Shown: positions 1 through 64,000 of the stretch, piece by piece
How positions within the stretch are numbered: position 1 is the stretch's first letter
Layout: every line of letters starts with the position of its first letter
Assembly (NCBI GenBank): GCA_963704775.1
Contig: CAVPHR010000003.1
Span: forward strand, 14,050 to 78,049
Direction of reading: 5' to 3'
From: an uncultured Chloroflexia bacterium
Lineage (GTDB): Bacteria > Chloroflexota > Limnocylindria > Limnocylindrales > CSP1-4
Length of the DNA stretch: 64,000 bases
Notes under the pieces: generated by a model
What the model was told of the DNA's origin: nothing
The model's database searches: none
Seen by the model: only the letters and a program-made list of their open reading frames with translations
Translations under genes and position numbers: made by a program

Positions 1-1
1 G

Positions 2-700
2 GTGCTGGCCCTCATCGAGGGCGAGCTCAAGCCGGGCGTGTCCACGGCCGAGCTCGATCGCCTGGCCGAGGCGCACATCCGCAAGTCGGGAGCGACCCCG
101 TCGTTCAAGGGCTATCCCGGCCTGAACCCGCGCCGCCCGTTCCCCGCCAGCGTCTGCATCTCGATCGACGACGAGATCGTCCACGGGATCCCGGGCGAAC
201 GGACCATCCGCACCGGACAGATCGTGTCGGTCGACGCCGGGGCGATCGTCGATGGCTGGCATGGTGACGGCGCGCGGACGTTCTACATCGGCGAGCCGCC
301 GGCCGAGGTGGCCGATCTGATCGACACGACCCGGCTCGCGCTCCAGGCCGGCATCGCCGCGGCCGTGCCAGGCCACCACATCGAGGACATCGCGGCCGCC
401 GTCGAGGACGTCGCCACGCCCCGGGGCTACGGCATCGTCCGCCAGTTCGTCGGCCACGGAATCGGGACCGCGATGCACGAGGAGCCCCAGGTGCCCAACT
501 TCCGGACCGGCCGGCCCGGCCGCAAGCTGGAGCCGGGCCTGTGCCTGGCCATCGAGCCGATGTTCACGCTCGGCCGGGCCGAGGCACGGGTCCTCGACGA
601 CGATTGGACCGTCGTGACCCAGGATCGCTCGCTCGCGGCGCACTTCGAGGACTCGATCGCCATCACCGAGCACGGACCCGAGGTCCTGACCTCGCTGTGA
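2..700 (+). CDS. map: Methionine aminopeptidase type I (5' truncated)
   Basis: HGIPG, DGWHGDGART, GHGIG..MHEEP, AIEPM and AHFED motifs; lies upstream of infA. Confidence 0.97.
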   Translation: MLALIEGELKPGVSTAELDRLAEAHIRKSGATPSFKGYPGLNPRRPFPASVCISIDDEIVHGIPGERTIRTGQIVSVDAGAIVDGWHGDGARTFYIGEPPAEVADLIDTTRLALQAGIAAAVPGHHIEDIAAAVEDVATPRGYGIVRQFVGHGIGTAMHEEPQVPNFRTGRPGRKLEPGLCLAIEPMFTLGRAEARVLDDDWTVVTQDRSLAAHFEDSIAITEHGPEVLTSL

Positions 701-805
701 GGGACTCGCGGTTGCCGGGTTCGGGCATCTTTGATACGCTACGCGTTCGTGTGTCGGCCCGGTCGGGCCGACACTGCGCGTGAGAAAAGGGAAGCACGAG
801 GACCT

Positions 806-1024
806 GTGGCCAAGAAAGACGCGATCGAAGTCGAGGGAACGGTCATCGAGCCGCTGCCGAACACGATGTTCGCCGTCGAACTGGAGAATGGCCACCGGGT
901 GCTCGCCCACATCAGCGGCAAGCTGCGGATGAATTTCATCCGGATCCTGCCCGGCGATCGGGTCCGTGTCGAGTTGTCGCCCTACGACCTGACGCGCGGA
1001 CGGATCACCTACCGTCTCAAGTAG
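806..1024 (+). CDS. infA: Translation initiation factor IF-1
   Basis: GTG start after GAGG; [10 protein letters not shown]...[11 protein letters not shown]. Confidence 0.98.
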
Positions 1025-1061
1025 CCAACCGACCACTGAACACCATGAGCCCGAGGATCCG

Positions 1062-1175
1062 TTGAAAGTCAGAGCTTCCGTCAAGGCGCGCTGCGACAAC
1101 TGCAAGGTCATCCGTCGCCACGGCACCGTGATGGTCATCTGCACCAATCCCAAGCACAAGCAGCGGCAGGGGTAA
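1062..1175 (+). CDS. rpmJ: 50S ribosomal protein L36 (absent from ORF track)
   Basis: Hand translation from TTG gives [37 protein letters not shown]; zinc ligands CxxC..C..H intact. Confidence 0.97.
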
Positions 1176-1178
1176 CCG

Positions 1179-1550
1179 ATGGCACGCATCGCCGGCGTCG
1201 ACATCCCGCGTGAGAAGCGCGTCGAAGTCGCCCTGACCTACATCTTCGGGATCGGCCTGCCCACCAGCGAGAAGATTCTCGCCCAGACCAACATCAATCC
1301 CGACACGCGGGTTCGCGACCTGACCGAAGAGCAGGTCAACCGGCTCCGCGAGCTCATCGACCGGCGCTACAAGGTGGAGGGCGACCTCCGCCGCGAAGTG
1401 GCGCTGAACATCAAGCGCCTGATCGAGATCGGATCGTACCGGGGCGTTCGCCATCGGCGGAACCTGCCAGTGCGCGGCCAGCGAACCAAGACGAACGCTC
1501 GCCAGCGTCGCGGTCCGAAGAAGACCGTCGGCGTCCGGCGCAAGAAGTGA
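1179..1550 (+). CDS. rpsM: 30S ribosomal protein S13
   Basis: [10 protein letters not shown]...[10 protein letters not shown]. Confidence 0.99.
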
Positions 1551-1567
1551 CGAGGGACTGACCAGGC

Positions 1568-1963
1568 ATGGCGGAACGCAAGAAGGCGGTCAAGCAGCGT
1601 CGGCGTGAGAAGAAGAACGTGCCCCAGGGCCACGTCCACATCCAGGCCACGTTCAACAACACGATCATCACGATCACGGACCTCAACGGGGCCGTCATCA
1701 GCTGGGGCTCGGCCGGCGTCGCCGGGTTCAAGGGCTCCCGCAAGAGCACCCCGTACGCGGCCGCCCTTTCGGCCGACGGCGCAGCCCGCCGCGCGATGGA
1801 GCACGGCATGCGCCAGGTCGAGGTCTACGTCAAGGGCCCGGGCGCGGGCCGCGAACAGGCGATCCGCTCGCTCCAGGCCGCCGGCCTCGAGGTCAGCGCC
1901 ATCACTGATGTCACGCCCATCCCGCACAACGGCTGCCGCCCGCCCAAGCGGCGTCGAGTCTAG
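1568..1963 (+). CDS. rpsK: 30S ribosomal protein S11
   Basis: [31 protein letters not shown]. Confidence 0.99.
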
Positions 1964-1978
1964 AGCCCCAGAGGACCC

Positions 1979-2605
1979 ATGGCCCGTTACACCGCATCCG
2001 TTTGCCGCCTGTGCCGGCGGGAGGGCGCCAAGCTCTTCCTGAAGGGCACCCGCTGCTATACCAAGAAGTGCGCATTCGAGCGCCGGCCGACACCGCCAGG
2101 CCAGCACGGCGTCCGTCGCCGCAAGGTCGGTGAGTACGGGCTGCAGCTGCGCGAGAAGCAGAAGGTCCGCCGCACGTACGGCGTGCTGGAGCGTCAGTTC
2201 CGCAACTACTTCGTCGACGCGTCCAACCACCCCGGCGTGACCGGCGAGAACCTGCTCCGCTCGCTCGAGACGCGGCTCGACAACGTCGTCTACCGGCTCG
2301 GCTTCGCGACATCGCGCGCTCAGGCCCGCCAGCTCGTCGCCCACGGCCACTTCGCCGTCAACGGCCGCCCGACCAACATCGCCTCGTACCGGATGAAGCC
2401 CGGCGACAAGGTCGAGGTCCGCGAGTCGCACCGGGCCCGCGAGCCATTCAAGATCGCCAAGGAGACGCTCCGGAACCACCAGGCCCCAGAGTGGCTGAGC
2501 ATCGACGCCGCCAACCTGTCCGGAACCGTCGTGACCCCGCCGAACCGCGACCAGATGCCGCTCGACCTCAACGAGCAGCTCGTGGTCGAGTACTACTCGA
2601 GGTAA
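1979..2605 (+). CDS. rpsD: 30S ribosomal protein S4 (zinc-binding type)
   Basis: [35 protein letters not shown]. Confidence 0.99.
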
Positions 2606-2615
2606 CAGCACGCTC

Positions 2616-3605
2616 ATGATCGAACTCGAAAACCCGCAGATCGAGCCTGTCGAGGAAGCCGGCACGTACGCCAAGTACGAGGCCGGACCGCTCCAGGCCG
2701 GTTACGGCGTCACCCTTGGCAACGCGCTCCGGCGCGTCCTGCTGTCCTCGCTCGAGGGCGCCGCGGTGACGAGCATCCAGATCCGCGACGTCTACCAGGA
2801 GTTCTCGACGATCCCGGGCGTCAAGGAGGACGTCACCCAGATCGTCCTGAACGTCAAGAAGCTGCGCCTCAAGAGCTACGCGGCGCACCCCGTCCAGCTC
2901 CGCCTCATCAAGAGCGGCGCCGGCGCGGTCACTGCTGCCGACATCGCCGAGTCCGCGGACGTGGAGATCGTCAATCCCGACCTCGTGCTGATGACCCTCG
3001 ACACCGATGACGTGACGATCGAGCTGGACCTGACGGTCGAGCGCGGCGTCGGCTACCTCGGGGCCGAGCGCGCCGAGGCGCTGCCGATCGGCGTCATCGC
3101 CGTCGACGCGATCTTCACGCCGGTCAAGAAGGTCAACTACTGGGTCGAGGGCATGCGGGTCGGTCAGATGACCAACTACGACAAGCTCACGATCGAGATC
3201 GAGACCGACGGCACGATCACCCCGGAGGAGGCCCTGAGCCGCTCCGCGGAGATCCTGGTGAACCAGTTCCGCCCGTTCGTCACGATCGGCATGGCGGCCG
3301 TCCCGGCCGTGGCCGTGACCGGCACCGCGGCCCTGCCCTCGAACATGCTGGACATGCCGATCGAGGAGCTGGACCTGCCGATGCGGGCCTACAACTCGCT
3401 CAAGCGCAACAACATCGTCAAGGTCGGCCAGCTGCTCCAGCTCAAGGACGACGACCTCCTGCGGATGCGCAACTTCGGCAAGAAGTCGCTCGACGAGATG
3501 AAGGAGCGCCTCCGCATGCGCGGCTTCATCGTCCCCGAGACCGAGTCCGATGGGCTCGACGTCGGGGATGGCGAAGAGCCGTTCGACGACGAGGCGGAGG
3601 CCTGA
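2616..3605 (+). CDS. rpoA: RNA polymerase alpha subunit
   Basis: GYGVTLGNALRRVLLSS, IPGVKED, alphaCTD NFGKKSLDE. Confidence 0.99.
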   Translation: MIELENPQIEPVEEAGTYAKYEAGPLQAGYGVTLGNALRRVLLSSLEGAAVTSIQIRDVYQEFSTIPGVKEDVTQIVLNVKKLRLKSYAAHPVQLRLIKSGAGAVTAADIAESADVEIVNPDLVLMTLDTDDVTIELDLTVERGVGYLGAERAEALPIGVIAVDAIFTPVKKVNYWVEGMRVGQMTNYDKLTIEIETDGTITPEEALSRSAEILVNQFRPFVTIGMAAVPAVAVTGTAALPSNMLDMPIEELDLPMRAYNSLKRNNIVKVGQLLQLKDDDLLRMRNFGKKSLDEMKERLRMRGFIVPETESDGLDVGDGEEPFDDEAEA

Positions 3606-3608
3606 CCC

Positions 3609-3962
3609 GTGGCGCACCGGATCGGCGGACGCAAGCTCAGTCGCAAGCAGGGGCCGCGCCTCAGCCTGTACAAGAACCTGACCGTGTCGGTCATCCGCTA
3701 CGAGCGGGTCAAGACCACCGAGGCGAAGGCCAAGGAGATCAGCGGCCGGGTCGAGAAGATGATCACGCTCGCGAAGCGCGGCGATCTCGCCGCTCGGCGG
3801 GCCGTCGTCGCCCAGTTCCCCAACGAGCCGCTCGTCGTGAACAAGCTGTTCGATGAGATCGCACCCAAGTACGCCGACCGAACATCCGGCTACACCCGGA
3901 TCGTCCGCCTCGGCCAGCGCCGCGGCGACGCGGCCGAGATCGTCCAGATCGAACTCGTCTAA
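3609..3962 (+). CDS. rplQ: 50S ribosomal protein L17
   Basis: TTEAKAKE, GYTRIVRLGQRRGDAA. Confidence 0.98.
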   Translation: MAHRIGGRKLSRKQGPRLSLYKNLTVSVIRYERVKTTEAKAKEISGRVEKMITLAKRGDLAARRAVVAQFPNEPLVVNKLFDEIAPKYADRTSGYTRIVRLGQRRGDAAEIVQIELV

Positions 3963-3990
3963 CCGACGACCCACACACGGCCGAGAGACC

Positions 3991-4761
3991 GTGCCCGTTC
4001 GCTACCGCGCCCGGGTCGAATATGACGGAACGGACTTCGCCGGTTTCCAGGTCAACCCTGGCAAGCGGACGGTCCAGGGGGTCCTGGAGGACGCGCTGCG
4101 GCGCCTCGGCAACGAGGCGGCTGAGCGGGTCGACGGGGCCGGACGGACGGATGCCGGAGCGCACGCCGAGGGGCAGGTCATCACCTTCTCCTACGACGGG
4201 CCACTGACGGCGGCACGACTGGGCAAGGCGCTCGATGCGCTTCTCCCGAGCGACGTCGCCATCGCGGATCTGCGCCGGACGACCGCGAACTTCCACCCCC
4301 GGCACGCGGCGCGGTATCGGGAGTACCGCTACACCGTCTGGAACGGGCCGCGCAGCCCGCTTCGCGAGCGAACGGCGCTCGGGGTGCGGGACCCGCTCGA
4401 CATCGCCGCGATGGCGGACGTCGCTTCGGTCTTCATCGGCCGGCACGACTTCAGCGCTCTCGGGGCGACGGACCGCTCACCGGTCCGGACCGTCATGTCG
4501 GTCCGGGTCCGGCGCAACGGCCGGGTCGTGACGATCGATGTTCGCGCCGACGCCTTCCTGCGAGGGATGGTCCGGCGGATGGTGGCCCTCCTCGTGGAGG
4601 CGGGCCTCGGCAAGATGGACGCAGCAGCGGTCCGCACGGCGATGGTCGCCGGTGGACCAGCCCTCTCGGGGGCAGCGGCCCCCGCAAAGGGGCTCTGCCT
4701 CCGGCGCGTCGCCTTCGGGCGACGGTCGGGCGAACCGAATGGAGAACACGAGGAACGATGA
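3991..4761 (+). CDS. truA: tRNA pseudouridine(38-40) synthase
   Basis: [35 protein letters not shown]; GTG start at 3991. Confidence 0.96.
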
Positions 4762-5189
4762 ACGCCAAGACCATCGCGGTCCGGGAAAGCGAGATCGAGC
4801 GACAGTGGTTCGTCGTCGACGCGACGGATGAGACGCTGGGCCGCCTCGCGTCGCGGATCGCCCGCGTTCTCGAGGGCAAGCACAAGCCCACGTACCAGCC
4901 CAACCTCGATTCGGGCGACCACGTGATCGTGCTCAACGCCGCGCGCATCGCCGTCACCAGCGACAAGCTCGAGTCCAAGCTGTACATCCGCCACAGCGGC
5001 TATCCCGCCGGCTTCAAGCAGGAGACCCTCGGGCACCTGCTCGCCCGGCGACCGGAGGAGGTCATCCGGCGCGCCGTGAAGGGGATGCTGCCGCACACGA
5101 CCCTCGGCGCCCAGCAGCTTCGCAAGCTCAAGGTCTACGCCGGATCCGATCACCCGCATCAGGCCCAGCGGCCTGAGCCGCTCGCCTGA
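4758..5189 (+). CDS. rplM: 50S ribosomal protein L13
   Basis: [32 protein letters not shown]. Confidence 0.99.
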
Positions 5190-5206
5190 CGAGGAGCCCG
5201 AACCGC

Positions 5207-5605
5207 ATGTCGACACCAGCCTTCTTCTCCGGGACCGGCCGTCGCAAGACGGCGATCGCCCGCGTCCGGCTCCTGCCGGGCGAGGGTGAGATCGTGGTCA
5301 ACGGCCGCACGCTCGAGGAGCACTTCGGCAACGCGATCAACGAGGCGGACGTGCGCATGCCGTTCCGGGTGACCGGCACGGAGGGCCGCTTCAACGCGCT
5401 CATCAAGGTCGAGGGCGGCGGCGTGACCGGCCAGGCCGGGGCGATCCGCCACGGCATCGCCCGGGCGCTGCTCGAGCTCGACCCCGACGGCAACCGCCTG
5501 CCGCTCCGCCAGGCTGGCCTCCTGACGCGTGATCCGCGCATGAAGGAACGGAAGAAGTACGGCCTCAAGAGGGCGCGCAAGGCCCCGCAGTACACCAAGC
5601 GTTAG
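5207..5605 (+). CDS. rpsI: 30S ribosomal protein S9
   Basis: [31 protein letters not shown]. Confidence 0.99.
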
Positions 5606-5615
5606 TCGCGCACGG

Positions 5616-6573
5616 ATGAGCGCCAGCTCCCTGCGGGGGCGGGATCTGCTCAGCGTCGCGGATCTGTCGGCGGCGGAGGTCGGGCGTGTCTTCGCCAGGA
5701 CGTCCGCGCTCAAGGCCGAGTACCAGGCCAGTCGGCGGCACGCCGATCGGCCGCTCGCGGACCGGACGCTCGCGATGCTCTTCCAGAAGCCCAGCCTGCG
5801 GACGCGGGTGACGTTCGAGGCCGGGATGGTCCAGCTCGGCGGCCATGCCATCTACCTGACGCACGACGCCGTCCTTGGGGCGCGCGAGAGCGTGCGCGAC
5901 GTTGCCCGCAACCTCGAGCGCTATGTCGACGGCATCGTCGTCCGAACCGGACCGCACGAGGTCATCGAGGAGCTGGCGGCGCACGCCGACGTCCCGGTCA
6001 TCAACGGCCTGAGCCTGCATGAACACCCGTGCCAGGCGCTCGCCGACGCCTTCACGATCCAGGAGGCGGTCGGGCCGCTCCCGGGTCGCGTCGTGGCGTT
6101 CGTCGGCGACGGCAACAACGTCTACCACTCGCTCGCGCTCGTCGGTGCCGCGCTCGGGATGGAGATCCGGCTCGCGCACCCGCCCGGCTACGCGCCGAAC
6201 GAGCGGATCGTGGCCCGGGCGCGAGGAGCTCGCCGCCGCGTCCGGCGGGCGCCTCGTCTTCGGGCAGGACCCGACCGAGGTCGTCCGCGGCGCGGCGGTC
6301 GTCTACACAGACGCGTGGACGTCGATGGGCCAGGAGGCCGAGACCGAGGCGCGCCGCGACGCCTTCGCCGCGTACCGTGTCGATCAGGCGCTGCTCGACG
6401 CGGCCGGCCCCGACGCCGTGGTCATGCACTGCCTGCCCGCCCATCGTGGCGAGGAGATCACCTCCGAGGTGATGGACGGACCGCGTAGTCTGATCTTCGA
6501 CCAGTCCGAGAACCGCCTGCACGTCCAGAAGGCGCTGCTCGTGGAGCTGCTGGCAGGAGAGGACGCCCCGTGA
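5616..6573 (+). CDS. argF: Ornithine carbamoyltransferase (frameshift near 6220)
   Basis: KPSLRTR, HPCQALAD, GDGNNV in one frame; DAWTSMGQE, MHCLPAHRGEE, QSENRLH in the next. Confidence 0.93.
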
Positions 6574-7520
6574 GCGAAGCGCTCTACGAACGCTACAAGG
6601 ATGCCCTCCGGCGAGGGCATGCGGCCTCGCTGCGGGGTCGGTTCGACGAGGCCATCGCCGCATACGCCGAGGCCGCCTCGATCGCCCCGGACCGGGCCAT
6701 GCCGCAGGCGAGTCTGGCGGGCGTGCTCGCCCGGACCGGCCGGATCAGCGAGGCCCTCGCCGCCTACGAGGTCGCGCTCTCCCGGGCTCCCGAGGACGAG
6801 GCCTCGTTGCGCGGCCGGGCGGAGATGCTCGCCATCACCGGGCGGCGCGTCGACGCCGCGGAGACGCTCGATCGGCTCTCGGCCGTGCTCGATCGCGACG
6901 GGCGCCTGCTCGAGGCGACCGATGCCGCCCGTCGAGCGCTGGAGTTGGCCGAGTCACGCGGCCGCCGCGAGGGCGTGGCTGCGTTCGTGATCCGCCTGCA
7001 GGAGGCCGGCGTCGACCCGGCGTCCGAGGCGCTCAGCCGGGCGCTCGGCACGCTCGAAGGCCCAGCGACGGCCGGCGGCGTCCCCGGCGTCCTGCCAGCC
7101 GGCGCCGGCACCGCGTCATCCTCGTTCGTCGAACAGAAGCGGGACCCTCGCCGCTCGGTGATGTCGGCGGCGGCCGTGTTGACCGCGGCGGCGGAGACCG
7201 CGCTCGACGGCGGCGACCAGGATGAGGCCCGGCGGTGCTACCTGGAGGCCGCGGCGGCCCAGCGCTCGATCGGCAACCTGCATGCCGCGATGGACTCGAT
7301 CTACCAGGCCCTGGCCGTCTCGCCTGCGGCCGGTGACGTCCACCTGAGCCTGACCGAGCTGTACCTCGATCGCGGCTGGCGCACCCCGGCTGCCGACAAG
7401 CTCGTCCTGCTCGGCCGCCTGGTCGACCTCGCCGGCGACGACCTCACGCGGGCGCGGCTGTGCACGATGGCCGCCGATCGCTTCCCCGACGACACCCGGC
7501 TGGCGGCCCTCTGCACCTGA
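6570..7520 (+). CDS. Tetratricopeptide-repeat protein
   Basis: Repeated helical motifs (GRFDEAIAAY, GRISEALAAY, GNLHAAMDSIYQAL); GTGA overlap with argF. Confidence 0.8.
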   Translation: MSEALYERYKDALRRGHAASLRGRFDEAIAAYAEAASIAPDRAMPQASLAGVLARTGRISEALAAYEVALSRAPEDEASLRGRAEMLAITGRRVDAAETLDRLSAVLDRDGRLLEATDAARRALELAESRGRREGVAAFVIRLQEAGVDPASEALSRALGTLEGPATAGGVPGVLPAGAGTASSSFVEQKRDPRRSVMSAAAVLTAAAETALDGGDQDEARRCYLEAAAAQRSIGNLHAAMDSIYQALAVSPAAGDVHLSLTELYLDRGWRTPAADKLVLLGRLVDLAGDDLTRARLCTMAADRFPDDTRLAALCT

Positions 7521-7572
7521 TGCCCGACCTGGTCGCGACCGCGGCAGTGGGGGCGGCCGGGCAGGAGCCCGA

Positions 7573-7581
7573 TGCTACACT
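7573..7581 (+). promoter_or_regulatory. Extended -10 promoter (TGcTACACT) for cdaA
   Basis: Ends 9 nt before the ATG at 7591. Confidence 0.55.
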
Positions 7582-7590
7582 CGCGGGACG

Positions 7591-8542
7591 ATGGAGTTCC
7601 TGAGGTCGATCCTCGATCAGGTCACGTGGAACGCGGTCATCGACATCGGGATCACGGCCCTCCTGATCTACTGGCTCTTCAGCCTGATCCGCGGGACGCG
7701 CGCCGTCCGGCTCGTCATCGGGGTCAGCGTGCTCATCGTCGTCTACGCGATGGCGGTCGCGTTCAACCTCGTCCTCCTGACCCGCATCCTGCAGGGCGGA
7801 GCGGTCGTCGGCCTGTTCGCGCTCGTCGTGGTCTTCCAGCCCGAGCTTCGACGGGCGCTGGAGCGGATCGGCCGCGTCGGGTCGTTCGCCTGGCTCCTCT
7901 CGCCGGCCGAGATCGCGCGCCTCGAACCATGTCGCGATCGAGGTGGCGCGAGCCGCCTCGGTGATGTCCGCCGAGGGGGTCGGGGCGCTCATCGTCATCG
8001 AACGTGAGACCGGCCTCGAGGAGGTCGCCGAGACCGGCGTGATGGTCCACGGCGACCTGTCCGCCGACCTGCTGCTGACCATCTTCGCGCCGCGGACCGC
8101 CCTTCACGACGGGGCCGTCATCATCCGTGACGACGCGATCCTGGCGGCCGGGGCGCTGCTGCCCCTCGCCGAGACCACGATCCACACCGAGCGCTTCGGG
8201 ACCCGCCATCGGGCCGCCCTCGGCATCGCCGAGCAGACCGACGCGATCGTCGTGGTCGTCTCGGAAGAGAACGGCCAGATCAGCCTCGTCGAGCGGAGCC
8301 GGATCGTCCGCAACCTCAACGAGGCGCAGCTTGCCACCGCGGTCCGCAACCTCCTCGACCCGACCGGCAGTCGCGGCGCCTTCGGCTGGCGCCCCTCAGG
8401 CCCGAGCGGCCCCGGCGGACGGGCGCCACGCCTCGGCGACCTCGGGCGCATGATGCGGCGCTCCAAGCCGGTCGCGCCGCCGCCGCGCACGACGCCCGAC
8501 GAGGAACCGCCCACGAAGGCGGCCGCACAGGCACCGCGGTGA
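7591..8542 (+). CDS. cdaA: Diadenylate cyclase CdaA (frameshift near 7925)
   Basis: Three N-terminal TM helices, VFQPELRRALE, LHDGA and GTRHRAA catalytic motifs, VSEENG. Confidence 0.94.
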
Positions 8543-9811
8543 CCCGACTCTACAGGCTGATCGTCCACAACTGGCCCCTCAAGCTCGCCGCGATCGGACT
8601 GGCGACCCTCCTCTACGGCGGCCTCGTGCTGTCGGAGAGCGCCTCGACGCTGCAGGTCAACATCCCGATCGAGCCCGTCGGCCAACCAGAGGACACGTTC
8701 ATCCTCCAGGCCATCCCGCCCGTGACCGAGGTCCGCTACGTGTCCCCATCGGGCGCCAGGGCGATCAGCTCGACCTTCACGGCGACCGTCGACCTGTCCG
8801 GCATCGAGCCGGGGTCCGGGCCGAAGTCGGTGCCCGTCGTCGTGCAGTCCATCGACGACCGGATCAACGTCATCGACTTCACCCCCGACGTCGTCACGGT
8901 CCAGCTCGACGAGCTCAAGACCAAGAAGGTCCCGGTGACCGTCGACTACGGCACGGTCCCCGACGGCCTGGATATCGGCACGCCCACGGTATCGCCGACG
9001 GAGGTCGACGTGTCCGGGCCCGCCTCGGTCGTCGCGAACGTCGTCGCCGTGCGGGCCTCACCGGTCATCCAGACCTCCGGTCTCGAGCATCGACCAGTCG
9101 CTCGCCGCTGACGGCCATCGATCGCCTGGGCGATGCGGTGAGCCCGGTGAAGGTCGAGCCCGACAGCGCCCGTGTGAAGATCCTGGTCTTCCCGACCGGC
9201 GAGCTCGCGGTCCGTCGTCGGTCGACCCCGTCGTCACGGGCGACCCGGCAGCCGGGTTCGAGGTTGCGACCGTCACCGTCGATCCGCTGACCGTGACCGT
9301 CCAGGGCGACGCCGAGCGCCTGGCCGCGCTCCAGTCGATCGACACGCAACCCGTCTCGGTCTCGGGCGCGTCGTCCACCGTGGACATGACCGTCGGACTC
9401 GACCCGCCCGACGGCGTCTCGCCGGTCGCGGCCGACCACGGTCGACGTCACCGTGACGTTCCGGCCGGTCACGTCCACCCGCAACTTCGAGGTCGGGCTA
9501 CCGCCTCGTCGGTGCCGACATCGACCTGCGCTACGCGGTGCCCGTCGATCGGGTGCTCGATCGTCGTCGGCGGGTCGAAGGCCGACCTCGACAGTCTCGA
9601 CGGCTCGACCCTCGTCGCGGACCTCGACGTCAGCGACCTCGACCCGGGCACGACGAACGTGGACGTGACGGTCGACCTCCCGCCGGGTCTGACGCTCGTC
9701 TCGGCCAACCCGGCCACGATCCCGGTGACGGTGACCGCACCACCCCCGCCGTCGCCATCGCCGTCGGCGGCCCCCAGCCTGGCCTCGCCCTCCGCGTCCC
9801 CGGCCGGCTGA
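8539..9811 (+). CDS. cdaR: CdaR/YbbR-domain protein (several frameshifts)
   Basis: HNWPLKLAAIGLA anchor, repeated YbbR beta domains (VSPTEVDVSGPAS, VTVQGD), Pro/Ser tail; between cdaA and glmM. Confidence 0.85.
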
Positions 9812-9818
9812 GCCGTCG

Positions 9819-11154
9819 ATGGCCCGCCTGTTCGGCACCGACGGCATCCGTGGCGTCGCGAACGTCGATCTGAAGCCGACGCTCGGCCTACGCCCTCGGC
9901 CGAGCGACCGCGCATCGCCTCGTGGGTCCTGGCAGGTCGCTGGTCGTCGGCCAGGACACGCGGCGCTCGGGCGACATGTTCGTGGCCGCGGTCGCGGCCG
10001 GGGCCGACCAGCCTCGGGGCCGACGTCCATCAGGTCGGGGTCGTGCCCACGCCCGCGCTCGCGTTCCTTGCCGGGAGCGGCCGGTTCGCGGCCGGGATCA
10101 TGGTCTCGGCCTCGCACAACCCGGCCGACGACAACGGGCTCAAGGTGCTCGACGGCGACGGCCTCAAGCTCGACGATTCGGTCGAGGACGAGCTCGAGCA
10201 GCTGATCTGGCGCTCGGACGACCTCGGCGGCGCGACGAACACCGGCCTCGGGCGGATCGTCGTCAGCCACGACCTGGTCGACGACTACCGGCGCCACCGG
10301 CTCGCGCTCGCGGAGAGCGTCCGGGCGACCGGCATCGCGCCTCGTGCTCGACGGCGCGAACGGCTCGGGCGCCGTCCTCGGCTCCGAGATCCTGCGGGCG
10401 ACCGGCGCCGCGGTCGATGTCATCCACGCCGAGCCCGACGGCGTCAATATCAATCTCGGGTGCGGCGCCACCGACCCGGCCTCGCTCGCCGAGGCGGTCG
10501 TCGCCCGGGGCGCCGACGTCGGGTTCGCGCTCGACGGCGACGCCGACCGGCTGATCGCGATCGACGCGAACGGCGAGGTGGTCGACGGGGATCACGTCCT
10601 GGGCATCCTCGCGCTCGATCGGCTCGGTCGCGGCGCCCTGCCGGGCGGCGGTCGTCGTCTCGGTCCTCTCGAACGGGGGGCTGCAGTCGGTCGTCGAGGC
10701 GGCCGGCGGCCAGGTCGTCCGCACGCCGGTCGGCGACAAGTACATCCTCGAGGGCATGCAGGTCTCGGGCGCCCGGCTGGGCGGCGAGAAGAGCGGCCAC
10801 GTCATCGACCTCGACCACACCACCACCGGCGACGGCATCGTGACCGCGATGGAGGTCCTGCGGGTGATGGCCTCGAGCGGACGCGGCCTGGCCGCGCTCG
10901 CCGCCGACATCCCGATGCTGCCCCAGCAACAGCGCGCCGTGGAGGCGCGTCACAAGGACCAGTGGGAGGCGGACCGGATCCTCCAGGCGGCCATCGCCGA
11001 GGCATCGGGCCGGCTCGGCCCGACCGGTCGGGTCATCGTCCGGCCGTCCGGCACGGAGCCCGCGTTGCGGGTCATGGTCGAGGGCCCGGACGCGGATCTC
11101 GTGACCGAACTGGCCGACTCGCTCGCGAGGGTCGCGGGAGAGCGACTAAACTAG
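9819..11154 (+). CDS. glmM: Phosphoglucosamine mutase (frameshifted)
   Basis: LFGTDGIRG, SASHNP, DGDADR, GGEKSGH, VRPSGTEP spread over several frames. Confidence 0.95.
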
Positions 11155-11228
11155 CTTCGGTGCCCACCCATCGGAGTACCGATGCCGATCCGCCCGACGC
11201 GGCGCCGGCGAACGGAGGATCTGACGGC

Positions 11229-13061
<1,833 letters not shown>

Positions 13062-13065
13062 CGCG

Positions 13066-13701
13066 ATGGCGGCCGGCGATCCGACCGACCCGCAGCCGCC
13101 GCCGTTCGCGGGGGTCCCGTCGGGCACGACCGAGCTCGGCATCGACATCATCAAGGTCGACCGCATCCGGGCCACGCTGGCGAAGTTCGGGCCCCGGTTC
13201 TCGGGCCGCGTCCTGACCCCGGCCGAGCAGCGGTACGTGCGCGACCGGCCCGAGACGTTCGCCGGGCGCTGGGCCGCCAAGGAGGCCGTATCGAAGGTCC
13301 TGGGTCTCGGCGTCCGCGGCATCGGCTGGCGTGACATCGAGGTCGTGCGACTGCCGACGGGCCAGCCTCGATCAAGCTCCACGGCCGGGCGGCGGCCCGC
13401 GCGGACCAGCTCGGGATGGGCCGGATCGCGGTCTCGATCACGCACGAATCCGACTATGCGGTCGCGATCGCCTTCGGCATCCGCACGGCAGGCGGCACGG
13501 TACGTCTTCCCGCCGGACATCGAGGACCGCCTCGATGACCGCGAGCGCCGGATCCTGGCCCGGATCGAGCGGCTGCGCGACCTCGCCGATTCGTCCGGCG
13601 CCGGGGCGCTCGCCTCCGACGCCCCGCGGCCGGCGGACGAGGTCGTGGTGGCCGCCGGTCGGACGACCATGTCGGACGACGTGGAGCCGGCCGGTGACTG
13701 A
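13066..13701 (+). CDS. acpS: Holo-ACP synthase with C-terminal extension (compensating frameshifts)
   Basis: GIDII, FAGRWAAKEAVSK, GIGWRDIEV; VSITHESDYAVA read in another frame. Confidence 0.9.
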   Translation: MAAGDPTDPQPPPFAGVPSGTTELGIDIIKVDRIRATLAKFGPRFSGRVLTPAEQRYVRDRPETFAGRWAAKEAVSKVLGLGVRGIGWRDIEVVRLPTGQPRSSSTAGRRPARTSSGWAGSRSRSRTNPTMRSRSPSASARQAARYVFPPDIEDRLDDRERRILARIERLRDLADSSGAGALASDAPRPADEVVVAAGRTTMSDDVEPAGD

Positions 13702-14818
13702 GCGCGGGCCGGTGGGCTTCGGCCGGCGACCGGCCGACACGGCCGCGGGCGAGGCCGGCAAGCCACCCGTGCCCGAGGGCGCTGTCCGGCTCGACGACGA
13801 TGCCGCCGGGGCGCTGCTGCCCGAGCGTCCGATCCGCGGGCACAAGGGCTCGTTCGGCAAGCTCCTCGTGGTCGCCGGATCGCTCGACTACGCGGGGGCC
13901 GCGCTGCTCGTGTGCCGCGCGGGTGGCCGCACGGGCGCGGGGCTCGTGACGCTGGCCGTCCCCGAGTCGCTGCAGCCGCTGTTCGCGGCGAAGGTCGTCG
14001 AGGCCACGACCATGGCGTTGCCGGAGGACGACGTCGAGGAGATCGATGCCGAGGGCGCGCTGGCGCGGATCCTCGACCACGAACACGACGCGATGGTCGT
14101 CGGACCGGGCCTGCGCCCCGGGCTGTCAACGGTCGAGCTGGTCCGCGAGCTCATCGCCGCGGGCGATGCCGAAGGGCCGCCGGTCCTCCTCGACGCCGAG
14201 GCGCTCCGGTCGCTCGCGACGATGGATGCGTGGTGGACGACGATGACCCGACCGGGCGTCCTGACCCCGCACGCCGGGGAGTTCGCGCGACTGCGGGCCG
14301 GCATGGGCGTCGACCCAGCGACCGACGGCGACCTCGTGGCCGACGATGCCGCGCGCGTGGTGGCCGCGCGGACCGCCGCGACGACGTGGGGCCAGGTCGT
14401 CGTCCTCAAGGGAGCGGCCACGGTCGTCGCGGCGCCCGACGGCTCGGTCGCGATCGCCCCGTTCGAGAACCCGGCCCTCGCGACGGGCGGCACCGGCGAC
14501 GTGCTCGCGGGTGCGATCGGGGCGTTGCTCGCGCAGGGCCTCGACCCGTTCGCGGCCGCACGGCTGGGCGTCTACCTCCACGGTCTGGCGGGCGACGGGG
14601 CGCGCGAGCGCTTCGGCGACGCCGGCGTGCTCGCGTCGGACCTGCCCGAAGGGCTCGCACTCGCCCGCAAGCGTCTCGCGGCCGCCGCGGAGCGCCGGCG
14701 CGCCCGCGGGCGCCTGGGGTTCGTGGCACGGACCGGCGAGCCGGCCGCGGCCGACGAGGCGACCGGGAAACCGGCCGGCGCCCCGGGCCCGGCGTCCCGG
14801 ACCCCGGACCCGGCCTGA
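13694..14818 (+). CDS. nnrD: ADP-dependent NAD(P)H-hydrate dehydratase (stand-alone YjeF-C)
   Basis: [39 protein letters not shown]. Confidence 0.93.
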
Positions 14819-14838
14819 GCCGGCGCCCGAGCCGAGGG

Positions 14839-16109
14839 ATGGCCCGCACCGGACCCAGCGATCCCGTGGACGAGCGACTGGCGGCCGCCGGCCTGCCGCC
14901 GCTGCCGCGGACCGCGTGGCTCGAGATCGACCTCGACGCGCTCACGTCAACCTCGCGCTCGTCCGCGCCGCCGCCGGGCCCGGCGTCGCCGTCCGCCCGG
15001 TCGTGAAGGCCGATGCCTATGGCCACGGGGCGCTGCCGGTCGCCCGGGCCCTGGTGGAGGCGGGCGTCGACGGCCTGTGCGTCGCGACACTGGACGAGGC
15101 GCTCGCGCTGCGAGCCGGCCGGATCCGGGCCCCCGTCCTCGTCCTGTACCCGATCCCGCCGGCGCCTGGGCGCCCGACGCGGCGCGTCGCGGCATCGCGG
15201 ATCGCGGCCGGGGACCCGGCCTGCTGGCCGCGACGCTCGGCGGCTCTCCGGACCGGGCGCCGGCAAGGCTCGCGCCGCCTCGCGGATCGAGCTCGAGGTC
15301 GAGACGGGCCTCGGACGCGGCGGGTTCGGCCCGGCGAGCGATCGTCGCGGCGGCCGCGGCCATCCGCGCGAGCGGCGACGTCGTCGTCGGCCGGCCTCTG
15401 GACGCACCTGCAGGCGCCCGAGGACATCGAGCGAACGGACGCGCCAGCTCGGCCGGTTCGAGGACGCGCCGCGGCGCTGCGCGGCGGCCGGGATCCGCGC
15501 TGCCGGCCCGCCATGCGCGCGCGAGCGGCGGCGCTCCTGACCGGGCGACGTCTGGCCGCCTACGACGGCGTCCGCCCGGGCCTCGCCATCTACGGCCTGG
15601 CGCCCGACGAGATCCGCCCGGACGCGCCGCCCGGTGCCGCCGGCAGCCGACCTGCGGCCCGTGCTGTCCCTCCATGCCCGGCCGGTCCGGGTCGCGGACC
15701 TGCCGGCGGGGTGGGGCATCAGCTACGGCCCGACGTTCGCGACCGACGCGGCCCAGCCGGATCGCGACGCTGCCGCTCGGGTACGGCGACGGCTGGCCGC
15801 GCTCGCTCTCGAACCGGGCCGAGCGCGCTGGTCCGCGGCGCACGCGTGCCGCTCGTCGGCAACGTCGCGATGGACGCGGTGATGGTCGACGTGACCGACG
15901 TGCCCGGGCCGCCGGTCGGCGCTCGGCGACGAATTCACGCTCATCGGCACGCCAGGGCGACGAGCGGATCACGGTCGCGGAGTTGGCGCAGGCGCGCACC
16001 ACGAACTCGTGGGAGGTGGTCACCGTCGATGCTCCGCGCGATTACCCCGGGTGTACTATGCGCGCCCGGACCAGTCGGTCTGCGCACGCTCGACCGAGTG
16101 GAGATCTGA
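14839..16109 (+). CDS. alr: Alanine racemase (multiple frameshifts)
   Basis: [48 protein letters not shown]. Confidence 0.93.
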
Positions 16110-16110
16110 C

Positions 16111-16657
16111 TTGGCGCGCATCGAACTCTGGAACGGCGACATCTGCGACCTCGAGGTCGACGCCATCGTCAACGCGGCGAACCTCTCGCTCTGGATGTCG
16201 ACTGGCGTCGGCGGCGCGCTCAAGCGCGCCGGCGGCGACGCGATCGAGTTCGCGGCGGTCCGCCAGGCGCCTGTCCCGCTCGGCGAGGCGATCGTCACGA
16301 CCGCCGGGTCCCTCGCGGCCCGCGCGGTCATCCACGCCGTGTCGCTCGATCGCGAGCGGCGCACCAGCGGCGCGGCCATCGCGGCGGCCGTCCGCTCGGC
16401 GATGGCCCGTGCCCGCGAGATCGGCGCCACGAGCATCGCCTTCCCGGCGCTCGGCACGGGCGTCGGCGGGTTCCCGCTCGACGAGGCCGCGCGGATCACC
16501 GTCCAGGCGGTGCGCGAGAACTGCCGTGCGTGTCCTACCATCGACCATGTGATCTTCGCGTTGCGCGGGAAGGCGGCCTACGAGGCGTTCGCCGCGGCCA
16601 TGGCGATGCCCCAGGCCCCGATCGGCCACGGCGCCGAGGCCATCGGAGGACGTGTGA
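16111..16657 (+). CDS. Macro domain (ADP-ribose-binding) protein
   Basis: GDIC..VDAIVNAAN, VIHAV, SIAFPALGTGVGGFP; TTG start; as sequenced it reads in frame into the next ORF. Confidence 0.88.
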
Positions 16658-16945
16658 CCACGCCGCTCGAGCCCACCGAGGAGCAGCGCGACGAGCTCGT
16701 CGAGCAGGTCGCCCGCGAGATCCAGCTGCGCGGCCTGACCGGCCCGGCCGTCCATTTCCTCGAGGCCAGCCGGCCGTACCGCGCCGCTCGGCGCGAACGC
16801 GATGCTCTTCTTCGATCCGGTGCTGCGCGGCCTGTTCGGCGGCGAGCTCTCCTCGGCGACCGAGATCATGGCCGACGACGCCGGCATCGAGCTGCTGATC
16901 GCCCGGCTCGAGGAGTACGACGACGAGGCGACCTGGGACGCGTGA
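16654..16945 (+). CDS. Small acidic hypothetical protein (frameshift near 16780)
   Basis: GGAGGA RBS then GTG; DELVEQVAREIQLRGLTGPAVHFLEASRP..NAMLFFDPVLRGLFGG..LLIARLEE. Confidence 0.7.
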
Positions 16946-16979
16946 CCACGGCCCGGCAGGCGCCGGGTAGCATGGCCCG

Positions 16980-18617
16980 ATGACGAGCGACCCGCGCGCG
17001 TTCCTCGCCATCGATCGAGGCGCGGCGACCACCGGCGCGGCCCTGGTCGGCCGCATCGACCACGCCTGGCGCCTCCTCGGCTCCGTGGCGCTCCCGGCCC
17101 GGTCCCACCCCGATGCCGCTGCGCATCTGCTCCTGGCCCGGCGTGGCCGATGCCGACCCCGAGCTCGCGGCGCACCTGCGCGTCGATCCCGACCGCCCCG
17201 ACCTGCTGCCCGAGGTCTCGGTGACCTCGACGCCGGCCCGACGCCTGGCCGTCGTGGCCGCCTCGGAACGGGCGCTCGCGCCGCTCGTCGCGGCCGCGGC
17301 CCGGAGCGGGTGGCGGACGGTGGCGGCCAGCGCCGAGACGACCGACCCGCTCGCGATGTCCCGGATGCTGCTCGACGGCGGCTCCGACGGGATCCTGGCG
17401 GGCGCGGGCGACCCGGCCGGGGCCGACGAGCGCGGGGCGCTGGCCGAGCTGACCGCCCTCGTCGCCGCCGCGGCCACCCGGCGGCCGGAGCGCCTCGTCG
17501 ATCCTGGCCGGCGCGATGACCGAGGGCGCGGCCGCGTTCGGCGACATGAACGCCCGGGGCGGCGAGACGCTGCTCGCCCCTGCGGCCCGCCCGGGCGCCG
17601 CGGGGGCGCCCCTGCGCGACCTGCTGTCCGCCCTGGCGCTGCCCGTCGACGACGCCCGCCGCGTGCTCGGCGCGGCCACGCTGACGCTCGCTGACGTGCT
17701 CGATCGCCGCATAGAGCTCATCGAGATCGGCTACGACGGCGGCCTCCGGGCCAAGGCGTATCCCGCCGGCCCATCGGACCCTGCCGGTGTCGACGTCGCG
17801 ATCGTGCCGGACGCCGGCCTCGCCCCGGCCGACCCCGACGACGCGACCGTCGACCGCGTGCTCGGCTGGATGACGGTCGCCTCGGATCGGCACCGCCTGC
17901 GCGACCGCCTCCGCGAGCTGCGGATCGCCCCGTGGGCCGACTCGACGGCCGACGGGGTCGCGCTGCGCATGGCGGCCGCCCGTGCGGCCCTGGCACGGCT
18001 GATCGAGGCGACGCCGGAGGCCGCCGGCGAACCTGCCCCTGACCTCATCGTCGCGGCGGGCGGCGTCTGGTCGATCGTGCCGCCGCCAGCGGTCGCGCTC
18101 GCCATCGCCGACGTCCTGCGTCGGCCCGGCGCGAGCGGCTACGCCCTGGACCACGCCCGGCTGCTCGGCCCGCTGGGCTCCATCCCCGATCCGGACGAGC
18201 GGCGGGCGGTCATCGCCGACCTGGCCGACGACCTGCTGGCGCCGCTCGGCAGCGTCGTGACACCGGCCGGCCTCAAGACCGGGCGGAGTGCCGGCAGCCT
18301 CGTCGTCCACGACCGGCCGCGGGTGGCCGGCAGCCCGACGCCGCGGAGTCGCAGCCCGATCGACCTGATGCCCGGCGGCCTCGCGATGGTGGCCCTGCCG
18401 CCCGGGCGCGTCGGCGACCGCGGAGTTCCGCTTCAGGGACAGCGTCCGCCTCGGCGGCCGCGGCCGCCACTTCGCGGTCGACGTCTCGGGCGGGCTGGCC
18501 GGACTGCTCGTCGACCTGCGCGACGTGCCGCTGCGCCTGCCCGATCGCGCCGACCGGCGTCGGGAGCTTCTCGATTCGTGGCAGGTCACCGCCGCCGCGG
18601 GCGCGCCCGATGGGTAA
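16980..18617 (+). CDS. Glutamate mutase L (GlmL)-like ASKHA-fold protein, divergent (frameshifted)
   Basis: N-terminal FLAIDRGAATT phosphate-1-like motif, DLIVAAGGV, LLGPLG, C-terminal GGLAGLLVDLRDVPLRLP; family recognised from memory. Confidence 0.68.
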
Positions 18618-19684
18618 CGGCTGGCACCCGGGCGAGGCCCTCGGCGATCCTGAGGGTCCCGCTCCCGAGGCCGGGCCCGCGACGGATCTCGAGCTCGTGC
18701 CGTTGCGACGCCTGATCGAATCGCCCGTCGACGCGGTCTTCGCCCTCTCGCCGGGCGACCGCGCGATCGTCGAGGCGGGGGCGTCGGTCGTCGTCGGGCG
18801 CCCCGATCGCCGAGCGCCTGCGCGACCCGCGGCTCGAGGACAAGGTGGTCACCGAGCCGGTCGAGCCGCGCCCGGGCGACCGCTGGCACGCGATCGGCCG
18901 GGTCGTCGGCGCCGGCGGGACCGGCCCGGGCCGCGCGCACGGCGGCGAGTACCTCTTCCCCTGGCGCACGCGATGGCGCGTCGCCACCGGCGACATCGTC
19001 GATCCGCTCGAGACGCCGGTCGCCGGCATCGTCCGCGACGTGCGCCCGGGCACCGCGATCACGATGCGGGCCGCCGGCCGCGGGATCCGCGGCATCGTCG
19101 TCCTGGGTGGCCCGACCCGCGGCCGGCTCAGCCTCACGACGAAGCCGGACGGCGGCCTGCGTCCCGGCGGCCTCGACGTCGGCATGGCGGGCTCGATCCT
19201 TGTGGTCGATGCCCGGGTCGATGCCGAGACGCTGACGCGGGCCCGGGCGATGGGCGTGCGGGGCATCGTCGTGCCGGGGCTCGCGAGCAAGGAGCGGCGC
19301 GATTTCCTCGCGTCCGAGGCGCGCCAGCGGGCCGCCCTGCACCGCCTGCCGCCCTACGCGGTCCTGGTCATGGACGGCGCGACGCGGCGGCCGCTGGCCG
19401 GGCCGATCATGGCGCTCCTCGCGGCCATGGTCGGACGCGAGGCCGCGATCGTGGCCGACCCGCCGATGCTCGTGTTCGACGCTCCCGACCTCGTCGTGCC
19501 GGCGCCGCCGCCCGATCTCGTCCGGATCCGGGCCGGCGCGCTGAGCGGCCTCGAAGGCCGCTGGCTGGGCCCGGCCGGTCGGCGGCGGTTCGCGGGCGGG
19601 GTCGATCTCGAGGCCGGGCACGTGCGACTCGCCGACGGCAGCTCGGTCGCGGTCCCGCTCGGCGACCTCGAGCGCTTCGCCTGA
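18610..19684 (+). CDS. Conserved hypothetical protein (hybrid-motif-like, swivel-like and KOW/SH3-like regions; frameshift near 18800)
   Basis: LETPVAGIVRDV, RARAMGVRGIVVPG, VRIRAGALSGLEG..VRLADGSSVAVPLGDLE; overlaps the GlmL-like stop. Confidence 0.7.
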
Positions 19685-19747
19685 CCGTCCCCACGGCAGG
19701 ACCATCGGCTCGCGCGACGCCACCGGCATTCGGCTACCCTCGCCCCG

Positions 19748-20225
19748 ATGCCTGCCACGAGCCTCCTACGCCGACACGTCACGAGCCCCGATCCCGACGC
19801 CACGTCCGCGCTCGGGGCCTCGCTGGCCGCCGTCGCCCGGCCCGGTGACCTGCTGTGCCTGTGGGGCGACCTCGGGGCCGGCAAGACCCACTTGGCGAAG
19901 GCCTTCGGGGCCGGGCTGGGCGTGCGCGAGACGGTCACCTCGCCGAGCTTCGTGCTCATGTCCGAGTACGCGGGCCGGCTGCCGATGTTCCACGTCGACC
20001 TGTACCGCCTGGCCGACGCTGCCGACGTCCTGGCCGGCGGGCTGCTCGATGACGACCGGTGGGCCGGCGGCGTCACTCTCATCGAGTGGCCGGAACGCAT
20101 GGGCGACGCGATCCCGCGCGGAACGCCTCGACGTCGTCATCGCGGGCTCCGGCGACGACCCGCGCGAGATCGAGCTGATCGCCCACGGCGAGCGCCACCA
20201 GCACTACCTGGAGGCCGTCCGGTGA
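19748..20225 (+). CDS. tsaE: t6A biosynthesis ATPase TsaE (frameshift)
   Basis: GDLGAGKT, VTSPSF, HVDLYRL, IEWPE. Confidence 0.95.
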
Positions 20226-20921
20226 GCGCCGCGACCGCGGGCGAGGTCGTCCTCGCCATCGACACCGCCACCACGCGGATCGCCATCGGGATCGGCACGC
20301 ACGACGGGCGATGTGCTCGCGGTGACGAGCTGGCCGGCCGGCTACCGCCACGGCGAGACGCTCCTGCCGGCGCTCGAGCGGCTGCTCGCCGACCACGGGC
20401 ATCGACCGGGGGCGGATCGCCGCGATCGTCGTCGGCACCGGGCCGGGCGCGTTCACCGGGCTGCGGGTGGGCATCGCGACCGCGAAGGGCCTCGCGCACG
20501 GGCTGGGCCGGCCGATCGTCGGGATCGCGACGGCGGCCGCCCTGCTGTCCGCCGCCACGCGCCTCGATGGGATCGCAGGCCGGGCACGGCGTCCTTCTGC
20601 TGCCCGCCGGGCCGTCGGACCGCATCCTCGTCCGCGAAGGGCGCGGCGCCGGCCCTGCTCCCGGCGGATCGGGAGCCCGAGCTCGACCCGGCGGACGTCC
20701 TGGTCGCGGTCGACCTCGATGGCCGAGCCCCGGCCGAGGCGCTCGCCCGTGGCGAGTCGGCGCGTGACGCGCTGGCCGCGGAGCTCCTGCGGCTCGGCGG
20801 CGCCCGGCTGGCCGCGGGCGACGTCGACGATCTCGCCCTGCTGGTGCCCGAGTACGTGACGCTGCCGCGCGGGGTCGCGGCGATGAGCGGGGAGGTGGCA
20901 TGGTCGCACGACCCCCGCTGA
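20222..20921 (+). CDS. tsaB: t6A biosynthesis protein TsaB (frameshifts)
   Basis: VLAIDTAT, HGETLLP, VGTGPGAFTGLRVGIATAKGLA, LVPEY. Confidence 0.92.
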
Positions 20922-21512
20922 GGCTCCGGATCGAGCCGATGCGGATCGAGGACCTCGTCGTCGTCCACGCCATCGAGCGGGCGAGCTTCGCCGCGCCGTG
21001 GCCGGCCAACGCCTACCGCAGCGAGCTCGAGACAAACCGGCTCGCCCACTACCTGGTCGTCCGGGTCGAGGACGAGATCGTCGGGCTACGGCGGCATGTG
21101 GCTGATGGTCGACGAGGCGCACATCACGACGTTCGCGATCCACCCGGCCTGGCGCCGCCAGCGGATCGGGGAGCGGCTCCTGCTCGCGTTCCTCGACCTC
21201 GCGATCGACCGGCGGGCGCGCGAGGCGACCCTCGAGGTCCGCCTCTCGAACCTGCCCGCGCGCCGCCTGTACGAGAAGTACGGCTTCAAGCCGGTCGGGC
21301 TCCGGCCGCGCTACTACAGCGACGACGGCGAGGACGCCCTGATCATGACGACCGAGGCGCTGACCGGGCCGATCATGCGCGAGCGGATCGAGCGCCTGCG
21401 CGCCGAGCTCGATGCCGCGCCGGCCCCGGTCCATCCCGACGACCGGGGCGATCACCAGGGTGCGGTCGAGATCCCGGGCGACCCGGACGACCCCGATGGC
21501 GGCGGGGCGTGA
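20900..21512 (+). CDS. rimI: Ribosomal protein S18 alanine N-acetyltransferase (frameshift)
   Basis: IERASFAAPW, EAHITTFAIHP, TLEVRLSN, RPRYYSD..EDALIM. Confidence 0.93.
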
Positions 21513-22580
21513 GTGGGTCGCTCGTGCTCGCCATCGAGTCGTCGTGCGATGAGACCGGCATCGCGCTGATCGAGGACGGGCGGACGATCCGCTCGAACGT
21601 CGTCGCCTCCCAGGTGGCGTTGCACGCCGCGTCGGGCGGGATCGTGCCGGAGGTGGCCGCGCGCGCCCACCTGCGCTGGATCGTCCCGGTCCTCGATGCG
21701 GCCTGGGCGGATGCCGGGGCGGCGTGGTCCGAGATCGACGCCGTGACCGTGACCTACGGTCCCGGGCTGGCCGGGTCGCTGCTCGTCGGCATCAACCTCG
21801 CGAAGGCGCTCGCGTGGGTCCACGAGAAGCCGCTGATCGGGGTCAACCACCTCGAGGGCCACGTGTACGCGGCCTGGCTCGCCGAGGGTCAGGAGCACGT
21901 CGAGCCCGTCTTCCCGCTCGTCACGCTCGTCGTCTCGGGCGGGCACACGTTCCTCGCCGAGATGACGCGGGCATCTCACCTACCGCGCGCTCGGCGCCAC
22001 GGTCGACGACGCGGCGGGCGAGGCGTTCGACAAGGTCGGCCGCCTGCTCGGCCTCGGGTATCCGGGCGGCCCCGCGATCTCGAAGGCGGCCGAGGGCGCG
22101 ACGCAGCGTGACCGCGTCTTCCCCCGGGCGTGGCTGGGCGATTCGTTCGACTTCAGCTTCTCCGGGCTCAAGACGGCCGCCCGGCGGGTGGTCACCGACG
22201 CGCGCGCGGAGGCCGGGATCGCCGACGACCCCGAGGCCGCGCTCCCGCCCGAGATCGTCGCAGAGCTGGCCTGGGGGTTCCAGGACGCCGTCGTGGACGT
22301 CCTCGTGACCAAGACGATCCGCGCGGCCCGCGCGAGCGGCGCCCGCTCGATCGTGCTGGGCGGCGGCGTCGCGGCGAACACGGCGTTGCGGGCGCGGCTG
22401 GCGGGCGAGGCCGACGAGCTCGGCATCCCGCTCATCGTGCCCCGGCCTGCCCTGTGCACGGACAATGGCGCGATGATCGGAGCGGCCGGCGCGCGTCGGT
22501 TCGCGGCGGGCGACCGGTCCGGCCTCGACCTCGACGCCCGCCCGTCGCTGCCGCTCGCGGCACGGGACGCCGAGCGGTGA
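21509..22580 (+). CDS. tsaD: t6A transferase TsaD (frameshift near 21970)
   Basis: IESSCDET, GGIVPEVAARAH, NHLEGH, VSGGHT, GGVAAN, CTDNGAMI. Confidence 0.96.
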
Positions 22581-23476
22581 GCGGCCAGGCCCGGCCTCGC
22601 CTCGACCCGGCCGAGGTGCGCGCCACGCTGCGGGCCGCCGGCCTGCGCGCCCGCCACGCGCTGTCGCAGAACTTCCTGGCCGACCCGGACGTGCTCGAGG
22701 CGATCCTCGCCGAGGCGGCGCCCGAGCCCGGCCGCCGCGTGCTCGAGATCGGGCCCGGCCTCGGACTCGTGACCGGCGGGCTCCTCGCGGCGGGGGCGGA
22801 GGTCACGGCCGTCGAGCTCGACAGCGGGCTCGCGGCGTTCCTGCGCGACCGGTTCGAAGGGCCGCTCGAGAGCGGGCAGCTGCGCCTTATCGAGGGCGAC
22901 GCGCTCGACCAGGACCTTGTCCGGCTCGCCGAGCCGCCATACGACGTCGTCGCGAACCTGCCGTACCACATCACGAGCCCGATCCTGCACGCACTGCTGG
23001 GATCGCCCCCGCGGCCGGAGCGCTCGGTGCTCATGGTCCAGCGCGAGGTCGCGGAGCGGATCGCCGCGCCGCCCGGGAAGATGAGCTACCTCTCGGTGTT
23101 CGTGCAGTACCACGCCCGTGTCCGGATCGCGTTCACGGTCCGCCCCGAGGCGTTCGAGCCGGCACCGGCCGTCGAATCGGCGGTGATCGTCGTGGAGCCG
23201 TTCGACGCCGACGACCGCCTCGACCCCGACGCCGAGGACGAGCTCTGGCGGCTCGTCCAGGCGAGCTTCCGCGAGCGCCGCAAGATGCTCCACAACGTCC
23301 TCGCCCGCCAGCTGCCGTTCGATGCCGCCGAGGTGACCGCGGCCCTCGAGGCGGTCGGCATCGACCCCGAGCGGCGCCCGCAGACCCTCGCGGTGGGGGA
23401 GTGGCTGGCCCTGCGCGAGGCGCTCGGCCCGATCGGGGCCGATCGGCGCACCCGTCGCGAGACGTCGCGCTCGTGA
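22577..23476 (+). CDS. rsmA: 16S rRNA adenine dimethyltransferase
   Basis: SQNFL, LEIGPGLG, VANLPYHITSP, MVQREVAERI, RRKML. Confidence 0.96.
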   Translation: MSGQARPRLDPAEVRATLRAAGLRARHALSQNFLADPDVLEAILAEAAPEPGRRVLEIGPGLGLVTGGLLAAGAEVTAVELDSGLAAFLRDRFEGPLESGQLRLIEGDALDQDLVRLAEPPYDVVANLPYHITSPILHALLGSPPRPERSVLMVQREVAERIAAPPGKMSYLSVFVQYHARVRIAFTVRPEAFEPAPAVESAVIVVEPFDADDRLDPDAEDELWRLVQASFRERRKMLHNVLARQLPFDAAEVTAALEAVGIDPERRPQTLAVGEWLALREALGPIGADRRTRRETSRS

Positions 23477-24480
23477 TGGCCGCGACGGACCCGTCCCGAC
23501 GACTGACGCCCGTGCTCCGGCTCGCGCCGGCCAAGCTCAACCTGACGCTGGCCGTGGTCGGCCGGCGCCCGGACGGCTTCCACGAGCTGCACTCGGTCTT
23601 CGTGCCGCTCGGCTTGGCCGATCGGCTGAGCCTCGCCCACGCCGGCGGCCACGCCGACAGCCTTCACGTCGAGGGCTTCGATCCCGGCCCGCCGTCCGAC
23701 AACGTCGTGTTCCGGGCGCTGGCCGCCGTCCGCGCTGCGGTCGGGGGCGGCTGGGCCGGTGGCCCGGGGCCCGCGCCCGCGCTTGCGGCCCGCCTCGAGA
23801 AGCGGATCCCGGTCGCGGCGGGGCTCGCCGGCGGGTCCTCGGATGCGGCCGCGACCCTAGATGCCGCGCTGGAGGCGTGGGGCGCCGAGCTCGATCCGGA
23901 CGCGCGTCTGCGCGTCGCGGCCCAGCTTGGCTCGGACGTGCCGTTCTTCGGGGTCGGCGGCCCGGCCCTCGTCGAGGGACGCGGCGAGCGGGTCGCAGCG
24001 CTGCGCGGCCTGCGCGGGGCGCCGGGAGTCCTGCTCGTGACGCCAGCGGTCCCGATCTCGACGCACGAGGTCTTCGACGCGTTCGACGCGCTGCGGGGCG
24101 TCGGTGACGGCTCGGTCCGCATGTCGTCGGTCCATCTCGCGGAGGAGCTCCGTTCGGGGCTGTCGGCCGCGGACCTCCTCGCGCGGGCCGGCGTCCTCAC
24201 CGTCGCCAACGACCTCCTGCCCGCGACGGCCGCGGTCCTGCCCGGGATCGTGACGTTCCGGCGTGCCCTCAACCGGCTTCTCGGGCGCCCACTCGGTCTG
24301 TCGGGCTCCGGTCCGACCCTCTGGGCGCTCTATGCTTCCGAGGCCGACGCGACCGCCGCGGCCGACCTGGTCCGGGCGAGCCTGCGCGACGGGACGCTCA
24401 CGCCGCCAGGCGACGCCGCACCGTTCGTGACGGCCACCAGCATCGTCACCCAGCCAGACGAGGAGGAGCCGACGACATGA
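23476..24480 (+). CDS. ispE: CDP-methylerythritol kinase
   Basis: APAKLNLTL, KRIPVAAGLAGGSSDAA, LGSDVPFF, LSGSGPT. Confidence 0.95.
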   Translation: MAATDPSRRLTPVLRLAPAKLNLTLAVVGRRPDGFHELHSVFVPLGLADRLSLAHAGGHADSLHVEGFDPGPPSDNVVFRALAAVRAAVGGGWAGGPGPAPALAARLEKRIPVAAGLAGGSSDAAATLDAALEAWGAELDPDARLRVAAQLGSDVPFFGVGGPALVEGRGERVAALRGLRGAPGVLLVTPAVPISTHEVFDAFDALRGVGDGSVRMSSVHLAEELRSGLSAADLLARAGVLTVANDLLPATAAVLPGIVTFRRALNRLLGRPLGLSGSGPTLWALYASEADATAAADLVRASLRDGTLTPPGDAAPFVTATSIVTQPDEEEPTT

Positions 24481-24863
24481 CCCACCGAGCCGTCTCGACC
24501 ACGGGCGCCCCGGCCGCGGTCGGTCCTTACAGCCAGGGCATCGTCGCCGACGGCCTGCTCTTCACCGCCGGCCAGGCGTCGCTCGACCCGCAGACGGGCG
24601 CGATCGTCGAGGGCGGCATCGGTCCCGAAACCGAGCGGGTGATGGCGAACCTGAGCGCGGTCCTCGACGCAGCCGGCGCCACCTGGGCCGATGTGGTCAA
24701 GACGACGATCTTCCTCATCGACATCGCGGACTTCGCGGCCGTCAACGAGATCTACGCACGGTTCCTTGCGGACCCACCGCCCGCTCGCTCGACGGTCGGC
24801 GTGGCCGCCCTGCCCAAGGGCGCCAGGGTCGAGATCGAGGCCATCGCACGCCTGCCGCGGTGA
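24477..24863 (+). CDS. ridA: RidA family enamine/imine deaminase
   Basis: APAAVGPYSQ, VVKTTIFL, PPARS..V..LP...VEIEAIA. Confidence 0.94.
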   Translation: MTHRAVSTTGAPAAVGPYSQGIVADGLLFTAGQASLDPQTGAIVEGGIGPETERVMANLSAVLDAAGATWADVVKTTIFLIDIADFAAVNEIYARFLADPPPARSTVGVAALPKGARVEIEAIARLPR

Positions 24864-24874
24864 CGTCCGCTCGG

Positions 24875-24904
24875 TTGACACTCCGAACGGGGCGCCCATA
24901 CCAT
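24875..24904 (+). promoter_or_regulatory. Sigma70-type promoter upstream of glmU
   Basis: TTGACA-18 nt-TACCAT in an otherwise GC-rich intergenic region. Confidence 0.6.
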
Positions 24905-25005
24905 GCCGCCACCCATCCGATGACATCCGACCCACACGCGCCGGGACCACAGGGCGTCGCGACCGACCGACGTCGTCCGACCCGGGCCCCGCGGCGCCAC
25001 TCCCT

Positions 25006-26466
25006 GTGAACCCCCCAGATACCGACGCGACCAGGGCGGTCGCCGTCGTGCTCGCGGCCGGGCTCGGCACGCGGATGCGCTCATCGCTCCCGAAGGTGCT
25101 CCACCCGCTCTGCGGGCGACCGATGCTCGCCTACGTCCTCGACGCCTGGGCGAGCACGGCTGACGGCCAGGCCGGGCGGCCGACGGTCGTGTACTCGGCG
25201 CCGGTGGCCGCGGTCACGACGGCCTTCGCCGACCGGGCCGATTTCGCCCTCCAGGCGGATCCGCGCGGGACCGGCGACGCGGTCCGGGCGGCCCTCGAGG
25301 CGGTCCCCGAGGTCGCGGAGATCGTCGTGGTGTACGGCGACGTGCCGCTCGTGACAGGGGCCGACATCGACGCCGTGCTCGAGGCCCGCCGCGAGGACGA
25401 CGCGGCGATCGCGCTCGCGAGCGTCTTCGCCGCCGACCCCGCCCAGCTCGGCCGGGTCGTGCGTGGCGAGTTCGGGACGGTCGAGCGGATCGTCGAGGCC
25501 AAGGACGCCACGCCCGAGGAGCTCGAGACGAACGAGACGAACGCGGGCCTGTACGCGTTCGACGGGACCTGGCTGCGCCGGCGCATCGCCAGCCTCGAGC
25601 CGTCGGGCACGACCGGCGAGCTGTACCTGACCGACCTCGTCCGGCTCGCCCGCGAGGACGGCCGGATCGTGGCCGCGGTCGGCTTCGAGGACGACGGCCG
25701 ATTCGACGGCATCAACGACCGCAATCAGCTCGCCGCCGCCGAGTGGAGCCTGCGCGTGCGCCTCAACGAGGCCCACATGCAGGCCGGCGTGACCATGCGC
25801 GACCCGTCCACGGTCTACCTCGACTGGTCGGTGGACCTCGCCCCCGACGTCACGCTCGAGCCGAACGTCATCCTGCGGGGCCGGACGACCATCGGGACCG
25901 GCAGCGTCATCGGCCCGGGCAGCGAGCTGATCGATGCCACCGTCGGGGAGCGGGCGACCGTGTGGGCCAGCGTCGTCGAGGCGTCGGTCATCGAGGACGA
26001 CGCGACCGTCGGCCCGTTCAGCCACCTGCGCGCGGGCACGGTGGTCGGGCGTGGCGCGCAGGTCGGCAACTACGCCGAGCTCAAGAACACGCATCTCGGC
26101 GCGGGCTCGAAGCAGCATCACGCGAGCTACCTCGGCGACGCGGAGATCGGCGAAGGCGTCAACGTCGGGGCGGGCACGATCACCGCCAACTTCGACGGCA
26201 CCAGCAAACAGCACACGACGGTCGGCGACGGGGCATTCCTCGGCGTCGACACGATGCTGATCGCGCCGGTCGAGGTGGGCGAGGGGGCCCGGACGGGGGC
26301 CGGCGCCGTCGTCACGCGCGACGTCCCGGCGGGCAAGCTCGCCGTCGGCATCCCGGCCCGCATCCGCGAGCCCCGGGCGAAGCCGAAAGCCGCCGATCCC
26401 GCCGCCGCACCACCCGATCCCACAGGCGATCGAACGCCCGATGCCGAGGCAGGCGGTCGAGCGTGA
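25006..26466 (+). CDS. glmU: Bifunctional UDP-GlcNAc pyrophosphorylase/acetyltransferase (start uncertain)
   Basis: LAAGLGTRMRS..PKVLH, GTGDAV, ELYLTD, hexapeptide repeats, YLGDA..NVGAGTIT. Confidence 0.96.
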   Translation: MNPPDTDATRAVAVVLAAGLGTRMRSSLPKVLHPLCGRPMLAYVLDAWASTADGQAGRPTVVYSAPVAAVTTAFADRADFALQADPRGTGDAVRAALEAVPEVAEIVVVYGDVPLVTGADIDAVLEARREDDAAIALASVFAADPAQLGRVVRGEFGTVERIVEAKDATPEELETNETNAGLYAFDGTWLRRRIASLEPSGTTGELYLTDLVRLAREDGRIVAAVGFEDDGRFDGINDRNQLAAAEWSLRVRLNEAHMQAGVTMRDPSTVYLDWSVDLAPDVTLEPNVILRGRTTIGTGSVIGPGSELIDATVGERATVWASVVEASVIEDDATVGPFSHLRAGTVVGRGAQVGNYAELKNTHLGAGSKQHHASYLGDAEIGEGVNVGAGTITANFDGTSKQHTTVGDGAFLGVDTMLIAPVEVGEGARTGAGAVVTRDVPAGKLAVGIPARIREPRAKPKAADPAAAPPDPTGDRTPDAEAGGRA

Positions 26467-27795
26467 GCTTTCCGTTCGTCGAGCTCGTCGTCATCGTCTT
26501 CCTCACGATCCTCGAGGGCTTCTTCGTCGCGGCCGAGATCGCGCTCGTCTCGATCCGGCGCAGCCGCGTCGAGCAGCTGGTCGAGGAAGGCCGGCCCGGC
26601 GCCCGGCGCGTCAGCCGGCTGATCCACGATCCGGGCCGGTTCCTGGCGGTCTGCCAGCTGGGCCTCACGGTCATCGGCTTCTTCGCCTCGGCCTACGCGG
26701 CGGTCAGCCTCACGGACCAGCTCTCCAGCCTGCTCGAAGGCGCGGGCATGGACCGCGGCACGGCGCAGGGCCTGTCGCTGATCCTGGTGACGATCCTGCT
26801 CGCGCTGTTCACGATCGTCTTCGCCGAGCTCGTGCCCAAGACGCTCGCGCTCGCCAACGCCGAGCGGTTCGCGATCACCCTGTCGCTCCCGATCGAGTTC
26901 CTGGCCCGCGCGCTCGGACCGGTCATCGCCGTCCTCACCTGGATCACCAGCAAGATCACCGGGCTGTTCGGGGCGAACGTCACGAGCGAGCAGCAGATCA
27001 CCGCCGAGGAGCTTCGGCTGATCGTCGAGCGTGGCGGCGAGCAGGGCATCCTCGAGGCCGAGGAGGAGCAGATGATCAACGCGGTCATCGAGCTCGGCAG
27101 CCAGCGCGTCCACGAGGTGATGGTGCCCCGCATCGCGATGGTGACCCTGCCGGCCACCTCGACCCTCGACGAGGCGATCGACACCGTCATCGAGGAGGGC
27201 CACAGCCGGATCCCGGTCTACGAGGACCGGATCGACGAGATCGTCGGCATCCTCTACGCCAAGGACCTGCTGCCGTTCCTGAAGGGCTCGGTCGAGGAGC
27301 GGCCGTCCGTCCGCTCGATCCTGCGGACGCCGGTCTTCGTGCCCGAGTCGATGACCGTCGACGACCTGCTGCACGAGCTCCAGCGGCGCAAGGTCCACCT
27401 CGCGATCGTGCTCGACGAGTACGGCGGCACGGCCGGCCTCGTGACGATCGAGGACCTGCTCGAGGAGATCGTCGGGGAGATCCAGGACGAGTACGACGAA
27501 GAGGAGCCGATGATCGTCCAGCTCAGTCGATGACGAGGCGCGGGTCGACGGGCGGGCATCGGTCGACGACCTCGAGGAGCTCTTCGACATCTCACTCGGG
27601 CTCGAGGACGAGGACGAGTACGACACGATCGGCGGGCTCATCTACCACCGCATCGGCGGCGTTCCGAAGCCCGGCGACCGGGTCGAGACGGACGGCCTGA
27701 CCCTGACCGTCGAGACGACCAACGGCCGGCGCGTGGGCAAGGTCCTCGTGGTCCGCGAGCGGCGCGACTCCGACGACGACGAGTCCGACCGCTAG
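26463..27795 (+). CDS. CNNM/HlyC-CorC membrane protein with CBS pair (frameshift near 27525)
   Basis: FFVAAEIALVS, ELVPKTLA, GHSRIPVY, DEYGGTAGLVTIEDLLEEIVGEIQDE, CorC tail YDTIGG. Confidence 0.93.
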
Positions 27796-27834
27796 GTCGT
27801 CGATCTCGGCCGCCGGGGCCGGTCGCCGCGCCTT

Positions 27835-28860
27835 CTAGGCGCTGATGGCCGCCACGATGAGCCGCTCGAGGTGTTCGCGCGCGGCCGGCGAGACGACCCC
27901 CGCCGCATCGAGCTCGGCGAGCGCCTCGTCGCGGTACCGATGGGCCTCGTCGCGGGTGTGCTCGCGGGCGCCTGTCCGATCGAGGATCGCCACGATCTCG
28001 GCGACGTCCTCGGGCGTCGGGGCGGCCTGGGCGTAGAGCTCGGCGAGCCGCGCCCGGTCCTCGGGGCCGCCGGTCTCGTGCGCGTAGATCACCGGCAGCG
28101 TCTTCTTGCGATGGGCGATGTCCGAGGCTTCCTTGCCGGTCGAGCGTTCCGTGCCCCAGATCCCGAGCAGGTCGTCGTTGAGCTGGAACGCGAGGCCCAG
28201 CGCCCAGCCGAAGCCGCGGTACCGGGCGATGACCTCGTCGTCGTCGGTCGCGAGCAGGGCACCCGCCTCGATGGACGCCGAGATCAGGGCCGCGGTCTTG
28301 CGCCCGATCATGTCGAAGTAGGCGTCGACGCTCATGACCTCGTCCGACGCGCTGCTCGCGATGTCGAGGTACTGGCCCTCGCACAGGGCGAGGCACGTCT
28401 CGTCGAACAGGCGCATCAGGCGCAGGACCTTCGCGTCGGGGAAGCCGAGGTCGGTCAGGCGGTGGAGCGCGATGCGCGACAGGCTGAAGAGCGTGTCGCC
28501 GGTGTTGATCGCCTGGGGCACGCCGTGCACGGCCCAGAGCGTCGGGCGGTGACGGCGCTCGCGGTCGCCGTCCTCGATGTCGTCGTGGACGAGGCTGAAG
28601 TTGTGGCCGAGCTCGACGGCCGCGGCGCCCGGCAGGGCCCGACGGTGCTCGCCCGCGATCGAGTGGTAGGCGAGGAGGCCGAGGAGGGGCCGGATGCGCT
28701 TGCCGCCCGAGGAGCCCGACCCGTCGAGCGCGAGGTGGTAGCGGACCATCTCGTAGAGGCCGTGGGTCGAGGGGTCGCGATCGGCCACGAGGCGGACGAT
28801 CTCCGCTTCCGTGTCGGCGATCAGCGCCGTGACGTCGATGTCGGTCGAGATCGTGGTCAT
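27835..28860 (-). CDS. Polyprenyl diphosphate synthase (short-chain/GGPP type)
   Basis: GGKRIRP, FSLVHDDIED..RRHRPT, AFQLNDD. Confidence 0.93.
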   Translation of the reverse strand: MTTISTDIDVTALIADTEAEIVRLVADRDPSTHGLYEMVRYHLALDGSGSSGGKRIRPLLGLLAYHSIAGEHRRALPGAAAVELGHNFSLVHDDIEDGDRERRHRPTLWAVHGVPQAINTGDTLFSLSRIALHRLTDLGFPDAKVLRLMRLFDETCLALCEGQYLDIASSASDEVMSVDAYFDMIGRKTAALISASIEAGALLATDDDEVIARYRGFGWALGLAFQLNDDLLGIWGTERSTGKEASDIAHRKKTLPVIYAHETGGPEDRARLAELYAQAAPTPEDVAEIVAILDRTGAREHTRDEAHRYRDEALAELDAAGVVSPAAREHLERLIVAAISA

Positions 28861-29067
28861 CGTGGGACGAGTGTACACGAAACGTGTACCACGCAGGTAG
28901 CCTGTTGACTGGCGCAGGAACCGACGCCGGCGCGGGGGACGCGACCGCACCGGCGTCTACTTCGAGTACGCGCGTCGGCCCGAGCTGGATGACCCTCGCG
29001 TCATGAGGTGCGACGAAGCGGTGCGGCCGGCCACCGCCGGTGACGTGCCGGTGGTACCGTCGCATCG

Positions 29068-29841
29068 ATGCCCGCCCCGCGCCGCTACACCACCGACGCC
29101 ATCGTCCTGTCCCGTTTCGACCTCGGCGAGGCGGATCGCGTCCTGACGCTCATCACGCCCGGCAGCGGCAAGCTCAAGGCGATCGCGAAGGGCGTCCGCC
29201 GGCCGACGTCACGCCTCGGCGGCAGCCTGGAGCCGTTCGCGGAGCTGACGGTGGCGCTCGCCCGTGGCCGGACGTTCGACGTCGTCACCCAGGTCAGCGT
29301 CGGGCACGCGTGGCTGAACCTGCGCGATTCGCTCGAGAGTGCGGCGACCGCCTGGTACATCGCGGAGCTCGCCGACCGCTCGCTCGAGGAGCGCCACGCG
29401 GCCGAGCCCCTGTACCTGCTCCTGCGACGCGCCTACGAGCTGCTCGACGTCGGGATGGCGCCGGGCCGCGTCGCGCGCTGGTACGAGATGCACCTCCTCG
29501 ACGAGCTCGGCGTGCGCCCGGAGGTGGACCGCTGCGTCGAGTGCGACCGCGTCCTCGAGTCGGCGGACCGGTTCCGCTGGGTGCCGCCGCTCGGCGGGGT
29601 GGTCTGCGACCGCTGTCCCGGGCCGCCACACGACCGGGCGGGTCTGACGCTCGATGCCCTGAAGTTGCTCAAGGCGTACCAGCGCCTCGACATCGAGGCG
29701 ATCGCGGCCCTCCGACTGGCGGCGGGCGTCGAACGGGAGGTCGAGACCGCCCTGCGCGACTTCGTGCGCGACGCCCTCGAGCGCGATGCCCGGTCGCTGG
29801 CCTTCCTCGACGAGGTCCGCGCCGTCCCGCTCGCCCGCTGA
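29068..29841 (+). CDS. recO: DNA repair protein RecO
   Basis: GEADRVLTLIT, AKGVRRPTSRLGG, zinc finger CVEC...CDRC. Confidence 0.95.
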   Translation: MPAPRRYTTDAIVLSRFDLGEADRVLTLITPGSGKLKAIAKGVRRPTSRLGGSLEPFAELTVALARGRTFDVVTQVSVGHAWLNLRDSLESAATAWYIAELADRSLEERHAAEPLYLLLRRAYELLDVGMAPGRVARWYEMHLLDELGVRPEVDRCVECDRVLESADRFRWVPPLGGVVCDRCPGPPHDRAGLTLDALKLLKAYQRLDIEAIAALRLAAGVEREVETALRDFVRDALERDARSLAFLDEVRAVPLAR

Positions 29842-30332
29842 TGGCCACCGTCGAGCTCCGGGACATCGTCACCGACGCCGACCGGGAGGCGGCCCTCGCT
29901 CTGCGGCGCGGTGCCGGCCAGGATCGGTTCGTGGCGAGCGTCGAGAAGTCGTTCGCGGATGCCGTCGAGGACGCGCGCGCGATCCCGCGGATGTGGGCGG
30001 CCTACGACGGCGACCGCGCGGTCGGCTTCGTCATGATCAGCGACGGGATCCCCGAGGAGACCCTGGCCGGCGATCCTGAGCTGATCGGTCCGTACTACCT
30101 GTGGCGTCTCCTGATCGACGAGCGCGTCCAGCGGCAGGGCTATGGCACCGCCTGCCTCGACGCGGTCGTGGCGTACCTGCGGACCCGTCCCGGTGCGGAC
30201 ACGCTCTGGACCAGCTGCGGCCAGGAGCCCGGCACCCCGCAGCCGTTCTATGAGCGCTATGGCTTCGTCCCGACCGACCGCTTCGTCGAGGAGGAGCGCG
30301 TGATGCGTCTGGACCTCAAGGAGGCTCGATGA
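29841..30332 (+). CDS. GNAT N-acetyltransferase (polyamine acetyltransferase-like)
   Basis: GQDRFVAS, YYLWRLLIDERVQRQGYG, FYERYGF. Confidence 0.85.
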   Translation: MATVELRDIVTDADREAALALRRGAGQDRFVASVEKSFADAVEDARAIPRMWAAYDGDRAVGFVMISDGIPEETLAGDPELIGPYYLWRLLIDERVQRQGYGTACLDAVVAYLRTRPGADTLWTSCGQEPGTPQPFYERYGFVPTDRFVEEERVMRLDLKEAR

Positions 30333-30751
30333 GCGCCCCAGTCCCATCGAACGACGCGGGCGCCCGCGCCCTCGGCCGACTGGCCATCGACACGGTCGGC
30401 TGGCTGACGTCCACCAACCCCGACGGCCAGCCGCAGAGCTCGCCGGTCTGGTTCCTGTGGGCGGACGGCGAGATCCTCGTCTACTCGCACAAACGCGCGC
30501 CCCGCAACGAGAACATCCGCGAACGGCCGCTGGTCTCGTTCAACCTCAACACCGACGTCAGCGGCGACGAGGTGGTCACGATGGAGGGCATCGCCCGGAT
30601 CGACCCGGCCGGGCCCGACGCGTCGGCCAATCCCGCCTACCTGGCCAAGTATCTGCCGAACATCCAGGGCTACGGCTGGACGGCCGAGTCGTTCGAGGCC
30701 GACTACAACGTCGTCGTGCGGATCACGCCGACCCGCTGGCGCGTGGCCTGA
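30329..30751 (+). CDS. PPOX-class split-barrel oxidoreductase (probably F420-dependent)
   Basis: WLTSTNPDGQPQSSPVWFLW, NIRERPLVS, RITPTRWR. Confidence 0.85.
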   Translation: MSAPVPSNDAGARALGRLAIDTVGWLTSTNPDGQPQSSPVWFLWADGEILVYSHKRAPRNENIRERPLVSFNLNTDVSGDEVVTMEGIARIDPAGPDASANPAYLAKYLPNIQGYGWTAESFEADYNVVVRITPTRWRVA

Positions 30752-30758
30752 CGCGGCG

Positions 30759-31953
30759 ATGACGACGCCAGTGCGTGCAGCCCGCACGGCGCTCCTCGTG
30801 GCGGCCGCGGGGGCCGCGACCGTCACCGGGGCCCGGGCGGGCGGCCGGGCCCTCGTCGGGCGGGCCGAGCGACGCCTCTGCCTGACCGTCGAGCCGCCGC
30901 CGTACGACGCGTCGGAGCGGGCCCGCGCGCTGCACCGCGGGCTGCTGGTGGCCGACCTCCACGCCGACTCCCTGCTGTGGGGCCGCGACCTGCTGCAGCG
31001 GTCCGGGCAGGGCCAGGTCGACGTGCCGCGCCTCATCGAGGGCAACGTCGCGCTCCAGGTCCTCGCCGCGAGCACGAAGTCGCCGCGCCACCTCAACATC
31101 GAGCGCAACGACGACCGCAGCGACGACGTCATCCTGCTCGCGCTCGCCGGGGGCTGGCCGCGGGCCACGTGGCGGAGCCTTCTCGCGCGGGCGCTGCACA
31201 TGGCGCGAGCGGGCGGACGCCATGGCGCGCCGATCCGAGGGTCGGTTCACGCTGATCCGCTCGCGCGCCGACCTCGACGCGTACGTCGCGCGGCGGACCG
31301 ACGAGCCGGCGATCACGGCGGGCCTGCTCGCGATCGAGGGCGCGCACGCGCTCGACGACGACCCGGCCAACGTCGAGGTCGTCGCCGACGCCGGCTTCCG
31401 GATGATGTCGCCGAGCCACTTCTTCGACAACGCGTTCGGCGGGTCCGCCCACGGCGTCGAGAAGGGCGGCCTGACCCGGGCGGGCCGCGAGATGATCCGC
31501 CGGATGGAGGCGCGCGGGATGGTGCTCGACCTCGCGCACGCCTCGGGGCCGACGATCGACGAGGTCGTGGCGATGTCGCGGCGGCCGGTCGTCGTCTCGC
31601 ACACCGGCGTCCGCGGCACCTGCGACAACGCGCGCAACCTCTCCGACGAGCAGCTCCGCGGGGTCGCCGCGACGGGCGGGCTGGTCGGGATCGGGTTCTG
31701 GCCGACCGCCTGCGGCGGCGACGATGCCGCGTCGATCGCCCGCTCGATCCGCTACGCCATCGGGCGTCGCCGGGGCCGAGCACGTGGCGCTCGGCTCCGA
31801 CTTCGACGGCGCGGTCCCGGTGCCGTTCGACGCGAGCGGGATGGTGCGGCTCACCGATGCGCTGCTGGACGCGGGCCTCGACGACGACCGATCGCGAAGG
31901 TCATGGGCGGGAACGCGTTCCGCCTCCTCGCGGACACGCTGCCGGCAGCCTGA
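30759..31953 (+). CDS. Membrane-type dipeptidase (M19), frameshifted
   Basis: DLHADSL, VDVPRLIEG, IEGAH, DLAHAS, SHTG..RNLSD, GSDFDG, MGGN. Confidence 0.9.
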
Positions 31954-31977
31954 GCCGGACCCCCGGTCGAGGTCCGG

Positions 31978-33237
31978 TCAGACGAGCTCCGCGATCAGCG
32001 CCGCGGCACGCGCCGCGCCGTCCGAGGCGACCGGGCGATAGGCGATCGGCCGGTCGATCTCGTGGGCGATGGCCTCGGCGATCGCGTCCGGATCCGAGGT
32101 CGCGTAGTCCATCCGCCGGCCGCCGCCGTAGCGGTCGAGCCGGTGGGCGACGTGGCGGTTCTGCTCGAAGTGGTTGCGCGAGCGGGAAGTACAGGAACGG
32201 CCGGCGGCCCGGCCACGAGCTCCATCGTCGTCGTCAGGCCGCCCTGGACGACGGCGAGGTCCGCGGCCACGAGGTGCCGGTAGAGGTCCGGGCACGAAGG
32301 CGCGGACCTCGACGCCCGCGGGCGCGTCGAGCAGCGCCGGGTCGATCCGCGGCCCGGCCACGGCGATCATGCGCAGGCCGGGGACCCGTCGGGCGGCATC
32401 GGGATAGCTCGCGATGACCCGCCGGAGCAAGGCCTCGCCGACGCCGGAGCCGCCGACCGTGACGATGACCACGCGCTCGTCGTCGTGGTAGCCGAGCTCC
32501 CGGCGGAGCGCCTCGCGGCCCTCGATCAGCGGCGTCGGGTCGAACCCGGTCACGTAGCCGGAGAACGCGTAGTGCCGCTCGGTCCAGTCGCGGATGGCGG
32601 GCAGGCCGGGCCCGAAGTCGTCGGGCACGATGTCGTCGGGGTCGCCGACGAAGATCGCCCGGTCGCGGATCCGCGGGAAGCGCGCGACGTGCTCGATCAT
32701 CTCGGCGTTGTAGTCGGCCGTCAGGAACGCCTCGCGCTCGCCGCCAGCGGGCATCGGCAGCCAGCCGACGAAGTCGGTCATCCAGGCGAAGGCCGTGCGC
32801 TTGAGCTCCGGGTTCTCGTGGAGGTAGTAGTCGACGTCCCACGCCTCGTCGCCGATGACGAGGTCGTACTCGCCGTGCTCGACGACGTCGTGGAAGACCA
32901 TGAAGTTGGCGACGAGGATCTCGTCCATGCGCCGGATCGCCTGGAAGGCGTTGAGGTCGTGGCCGGCGGACTCGGAGGTGATGTGCGCCGACTCGCTCGC
33001 GAGCCAGGCGCTCACCGGGTGGATCCGCTCGCCGTGCGCCTCGAGGACGCTGGTCACCGGGTGCTGGGCGAGCCAGTCGATCTCGAGGTCGGGATGGAGC
33101 TTGCGCAGCTCGGCGGCGATGGCGACGTCGCGCTGGGCGTGGCCGAGCCCGATCGGCGAGGAGATGTAGAGGGCCCGTCGCGGGCGGGACAGCGCACGGG
33201 TCCAGGTCGTCTTCGAGGCGGTGGTCGAGGCGTTCAT
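31978..33237 (-). CDS. GT-B fold glycosyltransferase
   Basis: SSPIGLGHAQRD, TVGGSGVG, VVQGGLTTTMEL, HFEQ. Confidence 0.88.
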   Translation of the reverse strand: MNASTTASKTTWTRALSRPRRALYISSPIGLGHAQRDVAIAAELRKLHPDLEIDWLAQHPVTSVLEAHGERIHPVSAWLASESAHITSESAGHDLNAFQAIRRMDEILVANFMVFHDVVEHGEYDLVIGDEAWDVDYYLHENPELKRTAFAWMTDFVGWLPMPAGGEREAFLTADYNAEMIEHVARFPRIRDRAIFVGDPDDIVPDDFGPGLPAIRDWTERHYAFSGYVTGFDPTPLIEGREALRRELGYHDDERVVIVTVGGSGVGEALLRRVIASYPDAARRVPGLRMIAVAGPRIDPALLDAPAGVEVRAFVPGPLPAPRGRGPRRRPGRPDDDDGARGRAAGRSCTSRSRNHFEQNRHVAHRLDRYGGGRRMDYATSDPDAIAEAIAHEIDRPIAYRPVASDGAARAAALIAELV

Positions 33238-34167
33238 CGATCGATCCTCTCGTCTAATGACCGGACGAAGTCGCGGATCAGCAGGTTGGCGAGGACCGGG
33301 TGCCGGCCCGGGATCATGTGGTCGGCGCCTTCGACGATCACCAGCGGCGCGCCGGTGAGCTCCGCGAGTCGATGCGCCTTGGCGATCGGCTGGCAGTGAT
33401 CGTCCGTGCCGTGGACGAGGAGCATCGGGCAGGTGACCTGGCGGCAGATCGCCTCGACCGCCTCGAGGTCCAGGGTGAAGGCCGCCTCGTGCTCCGCGAG
33501 CATGACGTCGACGGAGCCGTCGACCGCCCAACCGGCCGCATCGTCGATGAGCTTCGTCGAATGGGGCTCCGTGGCCATCTGCTCGAAGAAGAACCGCGCG
33601 AAACCCGGGTAGTCGCGGCGCCAGTAGTGCCGGTTGAACTTCGCCCAGCCCTCGTCGGTCGGCAGCTCGTCGTCGAACCTCACGTCCAGGTAGTGCTGAT
33701 GCGTCCGACTCAGGCGCGGCACGCCGACGCGAACGCGACGATGCCCGCGACGCGCTCCGGGCGTTCGGCCGCGAGACGGATCGCCCGCCAGACGCCATCG
33801 ACGCAGAGCCCGACGAGGACGGCACGCGCCGTCGCCGTGGCGTCCATCACCGCTTCGATGTCCTCGACGAACCGCTCGTCCGCGTACGCAGCAGGGTCGG
33901 TCGGCCGGTCCGAGCGGCCGTTGCCGCGCCCGTCGAACGTGACGACGCGGTAGGACCGGCTCAGGTAGGGGATCTGGGCCTTCCACTGCCGCGAGTGGAC
34001 GATCGGCGCCGAGGGGAGGAGCACGAGCGTCGGCTCGCCCGCCCCGAAGACGTCGTACGCGAGGCGGACGCCGTCGGCGGACGTCGCGAACCCGGACGCG
34101 TCGGGCCGACGCGCGACGCCGGACTCCAGTCGCGTCGGACCGATCGGTCGGTGCGGTCGTCGATCAC
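33234..34167 (-). CDS. Alpha/beta hydrolase with Cys at the nucleophile elbow (frameshifted)
   Basis: FDGRGNGRSDRP, VGLCVDG, HGTDD, EGADH. Confidence 0.87.
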
Positions 34168-35099
34168 GTCCCGGTCCCCAGGCTCCGGACGAAGTCGCGG
34201 ATCAGCAGGTTCACCTTCACCGGATCGCGACCGAGCGGCGCGTGGCCGGCGCCCTCGAGCATCACCAGCCGTGCCCCGAGGAGCTTGGCGAGTCGCCGTC
34301 CGACCTTGGGGCTGCTGATCAGGTCGCGGTCGCCGTGGATGACCAGGGTCGGGCACGTGACCCGGCGGATGACGCGCACGGGCGGGCGCCTCGTCCGTTC
34401 CCGCCCAGCCGTCCGGCGGGTCCATGTACGGGGCGTACTCAGCGGCGATGATGACCTCGGGGTCGGTCTCGAGCGCCCAGCCGACCATGTCCTCGATCGG
34501 CTTCGTGGAGTGCGGCTCGTTGAAGACCTGCTCGAAGAAGAACTCGGTGAACCCCGGCCAGTCCGCGCGCCAGTGGTTGGCGTTGTAGCGGTCCCAGCCC
34601 TCGTAGCGGTCCAGCTCGCGATCGAAATCGGGCCCGGGTCCGGCGCCGGCCGGGGCGTCGAGGCGATGCTGGCGCCGATCAGGATGGCGCCCAGCACGCG
34701 CTCCGGGTGGGTCGCGGCGACCTGGAGCGCATAGCCCGCGCCCATCGAGAGGCCGGCCACGACCGCCTGCTCCGTGCCGCTCGCGTCGAGCACGGCGATC
34801 GCGTCGCCGACGAAGGCCGAGCCAGCGTAGGCCGCCGTGTCGAGCGGCCGGTCGGAGCGGCCGTTGCCGCGACCGTCGAACGTGACCACCCGGAAGTGGC
34901 GGGCGAGGTCGTGGATCTGGCTCTTCCAGTGGCGCGAGTGGACGATCGACCACGTCGGCATCAGCAGGATCGTCGGCGAGCCGTCGCCGTAGCGCTCCCA
35001 GAAGACGCGGACCCGTCGCGCTCGACGAATCCGGTCGCGTCCGGGTAGCGGGCGCGCGTCTGCTCGTGCCGGGTCGCCGGCGTCGGCGAGCGTGGTCAC
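34164..35099 (-). CDS. Alpha/beta hydrolase (Ser nucleophile), frameshifted
   Basis: FDGRGNGRSDRP, GLSMG, HGDRD, EGAGH. Confidence 0.88.
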   Translation of the reverse strand: MTTLADAGDPARADARPLPGRDRIRRARRVRVFWERYGDGSPTILLMPTWSIVHSRHWKSQIHDLARHFRVVTFDGRGNGRSDRPLDTAAYAGSAFVGDAIAVLDASGTEQAVVAGLSMGAGYALQVAATHPERVLGAILIGASIASTPRPAPDPGPISIASWTATRAGTATTPTTGARTGRGSPSSSSSRSSTSRTPRSRSRTWSAGRSRPTPRSSSPLSTPRTWTRRTAGRERTRRPPVRVIRRVTCPTLVIHGDRDLISSPKVGRRLAKLLGARLVMLEGAGHAPLGRDPVKVNLLIRDFVRSLGTGT

Positions 35100-35740
35100 G
35101 CCGGGCGCTCCTCGAGCATCCGGATCACCAGGCCGATCTTGCGCAGCGCCGAGCGGGCGGGGACGACCGAATCCGGCATCCCGAGCAGGATCAGCGCCTC
35201 GGCGCCCGAGGAACGGCATGCCCATCAGGGCCGCGACCTCGGCCGGCGTGAACGGCGCCGAGCCCGCCGAGCCGGTGCGCCTCGCGCTCGGCGACCTCGG
35301 CGAGCAGGCGGTACCAGCCCGTCAGGTCCTCGCGGACCGCGGCCGCGACCTCGGCGTCGGACCAGCCGGCGGCGATCATCTCCTGGAGGATCCGGACGTA
35401 GCCGGACTCGAGGTCCTCGTCGAGGAAGTCGCAGGCCCGCTCCCATTGCTCCCAGAGCGGCTCGGGCGCCGCGAACATCGCGCGCTGGCGCTCGAGGAGC
35501 CGGGCGTTCTCCGCCTCGAGCACCGCGAGGATGAGCTGCTGCTTGCTGCCGAAGTGGTAGTGGATCTGGCTGAGCGGGACGCCCGGCCGCCTCGGCGACG
35601 CGCCGGGTCGAGAGGTTCGCGTAGCCGTCGGCGAGCAGGCACGCGCGGGCGGCGGCGAGGATCGCCGCGCGGGTGTCGGCCGTCGCCTGATCCCGGCGCT
35701 CGGCGCGGGTCTGCGGTCGTGTCGCCGTGTCGTCCGCCAC
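35096..35740 (-). CDS. TetR/AcrR family regulator (frameshifted)
   Basis: TRAAILAAARACLLADGYANLSTRRVAEAAGVPLSQIHYHFGSK. Confidence 0.92.
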
Positions 35741-35764
35741 GCGTCGAGCATACGACCCAGCGCC

Positions 35765-36534
35765 TCACGCGGCGATCGCGTAGACGGCGGCCAGGATGAG
35801 CAGCGACGCCCAGCGGCCGGGTCAGGCGCCGTCCCCACGGCAGGTTCTTCTCGACCGCCGTCAGGCCGCCGAGCGCGAGCATCGCCGGTGAGGCTGCCGA
35901 GGCCGACCCCGAACATCACGAGCATCAGCGACCAGCAGCAGCCGACGCAGAACGCGCCGTGGGCGATGCCCATCGCGAGCGCCTCGAGCCGCTCGGACGT
36001 GCCGCGCCAGCGGTTCATGACGAACCCGAGCGGGCTGCGGCACTCATCGAGGCAGCGGTCGCGGAGCGGGCTGAACTGCCACAGGCCGGCGGCCAGCAGC
36101 GTCGCGCCGATGATCAGCTGGGGATGCTCGGCGAGCCAGGGCAGCGCGTCGACGGCGGCGTGGATGCCGCGATCGGCGACCCATGCGGCCGAGCCCGAAC
36201 GCCCCCCAGACGACGAGGTAGCCGACGAGCAGCAGGCGCGACGAGCACGCCCGGCCGTCGCCGCCGGCCGACGAGCGCCCCGAAGGTGACGACCAGCGGC
36301 ACGCTCGACGGCAGCATCATCGCGACGATCATCAGCATCCAGCCGAGCGAGAAGAGCGCCGCCTCGAGCGGCAGCGGGCCGCCGTCGCCGCCGTCGTGGT
36401 GGAGGTAGTGCCCGTACGGCGAGCCCTCCCAGAGCCACAGCGCGAGCCAGGCCGCGCACCGCGAGCGCGACGAGCGACCCGGCGAGGATCGCCCGGTCGC
36501 GTCGCGGGGCGCGGAGGTGGGCGGGGGCGAACAT
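35765..36534 (-). CDS. DUF2182 predicted metal-binding integral membrane protein (frameshifted)
   Basis: MIVAMMLPS, WQFSPLRDRCLDECRSP, GAFCVGCCWSLM, AVEKNLPWG. Confidence 0.85.
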
Positions 36535-36560
36535 CGGTCAGCGCTCCGAGTCGCCGCCGC

Positions 36561-37171
36561 TCAGGCGGCGAAGCGGAAGTGGCCCTGCAGGGCGTTGTGG
36601 CCCTGCGAGGTCCACGCTCGGGATGCCGTGGCGGCTGCCGTCCGCGTGTACTGGCTCGCCTTGGCCGCGTAGACGGGCGAGCCCGGGATCGTGCTGAACA
36701 CGGTCTCGGCGAGCGTCGTCGGCTTGCCGGTCGCGCCGACGAACGGCGCCATCTCGGCCTCGACGAGCGATCCGATCGTCAGCCGGCCCTTGCCGCCGTC
36801 GACGGTGAAGGCGATCGGGGCGCGCTCGACGGCGACGACCTCGCCGATCAGGCCGGCGAGGTCGGCGACGGCGCCGCCGAGCTGTCCGGTGAACAGCTGC
36901 GGAGCACGCCGCCTCCTGCTCGGCCGGTCGCGCGATCGTCGACGAACACGACGGCCTTCCACGACTTCGGGATGAGGATGTTCTTGGGGATGTGGGCCGA
37001 GACGGCCATCGTCAGCCCGCTGACGTCGACGCCCTCGATCGAGCCCTTCTCGATGCCCCAGGCGATCGTCGTGTCGCAGGTCTTGTAGTCGGGGTCCTCG
37101 CCGACCCAGCACGGGCACAGCACGTTGCAGGTGCAGACCTCCAGCAGCCGGCCCTCGATCTCGTACGCCAT
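36561..37171 (-). CDS. DUF1326 Cys-rich putative metal-binding protein (frameshifted)
   Basis: [34 protein letters not shown]. Confidence 0.87.
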
Positions 37172-37199
37172 GGCTCCGGTCCCTCCTGCATGATCGCTC

Positions 37200-37236
37200 A
37201 TTCGGTCGTTCGACCGAATCGGTCGGTCGACCGAAT
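37200..37236. promoter_or_regulatory. Two tandem palindromic operators TCGGTCG-N2-CGACCGA
   Basis: ATTCGGTCG-TT-CGACCGAAT (37200-37219) and AATCGGTCG-GT-CGACCGAAT (37217-37236). Confidence 0.75.
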
Positions 37237-37261
37237 CTACATCAGGATGGTCCGATGTCAA
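37234..37261 (-). promoter_or_regulatory. Sigma70 promoter of the DUF1326 locus
   Basis: Minus strand TTGACA-16 nt-TAGATT, abutting the operators. Confidence 0.7.
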
Positions 37262-37360
37262 GACCCTTTCTGGACCGGTCGGGCGGTTCGCTCTGGTAGC
37301 ATCGGCGGGTCAGCATCCCGCGCGGCCCTGCCAAGGTCGCGTACCAGCGGAGACCCCCTC

Positions 37361-38773
37361 GTGACCTCCCCGACCGATCCCGACGACGTCGCGCCCGCCG
37401 TCGCGGACCTCGACACGATCGTCTCGCTCTCGAAGCGGCGCGGCTTCATCTTCCCGTCGTCCGAGATCTACGGCGGCATCAACGCGGTCTGGGACTACGG
37501 GCCCCTCGGCGTCGAGCTCAAGAACAACGTCAAGCGCGCCTGGTGGCGGGCGATGGTCCAGGAGCGCGACGACATCGTCGGGCTCGACGCCGGGATCCTC
37601 ATGCACCCGCAGGTCTGGGTGACGTCCGGCCACGTCGGCTCGTTCAGCGACCCGCTGGTCGAGTGCGCGACCGACCACCGCCGCTTCCGGCTCGACGAGC
37701 TGCCCGGCGCCGAGCACCTGACGGCGACCGAGCTGCAGGACCCCGGCGATCGTCGAGCGGCTCGGGCTGCGCTGCCCGGACGACGGCGGCCCGCTGTCCG
37801 CGCCGCGCCGGTTCAACCTGATGTTCAAGACGTTCATGGGCCCGGTCGAGGAGGACGCGTCGGTCATCTACCTCCGCCCCGAGACGGCCCAGGGCTCGTA
37901 CGTCAACTTCAAGAACGTCCAGCAGTCGTCGCGCAAGAAGCTGCCGTTCGGGATCGCCCAGATCGGCAAGTCGTTCCGCAACGAGATCAGCCCGGGCAAC
38001 TTCGTCTTCCGGATGCGCGAGTTCGAGCAGATGGAGATGCAGTACTTCGTCCGCCCCGAGGCGGAGGCGGCCGCCGCGTTCGAGGAGTGGCTGCCCGCGG
38101 CGCCGCGCCTGGTACGAGCGCTACGGCGTCACGCCCGAGCGGCTGCGCCTGCGCGAGCACGCGCCCGACGAGCTCGCCCACTACGCGAAGAAGGCGATCG
38201 ACGTCGAGTACCGCTTCCCGTTCGGCTGGAAGGAGCTCGAGGGCGTCCACAACCGCGGCGACTTCGACCTGTCGCGCCACTCCGAGGCGTCGGGCGAGAA
38301 CCTCGAGTACTTCGACCAGGCGACCGACGAGCACGTCATCCCGTGGATCGTCGAGACGGCGGCCGGCGCCGACCGGGCGGCGTTCACGTTCCTCATCGAC
38401 GCCTACCGCGAGGAGGAGGTCCGCGGCGAGACCCGGGTCGTCCTCGGCGCTCCACCCGGACCTCGCGCCGTACAAGGTCGCGGTCCTGCCGCTGCTCAAG
38501 AAGCGGCCCGAGATCGTCGAGCTGTGCCACCGCATCAAGGCCGACCTGAAGCGCCACACGATGGCCGTCTACGACGACACGGCCGCGATCGGCAAGCTCT
38601 ACCGCCGCCAGGACGAGATCGGGACGCCGTGGTGCGTGACGGTCGACGTCGACTCGCTCGAGGACGGCGCGGTCACGGTCCGCGACCGCGACTCGATGAC
38701 CCAGGAGCGGGTGCCGGTCGAGGGCGTGACGCGGCTCATCCTCGACCGGCTCGAGGCGGCCCACGCGGGGTAG
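37361..38773 (+). CDS. glyQS: Glycine--tRNA ligase, homodimeric type (frameshifted)
   Basis: [56 protein letters not shown]. Confidence 0.96.
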
Positions 38774-38806
38774 GGCGGCGACCTCGGACGTCCGGACGAC
38801 CGGCCG

Positions 38807-39229
38807 TCACGCCTCCTGGGGTTCCTTCGGCGGCGTCACGACCGTGAGCGGCAGCGGGACCGCGCCGCGCAATCGACTCGGGACGTCCTGACCGATCCAG
38901 CGCGAGAGACCGGCGGGGAGCGTCGAGAGGATGATCTCGTCGGCTTCGATGGTCCGCAGCGCGTCGCGCGCCGCCTGGACCGGATCGTGGTCGCCGATCT
39001 CCCCGGTCGCCTCGGCATGCCGTTCGCGGAGCCAGCCGAGGCTGGCGTCCAATCGCTCACGCGCGGATTCGAGGGCCTCGCCTTCCTCCCAGGTCAGTCT
39101 GTGGGAGACCGGCGTGGCCGGCACGACGACGTGGAAGCGTGCCTGCCCATCGGCGAGGCGCTCGCTGATCTCGTGCCGGAGCTCCTCGCCCGCGAGGGTC
39201 TGATTCGCGATGATGAGATACGTCCGCAT
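38807..39229 (-). CDS. USP-like (adenine nucleotide alpha-hydrolase fold) protein
   Basis: YLIIANQTLAG, FHVVVPA, GEIGDHDP, DEIILSTLP..SRW. Confidence 0.75.
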   Translation of the reverse strand: MRTYLIIANQTLAGEELRHEISERLADGQARFHVVVPATPVSHRLTWEEGEALESARERLDASLGWLRERHAEATGEIGDHDPVQAARDALRTIEADEIILSTLPAGLSRWIGQDVPSRLRGAVPLPLTVVTPPKEPQEA

Positions 39230-39443
39230 GGCTGCGGGTCCTCGCGCTCGCCCACTAGCGTACAACCGCGACTCAAGGGCCCGGGTGCGCGGCGGCGCGC
39301 CAGATCGAGGCCGCGCCACGCCGGATAACCCCGGGAGGGTGATACCGGCGAGTGGGACGCCCGGCTACACTCCCGCGAACGGCGATGATCGGTGCGCTGC
39401 CCAATGCGCGCCGCTGGGTCGATCGTCGATGAGGGAGGCCGTT

Positions 39444-39734
39444 GTGGGCTGCATCAACCTTATCTTCGGAGCGATCCTGCCGAGGCTCGCCCTGCTCAGT
39501 GGCTGGTCCAACGACGGGGCGTACTGGAACGCCCTCTTCGGCTCGCAGATCTGGCTGGGCCTCGGGTTCATCTTCCTGCCGTGGACCACGCTCATCTACG
39601 GGCTCGTCGCCCCCAACGGCCTGACGTTCCTCAACATCATCTTCCTGCTGTTGGCGATCGGCGGGGACCTTGGCACCTGGGGGATGGGCTTCTTCGGCGG
39701 CCGCAAGGAGTACTCGAACTTCCGGAGCGCCTGA
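39444..39734 (+). CDS. Small integral membrane protein
   Basis: GGGAGG RBS; PRLAL, LGFIFLPWTTLIY; about three hydrophobic segments. Confidence 0.75.
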   Translation: MGCINLIFGAILPRLALLSGWSNDGAYWNALFGSQIWLGLGFIFLPWTTLIYGLVAPNGLTFLNIIFLLLAIGGDLGTWGMGFFGGRKEYSNFRSA

Positions 39735-39767
39735 ACCCGCCAGACCGGCACCGCCGGCCCTCGCCGA

Positions 39768-40664
39768 CTACTGGTCGGCGTTCGCCTCGGCGGCATCGAT
39801 GGCCGCGGCCAGGTCGGCCGCGGCCACGCCACGCGGCTCCTTGCCCTTGGGCCAGTACAGCTCCTTGTGGACCTGCTCCTCGGGATAGCCGCGGGCGAGC
39901 AGCGTCTCCTCGGCCGACAGGATCATGTCCGGGTTGCCGCAGATGTAGGCGATCGAATCGGCCGGCGTCAGACCGAGCTCGTCGAGCACCGGACCCAGGA
40001 TCATCTCGACCCGGCCGGTCCGACCCATCCAATCGGCGTTCAGCGGGTCCGCCGGGCGTGAAACAGTGGGGATGTAGCGGACCGGGTAGCCGCCCGAGCC
40101 CTCCCAGTCCTCGAGGATCGTGCGGTAGCCGAGCTCGTGCGCGTACGAGACCCCGTTGAGGAAGACGACGTTGCGCGGTCGCCCGTCGACGAGGAGCTGC
40201 CGCATCATCGACACGAACGGGGCGTTGCCCGTTCCCGACGAGATGAAGATGTGGGTGCGCTCGTCGTTCTCGGCGAGCATGAACTTGCCCTTCGGGCCGA
40301 TCATCCGCATCGGGTGGCCCACGGGCAGGTCCCAGAGCAACGGCGTGAACGTGCCGCCCTGGACCAGGCGCACGTAGAACTCGTAGCCGTCGGTCCCGAT
40401 GACGGCCGGCGGCGAGGCGACCGAGTACGGCCGCTGCACGATCCGGCCGTCGACCATGACCCCGATCGTCATGTACTGGCCGGCCTCGAATGGCGTCGGC
40501 TCGCCGTCGAAGCGGACCCAGAAGTAGGCGAGTGACTCGGTCTCGTCCTCGCGGCGGACCAGTCGCGCGTTGTACTGGGGCGCCTCGCGCTCGATGACGC
40601 GGGGAGCGGCCGGGACAGCCGGGTCGGCCGACGCGGCCGGTGCGAGGCTGGCGGGTTCGGTCAT
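39768..40664 (-). CDS. Ferredoxin--NADP(+) reductase family protein
   Basis: FEAGQY, RPYSVAS, GPKGKF, SSGTGNAPF, YICGNPDM. Confidence 0.9.
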   Translation of the reverse strand: MTEPASLAPAASADPAVPAAPRVIEREAPQYNARLVRREDETESLAYFWVRFDGEPTPFEAGQYMTIGVMVDGRIVQRPYSVASPPAVIGTDGYEFYVRLVQGGTFTPLLWDLPVGHPMRMIGPKGKFMLAENDERTHIFISSGTGNAPFVSMMRQLLVDGRPRNVVFLNGVSYAHELGYRTILEDWEGSGGYPVRYIPTVSRPADPLNADWMGRTGRVEMILGPVLDELGLTPADSIAYICGNPDMILSAEETLLARGYPEEQVHKELYWPKGKEPRGVAAADLAAAIDAAEANADQ

Positions 40665-40874
40665 GGGCGCGGCGGCCTCCATCGGTGGTTGCGGTCTGAT
40701 GGTACCCGCCGCGCGGGCGGCCCCGTCCAGTGCCATCGGTCACGGATCGGGCATGCGCGCGACCATCTCGCAACCTGAGTCGGCGAGGTCGCGACGCTAC
40801 AATCAACCGCTCACGACCGACCCTTCGCCACGGCCCTCGCGGCCGGCCGCGGACCCCGCCGAGGAGATCGCCCG

Positions 40875-43661
<2,787 letters not shown>

Positions 43662-43669
43662 CGACGCGC

Positions 43670-44124
43670 GTCCGCCGCGCTGGGACCCTGACGACCGCGG
43701 GGCATCGGCGTCGGCGACGCCACGGCGCATCTCGCCGCGCTCGACGCGCTGCGCGCGGTCGCGGCCCAGGAAGGCTGGGTCGCCGAGGAGCCCGAGGCCC
43801 ACCTCCTCCCACACCTCCGCGCCGCGGCCGAGGCCGGCGACTCCGCCTTGGCCATCGATGCGGCCTCGACCGATCCCGATGGCACGTTCGTCATCGAAGC
43901 GCGCTGGGTGGGGGACGCCGACGGCCGGTGCTCGCGATGTGCGGGTGGCGGCGATCGCGTTCATCGCCACAGTCGCTGAGACGACGACGGCCATCCACGA
44001 GCGCAACGACGCCGGCGCCGCCGTCTTCGAGGTCGTGACCGGCACCCTGCCCGGTGGGTCGTTCGCGACCCATGGCCACACGCTGCGCATGCGCGTCGCC
44101 GGGGCGCCAGGCGCCGGTCGCTAG
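43670..44124 (+). CDS. Hypothetical protein (start not visible, frameshifted)
   Basis: Coding-like segments [37 protein letters not shown]. Confidence 0.55.
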
Positions 44125-44132
44125 GACCGCGG

Positions 44133-45590
44133 ATGGCCGCCTCGAGCCCGGCGACGACCCCGCCCGCCGACCTGGCGCCACCTGAGGAGCCGCGCCTGCC
44201 GCATCGCGTCACGATCATCGGCGGCGGGTTCGCCGGCCTGTACGCGGCGCGCAACCTCGGCATCGACCCCGAGGTCCGGGTCACGCTCATCGACCGGCGC
44301 AACTTCCACCTGTTCCAGCCGATGCTCTACCAGGTCGCGACCGGCGCGCTGTCGCCCGGCGACATCGCCCAGCCGCTGCGCTCGATCCTGCGCAAGCAGC
44401 GCAACACGACGGTCATCCTCGGCGAGGCCGTCGGCATCGACGTCGAGAAGCGCCAGGTCCTGCTGTCGGACGGCGGCCCGGTCGACTACGACACGCTCAT
44501 CGTCGCGACCGGCGCCCACCACACCTACTTCGACCACCCGGAGTGGGCGCCCCTCGCGCCGGGCCTCAAGACCATCGAGGACGCGACGCGAGATCCGCCG
44601 CCGGATCCTGATCGCGTTCGAGGCCGCCGAGCGCGAGGCCGACCCGGCACGGCGGGACGAGTGGATGACGTTCGTGATCGTCGGCGGCGGGCCGACCGGC
44701 GTCGAGCTCGCCGGCGCGCTCGGCGAGATCGCGCACGACACGCTCAAGCGCGACTTCCGGGCGATCCGTCCGGCCGACGCGAAGATCATCGCTGGTCGAG
44801 GCGATGGACCGCGTGCTGCCGCCGTACCCGCCCGGGCGGTCGGCATCGGCCAAGCGCCAGCTGGAGCGGCTCGGCGTCGAGGTCCGCACGAAGACCCGGG
44901 TCATCGACATCGACGACCGGAGCGTCCGCGTCGTCACGCCCGAGGGCAGCGAGGAGACGATCCCGACCCGGACCGTCCTCTGGGCCGCCGGCGTCCAGGC
45001 GTCGTCGTTCGCGCGGAAGGTGGCGACGGCGACCGGGGCCGAGACCGATCGAGCCGGGCGGGTCCTCGTCGAGCCCGACCTGACGGTCCCGGGCCACCCG
45101 GAGATCTTCGTCGTCGGCGACGCGGCCGTGCAGCCGTGGCACGAGGACCGGGCCGACGCCGGGCGTCGCCCAGGGCGGGATCCAGGGCGGGTCGTACGCG
45201 GCGAAGGTCATCCGCCGCCGGATCCTCGGCCGGCCGCACGAGCCGTTCCGCTACTCGAACCACGGCGACGTCGCGGTCATCGGGCGGCTGTCGGCGGTCA
45301 CCGACATCCCGCTGGATGGGCCCGTTCGGCCAGCAGGGCGGCTTCACGGCCTGGCTGCTGTGGCTCGGCATCCACATCGCGTACCTGATCGGCTTCTCGA
45401 ACCGGATCGTCGTCCTCATCCGCTGGGCGTGGACGTTCCTGACCCACGGCCGCGGCACGCGCCTGATCACGGGACGGACGCTGCTGCCGCCGATCGAGGA
45501 GCCCGAGCCGCCGGTGCTGGCGCCGATGGAGGAGCTCGACGGGACAGAGGAGGCGCGGCGAGCCGGACGTCGACGCGCGTTCGCGCCTAG
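44133..45590 (+). CDS. Type II NADH dehydrogenase-like FAD oxidoreductase (frameshifted)
   Basis: [50 protein letters not shown]. Confidence 0.92.
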
Positions 45591-46930
45591 GCGGGGTCGC
45601 CCCTCGGCAGCTCGATCAGGAACGTCGTCCCGCCCGGGTCGGTGCGCTCGACGCCGATCCGTCCGCCGTTCGCGGCCAGGAGCTCGCGGGCGATCGTGAG
45701 CCCGATGCCGCTCCCGCTCCGGCGGCCGGTCCGCGGGTCGACCGCGCGCGAGGGGTCTGCGCGGTAGAAGCGCTCGAAGATGTGCGGGACGTCGGCCGGC
45801 GCGATGCCCGGACCCTCGTCGGTCACCCGGATCGCGACGAGCGGCGCCGCCGGCGGTGCGTCGACGGCCACCGCCACGCGAGCGCCGTCCGGGCTGTGGG
45901 TCATCGCGTTCCCGACCACGTTGCGCAGGACCCGCGCGAGGTGTCCCGGGTCGATCACGACGATCGTCCCGACGGGCACGTTCGATTCGAGGCGCAGGCC
46001 ACGTTCGCGGCGGAGGCCGTCGAGCTCGCGCTCGATCTCGTGGATCGCGGCCCCGAGATCGACCGCGGTCGGCTGGGCCTGGAGCGGCGCGGCCTCGGCG
46101 CTCGCGAGGTCGTTGAGCTCGGCGACCGTGCTGCCGAGCGCCGTCGCCGCGGAACGGGCCGCCTCGAGGTTCTCGCGGTCGGCCGGCACGACGCCGTCGA
46201 CCATCGCCTGGATCTGCGAGACCAGGACGGTCGCGGGCGTCGCGAGGTCGTGGGCGATGTCGCTCGCGGCCCGGCGCCGGAGCATCTCGGAGCGCTCGAG
46301 GCGGTCGGCCATCGCGTTGAACGAATCGGCCAGGTCCGCCGACTCGCGGTCGTCGCCGCCGGTCGCTCGCGCCGTCGTCTCGCCGGCACCGAGCCGGCGC
46401 GCCGCGTCGGCCACGTCGCGCAGGGGCCGGGTCAGACGCGTCGCGACATAGGTCGAGGCAAGCGCGATGCCCAGCACGCTGAGCACGCCGCCCACCAGCA
46501 GCGTGACGTTGAACAGCGGCAGGAACCCGCGGTCGCCGACCTGCGCCGGCAGGTCGGCCTCGAGCGTGGCCAGCGTCTGCCCGTCGACGACGATCGGCGA
46601 GGTGTAGTGGGCGACCGCGCCGTCCGGCTGGCGCCCGAACGCCGTCAGCGTCGTGCCGTCGCTCGAGATCACCCGGACCTCGCCGCCGAGGTTGTTCGCG
46701 AGCCGCCGGACGATGGCGAGGACGCGGGCGGGCCGGTCCAGCCGGTCGGCGAGGTTGTCCGCCGCGTCATCGAGGCGCTGCTGCTGCTGGCCCGCGATGA
46801 CGGTCTCGAAGCCGCCGCTGACGACCCGATTGACGACGACCCCGGCGACGAGCAGCACGCCGAGCACGATCGCGCCGAGGATGAGGCTCAGCCGCCACGC
46901 CAGCGGCGGCTTCGACGACGCCTCGGTCAC
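45587..46930 (-). CDS. HAMP sensor histidine kinase (BaeS-like)
   Basis: Two TM helices, HAMP, H-box variant [33 protein letters not shown]. Confidence 0.93.
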
Positions 46931-47681
46931 GCGGGATCCCGGGTCGCGACCAGCCGGTAGCCGACCTGCGGGATCGTCTCGATGAGCCACGGCGCGGCCG
47001 GGTCGTCGCCGAGCTTGCGCCGCAGGTTCGCGACGTGGACGTCCACGACCCGATCGTAGACATCGTCGGGGCGCCGGGTGACGGCGTCGAGCAGTTGCTC
47101 GCGGGTGAGCACGCTGCCGGGGCGTCGGGCGAGAGCGCCAAGCAGGCCGGCCTCGCCCGGCGTGAGGCGACCGCTTGCCGCACGGTGGTGCCACCACCGC
47201 CAGCGCCGGGGGCCTCGGCGAGCGTGTACTGGCGGCTCACCGGGTCGACGACCAGGCGGCCGTCGGCGAGCGAGAGCAGGGCCTCGTCCGTCGCTCCGGC
47301 CTCACTGCCCCGACCGCTGCGCCGAAGGATGGCGGCCACGCGCGCGGTCAGCTCGTGCGGGTTGAACGGCTTGGCCAGGTAGTCGTCCGCGCCCATCCGA
47401 AGGCCGGCGATGCGCTCGGCGTCGCTGCGCTTGGCCGATGCGATCAGCACGGGGATGTCGCCGTGATCGCGGATGGCCTCGAGGACCGCCTCGCCGCCGA
47501 GTCCGGGCAGCATCAGGTCGAGCACGACGAGGTCAACGCCGTCCGCCTCGACCGCATCGATCGCGGCTCGGCCATCGCCGACGACCGTCACCGCGTGGCC
47601 GTCGCGCTCGAGATAGAGCCGCAGCAGCTCGCCGAGGCGAGGCTCGTCCTCGACGACCAGGATCCGCGCGTGCGCCGACAT
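46927..47681 (-). CDS. OmpR-family response regulator (frameshift)
   Basis: ILVVEDE, LDLMLPG, GADDYLAKPF, DVHVANLRRKL, VGYRL. Confidence 0.93.
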
Positions 47682-47819
47682 GCGTCGCATCCTAGCCGCG
47701 CCCATGTTCAGGAGTCGTGAAGACTGTCGCGCGGCCACACACGTTCTTCATGGCCCTCGGCGAATGTGCGGACATCGACGGGGTCACGTGGGCCGCGTCA
47801 TCGAAGGGGGTCAACATCG

Positions 47820-48512
47820 ATGCCGAATCTCAGGACCGCGGGTCTCGCGGGAGCAATGGTGATCAGCGCGCTCGTGGGGGGAACGCTGATCAGCGCCGTC
47901 GCCGCCTCGACCGCTCCGGCTGCGCCCGCTCGCGCCGGTCGTCGCCGCCGCACCGAGCGGATCGGCCGCGCGGGATGCGGGTGAGTACTGCGCGGACTTC
48001 CGGGCGGCGTTCGCCGCGAACCTCGGCGTCAGCGAGGCCGAGATGACCGCCGCGGCCCGAAAGGCCGCGATCTCGACCGTGGACAAGGCCGTCGCCGATG
48101 GCGACATGACGAAGGCCGCGGGCGACCGACTGAAGGCGCGGATCAGGCGGCGCCGGCCGACGGCTGCGCGCTGCTCGCCGGCCTGCGTGGCAAGGCCGCG
48201 AAGGCCGTCGCCGTGGTCAAGGACGGGGTCACCGCCGCGGCCGATGCGCTGAAGATGACGCCGGCGGAGTTGCGGGCCGATCTGCGGGCGGGCAAGTCGC
48301 TCAAGGACGTCGCCGCCGCCCAGAACGTGCCGTACGCGACCGTGAGCGCTGCGATCGTGGCGGCCGTCAAGGCCGACCTCGATGCCGCGGTCAAGGCCGG
48401 GACCCTCAAGCAGGCCCGCGCCGACCGGATCCTCGAGCGCCTCCAGGCGCGACTGGCCGACGGGCAGCTGCGCCGGGCCCGCCCGGCGGCGTCACCGACC
48501 GCGGGCGGCTGA
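47820..48512 (+). CDS. Secreted Ala-rich helical protein (frameshifted)
   Basis: Signal-like ALVGGTLISAVAA; repeats AAADALKMTPAELRADLRAGKSLKDVA, AVKAGTLKQARAD. Confidence 0.7.
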
Positions 48513-48518
48513 GCGGGG

Positions 48519-48563
48519 CGCGGCGGGACCGGTCCGGTGCGCGCGCGGACCGGTCCCCGCCGG
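48519..48563. terminator. GC-rich hairpin after the secreted-protein gene
   Basis: CGGCGGGACCGGTCCG...CGGACCGGTCCCCGCCG inverted repeat; no U-tract. Confidence 0.5.
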
Positions 48564-48571
48564 CTCCACTT

Positions 48572-48756
48572 CTCCGCCAAACGGTCATGGGAGGGGCGTT
48601 AGGCGCGGTCGTGGCGCCGTTCGACGTACTCAAGATGCATGACGATGCATGGGCCCCGAGTGGCGTCGACCCACGGGATGCATCACGATGCAGGCAACCG
48701 GGTCAGATCGCTCGCGAAGTGAGCCTAACGGTCACCACGACGCCGTTTTGGCGGAG
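48572..48756. repeat. Intergenic nested inverted-repeat element (REP/MITE-like)
   Basis: Terminal IR CTCCGCCAAACGG/CCGTTTTGGCGGAG, inner IR CGTTAGGC/GCCTAACG, two copies of GATGCAT(G/C)ACGATGCA. Confidence 0.65.
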
Positions 48757-48775
48757 TTCCGGCCGTGCAGGCCCC

Positions 48776-49904
48776 TCAGTCGAACGTGATGACCTGGCGC
48801 GTGTACTCGCCGCGGCGCATCGCTTCGAAGGCGTCCTCGAGATCGTCGAGCCCGATCCGCCGGTCGATCAGCCGGTCGATCGGCAGCCGGCCGTCGAGGT
48901 GCCACTGCGCGTACCGCGGGAAGTCCACCGCCGGGTCGGCGAACCCGTAGTTCGAGCCCAGGATCCGCCGGCTCTCGTCGACGAACGGATAGACGTCGAA
49001 CGAGGCCCGTGCCCCGAGCGGGGTCATGCCGACCAGGACCGCCGTCCCGGCCGAGCGGCAGCGACGAAATGGCGAGCTCGACCGTCGAGGGCAGCCCGAT
49101 CGCCTCGAAGGCGTAGTCCGGCCCGCCGTCGGTCAGGTCGCGCAGCGCGGCGAGCGTCTCGGCGTCGTCGGCGCCCGCCAGCAGGCCGTCCGTGGCGCCC
49201 ACATCGAGCGCGGTCGCGAGCTTCGCGGCGACCCGGTCGACCGCCACGATCCGGGACGCGCCCGCGAGCGCGGCGCCCATGACGCACGACAGCCCGACCC
49301 CGCCGAGGCCGATGACCGCGACCGTCGAGCCGGCCTCGACCGCGGCCGTCTTGAGCGCGGCGCCCACCCCGGTCGAGACGCAGCACCCGATGAGCGCGGC
49401 GACTGCCGGATCGACACCGTCGGGGATCGGGATCGCGGCCGCCTCGGGGACGACGGTCGCCTCGGACATCGTCGCGATGCCGCAATAGGACAGGACCGCC
49501 TCGCCGGCCGTGCCCGCGCCGTCGCCCGGCCGGTGCAACGCCGTCTCGCCGTCAAGCAGGCGGTGCCGGAACGACGGGGAGTCGGGGCAGGCCCACGGCC
49601 GGCCCGCCCGGCACGCCCGGCATGTCCCGCACGGCACCAGCCACGACAACGCGACCGGCTGCCCGACGCGCAACGACACGCCCGGCCCGACCGCCTCGAC
49701 GACGCCTGCGCCTTCGTGGCCCATCGCCATCGGCGTCGGGCGGGTCCACTCGCCGTCGCGAACGTGCAGGTCGGAATGGCAGACGCCCGAGGCCAGCAGG
49801 CGCACCCGGACCTCGCCGGCCCGCGGCTCGGCCAGCTCGAGCGACTGGATCACGGCGGCCTCGCCAGTCGCCTCGAGGACCGCCGCGCGGACGAGCGTGC
49901 TCAC
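48776..49904 (-). CDS. Zinc-dependent medium-chain alcohol dehydrogenase (frameshift)
   Basis: GVCHSDLH, GHEGAG, CGTCRAC..C, GLGGVG. Confidence 0.92.
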
Positions 49905-51639
49905 GTCTCGTTCTCTCGCCGGCGCTCGCACGAACCGGAGCGGCTCGTACGGCACGTACGCAGGCCACCAGGTCGCCGCATCGACGGCGGCCGATGCGCC
50001 ATCGGGCGAGATGTCCGCGCCCGCCACGCCGGTCTCGATCGCCTCGCGGACGACGGCGGTCGCGATCTCGCGCGACACCGCCCGGAGGGACGAGATCGGC
50101 GGGTAGAGCGCGCCCGACGCGATCCGCTCGTCGGTGACGGCGGCGGCCAGCGTCCTGGCCGCCAGCAGGAACATGCGGTCGGTGATGGCCCGGGTCTCGG
50201 CCACGATCGCCCCGAGGCCGACGCCCGGGAAGATGAAGGCGTTGTTCGCCTGGCCGATCTCGTGGCGCACGCCGTCGAGCGTGACCGCCTCGAACGGCGA
50301 CCCGGTCGCGACGATCGCCCGGCCCTGGCTCCAGGCGAGCACGTCGGCCGGCGTCGCCTCGGACGCGGATGTCGGGTTCGACAGCGGCAGCACGATCGGA
50401 CGGTCGGCCGGTCCGACGCGTTCGGCCATCGCGTCGATGACGGCCTCGGTGAACGTGCCGGCCACCCCGGTCGCCCCGACCAGGATCGTCGGCCGGCGGT
50501 CGCGGACGACCTCGAGCAGCGTCGGCGTGGCCGGCGCCGTCCACCGCGGGCACCGCGAGCTCCCGTTTCGTGGCATCGAGGTCGGTCCGGCCCGCGTGGA
50601 CCAGGCCCTGCGTGTCGACCAGCGCGATCGCCTCGTCGATGGCCGCCTCGGACAGCCCGGCCTCGCCCATCGCGGCCCGCAGCAGCCGGCCGATGCCGAT
50701 CCCGGCGCCACCCGCCCCGACCACGACGATCCGGGCGTCGCCGAGCGTCCGGCCCGTCGCCCGCAGCCCGGACAGGACGCCCGCGAGGACCACCGCGGCC
50801 GTGCCCTGGATGTCGTCGTTGAAGGCCGGAACGCGGCCCTGGTAGCGGTCGAGCAGGCGCAGCGCATTGGCCTGCTTGAAGTCCTCGAACTGGATGACGC
50901 AGCCCGGCCAGACCTCCTCGACGCCGCTGACGAAGGCCTCGACGAGCGCGTCGTACTCGGCGCCCCGCAGGCGCGGCGCCCGATAGCCGAGGTAGAGCGG
51001 ATCGGCGAGGAGCGCCGGGTTGTCGGTCCCGACGTCGAGCGAGACCGGCAGGGTCAGGGCCGGATGGATCCCGCACGCGGCCGTGTACACCGCGAGCTTG
51101 CCGGTCGGGATGGCCATGCCGCCCGCGCCCTGGTCGCCGAGCCCGAGGATCCGCTCGTTGTCGGTGACGACGATGAGCCGCACGTCCTCGAACGGACCCT
51201 GGCGCAGGAGGGTCGGGATCCGGTCGCGGTCGGCCGGGGTGATCCACGTGCCGCGGGTCCGCCGGATGATGTGGCTGAACTCCTGGCATGCCCGTCCGAC
51301 CGTGGGCGTGTAGACGATCGGCAGGAACTCCTCGAGGTGATCGGTCAGCAGCCGGTAGAAGAGCGTCGCGTTGCGGTCCTGGAGCGCCGCGAGGCCGATG
51401 TACTGCTCCAGGGCGTCGGCCTTCACGCGGAGATGCTCGAGCTCGAGCTCGGTCTGCTCCTCGATCGTCAGCACGCGGTCGGGCAGCAGCCCGCGCAGGC
51501 CGAAGGTCTCCCGTTCGTCGGGCGGGAAGGCGAGTTCCTTGGTCAGCAGCCGACTGCCGAGCAGGGCCGGACCAGCCAGCCCGATCGCCGCGGGACGACC
51601 GGCGGCGATGTCGTCGTACGGGTCCGGCAGGCGGCGCAT
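49901..51639 (-). CDS. NAD-dependent malic enzyme (frameshift near 50525)
   Basis: IVYTPTVG, VTDNERILGLGDQG, FNDDIQGT, GAGGAG, LSNPT, QANNAFIFPG. Confidence 0.95.
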
Positions 51640-51884
51640 CCCCGCGAGGATACCGGTCGAACCGACCCGCCGCGGGGGCCTGCGCAACCACCGATCCGGC
51701 GCGACGGCCGCGGTGTAGCATCACGACGCGGGACGCGGACCGCCGCCCAGACACGCGTCGATCCGAGCCCCGAGCCTGAGCGTCGTCGGCGTCTTGCGCC
51801 GTCCGCTCGATCCGTCGGTCCTGAGGGGGATCGATGCACGGAGGGACGTCGACCGGTCGAGTCGGCGGAGTGGAGGGTTCGGTC

Positions 51885-54800
51885 ATGCAGGGACGTCGTG
51901 GCTTCGCGGCCGTCATCGCCGCCGTGCTCCTCATCATCCAGGTCGCCGGGGTCGCGGCCGCCGCCGGCGCCGGCACGTCCAGTCCGGCCAGGAGCACCGC
52001 CGCGCCCATCGAGGGCAAGCTCCAGCGCGACCTCGCCGGCGGACGGGCGAAGAAGATCGTCGTCGAGTTCCGGGCCAAGGCGGACCTCAAGCCCGCTGCC
52101 AAGGTCAAGGACCGCGCCAAGCGCGGCCAGGCGGTCATCGACGCCCTCACGTCGACCGCCGGGACGTCCCAGCGGGCCGCCGCGGCCGTCGCCTCCAAGG
52201 CCCGCGGCGTCAACGCGACCACCTACTGGCTCACCAACGTGCTCGTCGTCGAAGGCGACTCCGCCACGCTCTCGAAGCTCGCGACGACCCTCGCCAAGGA
52301 CCCCGCGGTCGCGCGGATCCGCGCCGAGCGCAGCTATCCGCTGGTCGAGCCGATCGACCCGAAGGTCGCGGTCCTCGCGGCCGCCGGCGAGCCCGAGTGG
52401 GGCGTCGCGAAGATCGGGGCCGACAAGGCCTGGGCCGACGGCATCCTTGGCCAGGGCGTCGTCGTCGCGACGATCGACACCGGCGTCGAATACACCCACC
52501 CCGCGCTCGTCGACCACTACCTCGGCAACAACGGTGACGGGACGTTCACGCACGACTACCACTGGTGGGATCCGTCGGGCACGTGCCCGGACCCGGAGCC
52601 CTGCGACAACGTGGCCCACGGCACGCACACGATGGGCACGATCCTCGGCGGCGACGGCCCCGGCCCCTTCACGCCCGACATCGGCGTGGCCCCGGGCGCC
52701 AAGTGGATCGCGGCCAAGGGCTGCGAGGTCATCGACTGCTCGGAGGAGTCGCTGCTGTCGTCCGGCCAGTGGGTCCTCGCCCCGACCGACCTCAACGGCG
52801 AGAACCCCGACCCGAGCCAGCGCCCCGACATCGTCAGCAACTCGTGGGGCGGCGGCCCCGGCGACCCGTTCTATCTCGAGACCGTCCAGGCCTGGCGCGC
52901 GGCCGGCATCATCCCGGTCTTCTCGTCGGGCAACCCCGGCCCGTTCTGCGGCGAGGGCGGGTCGCCCGGCGACTTCCTCGAGGCGTTCAGCGTCGGCGCG
53001 ACCGACGACAACGACGTCATCGCCGACTTCTCCGGCCGCGGCCCGTCGGCCTACGGCAAGGTCAACCCCGACGTCTCGGCGCCAGGCGTCGATGTCGTCT
53101 CGAGCGTGCCCGGTGGCGGCTACGAGTCCTTCTCCGGCACGTCGATGGCGGCTCCGCACGTCGCGGGCACCCTCGCCCTGCTGCTGTCCGCGGACAACGC
53201 CCTGCGCGGCAACTTCGACGCGGCGACCGGCGCGATCCGCTCGACCGCCGTCGACCGTCTCGACGATTCGTGCGGCGGCGACCCCGACGGCGACCCGAAC
53301 AACGTCTATGGCGACGGCCGCATCGACGCCGGGCGCCGCGGCCGACCTGGTGGCGACCGGCGGGACCCTGGCCGGCACGATCACCGACTCGGCGACGGGC
53401 GACCCGATCCCGGGCGCCCAGGTCACCGCCGACAACGGCACCCGCCCGTTCACCACCTCGACCGACGCGGACGGCAAGTACGCGATGCTCCTCGCGGCCG
53501 GCGACTACACCGTGAGCGCCGCGTCCTTCGGCTACTTCGGCTCGGTCGTCCCGAGCGTCGTCGTCGTCACCGACGAGACCACGACCCAGCACTTCGCCCT
53601 CGACCCGCTGCCGCGGTTCACCGTCAGCGGCACCGTGTCGTCGGCCGAGAACGGCTCGCCGATCCCGGACGTCACGGTCCGGGCGGTCGGCACGCCCGTC
53701 GATCCCGTCACCACGAACGGTGCGGGCCACTACAGCCTCGAGCTGCCGATCGGCACGTTCACGATCAGCGCCTCGGCCGACGGCTGCACCGAGACCGGCA
53801 GCGCCGAGATCACCTCGGCCGGCGACCCGGTGACCCAGGACTTCGCCCTGTTCCGCAAGCTCGACGACTTCGGGCACGCCTGCGCCCCGATCGGCCTTCG
53901 ACTGGGTCGACGCCGACGGCCAGACCGCGCTCTTCGGCGACGAGATCGCCGGCCGCCTGCGCCTGCCGTTCACGTTCCCGTTCTACGGCGAGGAGTACAC
54001 GCAGGTCTATCTCACCGAGAACGGCTACGTGAACTTCCTGGCCCCGGAGCCCGGCTTCTACATCCCGACCGGCATCCCGGCCGGCGGGGCGCCGAACGCG
54101 GCCATCTACGCCCTCTGGCAGGACCTCTACATCACCGATGTCGGGTCGATCGATTCGGGGACCGTCGGCACGGCCCCGAACCGGGCGTTCGTCATCGAGT
54201 ACACCGACGTGCGCGTCCTCGGGGCGGCCGCGCTGCTCGACTTCGAGATCAAGCTCTGGGAGAACGGCACGATCGACCTGCTGTACGGCGGCAATCCGGC
54301 GAACCCGGGTGACGGCCGGACCGCGACCGTCGGGATCGAGGACGCGACCGGCACCGACGCCCTCCAGATCGGCTTCTTCGAGTCGATCCTCGAGTCCGAA
54401 CCACGCCATCCGCATCACCACCGTCCCGACCGGCTTCATCACCGGCACCGTCACCGACGCCAACGACGGCCTGCCGATCGCGGGCGCAGAGATCCACGCG
54501 ACACCGGGCGGCCGCCACACGACCACCAACGAGGACGGGCTCTACGAGCTCCGGCTCCTCGCCGGCACCTACCACGTCACCGCGACCGCCAACCTGTACG
54601 AGGACGGCAGCGCGACCGCGACCGTCACCGACGGCGTCGAGACGACCCGCGACTTCAGCCTCCGCGCGCCGACGGCCGCGGTGGACCCGACCGAGCTCAC
54701 GGCGGACGTCGACTTCGGGAAGACGTCGACGCAGGCCGTCACCGTGTCCAACGGCGGCTCGCTGCCGCTCGACTGGGTCGCCCGCGAGCGCGACCAGGGC

Positions 54801-57498
54801 GTCATCCTGCCGCCCCTCCCGGAACCGCAGATCAACGTGACCCGTGCGCCCACGTGGGGTCGACACGCCTTCCCGAAGGCGTTCCCGCGCTGGGCCCCGA
54901 CCGACGTCGCGTCGGCCAGCCTGACGACGATCATCAACGACCCGATCGGCGACGCCGATGGGTCGGTGGACGTCGGGAAGGTCCTGGCCGGCTCCGATGG
55001 CAGCTCGGTCGTCTCGATGGAGCTCGACTTCAGCCCCGGCACGCCCATGGACCAGGTCGTCGGGTACGTCTTCCTCGACGTCGATGAGGATCCGTCCACC
55101 GGCGTCCCGGCGACCGACGTGCTCGGCCTGCCGACACAGGACGTCGGCGTCGAGTACCTCCTCGACCTGTTCGAGACCCACGGTCCCGACGGGGTCGTCC
55201 TCGTCACCGACGCGCTCACCTTCGAGGTGGTCGCGGCCGTGCCCGTGACGTTCGCGGGCCAGAGCATGTCCTTCGATGTCCCGCTCGAGGCGCTCGGCAA
55301 CGATGACGGGAGCATCGCGACCGCGATGGTGCTCGGCGACTTCAACGCCCCGACGGACTGGGCGCCGGACATCGGTCACGGCACCATCCAGCCGTTCAGC
55401 GACGTCTCGTGGCTGAAGCCGGACCCGGCGACGGGCGAGGTCGCGACGGGCGGCAGCCAGGTCATCAACGTCACGATCGGCGACCCGGGTCTCTCGCCCG
55501 GCGAGTACCACGCCCAGCTCGTGCTGGTCACGAACGCGCCGCGCTCGGAGCAGGTCGCGATCGACGTGACGCTCAACGTGGCCCTGCCCGACTCGTTCGG
55601 CGGGGTCAGCGGCACCGTCACCGACGCCCATGACGGCGACCCGATCGCCGGGGCGACGGTCACGCTCCATGCGGACTACCCGCCCGGCACGCCGCTCGAC
55701 ATCGTCGCAACGAGCGACGCCGACGGCGCCTACTCGATCATCGGACCGGCCGGCACCTGGCCGACGGACATCACCAAGGACGGCTACGTGCCGGTCACCC
55801 AGGACACCGAGATCGTCTCGGCGGTCTCGACGCCCGGCGCCGACGTGGCGCTCCACAAGATCCAGCCGCATGCCTCGCTCGAGGGCGACCTCGAGCCGTC
55901 GTTCCTGCTGCCGGCCGGTCGCCAGGTGACCAGGACGCTCGTCCTGGGCAACCCCGGCGGCCACGCCGACCTGCACTTCACCGTCGGTGAGGTGGACCTC
56001 GGTGGCGGCACGGCCGCGTTGGCCGGCAAGCCCGGCGCCCGCACGCTGCCCGCCGGGACGAACCCGAACGCGCGCTCGACGCGTGGCTTCGGGTCGGCCG
56101 CGGCCGGGACGGCTGTCCCGCCACGCCTGACCGCCGACGGTGACGTCGTGGCCAGCTGGCCGACCGACATGTCGCTCCCGTGGGGCGTCGCCTACACGGG
56201 CGATGTCTGGCTGGGCGACCCGATCGACCTCATCGACGCGCACTTCACCACCGGCGGGCGACCGCCTGGGCGACTTCGCGCTCAGCGACTTCGCCGAGTG
56301 GGGCGCGGACATGGCCTTCGACAGGGGCCGCAAGCTGATCTGGCAGGTCAACGTGGGTGGCGACAACGGCATCTACGGCATCGACCCGGCCGACGGGACG
56401 GTGGTCCAGAAGATCACCGGGTCGCCGTGGGGCGACACCAGCCAGCGTGGCCTCGCCTACGACCCGGCGGCCGATGTCTTCTACATCGGTGGCTGGAACG
56501 AGGGCATCGTCTATCGCGTGGCCGGCCCGTCTCACACCGACCCCCGGCGAGACGCTCTCGCAGTGCAGCCCGCCGGACCCGAACATCTCCGGTCTCGCCT
56601 GGAACGGCTCCTTCGGACTGCTCTGGGAGCAGACCAACTCCGACACCGACACGATCTGGCTGATCGACCCGATCACCTGTGAGGCGACGCGCGGGATCCC
56701 GCATCCCGACGGCGGCGGCTTCGGCGGCGCCGGCATCGAGCTCGACGCCGTCGGCAACATCTGGACCGTCGGCCAGAACTCGCTCAACGCGTACCTCGTC
56801 GAATCCGGCCTGCCGACCTTCAGCGACGTCCCGTGGCTGACCGTCGCGCCGACGGAAGGCACGATCGCGCCCGACGGCACGGTCGACCTCGACATCTCGG
56901 TCGACACGACCGGGCTCGCGCCCGACGTCTACCGGGCGCTGGTCGCGGTCCAGACCGACGATCCCGACAACGCCCTCCTGCAGGTGCCCGTGACGCTCGT
57001 CGTCACCGACTTCCAGCAGGGCGTCAACGCCGGCGGCGAACCGCTACGTGGACGCCGACGGTGACGTGTTCGCCGCCGACCGCTCGTACGGCTCGGGTCC
57101 CTACGGCTACGTCCGACGCGGCTCGGTCCGGAGCACCGGCCACTCGATCGCGGGCACCGACCGAGGACGCCCGTTACAAGAACCTCCGCGAGGACATGAC
57201 CGCCTACAAGTTCGCGGTCGCCAACGGCTTCTACCAGGTGGACCTGAGCTTCGCCGAGCTCCAGTTCCGGCACGTCGGGGATCGCGTCTTCGACGTCAGC
57301 CTGGAGGGCACCCGCGTCCTGCGCTCACTCGACGTCGTCGAGGAGGCCGGGGCGCGCTACACCGCGCTCGACAAGACGTTCGTGGTCGAGGTGACCGACG
57401 GCGTGCTCGACATCGAGTTCGCGTCGCCGCGCGGCCACAAGCCGATCATCAACGCGATCTTCGTCACCCGCGTGCCGGAGGGCAGCCCCGGCGCCTGA
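51885..57498 (+). CDS. Large secreted S8 serine protease with CarboxypepD_reg-like repeats, propeller-like region and C-terminal malectin domain (about 1870 aa, frameshifted)
   Basis: Signal peptide; IDTG/HGTHTMG/GTSMAAPH triad; four GTVTD..G.PI.GA.V repeats; malectin-type FAELQF..GDRVFDVSLEG. Confidence 0.88.
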
Positions 57499-57569
57499 CG
57501 GTCCGCGGCTGTCGCACCTGGACGGGCCTCGCGGCGACGCGGGGCCCGATCCGTGCCCGGGCGCGCGGC

Positions 57570-58022
57570 TCAGCCGGGGCCGATCGTGACCGTGCCGACC
57601 ATCCCGTACGCCTCGTGGCCGGGGAGGTGGCAGATGTACTGCTGCGACCCGGCCGCGGCGAACATGACGGTCGTCGTCACCGTCTCGCCGGCACGGACCG
57701 TGACCTCGGTCGGGCGCGAGCCGTGGACCGGTTCCGTGCCGGTCCGGTGGCGCTCGTGGACCGCGGCGTCGCCGACGATCCACTCGTGGTCGATCGGGTC
57801 GCCGTTGTGGATCGTGAACGTGACCGGGACGCCGAGCGGCACGATCACCGCGCTCGGCTCGTACTGCGAGTAGTGGATCTCGATCGCGACCGTCGGGTCG
57901 TCGCGGCCGGAGAGCTCGACCCAGGCCCCGGCCATGCCCGCCACGCTCAGCGAGAGCACGACGCCGCCGACCAGGGCGAGCGGCCCTGGTCGGCGGCTGG
58001 CACGGACCGCGGGTTCCGGCAT
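57570..58022 (-). CDS. Cupredoxin (type-1 blue copper) protein
   Basis: NGDPIDHEW and YICHLPGHEAYGMVG ligands; N-terminal hydrophobic helix. Confidence 0.88.
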   Translation of the reverse strand: MPEPAVRASRRPGPLALVGGVVLSLSVAGMAGAWVELSGRDDPTVAIEIHYSQYEPSAVIVPLGVPVTFTIHNGDPIDHEWIVGDAAVHERHRTGTEPVHGSRPTEVTVRAGETVTTTVMFAAAGSQQYICHLPGHEAYGMVGTVTIGPG

Positions 58023-58027
58023 GCCGG

Positions 58028-59084
58028 TCAGGCCATCTGGACCGGCGGCCGGCGTCGGACCAGCATCAGGATGCCGCCGATGCCGCCGATGCTGAACGTC
58101 AGCCCGAGCAGCAGCCGGGCCGCCGCCTCGGACGCGAAGGTGCCCGGGCCGCCGGGCATGTCCAGGCCGGCCATGATCCGCGACGGCTGCGCCGCCGCGG
58201 TCGTGTCGACCGCGAGATCGAACGCGAGCTGCGCGCGCCGAGGCATCGATCCGGACCTTCGTCAGCCACGCGCTCGACGGCACCCACTCCATGCCCCGGT
58301 CGGAGCGCAGGTCGTCGAGCAGCGAGACCGTCGCCGGGGCGCTGTGGTCGAGCGACATGCCGTTGTCCCCGGTCGGGACCGGCAGGAGGGCCGGCGTGTG
58401 GTCGGTCAGCATGAAGACGTCGGCATCGACGCGCTCCGCGCCGGTCTTGCCGAGTGCGAGGATCCGCAGCGGGACCCACGGGTTGTCGGTCGGGATGGTG
58501 ATGTGGACCGGCGTCCCGTCACCGACCGCCTGGCCGCGCTCGGCGGCCGCGTCGGCATCGAACACCGCGGCAAGGAAGATCGGGCTGCGCGCCGCGTAGA
58601 AGTCGAGGACCTCGGGCGAATCGGGCGGGAGCCGGAAGCCGTGCTCGGTGGCCCACGCGCCGACCTCGTCGGCGCCGCCGCGCAGGACGGTGATGTCGAG
58701 CGCGTCGATCTGGACCTCCATGAGGACCTCGGCGTCGCCCGCGGCAGAGGCGGCTGGCGACGCGGCGGCCTCGCGGAGGAAGACCGGCTCGGTCTCGCGG
58801 AGCAGGCGCTGGAGCGTCCAGTCGCCGCCCTTCTCGACCTTGGACGGGATGCCGGGGAGGGGAGTCAGGCTCCCGAAGGCCCCGCCGCCGCCGGCGAACT
58901 GGAAGGCCGTGACGTAGTGCTCGTTGCCGTCGTGGTAGCCGGCGAAGGTGGTCGTGCGGAGCAGGTTGACGGCCCCGTTCGGACCGATGAGCCCCCCGCA
59001 GGCGAGGACCGGAGCCGCGACCGTCGCGGCGAGGACCAGGGCGGCGGCAAGACCCCCGCCGACGCGAACCATGGATCGGGTCAT
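58028..59084 (-). CDS. DUF2330-like secreted protein with C-terminal TM anchor (frameshift)
   Basis: Signal ending APVLA-CGG, FGSLTPLPGIP, WATEHGF, PVHITIPT..PWVPLRIL, hydrophobic tail followed by RRR. Confidence 0.72.
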
Positions 59085-59243
59085 CGCGGACCCTCCTGGG
59101 CTGGTGGCCGGTCGCTCGTCGGAGCGGGCCGGGTGGGGTCCAGAGACTCCGCCGCGGACGGCCGCGGGTTCCGCCGGGTCCCGGTGCGTCGTAGCCCCAT
59201 CGCCGGGTGGACCGGAGTGGACACGACGGGTCATCCTTGACCG

Positions 59244-60863
59244 ATGCATCGCCGATCCGCCGCCCTCGTCATGGGCGCGTCGCTGGTCCTCGCCCTCGTG
59301 GCGACGACGGGTGCCGCGGCCGCCCCGCCCACCGTTGCCGCCGCCGATTTCCCGGCCAAGGACAGCAAGTACCACAGCTATGCCGAGATGGTCGCGGTCC
59401 TCCAGGCGACCCAGACGGCCCACCCGGACATCGTCCAGATGTTCTCGATCGGCAAGAGCTACCTGGGCCGCGAGATGTGGGCGGTCAAGGTGTCCGACAA
59501 CGTCGCGACCGACGAGCCGGAGCCCGAGGTCCTCTTCGATTCGCTCCACCACGCCCGCGAGCACCTCTCGCTCGAGCAGAACCTCGCGCTGCTGCGCTGG
59601 CTGACCAACGACTACGGCACGAACACGCAGATCACGAACATCGTGAACACGCGCGAGATCTGGATCGTGTTCGCGGTGAACCCCGACGGCGCGGAGTTCG
59701 ACCTGACCGGCGACCCGTATCGCGAATGGCGCAAGAACCGCCAGCCGAACGCCGGCTCCACCCACCGGGGCACGGACCTCAACCGCAACTACGGCTACAA
59801 GTTCGGCTGCTGCGGCGGCTCATCGGGCAACAAGGCCTCGGCCACGTACCGTGGCAAGGCGGCCTTCTCCGCGCCCGAGACCCGGGCCATGCGCGACTTC
59901 ATGCTCAGCCGCCGGATCGGCGGCGTCCAGCAGATCAAGACCGCGATCACGTTCCACACCGCGGGCGAGCAGATCCTCTGGCCGTACGGCTACACGAAGA
60001 AGGACGTCCCGAGCGACATGACCGTCGACGACCACGCGGCCCTCGCCGCGATGGGCAAGAAGATGGCCAAGTTGAACGGCTACCACCCGATGCAGTCGAG
60101 CGGCCTGTACATCACCGACGGCGACGAGATCGACTGGGCGTACGGCACGCCAGCGCATCTGGATGTACACGTTCGAGCTCTATCCGAGCCACGCCAAGGT
60201 CGGCGGCCTCGCCCGCTTCTACCCGGCCGACGAGCTGATCAAGCGCGAGACCGACCGCAACCGCTCGGCGATCCTGTACCTCATCGAGCGGGCCAGCTGC
60301 CGGTACTCGATCCTGGGCAAGGCGAAGACCCACTGCGGCCCGCTTGTTCGAGGACTTCGAGACGGCCACGGGCTGGGACGCCGACCCGCTCCACACCGAC
60401 ACCGCCACCGGCGGCGCGTGGCAGCGCGGCAACCCGGCAGCGACGGCCCGGCAGGCGGGAACCGTCCCGTCGGGCTCGAGGGCGCTCGTGACCGGCAAGC
60501 TGGCCGGTTCGACGGCTCGGTCGTACGACGTCGACGGCGGCGTGACGTCCGTGCGCTCCCGGCTCGATCAGCCTGCCCTCGCCGACGGGCACGCTGTCGT
60601 TCAAGTACTACCTCGCGCACGGCTCGAACGCGTCGGCGGCCGACTACTTCCGGGCCTACGTCGAACGCGAGGACGGGACGCGCACCCTCGTGAAGCAGGA
60701 GAAGGGCGCGCCGAACGTGGACCGGCCGAGCTGGACCACGGTCAGGGTCTCGATGGCCCCGTGGGCCGGCGAGAAGGTGCGGATCGTCTTCGAGGCGGCC
60801 GACGAGGGTGGCGCGAGCACGGTCGAGGCGGCCGTGGACGACGTCCGGATCAGCCGCCCGTAG
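59244..60863 (+). CDS. Secreted M14 zinc carboxypeptidase (CPT-like) with C-terminal beta-sandwich domain (frameshifted)
   Basis: HHAREH, NPDG, WRKNR, DLNRNY, FSAPET, TFHT, TFEL. Confidence 0.92.
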
Positions 60864-62057
60864 CGGGTTCCGGGGAGAGGCCGCGCGGCAACGCGACCCG
60901 GAACGTGGTCCCGCCACCGGCCGGTGAGTCGACCGAGATCGTGCCGCCGTGGGCCTCCACGAGCCCGCGGGCGATGGCCAGACCCAGCCCGGAGCCGCGC
61001 GACCCGTCGCCCTTGACGAACCGCTCGAACACGTAGGGCCGCAACGCCGGTTCGATGCCCGGGCCGGTGTCGGTCACGCTCGAGCACGACCTCCTCGGCG
61101 GTGGCCTGACCGCGGATCGTGACCGTGCCGCCCTCCGGCGTGTGGCGCAGCGCGTTCGCCACGAGGTTCGCGAGGACCTCGCGGATCCGCACCGGATCGA
61201 GGTCGAGGATCGGCAGGTCGTCGGAGACCTCGGCCACGAGCGTGACGCCCCCGCGTGTGGCGGTCGTCGTGAATGAGCGGACGACGTCGCCGACGAGCAC
61301 GTCGGGGTCGGTCGGCTCCGGGTGGAGGGCCAGCGTGCCGGCCTCCGACAGCGTGAGGGTCCGCAGGTCGTCGATGAGCCGCTCGAGCACCCGGGTCTCC
61401 TCGAGGATCGGGGTCAGGTGCGACTCGTCGGCCGGATAGACCCCATCGAGGATGGCCTCGAGGTTGCCGGTGATGACCGCCAGCGGCGTGCGCAGCTCGT
61501 GGCTCACGTCGGCGAGCAGCGTCCGGCGCTGTTCCTCGTCGGCCTCGAGCCGGGCGGCCATGGTGTCGAAGCCGCTCGCGAGCTCGCGGATCGCCGGCAG
61601 GTCCGAGCGGGTCTTGCCGACGCGGGCCCCGTAGTCGCCGTCCTCGACGCGGCGGGTCGCGGCCAGCATCTTGTCGAGGTCCCGGCCGGCGCCGATCAGT
61701 CCGCGGGCGATGGCCGCAAGGATCGCGATGGCTGCGGCCGCCGCGATGACGATCTGGAGCGGACCGAGGTGCGAGATGACCGACGCCAGGCCCGCGACGA
61801 TCGAGGCGACGATGAGCAGGAACAGGAACCCGAAGATGCAGCCGAAGCCCTGGCGCCGTCGCCAGCCCTGGCTCTGGCGGTACTCGTGTCGGCGCATGTA
61901 GCGCGCCCGCGCCCGCATCTGGCGTGCGAACGGGTCGCGCCGGTCGAAGCCCTGGTGCTCCCACGGCCGGTGCCGGCCATGGTCGGCTCGGCCGGGTGCG
62001 GGGAGGGCCGGGATCGTTCGGTCCGCCGGGTCCGTCGGGTCCGCCGGGAACCGTCAC
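60850..62057 (-). CDS. Intramembrane-sensing HAMP histidine kinase (frameshifted)
   Basis: Two TM helices with a very short loop, SHELRTP, NLVANA, DTGPGI, GSGLGL. Confidence 0.92.
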
Positions 62058-62750
62058 GTGCCGGCTCCACGGTCGTCGACGAAGCGATAGCCCGACGCCG
62101 TAGACCGTCAGCACGTACCGCGGCTCGCGCGGATCCGGCTCCACCTTGCGGCGCAGGTTCTTGATGTGCGAGTCGATCGCCCGCTCGTACGACTCGAAGG
62201 CGACGCCACGGAGCGCGTCGAGGAGCTGGGACCGGGTGAAGATCCGGCCCGGGCTGGCCGCGAGCGTGGCCAGCAGCCCGAACTCGGTCGCGGTGAGGTC
62301 GACCGTCCGCCCGGCGACCTCGGCACGCATCCGGGGCACATCGAGGACCACGTCGCCTGCCCGGATGACGTCGCCCGGCTCGGCGGTCCGCTCGGTGCGT
62401 CGCAGGACGGCCTTGACGCGCGCGACGAGCTCGCGCGGGGAGAACGGCTTGGTCAGGTAGTCGTCGGCGCCCATCTCGAGCCCGAGCAGCTTGTCGAGCT
62501 CGTCGTCGCGCGCGGTCAGCATCACGATCGGGATCGAGGAGTCGCGACGGAGCTCGCGGGTGACCTCGAGACCGTCGAGGCCGGGCAGGCCGAGGTCGAG
62601 GACGATGAGATCGGGGTGCTGGCGCCGCGCGGTCTCGACGGCGCTCGGGCCATCGGCTGCCGTCAGCACGGCGAAGCCCGCGTGCTCGAGGTAGTCGCGC
62701 GCGAGCTGGACGATCTTGGCTTCGTCGTCGACGACGAGGACGGTTCGCAT
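62054..62750 (-). CDS. OmpR-family response regulator
   Basis: VLVVDDE, LDLGLPG, GADDYLTKPFSPREL, IDSHIKNLRRK, TVYGVG. Confidence 0.95.
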
Positions 62751-62783
62751 GATGGCCATCGTAGAGGGGTGGGGGAGACGGGA

Positions 62784-62812
62784 GCGCCCCCGGGGATGAT
62801 GCCCGGGGGCGC
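62784..62812. terminator. GC hairpin, probable terminator of the upstream minus-strand gene
   Basis: GCGCCCCCGGG-N7-CCCGGGGGCGC. Confidence 0.55.
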
Positions 62813-62833
62813 GTGGGAGGGAGGGAGAGCCGG

Positions 62834-63298
62834 TCAGCCGGCGGGCGGCGTCGACGTCGGCGGGTTGGCGGTCGGCGGGTTGGTCGTCTGACCCGATCCG
62901 TCGCCGTGGGCCTGGCGATGCCAGTCCTCGAACGTGCCGTGGAACTTCGATGCGAAGTGGTCACGACGGGCGTCGGGGTCCCAGCCCGGGCCGCCCCAGC
63001 CGGGTCCGCCCCAGCCGCCGCGACGGCCGCGGCCGCCCCAGACGATGGCCCGGATCAGCGCGAACACGATGAACAGGAAGAACAGCGTGAACAGGAAGCC
63101 GAAGAACCCGAAGCCGAAGCCGAAGGGATGCCAGCCGTACCCGTAGGCGGGCACGACGACCGGATTGACGACGGTGGCGCCGTCGGCGGCGGCCTGGGTG
63201 ACCGCGGTATTGACGCCTGCTTGATAGGCGGTGGTGGCGATGATCCCGCCGCCGACCGCGAGGACGGCGACCAGGACGATCGCGGCGATGATTCGCAT
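62834..63298 (-). CDS. Membrane protein with Gly/Trp/Pro-rich tail
   Basis: Two TM segments, AYQAG, GWGGPGWGGPGW, FEDWHRQAH; AGGAG RBS. Confidence 0.8.
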   Translation of the reverse strand: MRIIAAIVLVAVLAVGGGIIATTAYQAGVNTAVTQAAADGATVVNPVVVPAYGYGWHPFGFGFGFFGFLFTLFFLFIVFALIRAIVWGGRGRRGGWGGPGWGGPGWDPDARRDHFASKFHGTFEDWHRQAHGDGSGQTTNPPTANPPTSTPPAG

Positions 63299-63371
63299 GG
63301 TTCGTGGTGCTCCTTGAGAGGTTGCTCGGGGATCCACCTCGGATCCCGTCTGTCCCCACCATCGCGCCGCC

Positions 63372-63390
63372 GTGTGGAGTCGGTGTGGAG
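63372..63390 (-). promoter_or_regulatory. Direct repeat CTCCACAC x2 (11-bp period), putative OmpR-type box
   Basis: GTGTGGAG-tcg-GTGTGGAG upstream of the membrane-protein gene and TCS. Confidence 0.5.
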
Positions 63391-63506
63391 GCGCGGTGGC
63401 GGGGTGGTCGAGATGGCGAACGGCCTGTATGCACGATTTCGACGCCGGCAAGGGATCGCGTGCCTATGCGTGTCGGATGCATATCGCGGCGGGAGATGAG
63501 CAGGTA

Positions 63507-63535
63507 TTGACAGTGCGACGTTCCACTGGCACAAT
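63507..63535 (+). promoter_or_regulatory. Leaderless sigma70 promoter with a palindrome in the spacer
   Basis: TTGACA-17 nt-CACAAT (extended TG), 6 nt before ATG; CAGTG-N8-CACTG dyad. Confidence 0.72.
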
Positions 63536-63541
63536 CGACCC

Positions 63542-64000
63542 ATGTCCGATGACGTCCGCTACTCGCTCACCGAACTGGCCGACCTGGCCGGGGTGACGCC
63601 GCGCACGGTTCGCTACTACCTCTCTAGCGGCCTGCTGCCGGGTGTCGGCCCGTCCGGGCCCGGTTCCAAGTACGGCGAGGAGCATCTGCGTCGTCTGCGC
63701 CTCATCCGGCGGCTCCAGCGCGACCACCTGCCGCTCGCAGAGATCCGGCGACGTCTCGACGAGCTCGACGACGATGCCATCCGCGGCCTGACCGAGGCCG
63801 AGGACGCCCCGCCGCCGCCCGACACGGCGCTCGACTACGTCCGATCCGTCCTCGCGTCGACCCGACCGGCCACGGGCGGACCGGCGTTCTTCGCCCTCTC
63901 GATCGAGCCCGCCAGCCCCCGTTCACGCAAGCACGAGCAGCCCAGCCAGCATCGCCGAATCGGTCGGCGAGTACACCAGCCCGACGACCAACCCGGTCGA
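63542..64000 (+). CDS. MerR-family transcriptional regulator (3' truncated; absent from ORF track)
   Basis: Hand translation MSDDVRYSLTELADLAGVTPRTVRYYLSSGLLP..KYGEEHLRRLRLIRRLQRDHLPLAEIR. Confidence 0.92.
   Translation, partial: MSDDVRYSLTELADLAGVTPRTVRYYLSSGLLPGVGPSGPGSKYGEEHLRRLRLIRRLQRDHLPLAEIRRRLDELDDDAIRGLTEAEDAPPPPDTALDYVRSVLASTRPATGGPAFFALSIEPASPRSRKHEQPSQHRRIGRRVHQPDDQPGR

Follow-up and report, generated by a model that had tools for sequence, protein, structure and literature searches.

The locus lies on the minus strand at positions 31978-37261 of the window, the window being the whole 64,000-nt stretch of DNA that was analysed (GCA_963704775.1, contig CAVPHR010000003.1, positions 14,050-78,049 of the forward strand), which comes from an uncultured Chloroflexia bacterium (GTDB CSP1-4). 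Six co-oriented genes are arranged in the order DUF1326, DUF2182, TetR, two paralogous alpha/beta hydrolases, and a GT1-like GT-B glycosyltransferase (GT), and are flanked by glyS and an M19 dipeptidase gene. The gene set and order given in a preliminary description were recovered in the sequence, with Pfam matches for five of the genes. The DUF1326 gene (36561-37171; ATG 37171, TGA 36563-36561), encoding a predicted soluble protein, is separated by 26 nt from the gene for a DUF2182/PpoB2-family integral membrane protein (35765-36534; ATG 36534, TGA 35767-35765), which is followed after about 24 nt by the TetR-family regulator gene (35096-35740; probable GTG start at 35740, TGA 35098-35096). 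The last four genes are joined by three 4-bp start/stop overlaps, all of them as claimed. The GTG start of hydrolase 1 (34164-35099) overlaps the TetR stop in GTGA (35099-35096), the GTG start of hydrolase 2 (33234-34167) overlaps the hydrolase 1 stop in GTGA (34167-34164), and the ATG of the GT gene (31978-33237; TGA 31980-31978) overlaps the hydrolase 2 stop in ATGA (33237-33234). The locus is colinear in the same-genus genomes G007, G011, and G012 and is also present in G009 and G015 (5 of 17 genomes).

None of the six genes is a continuous open reading frame in the window as assembled, a point absent from the preliminary description. At least 12 frame switches fall within 5.2 kb: at least one in the DUF1326 gene (a switch near 36900 and an indel near 36606), at least three in the DUF2182 gene, which occupies at least three frames, three in the TetR gene, two in hydrolase 1, at least one in hydrolase 2, and two in the GT gene, with an internal out-and-back excursion at about 32206-32335. 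This density, and the location of the indel sites outside homopolymers, could point to real frameshifts in a decayed, non-functional locus of six pseudogenes, which we consider highly improbable. The sole glyS gene of the genome is likewise split into four contiguous pieces in three frames by three frame switches, with 85-94% identity to the glyS of a relative, and the genome itself (G000) reaches just 58% marker completeness despite having only six contigs. In short-read soil contigs, taken from three runs, single bases are missing both where glyS switches frame and at operon sites; in those of close relatives, one base is absent at 32206, 35582, 35760, 35804, 36606, 37747, 38097, and 38448 and at other places, to which 42 further ones add. 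Moreover, every piece retains its codon-position GC bias, and G009 and G015 have intact orthologues. Because the sole glyS is also broken, completeness is low for a six-contig genome, and the short-read contigs lack the single bases, the frame switches are read as probable assembly indels rather than as marks of pseudogenes.

A sigma-70-type promoter was predicted upstream of the DUF1326 gene (37234-37261, minus strand), with the -35 element TTGACA at 37261-37256, a 16-nt spacer, and the -10 element TAGATT at 37239-37234. A scan of positions 31700-37500 gave one promoter-like site against 0.1 expected from shuffled sequences, and CTTGACA is kept when the upstream regions of related loci are aligned. 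Two predicted tandem palindromic operators on the same strand (37200-37237) overlap both the -10 element and the beginning of the leader: palindrome 1 is GATTCGGTCG-AC-CGACCGATTC (37237-37216) and palindrome 2 is ATTCGGTCG-AA-CGACCGAAT (37219-37200). The TTGACA promoter and the two operators of the preliminary description are both present. The operator core TCGGTCGNNCGACCGA has two exact copies in the 3.38-Mb genome, both at the operon promoter; within the window it was found at 37201 and 37218 only, and this search revealed no second operator before the TetR gene. Related loci also keep this core ahead of DUF1326. The short gaps, the 4-bp overlaps, the single promoter-like site, and an operator core exclusive to the promoter agree with the proposal that the six genes form one TetR-controlled unit. 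The TetR_N domain (PF00440) scored 22.9 bits on the window fragment, just short of the cut-off of 24, the domain being split by a frameshift; the intact G009 orthologue scored 45.5 bits against the same cut-off, which places it in the family.

The remaining protein assignments were also borne out, with DUF1326, PpoB2/DUF2182, and Abhydrolase_1 matched in the window itself and TetR_N and Glyco_tran_28_C matched on intact orthologues. Hydrolase 1 (Abhydrolase_1, 87.4 bits) carries a Ser nucleophile in the motif GLSMG, whereas in hydrolase 2 (49 bits) Cys replaces Ser at the nucleophile position (GLCVDG). The two were described as paralogues, and in one related locus (L020) the paralogues share 46% identity. 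The hydrolase is nearest to esterases, RsbQ, perhydrolases, and EstT, and its scores fell far below the NCBIfam cut-offs for the macrolide esterase EstT (49-52 bits; cut-off 450), EstX (41-48 bits; cut-off 600), and the enol-lactonase PcaD (65-99.6 bits; cut-off 255.85).

No Pfam match was obtained for the GT on the broken frames of the window; its intact orthologue matched the C-terminal nucleotide-sugar domain Glyco_tran_28_C (PF04101) with 28.7 bits (cut-off 22). In the AF2 model (pLDDT 83.7), strands and helices alternate through both halves in a two-domain GT-B fold, and the N-terminal G-x-G-H motif is present, in agreement with the GT-B assignment made earlier. The model gave 451 PDB matches at E<=0.001 with GT1 enzymes on top, the closest being OleI/OleD, CalG1-4, SpnG/SpnP, and other natural-product GT1 enzymes (E 1e-15 to 1e-12). 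That the nearest solved folds belong to small-molecule GT1 enzymes supports the earlier idea of small-molecule modification. The motifs GLGH, GG-x-T-x-x-E, and FEQ, which we take to be catalytic and donor-binding motifs, are invariant in GT relatives. Scores were far below the cut-offs for the macrolide glycosyltransferase MGT (TIGR01426; 30.8 bits, cut-off 260) and MurG (TIGR01133; 27.7 bits, cut-off 250.25). The locus thus resembles the TetR-repressed inactivation operons of the OleD/OleI, MGT, and EstT/EstX kind in the GT-B fold, with OleI/OleD as best structural matches, in a Ser-type hydrolase whose PDB and NCBIfam matches include EstT/EstX, and in a TetR gene with palindromic operators at the promoter. 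It differs from them in sequence (13-19% identity, with scores far below family cut-offs), in showing no link to macrolides, in the presence of DUF1326/DUF2182, and in a GT that is at least 69% identical across phyla. Such unusual conservation would suit a conserved endogenous substrate no less than a xenobiotic.

DUF1326 (PF07040) was matched above the gathering score on two window pieces (87 bits for profile positions 1-72 and 64.1 bits for 80-177), and the G015 orthologue scored 177.5 bits. Its Cys cluster CxCxxxCPC and one further Cys are invariant among relatives, and the AF2 model of an orthologue had a pLDDT of 87.9. DUF2182/PpoB2 (PF09948) likewise passed the gathering score, with 111.4 and 29 bits for its pieces in the window and 211.7 bits for the intact orthologue, which has at least five hydrophobic segments, as expected of an integral membrane protein. 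Its motifs are AMMLPS, CLDEC, and CVGCCW, the last invariant among relatives. All of the motifs claimed earlier for the two proteins (CxCxxxCPC; AMMLPS, CxxxC, CVGCCW) were found in the window sequence.

The statement that these two families have no assigned function is outdated. PF09948 takes its name from PpoB2 of Marinomonas mediterranea, which transfers copper to the tyrosinase PpoB1 (PMC2855505), and DUF2182 and DUF1326 are DmdE and DmdF, both of which are required for DMSP demethylation in Roseobacters (PMC12992908). The latter report further describes adjacent, co-transcribed dmdE and dmdF genes under a repressor, H2O2 consumption by purified DmdF, and phylogenetically distinct actinomycete-type homologues located away from DMSP genes (PMC12992908). 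The present pair resembles the one described there in that the two Pfam families are adjacent, co-transcribed (here by prediction), and under a repressor, and it differs in its order, DUF1326 then DUF2182, and in its partners, a hydrolase and a GT. The linkage to dmdA, acuI, dinB, and DmdR was absent at the locus, where TetR, the hydrolases, GT, glyS, and the M19 dipeptidase gene were found instead. With PpoB2 it shares the PF09948 match, the multi-pass membrane topology, and the Cys/Met motifs; the partner is DUF1326 here, in contrast to PpoB1, the tyrosinase with which PpoB2 works (PMC2855505). No tyrosinase was found among the six operon genes and their two neighbours, and the operon also contains no other known cuproenzyme.

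We surveyed GT-anchored loci from several phyla, namely the best 80 of 572 confirmed genome matches, labelled Chloroflexota/Limnocylindrales, Gaiellaceae, Solirubrobacterales, Acidimicrobiia, Eremiobacterota, Dormibacterota, and Ktedonobacterales; more than 8000 metagenome proteins also matched. A hydrolase lies immediately upstream of the GT in all 80 of these loci. Fused hydrolase-GT proteins were found in 5 of 120 among the matches listed, and G009 has an uninterrupted 740-aa frame of this kind. The Ser-type hydrolase is the universal partner, preceding the GT without a Cys paralogue in 50 of the 75 readable loci; in 18 loci the order is Ser type, Cys type, GT, and the Cys is kept in this GT-proximal paralogue. 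Our searches found no characterised member of the hydrolase-GT pair. Among the same 80 best matches, the accessory module is the DUF pair in 26 loci, SBP56 (methanethiol-oxidase family) in 11, a Rv2258c-like methyltransferase in 13, and none visible in 30, many of which are cut by contig ends; no locus has two modules. These counts overstate independence because kin share gene order; on the GT tree, at least nine changes of the module label are needed. The DUF pair occurs in 21 Chloroflexota-labelled loci and in Eremiobacterota, Gaiellaceae, and Ktedonobacterales loci. It is one of three alternative accessory modules for the first operon slot. Since 30 of the 80 loci are module-less and 13 uncut ones among these best matches have no visible TetR, neither regulator nor DUF pair is obligatory. 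The DUF pair does join the TetR-hydrolase-GT block in other genomes, under an operator that covaries with the TetR of the cluster, and lies outside the conserved core. The preliminary description would have been refuted had the two blocks never occurred together, and their joint presence elsewhere removes that objection.

The operators were compared across these loci. Where TetR is at least 55% identical to that of the window, a TCGGTCG-NN-CGACCGA operator was found in all 26 loci away from a contig edge, and loci with a divergent TetR have a TAGTC-N4-GACTA operator in 22 of 27 cases (background, 5 and 7 matches, respectively, in 966 kb). The two TetR types covary with the two operator types. 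The operator precedes whichever gene is first, be it DUF1326, SBP56, the methyltransferase, an NTF2-like gene, or TetR, and in L090 the DUF pair follows the GT and comes with a separate copy of the operator.

What the computation shows directly is the order of the genes, their protein families, the conservation of promoter and operator, the covariation of operator and TetR, and the swapping of modules. On these observations we build the proposal, to which we give about an even chance, of a single TetR-autorepressed, ligand-derepressed operon for hydrolysis and then glycosylation of a small molecule; its accessory module would handle sulfur or metal. TetR dimers would bind the tandem palindromes covering the -10 element and leader of the one promoter, and a small-molecule ligand would free the repressor, allowing co-transcription of the six genes. 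The core would consist of the Ser-type, esterase/lactonase-like hydrolase, cutting a small molecule at an ester, lactone, or thioester bond, followed by the GT1-like enzyme, adding an NDP-sugar to the product. The Cys-type hydrolase 2 may be an optional extra adjoining the GT, to which it is fused in some genomes. Since its slot is taken in related lineages by an SBP56-family thiol oxidase or by a SAM methyltransferase, the DUF1326-DUF2182 module may deal with a problem of reactive sulfur, peroxide, or metal connected with the pathway. The presence of an SBP56 methanethiol-oxidase-family gene in the same slot of sister clusters is a further likeness to DmdEF and fits the methanethiol/H2O2 context proposed for it (PMC12992908, PMC5739008).

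Two other functional readings keep the same genes. The operon could be biosynthetic: the alpha/beta protein would then transfer acyl groups or make a lipid, and its product would be glycosylated by the GT to an endogenous glycolipid or glycoside. Such logic would resemble that of RhlA/RhlB in rhamnolipid synthesis, where an alpha/beta-fold protein also directly precedes a GT-B glycosyltransferase, with different regulation and accessory genes. The invariable hydrolase-GT adjacency, the repeated fusions, and the 69-78% GT identity to non-Chloroflexota rows fit this reading, as do the weaker matches, by fold and by sequence, to MurG, sterol glucosyltransferase, and MGDG synthase and the Cys of the GT-proximal paralogue, a residue known at the nucleophile position of acyl-transferring alpha/beta enzymes. 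However, the best structural neighbours are natural-product GT1 enzymes rather than lipid GTs, the universal partner is the Ser-type and not the Cys-type hydrolase, the cluster contains no acyl-carrier, fatty-acid, or sugar-nucleotide genes, and self-repressed TetR operons typically carry catabolic or detoxification genes; we regard biosynthesis as unlikely. Somewhat less likely still is that two unrelated modules share a promoter, the DUF pair serving copper/redox homeostasis and TetR-hydrolase-GT being separate. The DUF pair is indeed missing from 34 of the 36 'Actino/other' loci having at least 5 kb of upstream sequence, and the reported partners are a tyrosinase for PpoB2 and DMSP genes for DmdEF, with no GT in either case (PMC2855505, PMC12992908). 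Yet the TetR-covarying operator precedes the DUF pair in five lineage groups and in two operator types, the window has no second operator ahead of TetR, the displaced pair in L090 retains an operator copy, and the slot does not fill at random but with SBP56 or a methyltransferase, and never with two modules in the 80 best matches.

Within the proposed hydrolysis-glycosylation operon, a more specific and tentative possibility, which we think rather improbable, is that DUF1326/DUF2182 is a stand-alone system for disposal of reactive thiols, sulfide, selenols, or linked peroxide, equivalent in function to the copper-dependent thiol oxidase SBP56 and to a SAM S-methyltransferase. The hydrolase-GT core would then free such a thiol on cleavage of a sulfur-containing ester or thioester.

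The hydrolase-GT pair is uncharacterised and widespread across uncultured soil lineages, and the defined operators and natural hydrolase-GT fusions make the system directly testable. Earlier anchors for the DUF1326/DUF2182 families were two scattered genetic ones, PpoB2 and DmdEF; the swap with SBP56 or a methyltransferase under one operator adds a comparative clue to function. If true, the thiol-disposal reading would give two widespread DUF families their first general function and would explain why dmdE and dmdF mutants do not survive methanethiol-producing DMSP demethylation.

The preliminary description reported six co-oriented genes on the minus strand at 31978-37261, encoding in order a DUF1326 protein, a DUF2182 protein, a TetR regulator, two alpha/beta hydrolases (hyd1 and hyd2) and a GT-B glycosyltransferase (GT). 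Gene identification by stop-to-stop ORFs and Pfam scans confirmed this observation, with the caveat that all of the genes carry frameshifts. The G+C content of the window is ~72%, and the codon-position GC plot gives a minus-strand coding signal along the entire 31978-37240, the phase shifting every few hundred bases. The DUF1326 gene starts at ATG 37171, which is kept in 20 related loci, and ends at a stop at 36561 (minus strand), its two frames matching positions 1-72 and 80-177 of the Pfam profile. The DUF2182 gene (minus strand, start 36534, 26 nt after the DUF1326 stop; stop 35765) occupies at least three frames, and its family is presently named PpoB2, 'copper chaperone', in Pfam. The TetR gene lies in three frames with a probable GTG start at 35740 (minus strand). 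Minus-strand start/stop overlaps join TetR to hyd1 (GTGA, 35099-35096), hyd1 to hyd2 (GTGA, 34167-34164) and hyd2 to GT (ATGA, 33237-33234). Both hydrolases are split in the window, and the GT, for which the window's broken frames gave no Pfam match, has its stop at 31978 (minus strand), convergent with an M19 dipeptidase gene. The Cys/Met motifs previously quoted, CVGCCW among them, are present in window ORFs and invariant in 24 DUF1326 and 22 DUF2182 relatives. The DUF2182 protein contains at least five hydrophobic segments; the DUF1326 protein is essentially soluble.

Using intact orthologues as tblastn queries, we located at least 12 frame switches across the six operon genes and 3 more in the adjacent glyS. 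This gene (37300-38773, plus strand) consists of four abutting pieces in three frames, is 85-94% identical to a relative's gene, and is the sole glycyl-tRNA synthetase match in the source genome, which comprises 3.38 Mb in 6 contigs, yet reaches 58% marker completeness. The region 31900-38900 was compared with contigs of three soil DNA runs, which are 90-99% alike and derive from relatives that need not be the same strain. At each of the three glyS switches (37747, 38097 and 38448) the soil contigs are one base shorter than the window, and within the operon they lack one window base at 32206, 35582, 35760, 35804 and 36606; the comparison includes 42 further indel places. A homopolymer origin was considered and rejected, as its usual signature is absent: 11 of the 12 listed indel sites fall within runs of 1-3 bases, as in the background. 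Every operon gene has an intact version in two same-genus genomes, G009 and G015. The M19 dipeptidase gene (~30760-31953) likewise changes frame. Single-base insertions, mostly of a C or G and away from homopolymers, seem to be spread over the whole assembly, and the operon frameshifts are, on these sequence comparisons, most likely assembly errors.

Within 31700-37500 there is one promoter-like site, TTGACA-16-TAGATT (37261-37234), and two overlapping palindromes (37237-37216 and 37219-37200) follow it. The exact operator core, TCGGTCGNNCGACCGA, occurs in two copies in the whole source genome, both at this promoter, and one-mismatch sites number 13 vs 2 for the reversed control. Three one-mismatch sites were inspected as further operators and none was informative: one precedes the gene of a small secreted protein, another is part of a larger palindrome ahead of a large regulator-like ORF, and the third falls within a coding region. 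Between clpX and a large regulator-like ORF on contig 6 of the source genome (~270035-270062; ~2535-2562 of the scanned piece L100), a 26-bp near-perfect palindrome, GGTCATCGGTCA-TT-CGACCGATGACC, contains the core with one mismatch, and may be bound by another TetR-like protein. At 37183, 37197 and 37218, in the leader/operator region, related soil contigs show single-base indels relative to the window, so that operator spacing in the assembly may be off by one base.

The locus is present in 5 of 17 same-genus genomes. G007, G011 and G012 carry a colinear copy (78-81% nucleotide identity); G015 has one hydrolase; and G009 carries a Lumazine_bd_2 (NTF2-like) gene between TetR and the first hydrolase, with the Cys-type hydrolase and GT in a single 740-aa frame (end of contig 2, locus L011, 4943-7165, minus strand). 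Of 597 candidate stretches from a scan of species-representative genomes, 572 were confirmed, and we analysed the best 80 of these 572, reading their architecture by tblastn with the cluster's proteins. GT identity is at least 69% throughout these best 80; the closest are labelled Chloroflexota or Limnocylindrales, and the other labels are Gaiellaceae, Solirubrobacterales, Thermoleophilia, Acidimicrobiia, Eremiobacterota, Dormibacterota and Ktedonobacterales. In all 80 loci, the gene immediately preceding GT encodes a hydrolase. TetR is found upstream in 22/22 Chloroflexota-labelled loci whose upstream sequence reaches 2.8 kb or more and in 28/40 'Actino/other' loci. The DUF1326-DUF2182 pair (DUF pair) occurs in 19/20 Chloroflexota-labelled loci whose upstream sequence is 5 kb or longer, in 2/36 'Actino/other' loci, in both Eremiobacterota loci and in the sole Ktedonobacterales locus. 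Three actinobacterial loci (L070, L076 and L088) have a tandem duplication of the hydrolase-GT pair (hyd GT hyd GT), with 60-74% identity between the second GT copy and the query.

Two operator types accompany the TetR variants, counting each core at up to one mismatch from 300 nt upstream of the first cluster gene to the GT start. Type 1, TCGGTCG-NN-CGACCGA, is carried by 26 of 26 loci with a TetR sharing at least 55% identity with that of the window; outside these 26, four more loci with such a TetR begin at a contig edge, and no operator was seen in them. Type 2, TAGTC-N4-GACTA, accompanies a divergent TetR in 22 of 27 loci; of the other five, one has type 1 and four have neither operator. 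Outside the counted intervals, 966 kb contain 5 type 1 and 7 type 2 matches. The operator precedes whichever cluster gene comes first: DUF1326, or TetR or a hydrolase (L060, L063, L065, L067, L070, L092), for type 1, and DUF1326 (L071, L074, L075, L089), SBP56 (7 loci), or NTF2 or TetR for type 2. At locus L090, the DUF pair lies downstream of GT and carries its own type 2 site. The strongest evidence for membership of the DUF pair in the regulon of the cluster is this operator placement, including that at L090. Contigs of an RNA run, 90-99% alike, cover parts of the locus, one of them spanning the hyd2/GT junction (33170-33335); being contigs from an RNA library, they show neither transcription, strand nor a single transcript.

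The single Chloroflexota exception without the DUF pair, the Limnocylindrales-labelled locus L016, shares its promoter and operators with the window and adjoins glyS; exactly in the DUF-pair position it encodes an Rv2258c-like wHTH plus class I methyltransferase (1324-2508, plus strand). In actinobacterial clusters, the first gene often encodes an SBP56 protein, which scores 601.5 bits on PF05694 and falls below the NCBIfam cut-off for the methanethiol oxidase MtoX (132 bits vs 650). Among the 80 loci, the DUF pair is present in 26 (one of them a partial copy at a contig edge), the methyltransferase in 13 and SBP56 in 11; no accessory module was detected in 30, many of which end at contig ends, and no locus has two different modules. 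On a 78-row GT tree, which omits L040 and L041 because their GT match was not one long piece, the three module labels need at least nine changes. Methyltransferase rows are nested in a DUF clade, DUF rows fall in three separate places, and an SBP56 row is sister to a methyltransferase row with an SH-aLRT of 100. Since relatives share labels, the label counts show swapping, not its rate. The DUF pair is best read as an exchangeable accessory module. The six genes had been proposed to form one regulated small-molecule system; a TetR-regulated unit is supported, and the DUF pair does not belong to its conserved core.

Some homologues of the DUF pair have published roles. PpoB2 of Marinomonas, described as the first COG5486 protein with a role, transfers copper to tyrosinase (PMC2855505). 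In Roseobacters, DmdE (DUF2182) and DmdF (DUF1326) are reported to be always adjacent and needed for growth on DMSP; a dmdE mutant is partly rescued by deletion of dmdA, and purified DmdF consumes H2O2 (PMC12992908). According to the same authors, the actinomycete-type homologues are distinct and located away from DMSP genes (PMC12992908). SBP56 is described as a copper-dependent methanethiol oxidase yielding H2S, formaldehyde and H2O2 (PMC5739008, PMC13603461). The DUF pair, SBP56 and the methyltransferase alternate in one slot, and therefore a thiol, sulfide or peroxide role of the DUF pair, drawn by analogy, may be put forward as a concrete hypothesis. The cluster methyltransferase, a 355-aa Rv2258c-like wHTH and class I enzyme, could not be identified with MddM1/MddM2, which are 204-210-aa UbiG/UbiE-type proteins (PMC12904073), for want of a family link; what they share is the general precedent of H2S and MeSH detoxification by soluble class I methyltransferases. 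The source genome has one DUF1326 gene, and no SBP56 match was found in it at 58% marker completeness. Complex prediction for DUF2182 and DUF1326, run without controls, gave an ipSAE of 0.00 in both runs (alignments A3 and A2), which speaks neither for nor against a complex. Foldseek gave no PDB match for the DUF1326 fold at E<=0.001 (best E 8e-3, TM 0.26), and PDB sequence searches with either protein returned nothing meaningful. Both PF07040 and PF09948 match 22 of 43 longer DUF1326 relatives, which we did not count as fusions because nearly all form single-member clusters and could be artefacts of indel read-through. A candidate DUF1326-SBP56 fusion (P0164, 454 aa, 1785-nt contig) was set aside as probably a chimeric contig; its first 35 residues are a DUF1326 N-terminus, followed by an SBP56-like protein of low-GC style that includes a signal-peptide-like stretch.

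The predicted GT model (pLDDT 83.7, pTM 0.81) has 451 PDB matches at E<=0.001. The leading ones are OleI/OleD, a kitacinnamycin GT, CalG1-4, SpnG/SpnP, SnogD, LanGT2 and YjiC/YojK (TM 0.5-0.6, 13-19% identity), with MurG and sterol glucosyltransferase ranking lower. Sequence matches are limited to the C-terminal donor domain, and a PDB search with the GT-alignment profile gave 9 matches, only UGT/YjiC, MurG and CalG chains. The main rival reading would assign the operon a biosynthetic role, producing a glycolipid or a glycoside. A selenosugar synthase, combining GT with a 'selenium-binding' partner, found no support in the GT-profile search and was dropped. The hydrolases show similarity to esterases (5egn, E 2.5e-29), RsbQ, perhydrolases and EstT/EstX, and score below all NCBIfam cut-offs. 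Single hydrolases have Ser at the nucleophile position (Ser hydrolase followed by GT in 50 of 75 readable loci). In pairs, the distal enzyme has Ser and the GT-proximal one Cys (18 loci), and the remaining 7 loci have other arrangements; the two paralogues are 46% identical. A protein search with GT matched at least 8000 proteins, and the 120 matches listed (86-100% identical) include five hydrolase-GT fusions of 637-726 aa from three sources (P0002, P0006, P0014, P0022, P0029). These natural fusions, 637-740 aa with that of G009 included, join the Cys-type hydrolase to GT and fall into several independent clusters. Our best reading of the locus is a self-repressed, ligand-inducible operon, in whose conserved core an esterase/lactonase-like hydrolase would be coupled to a GT1-like glycosyltransferase.
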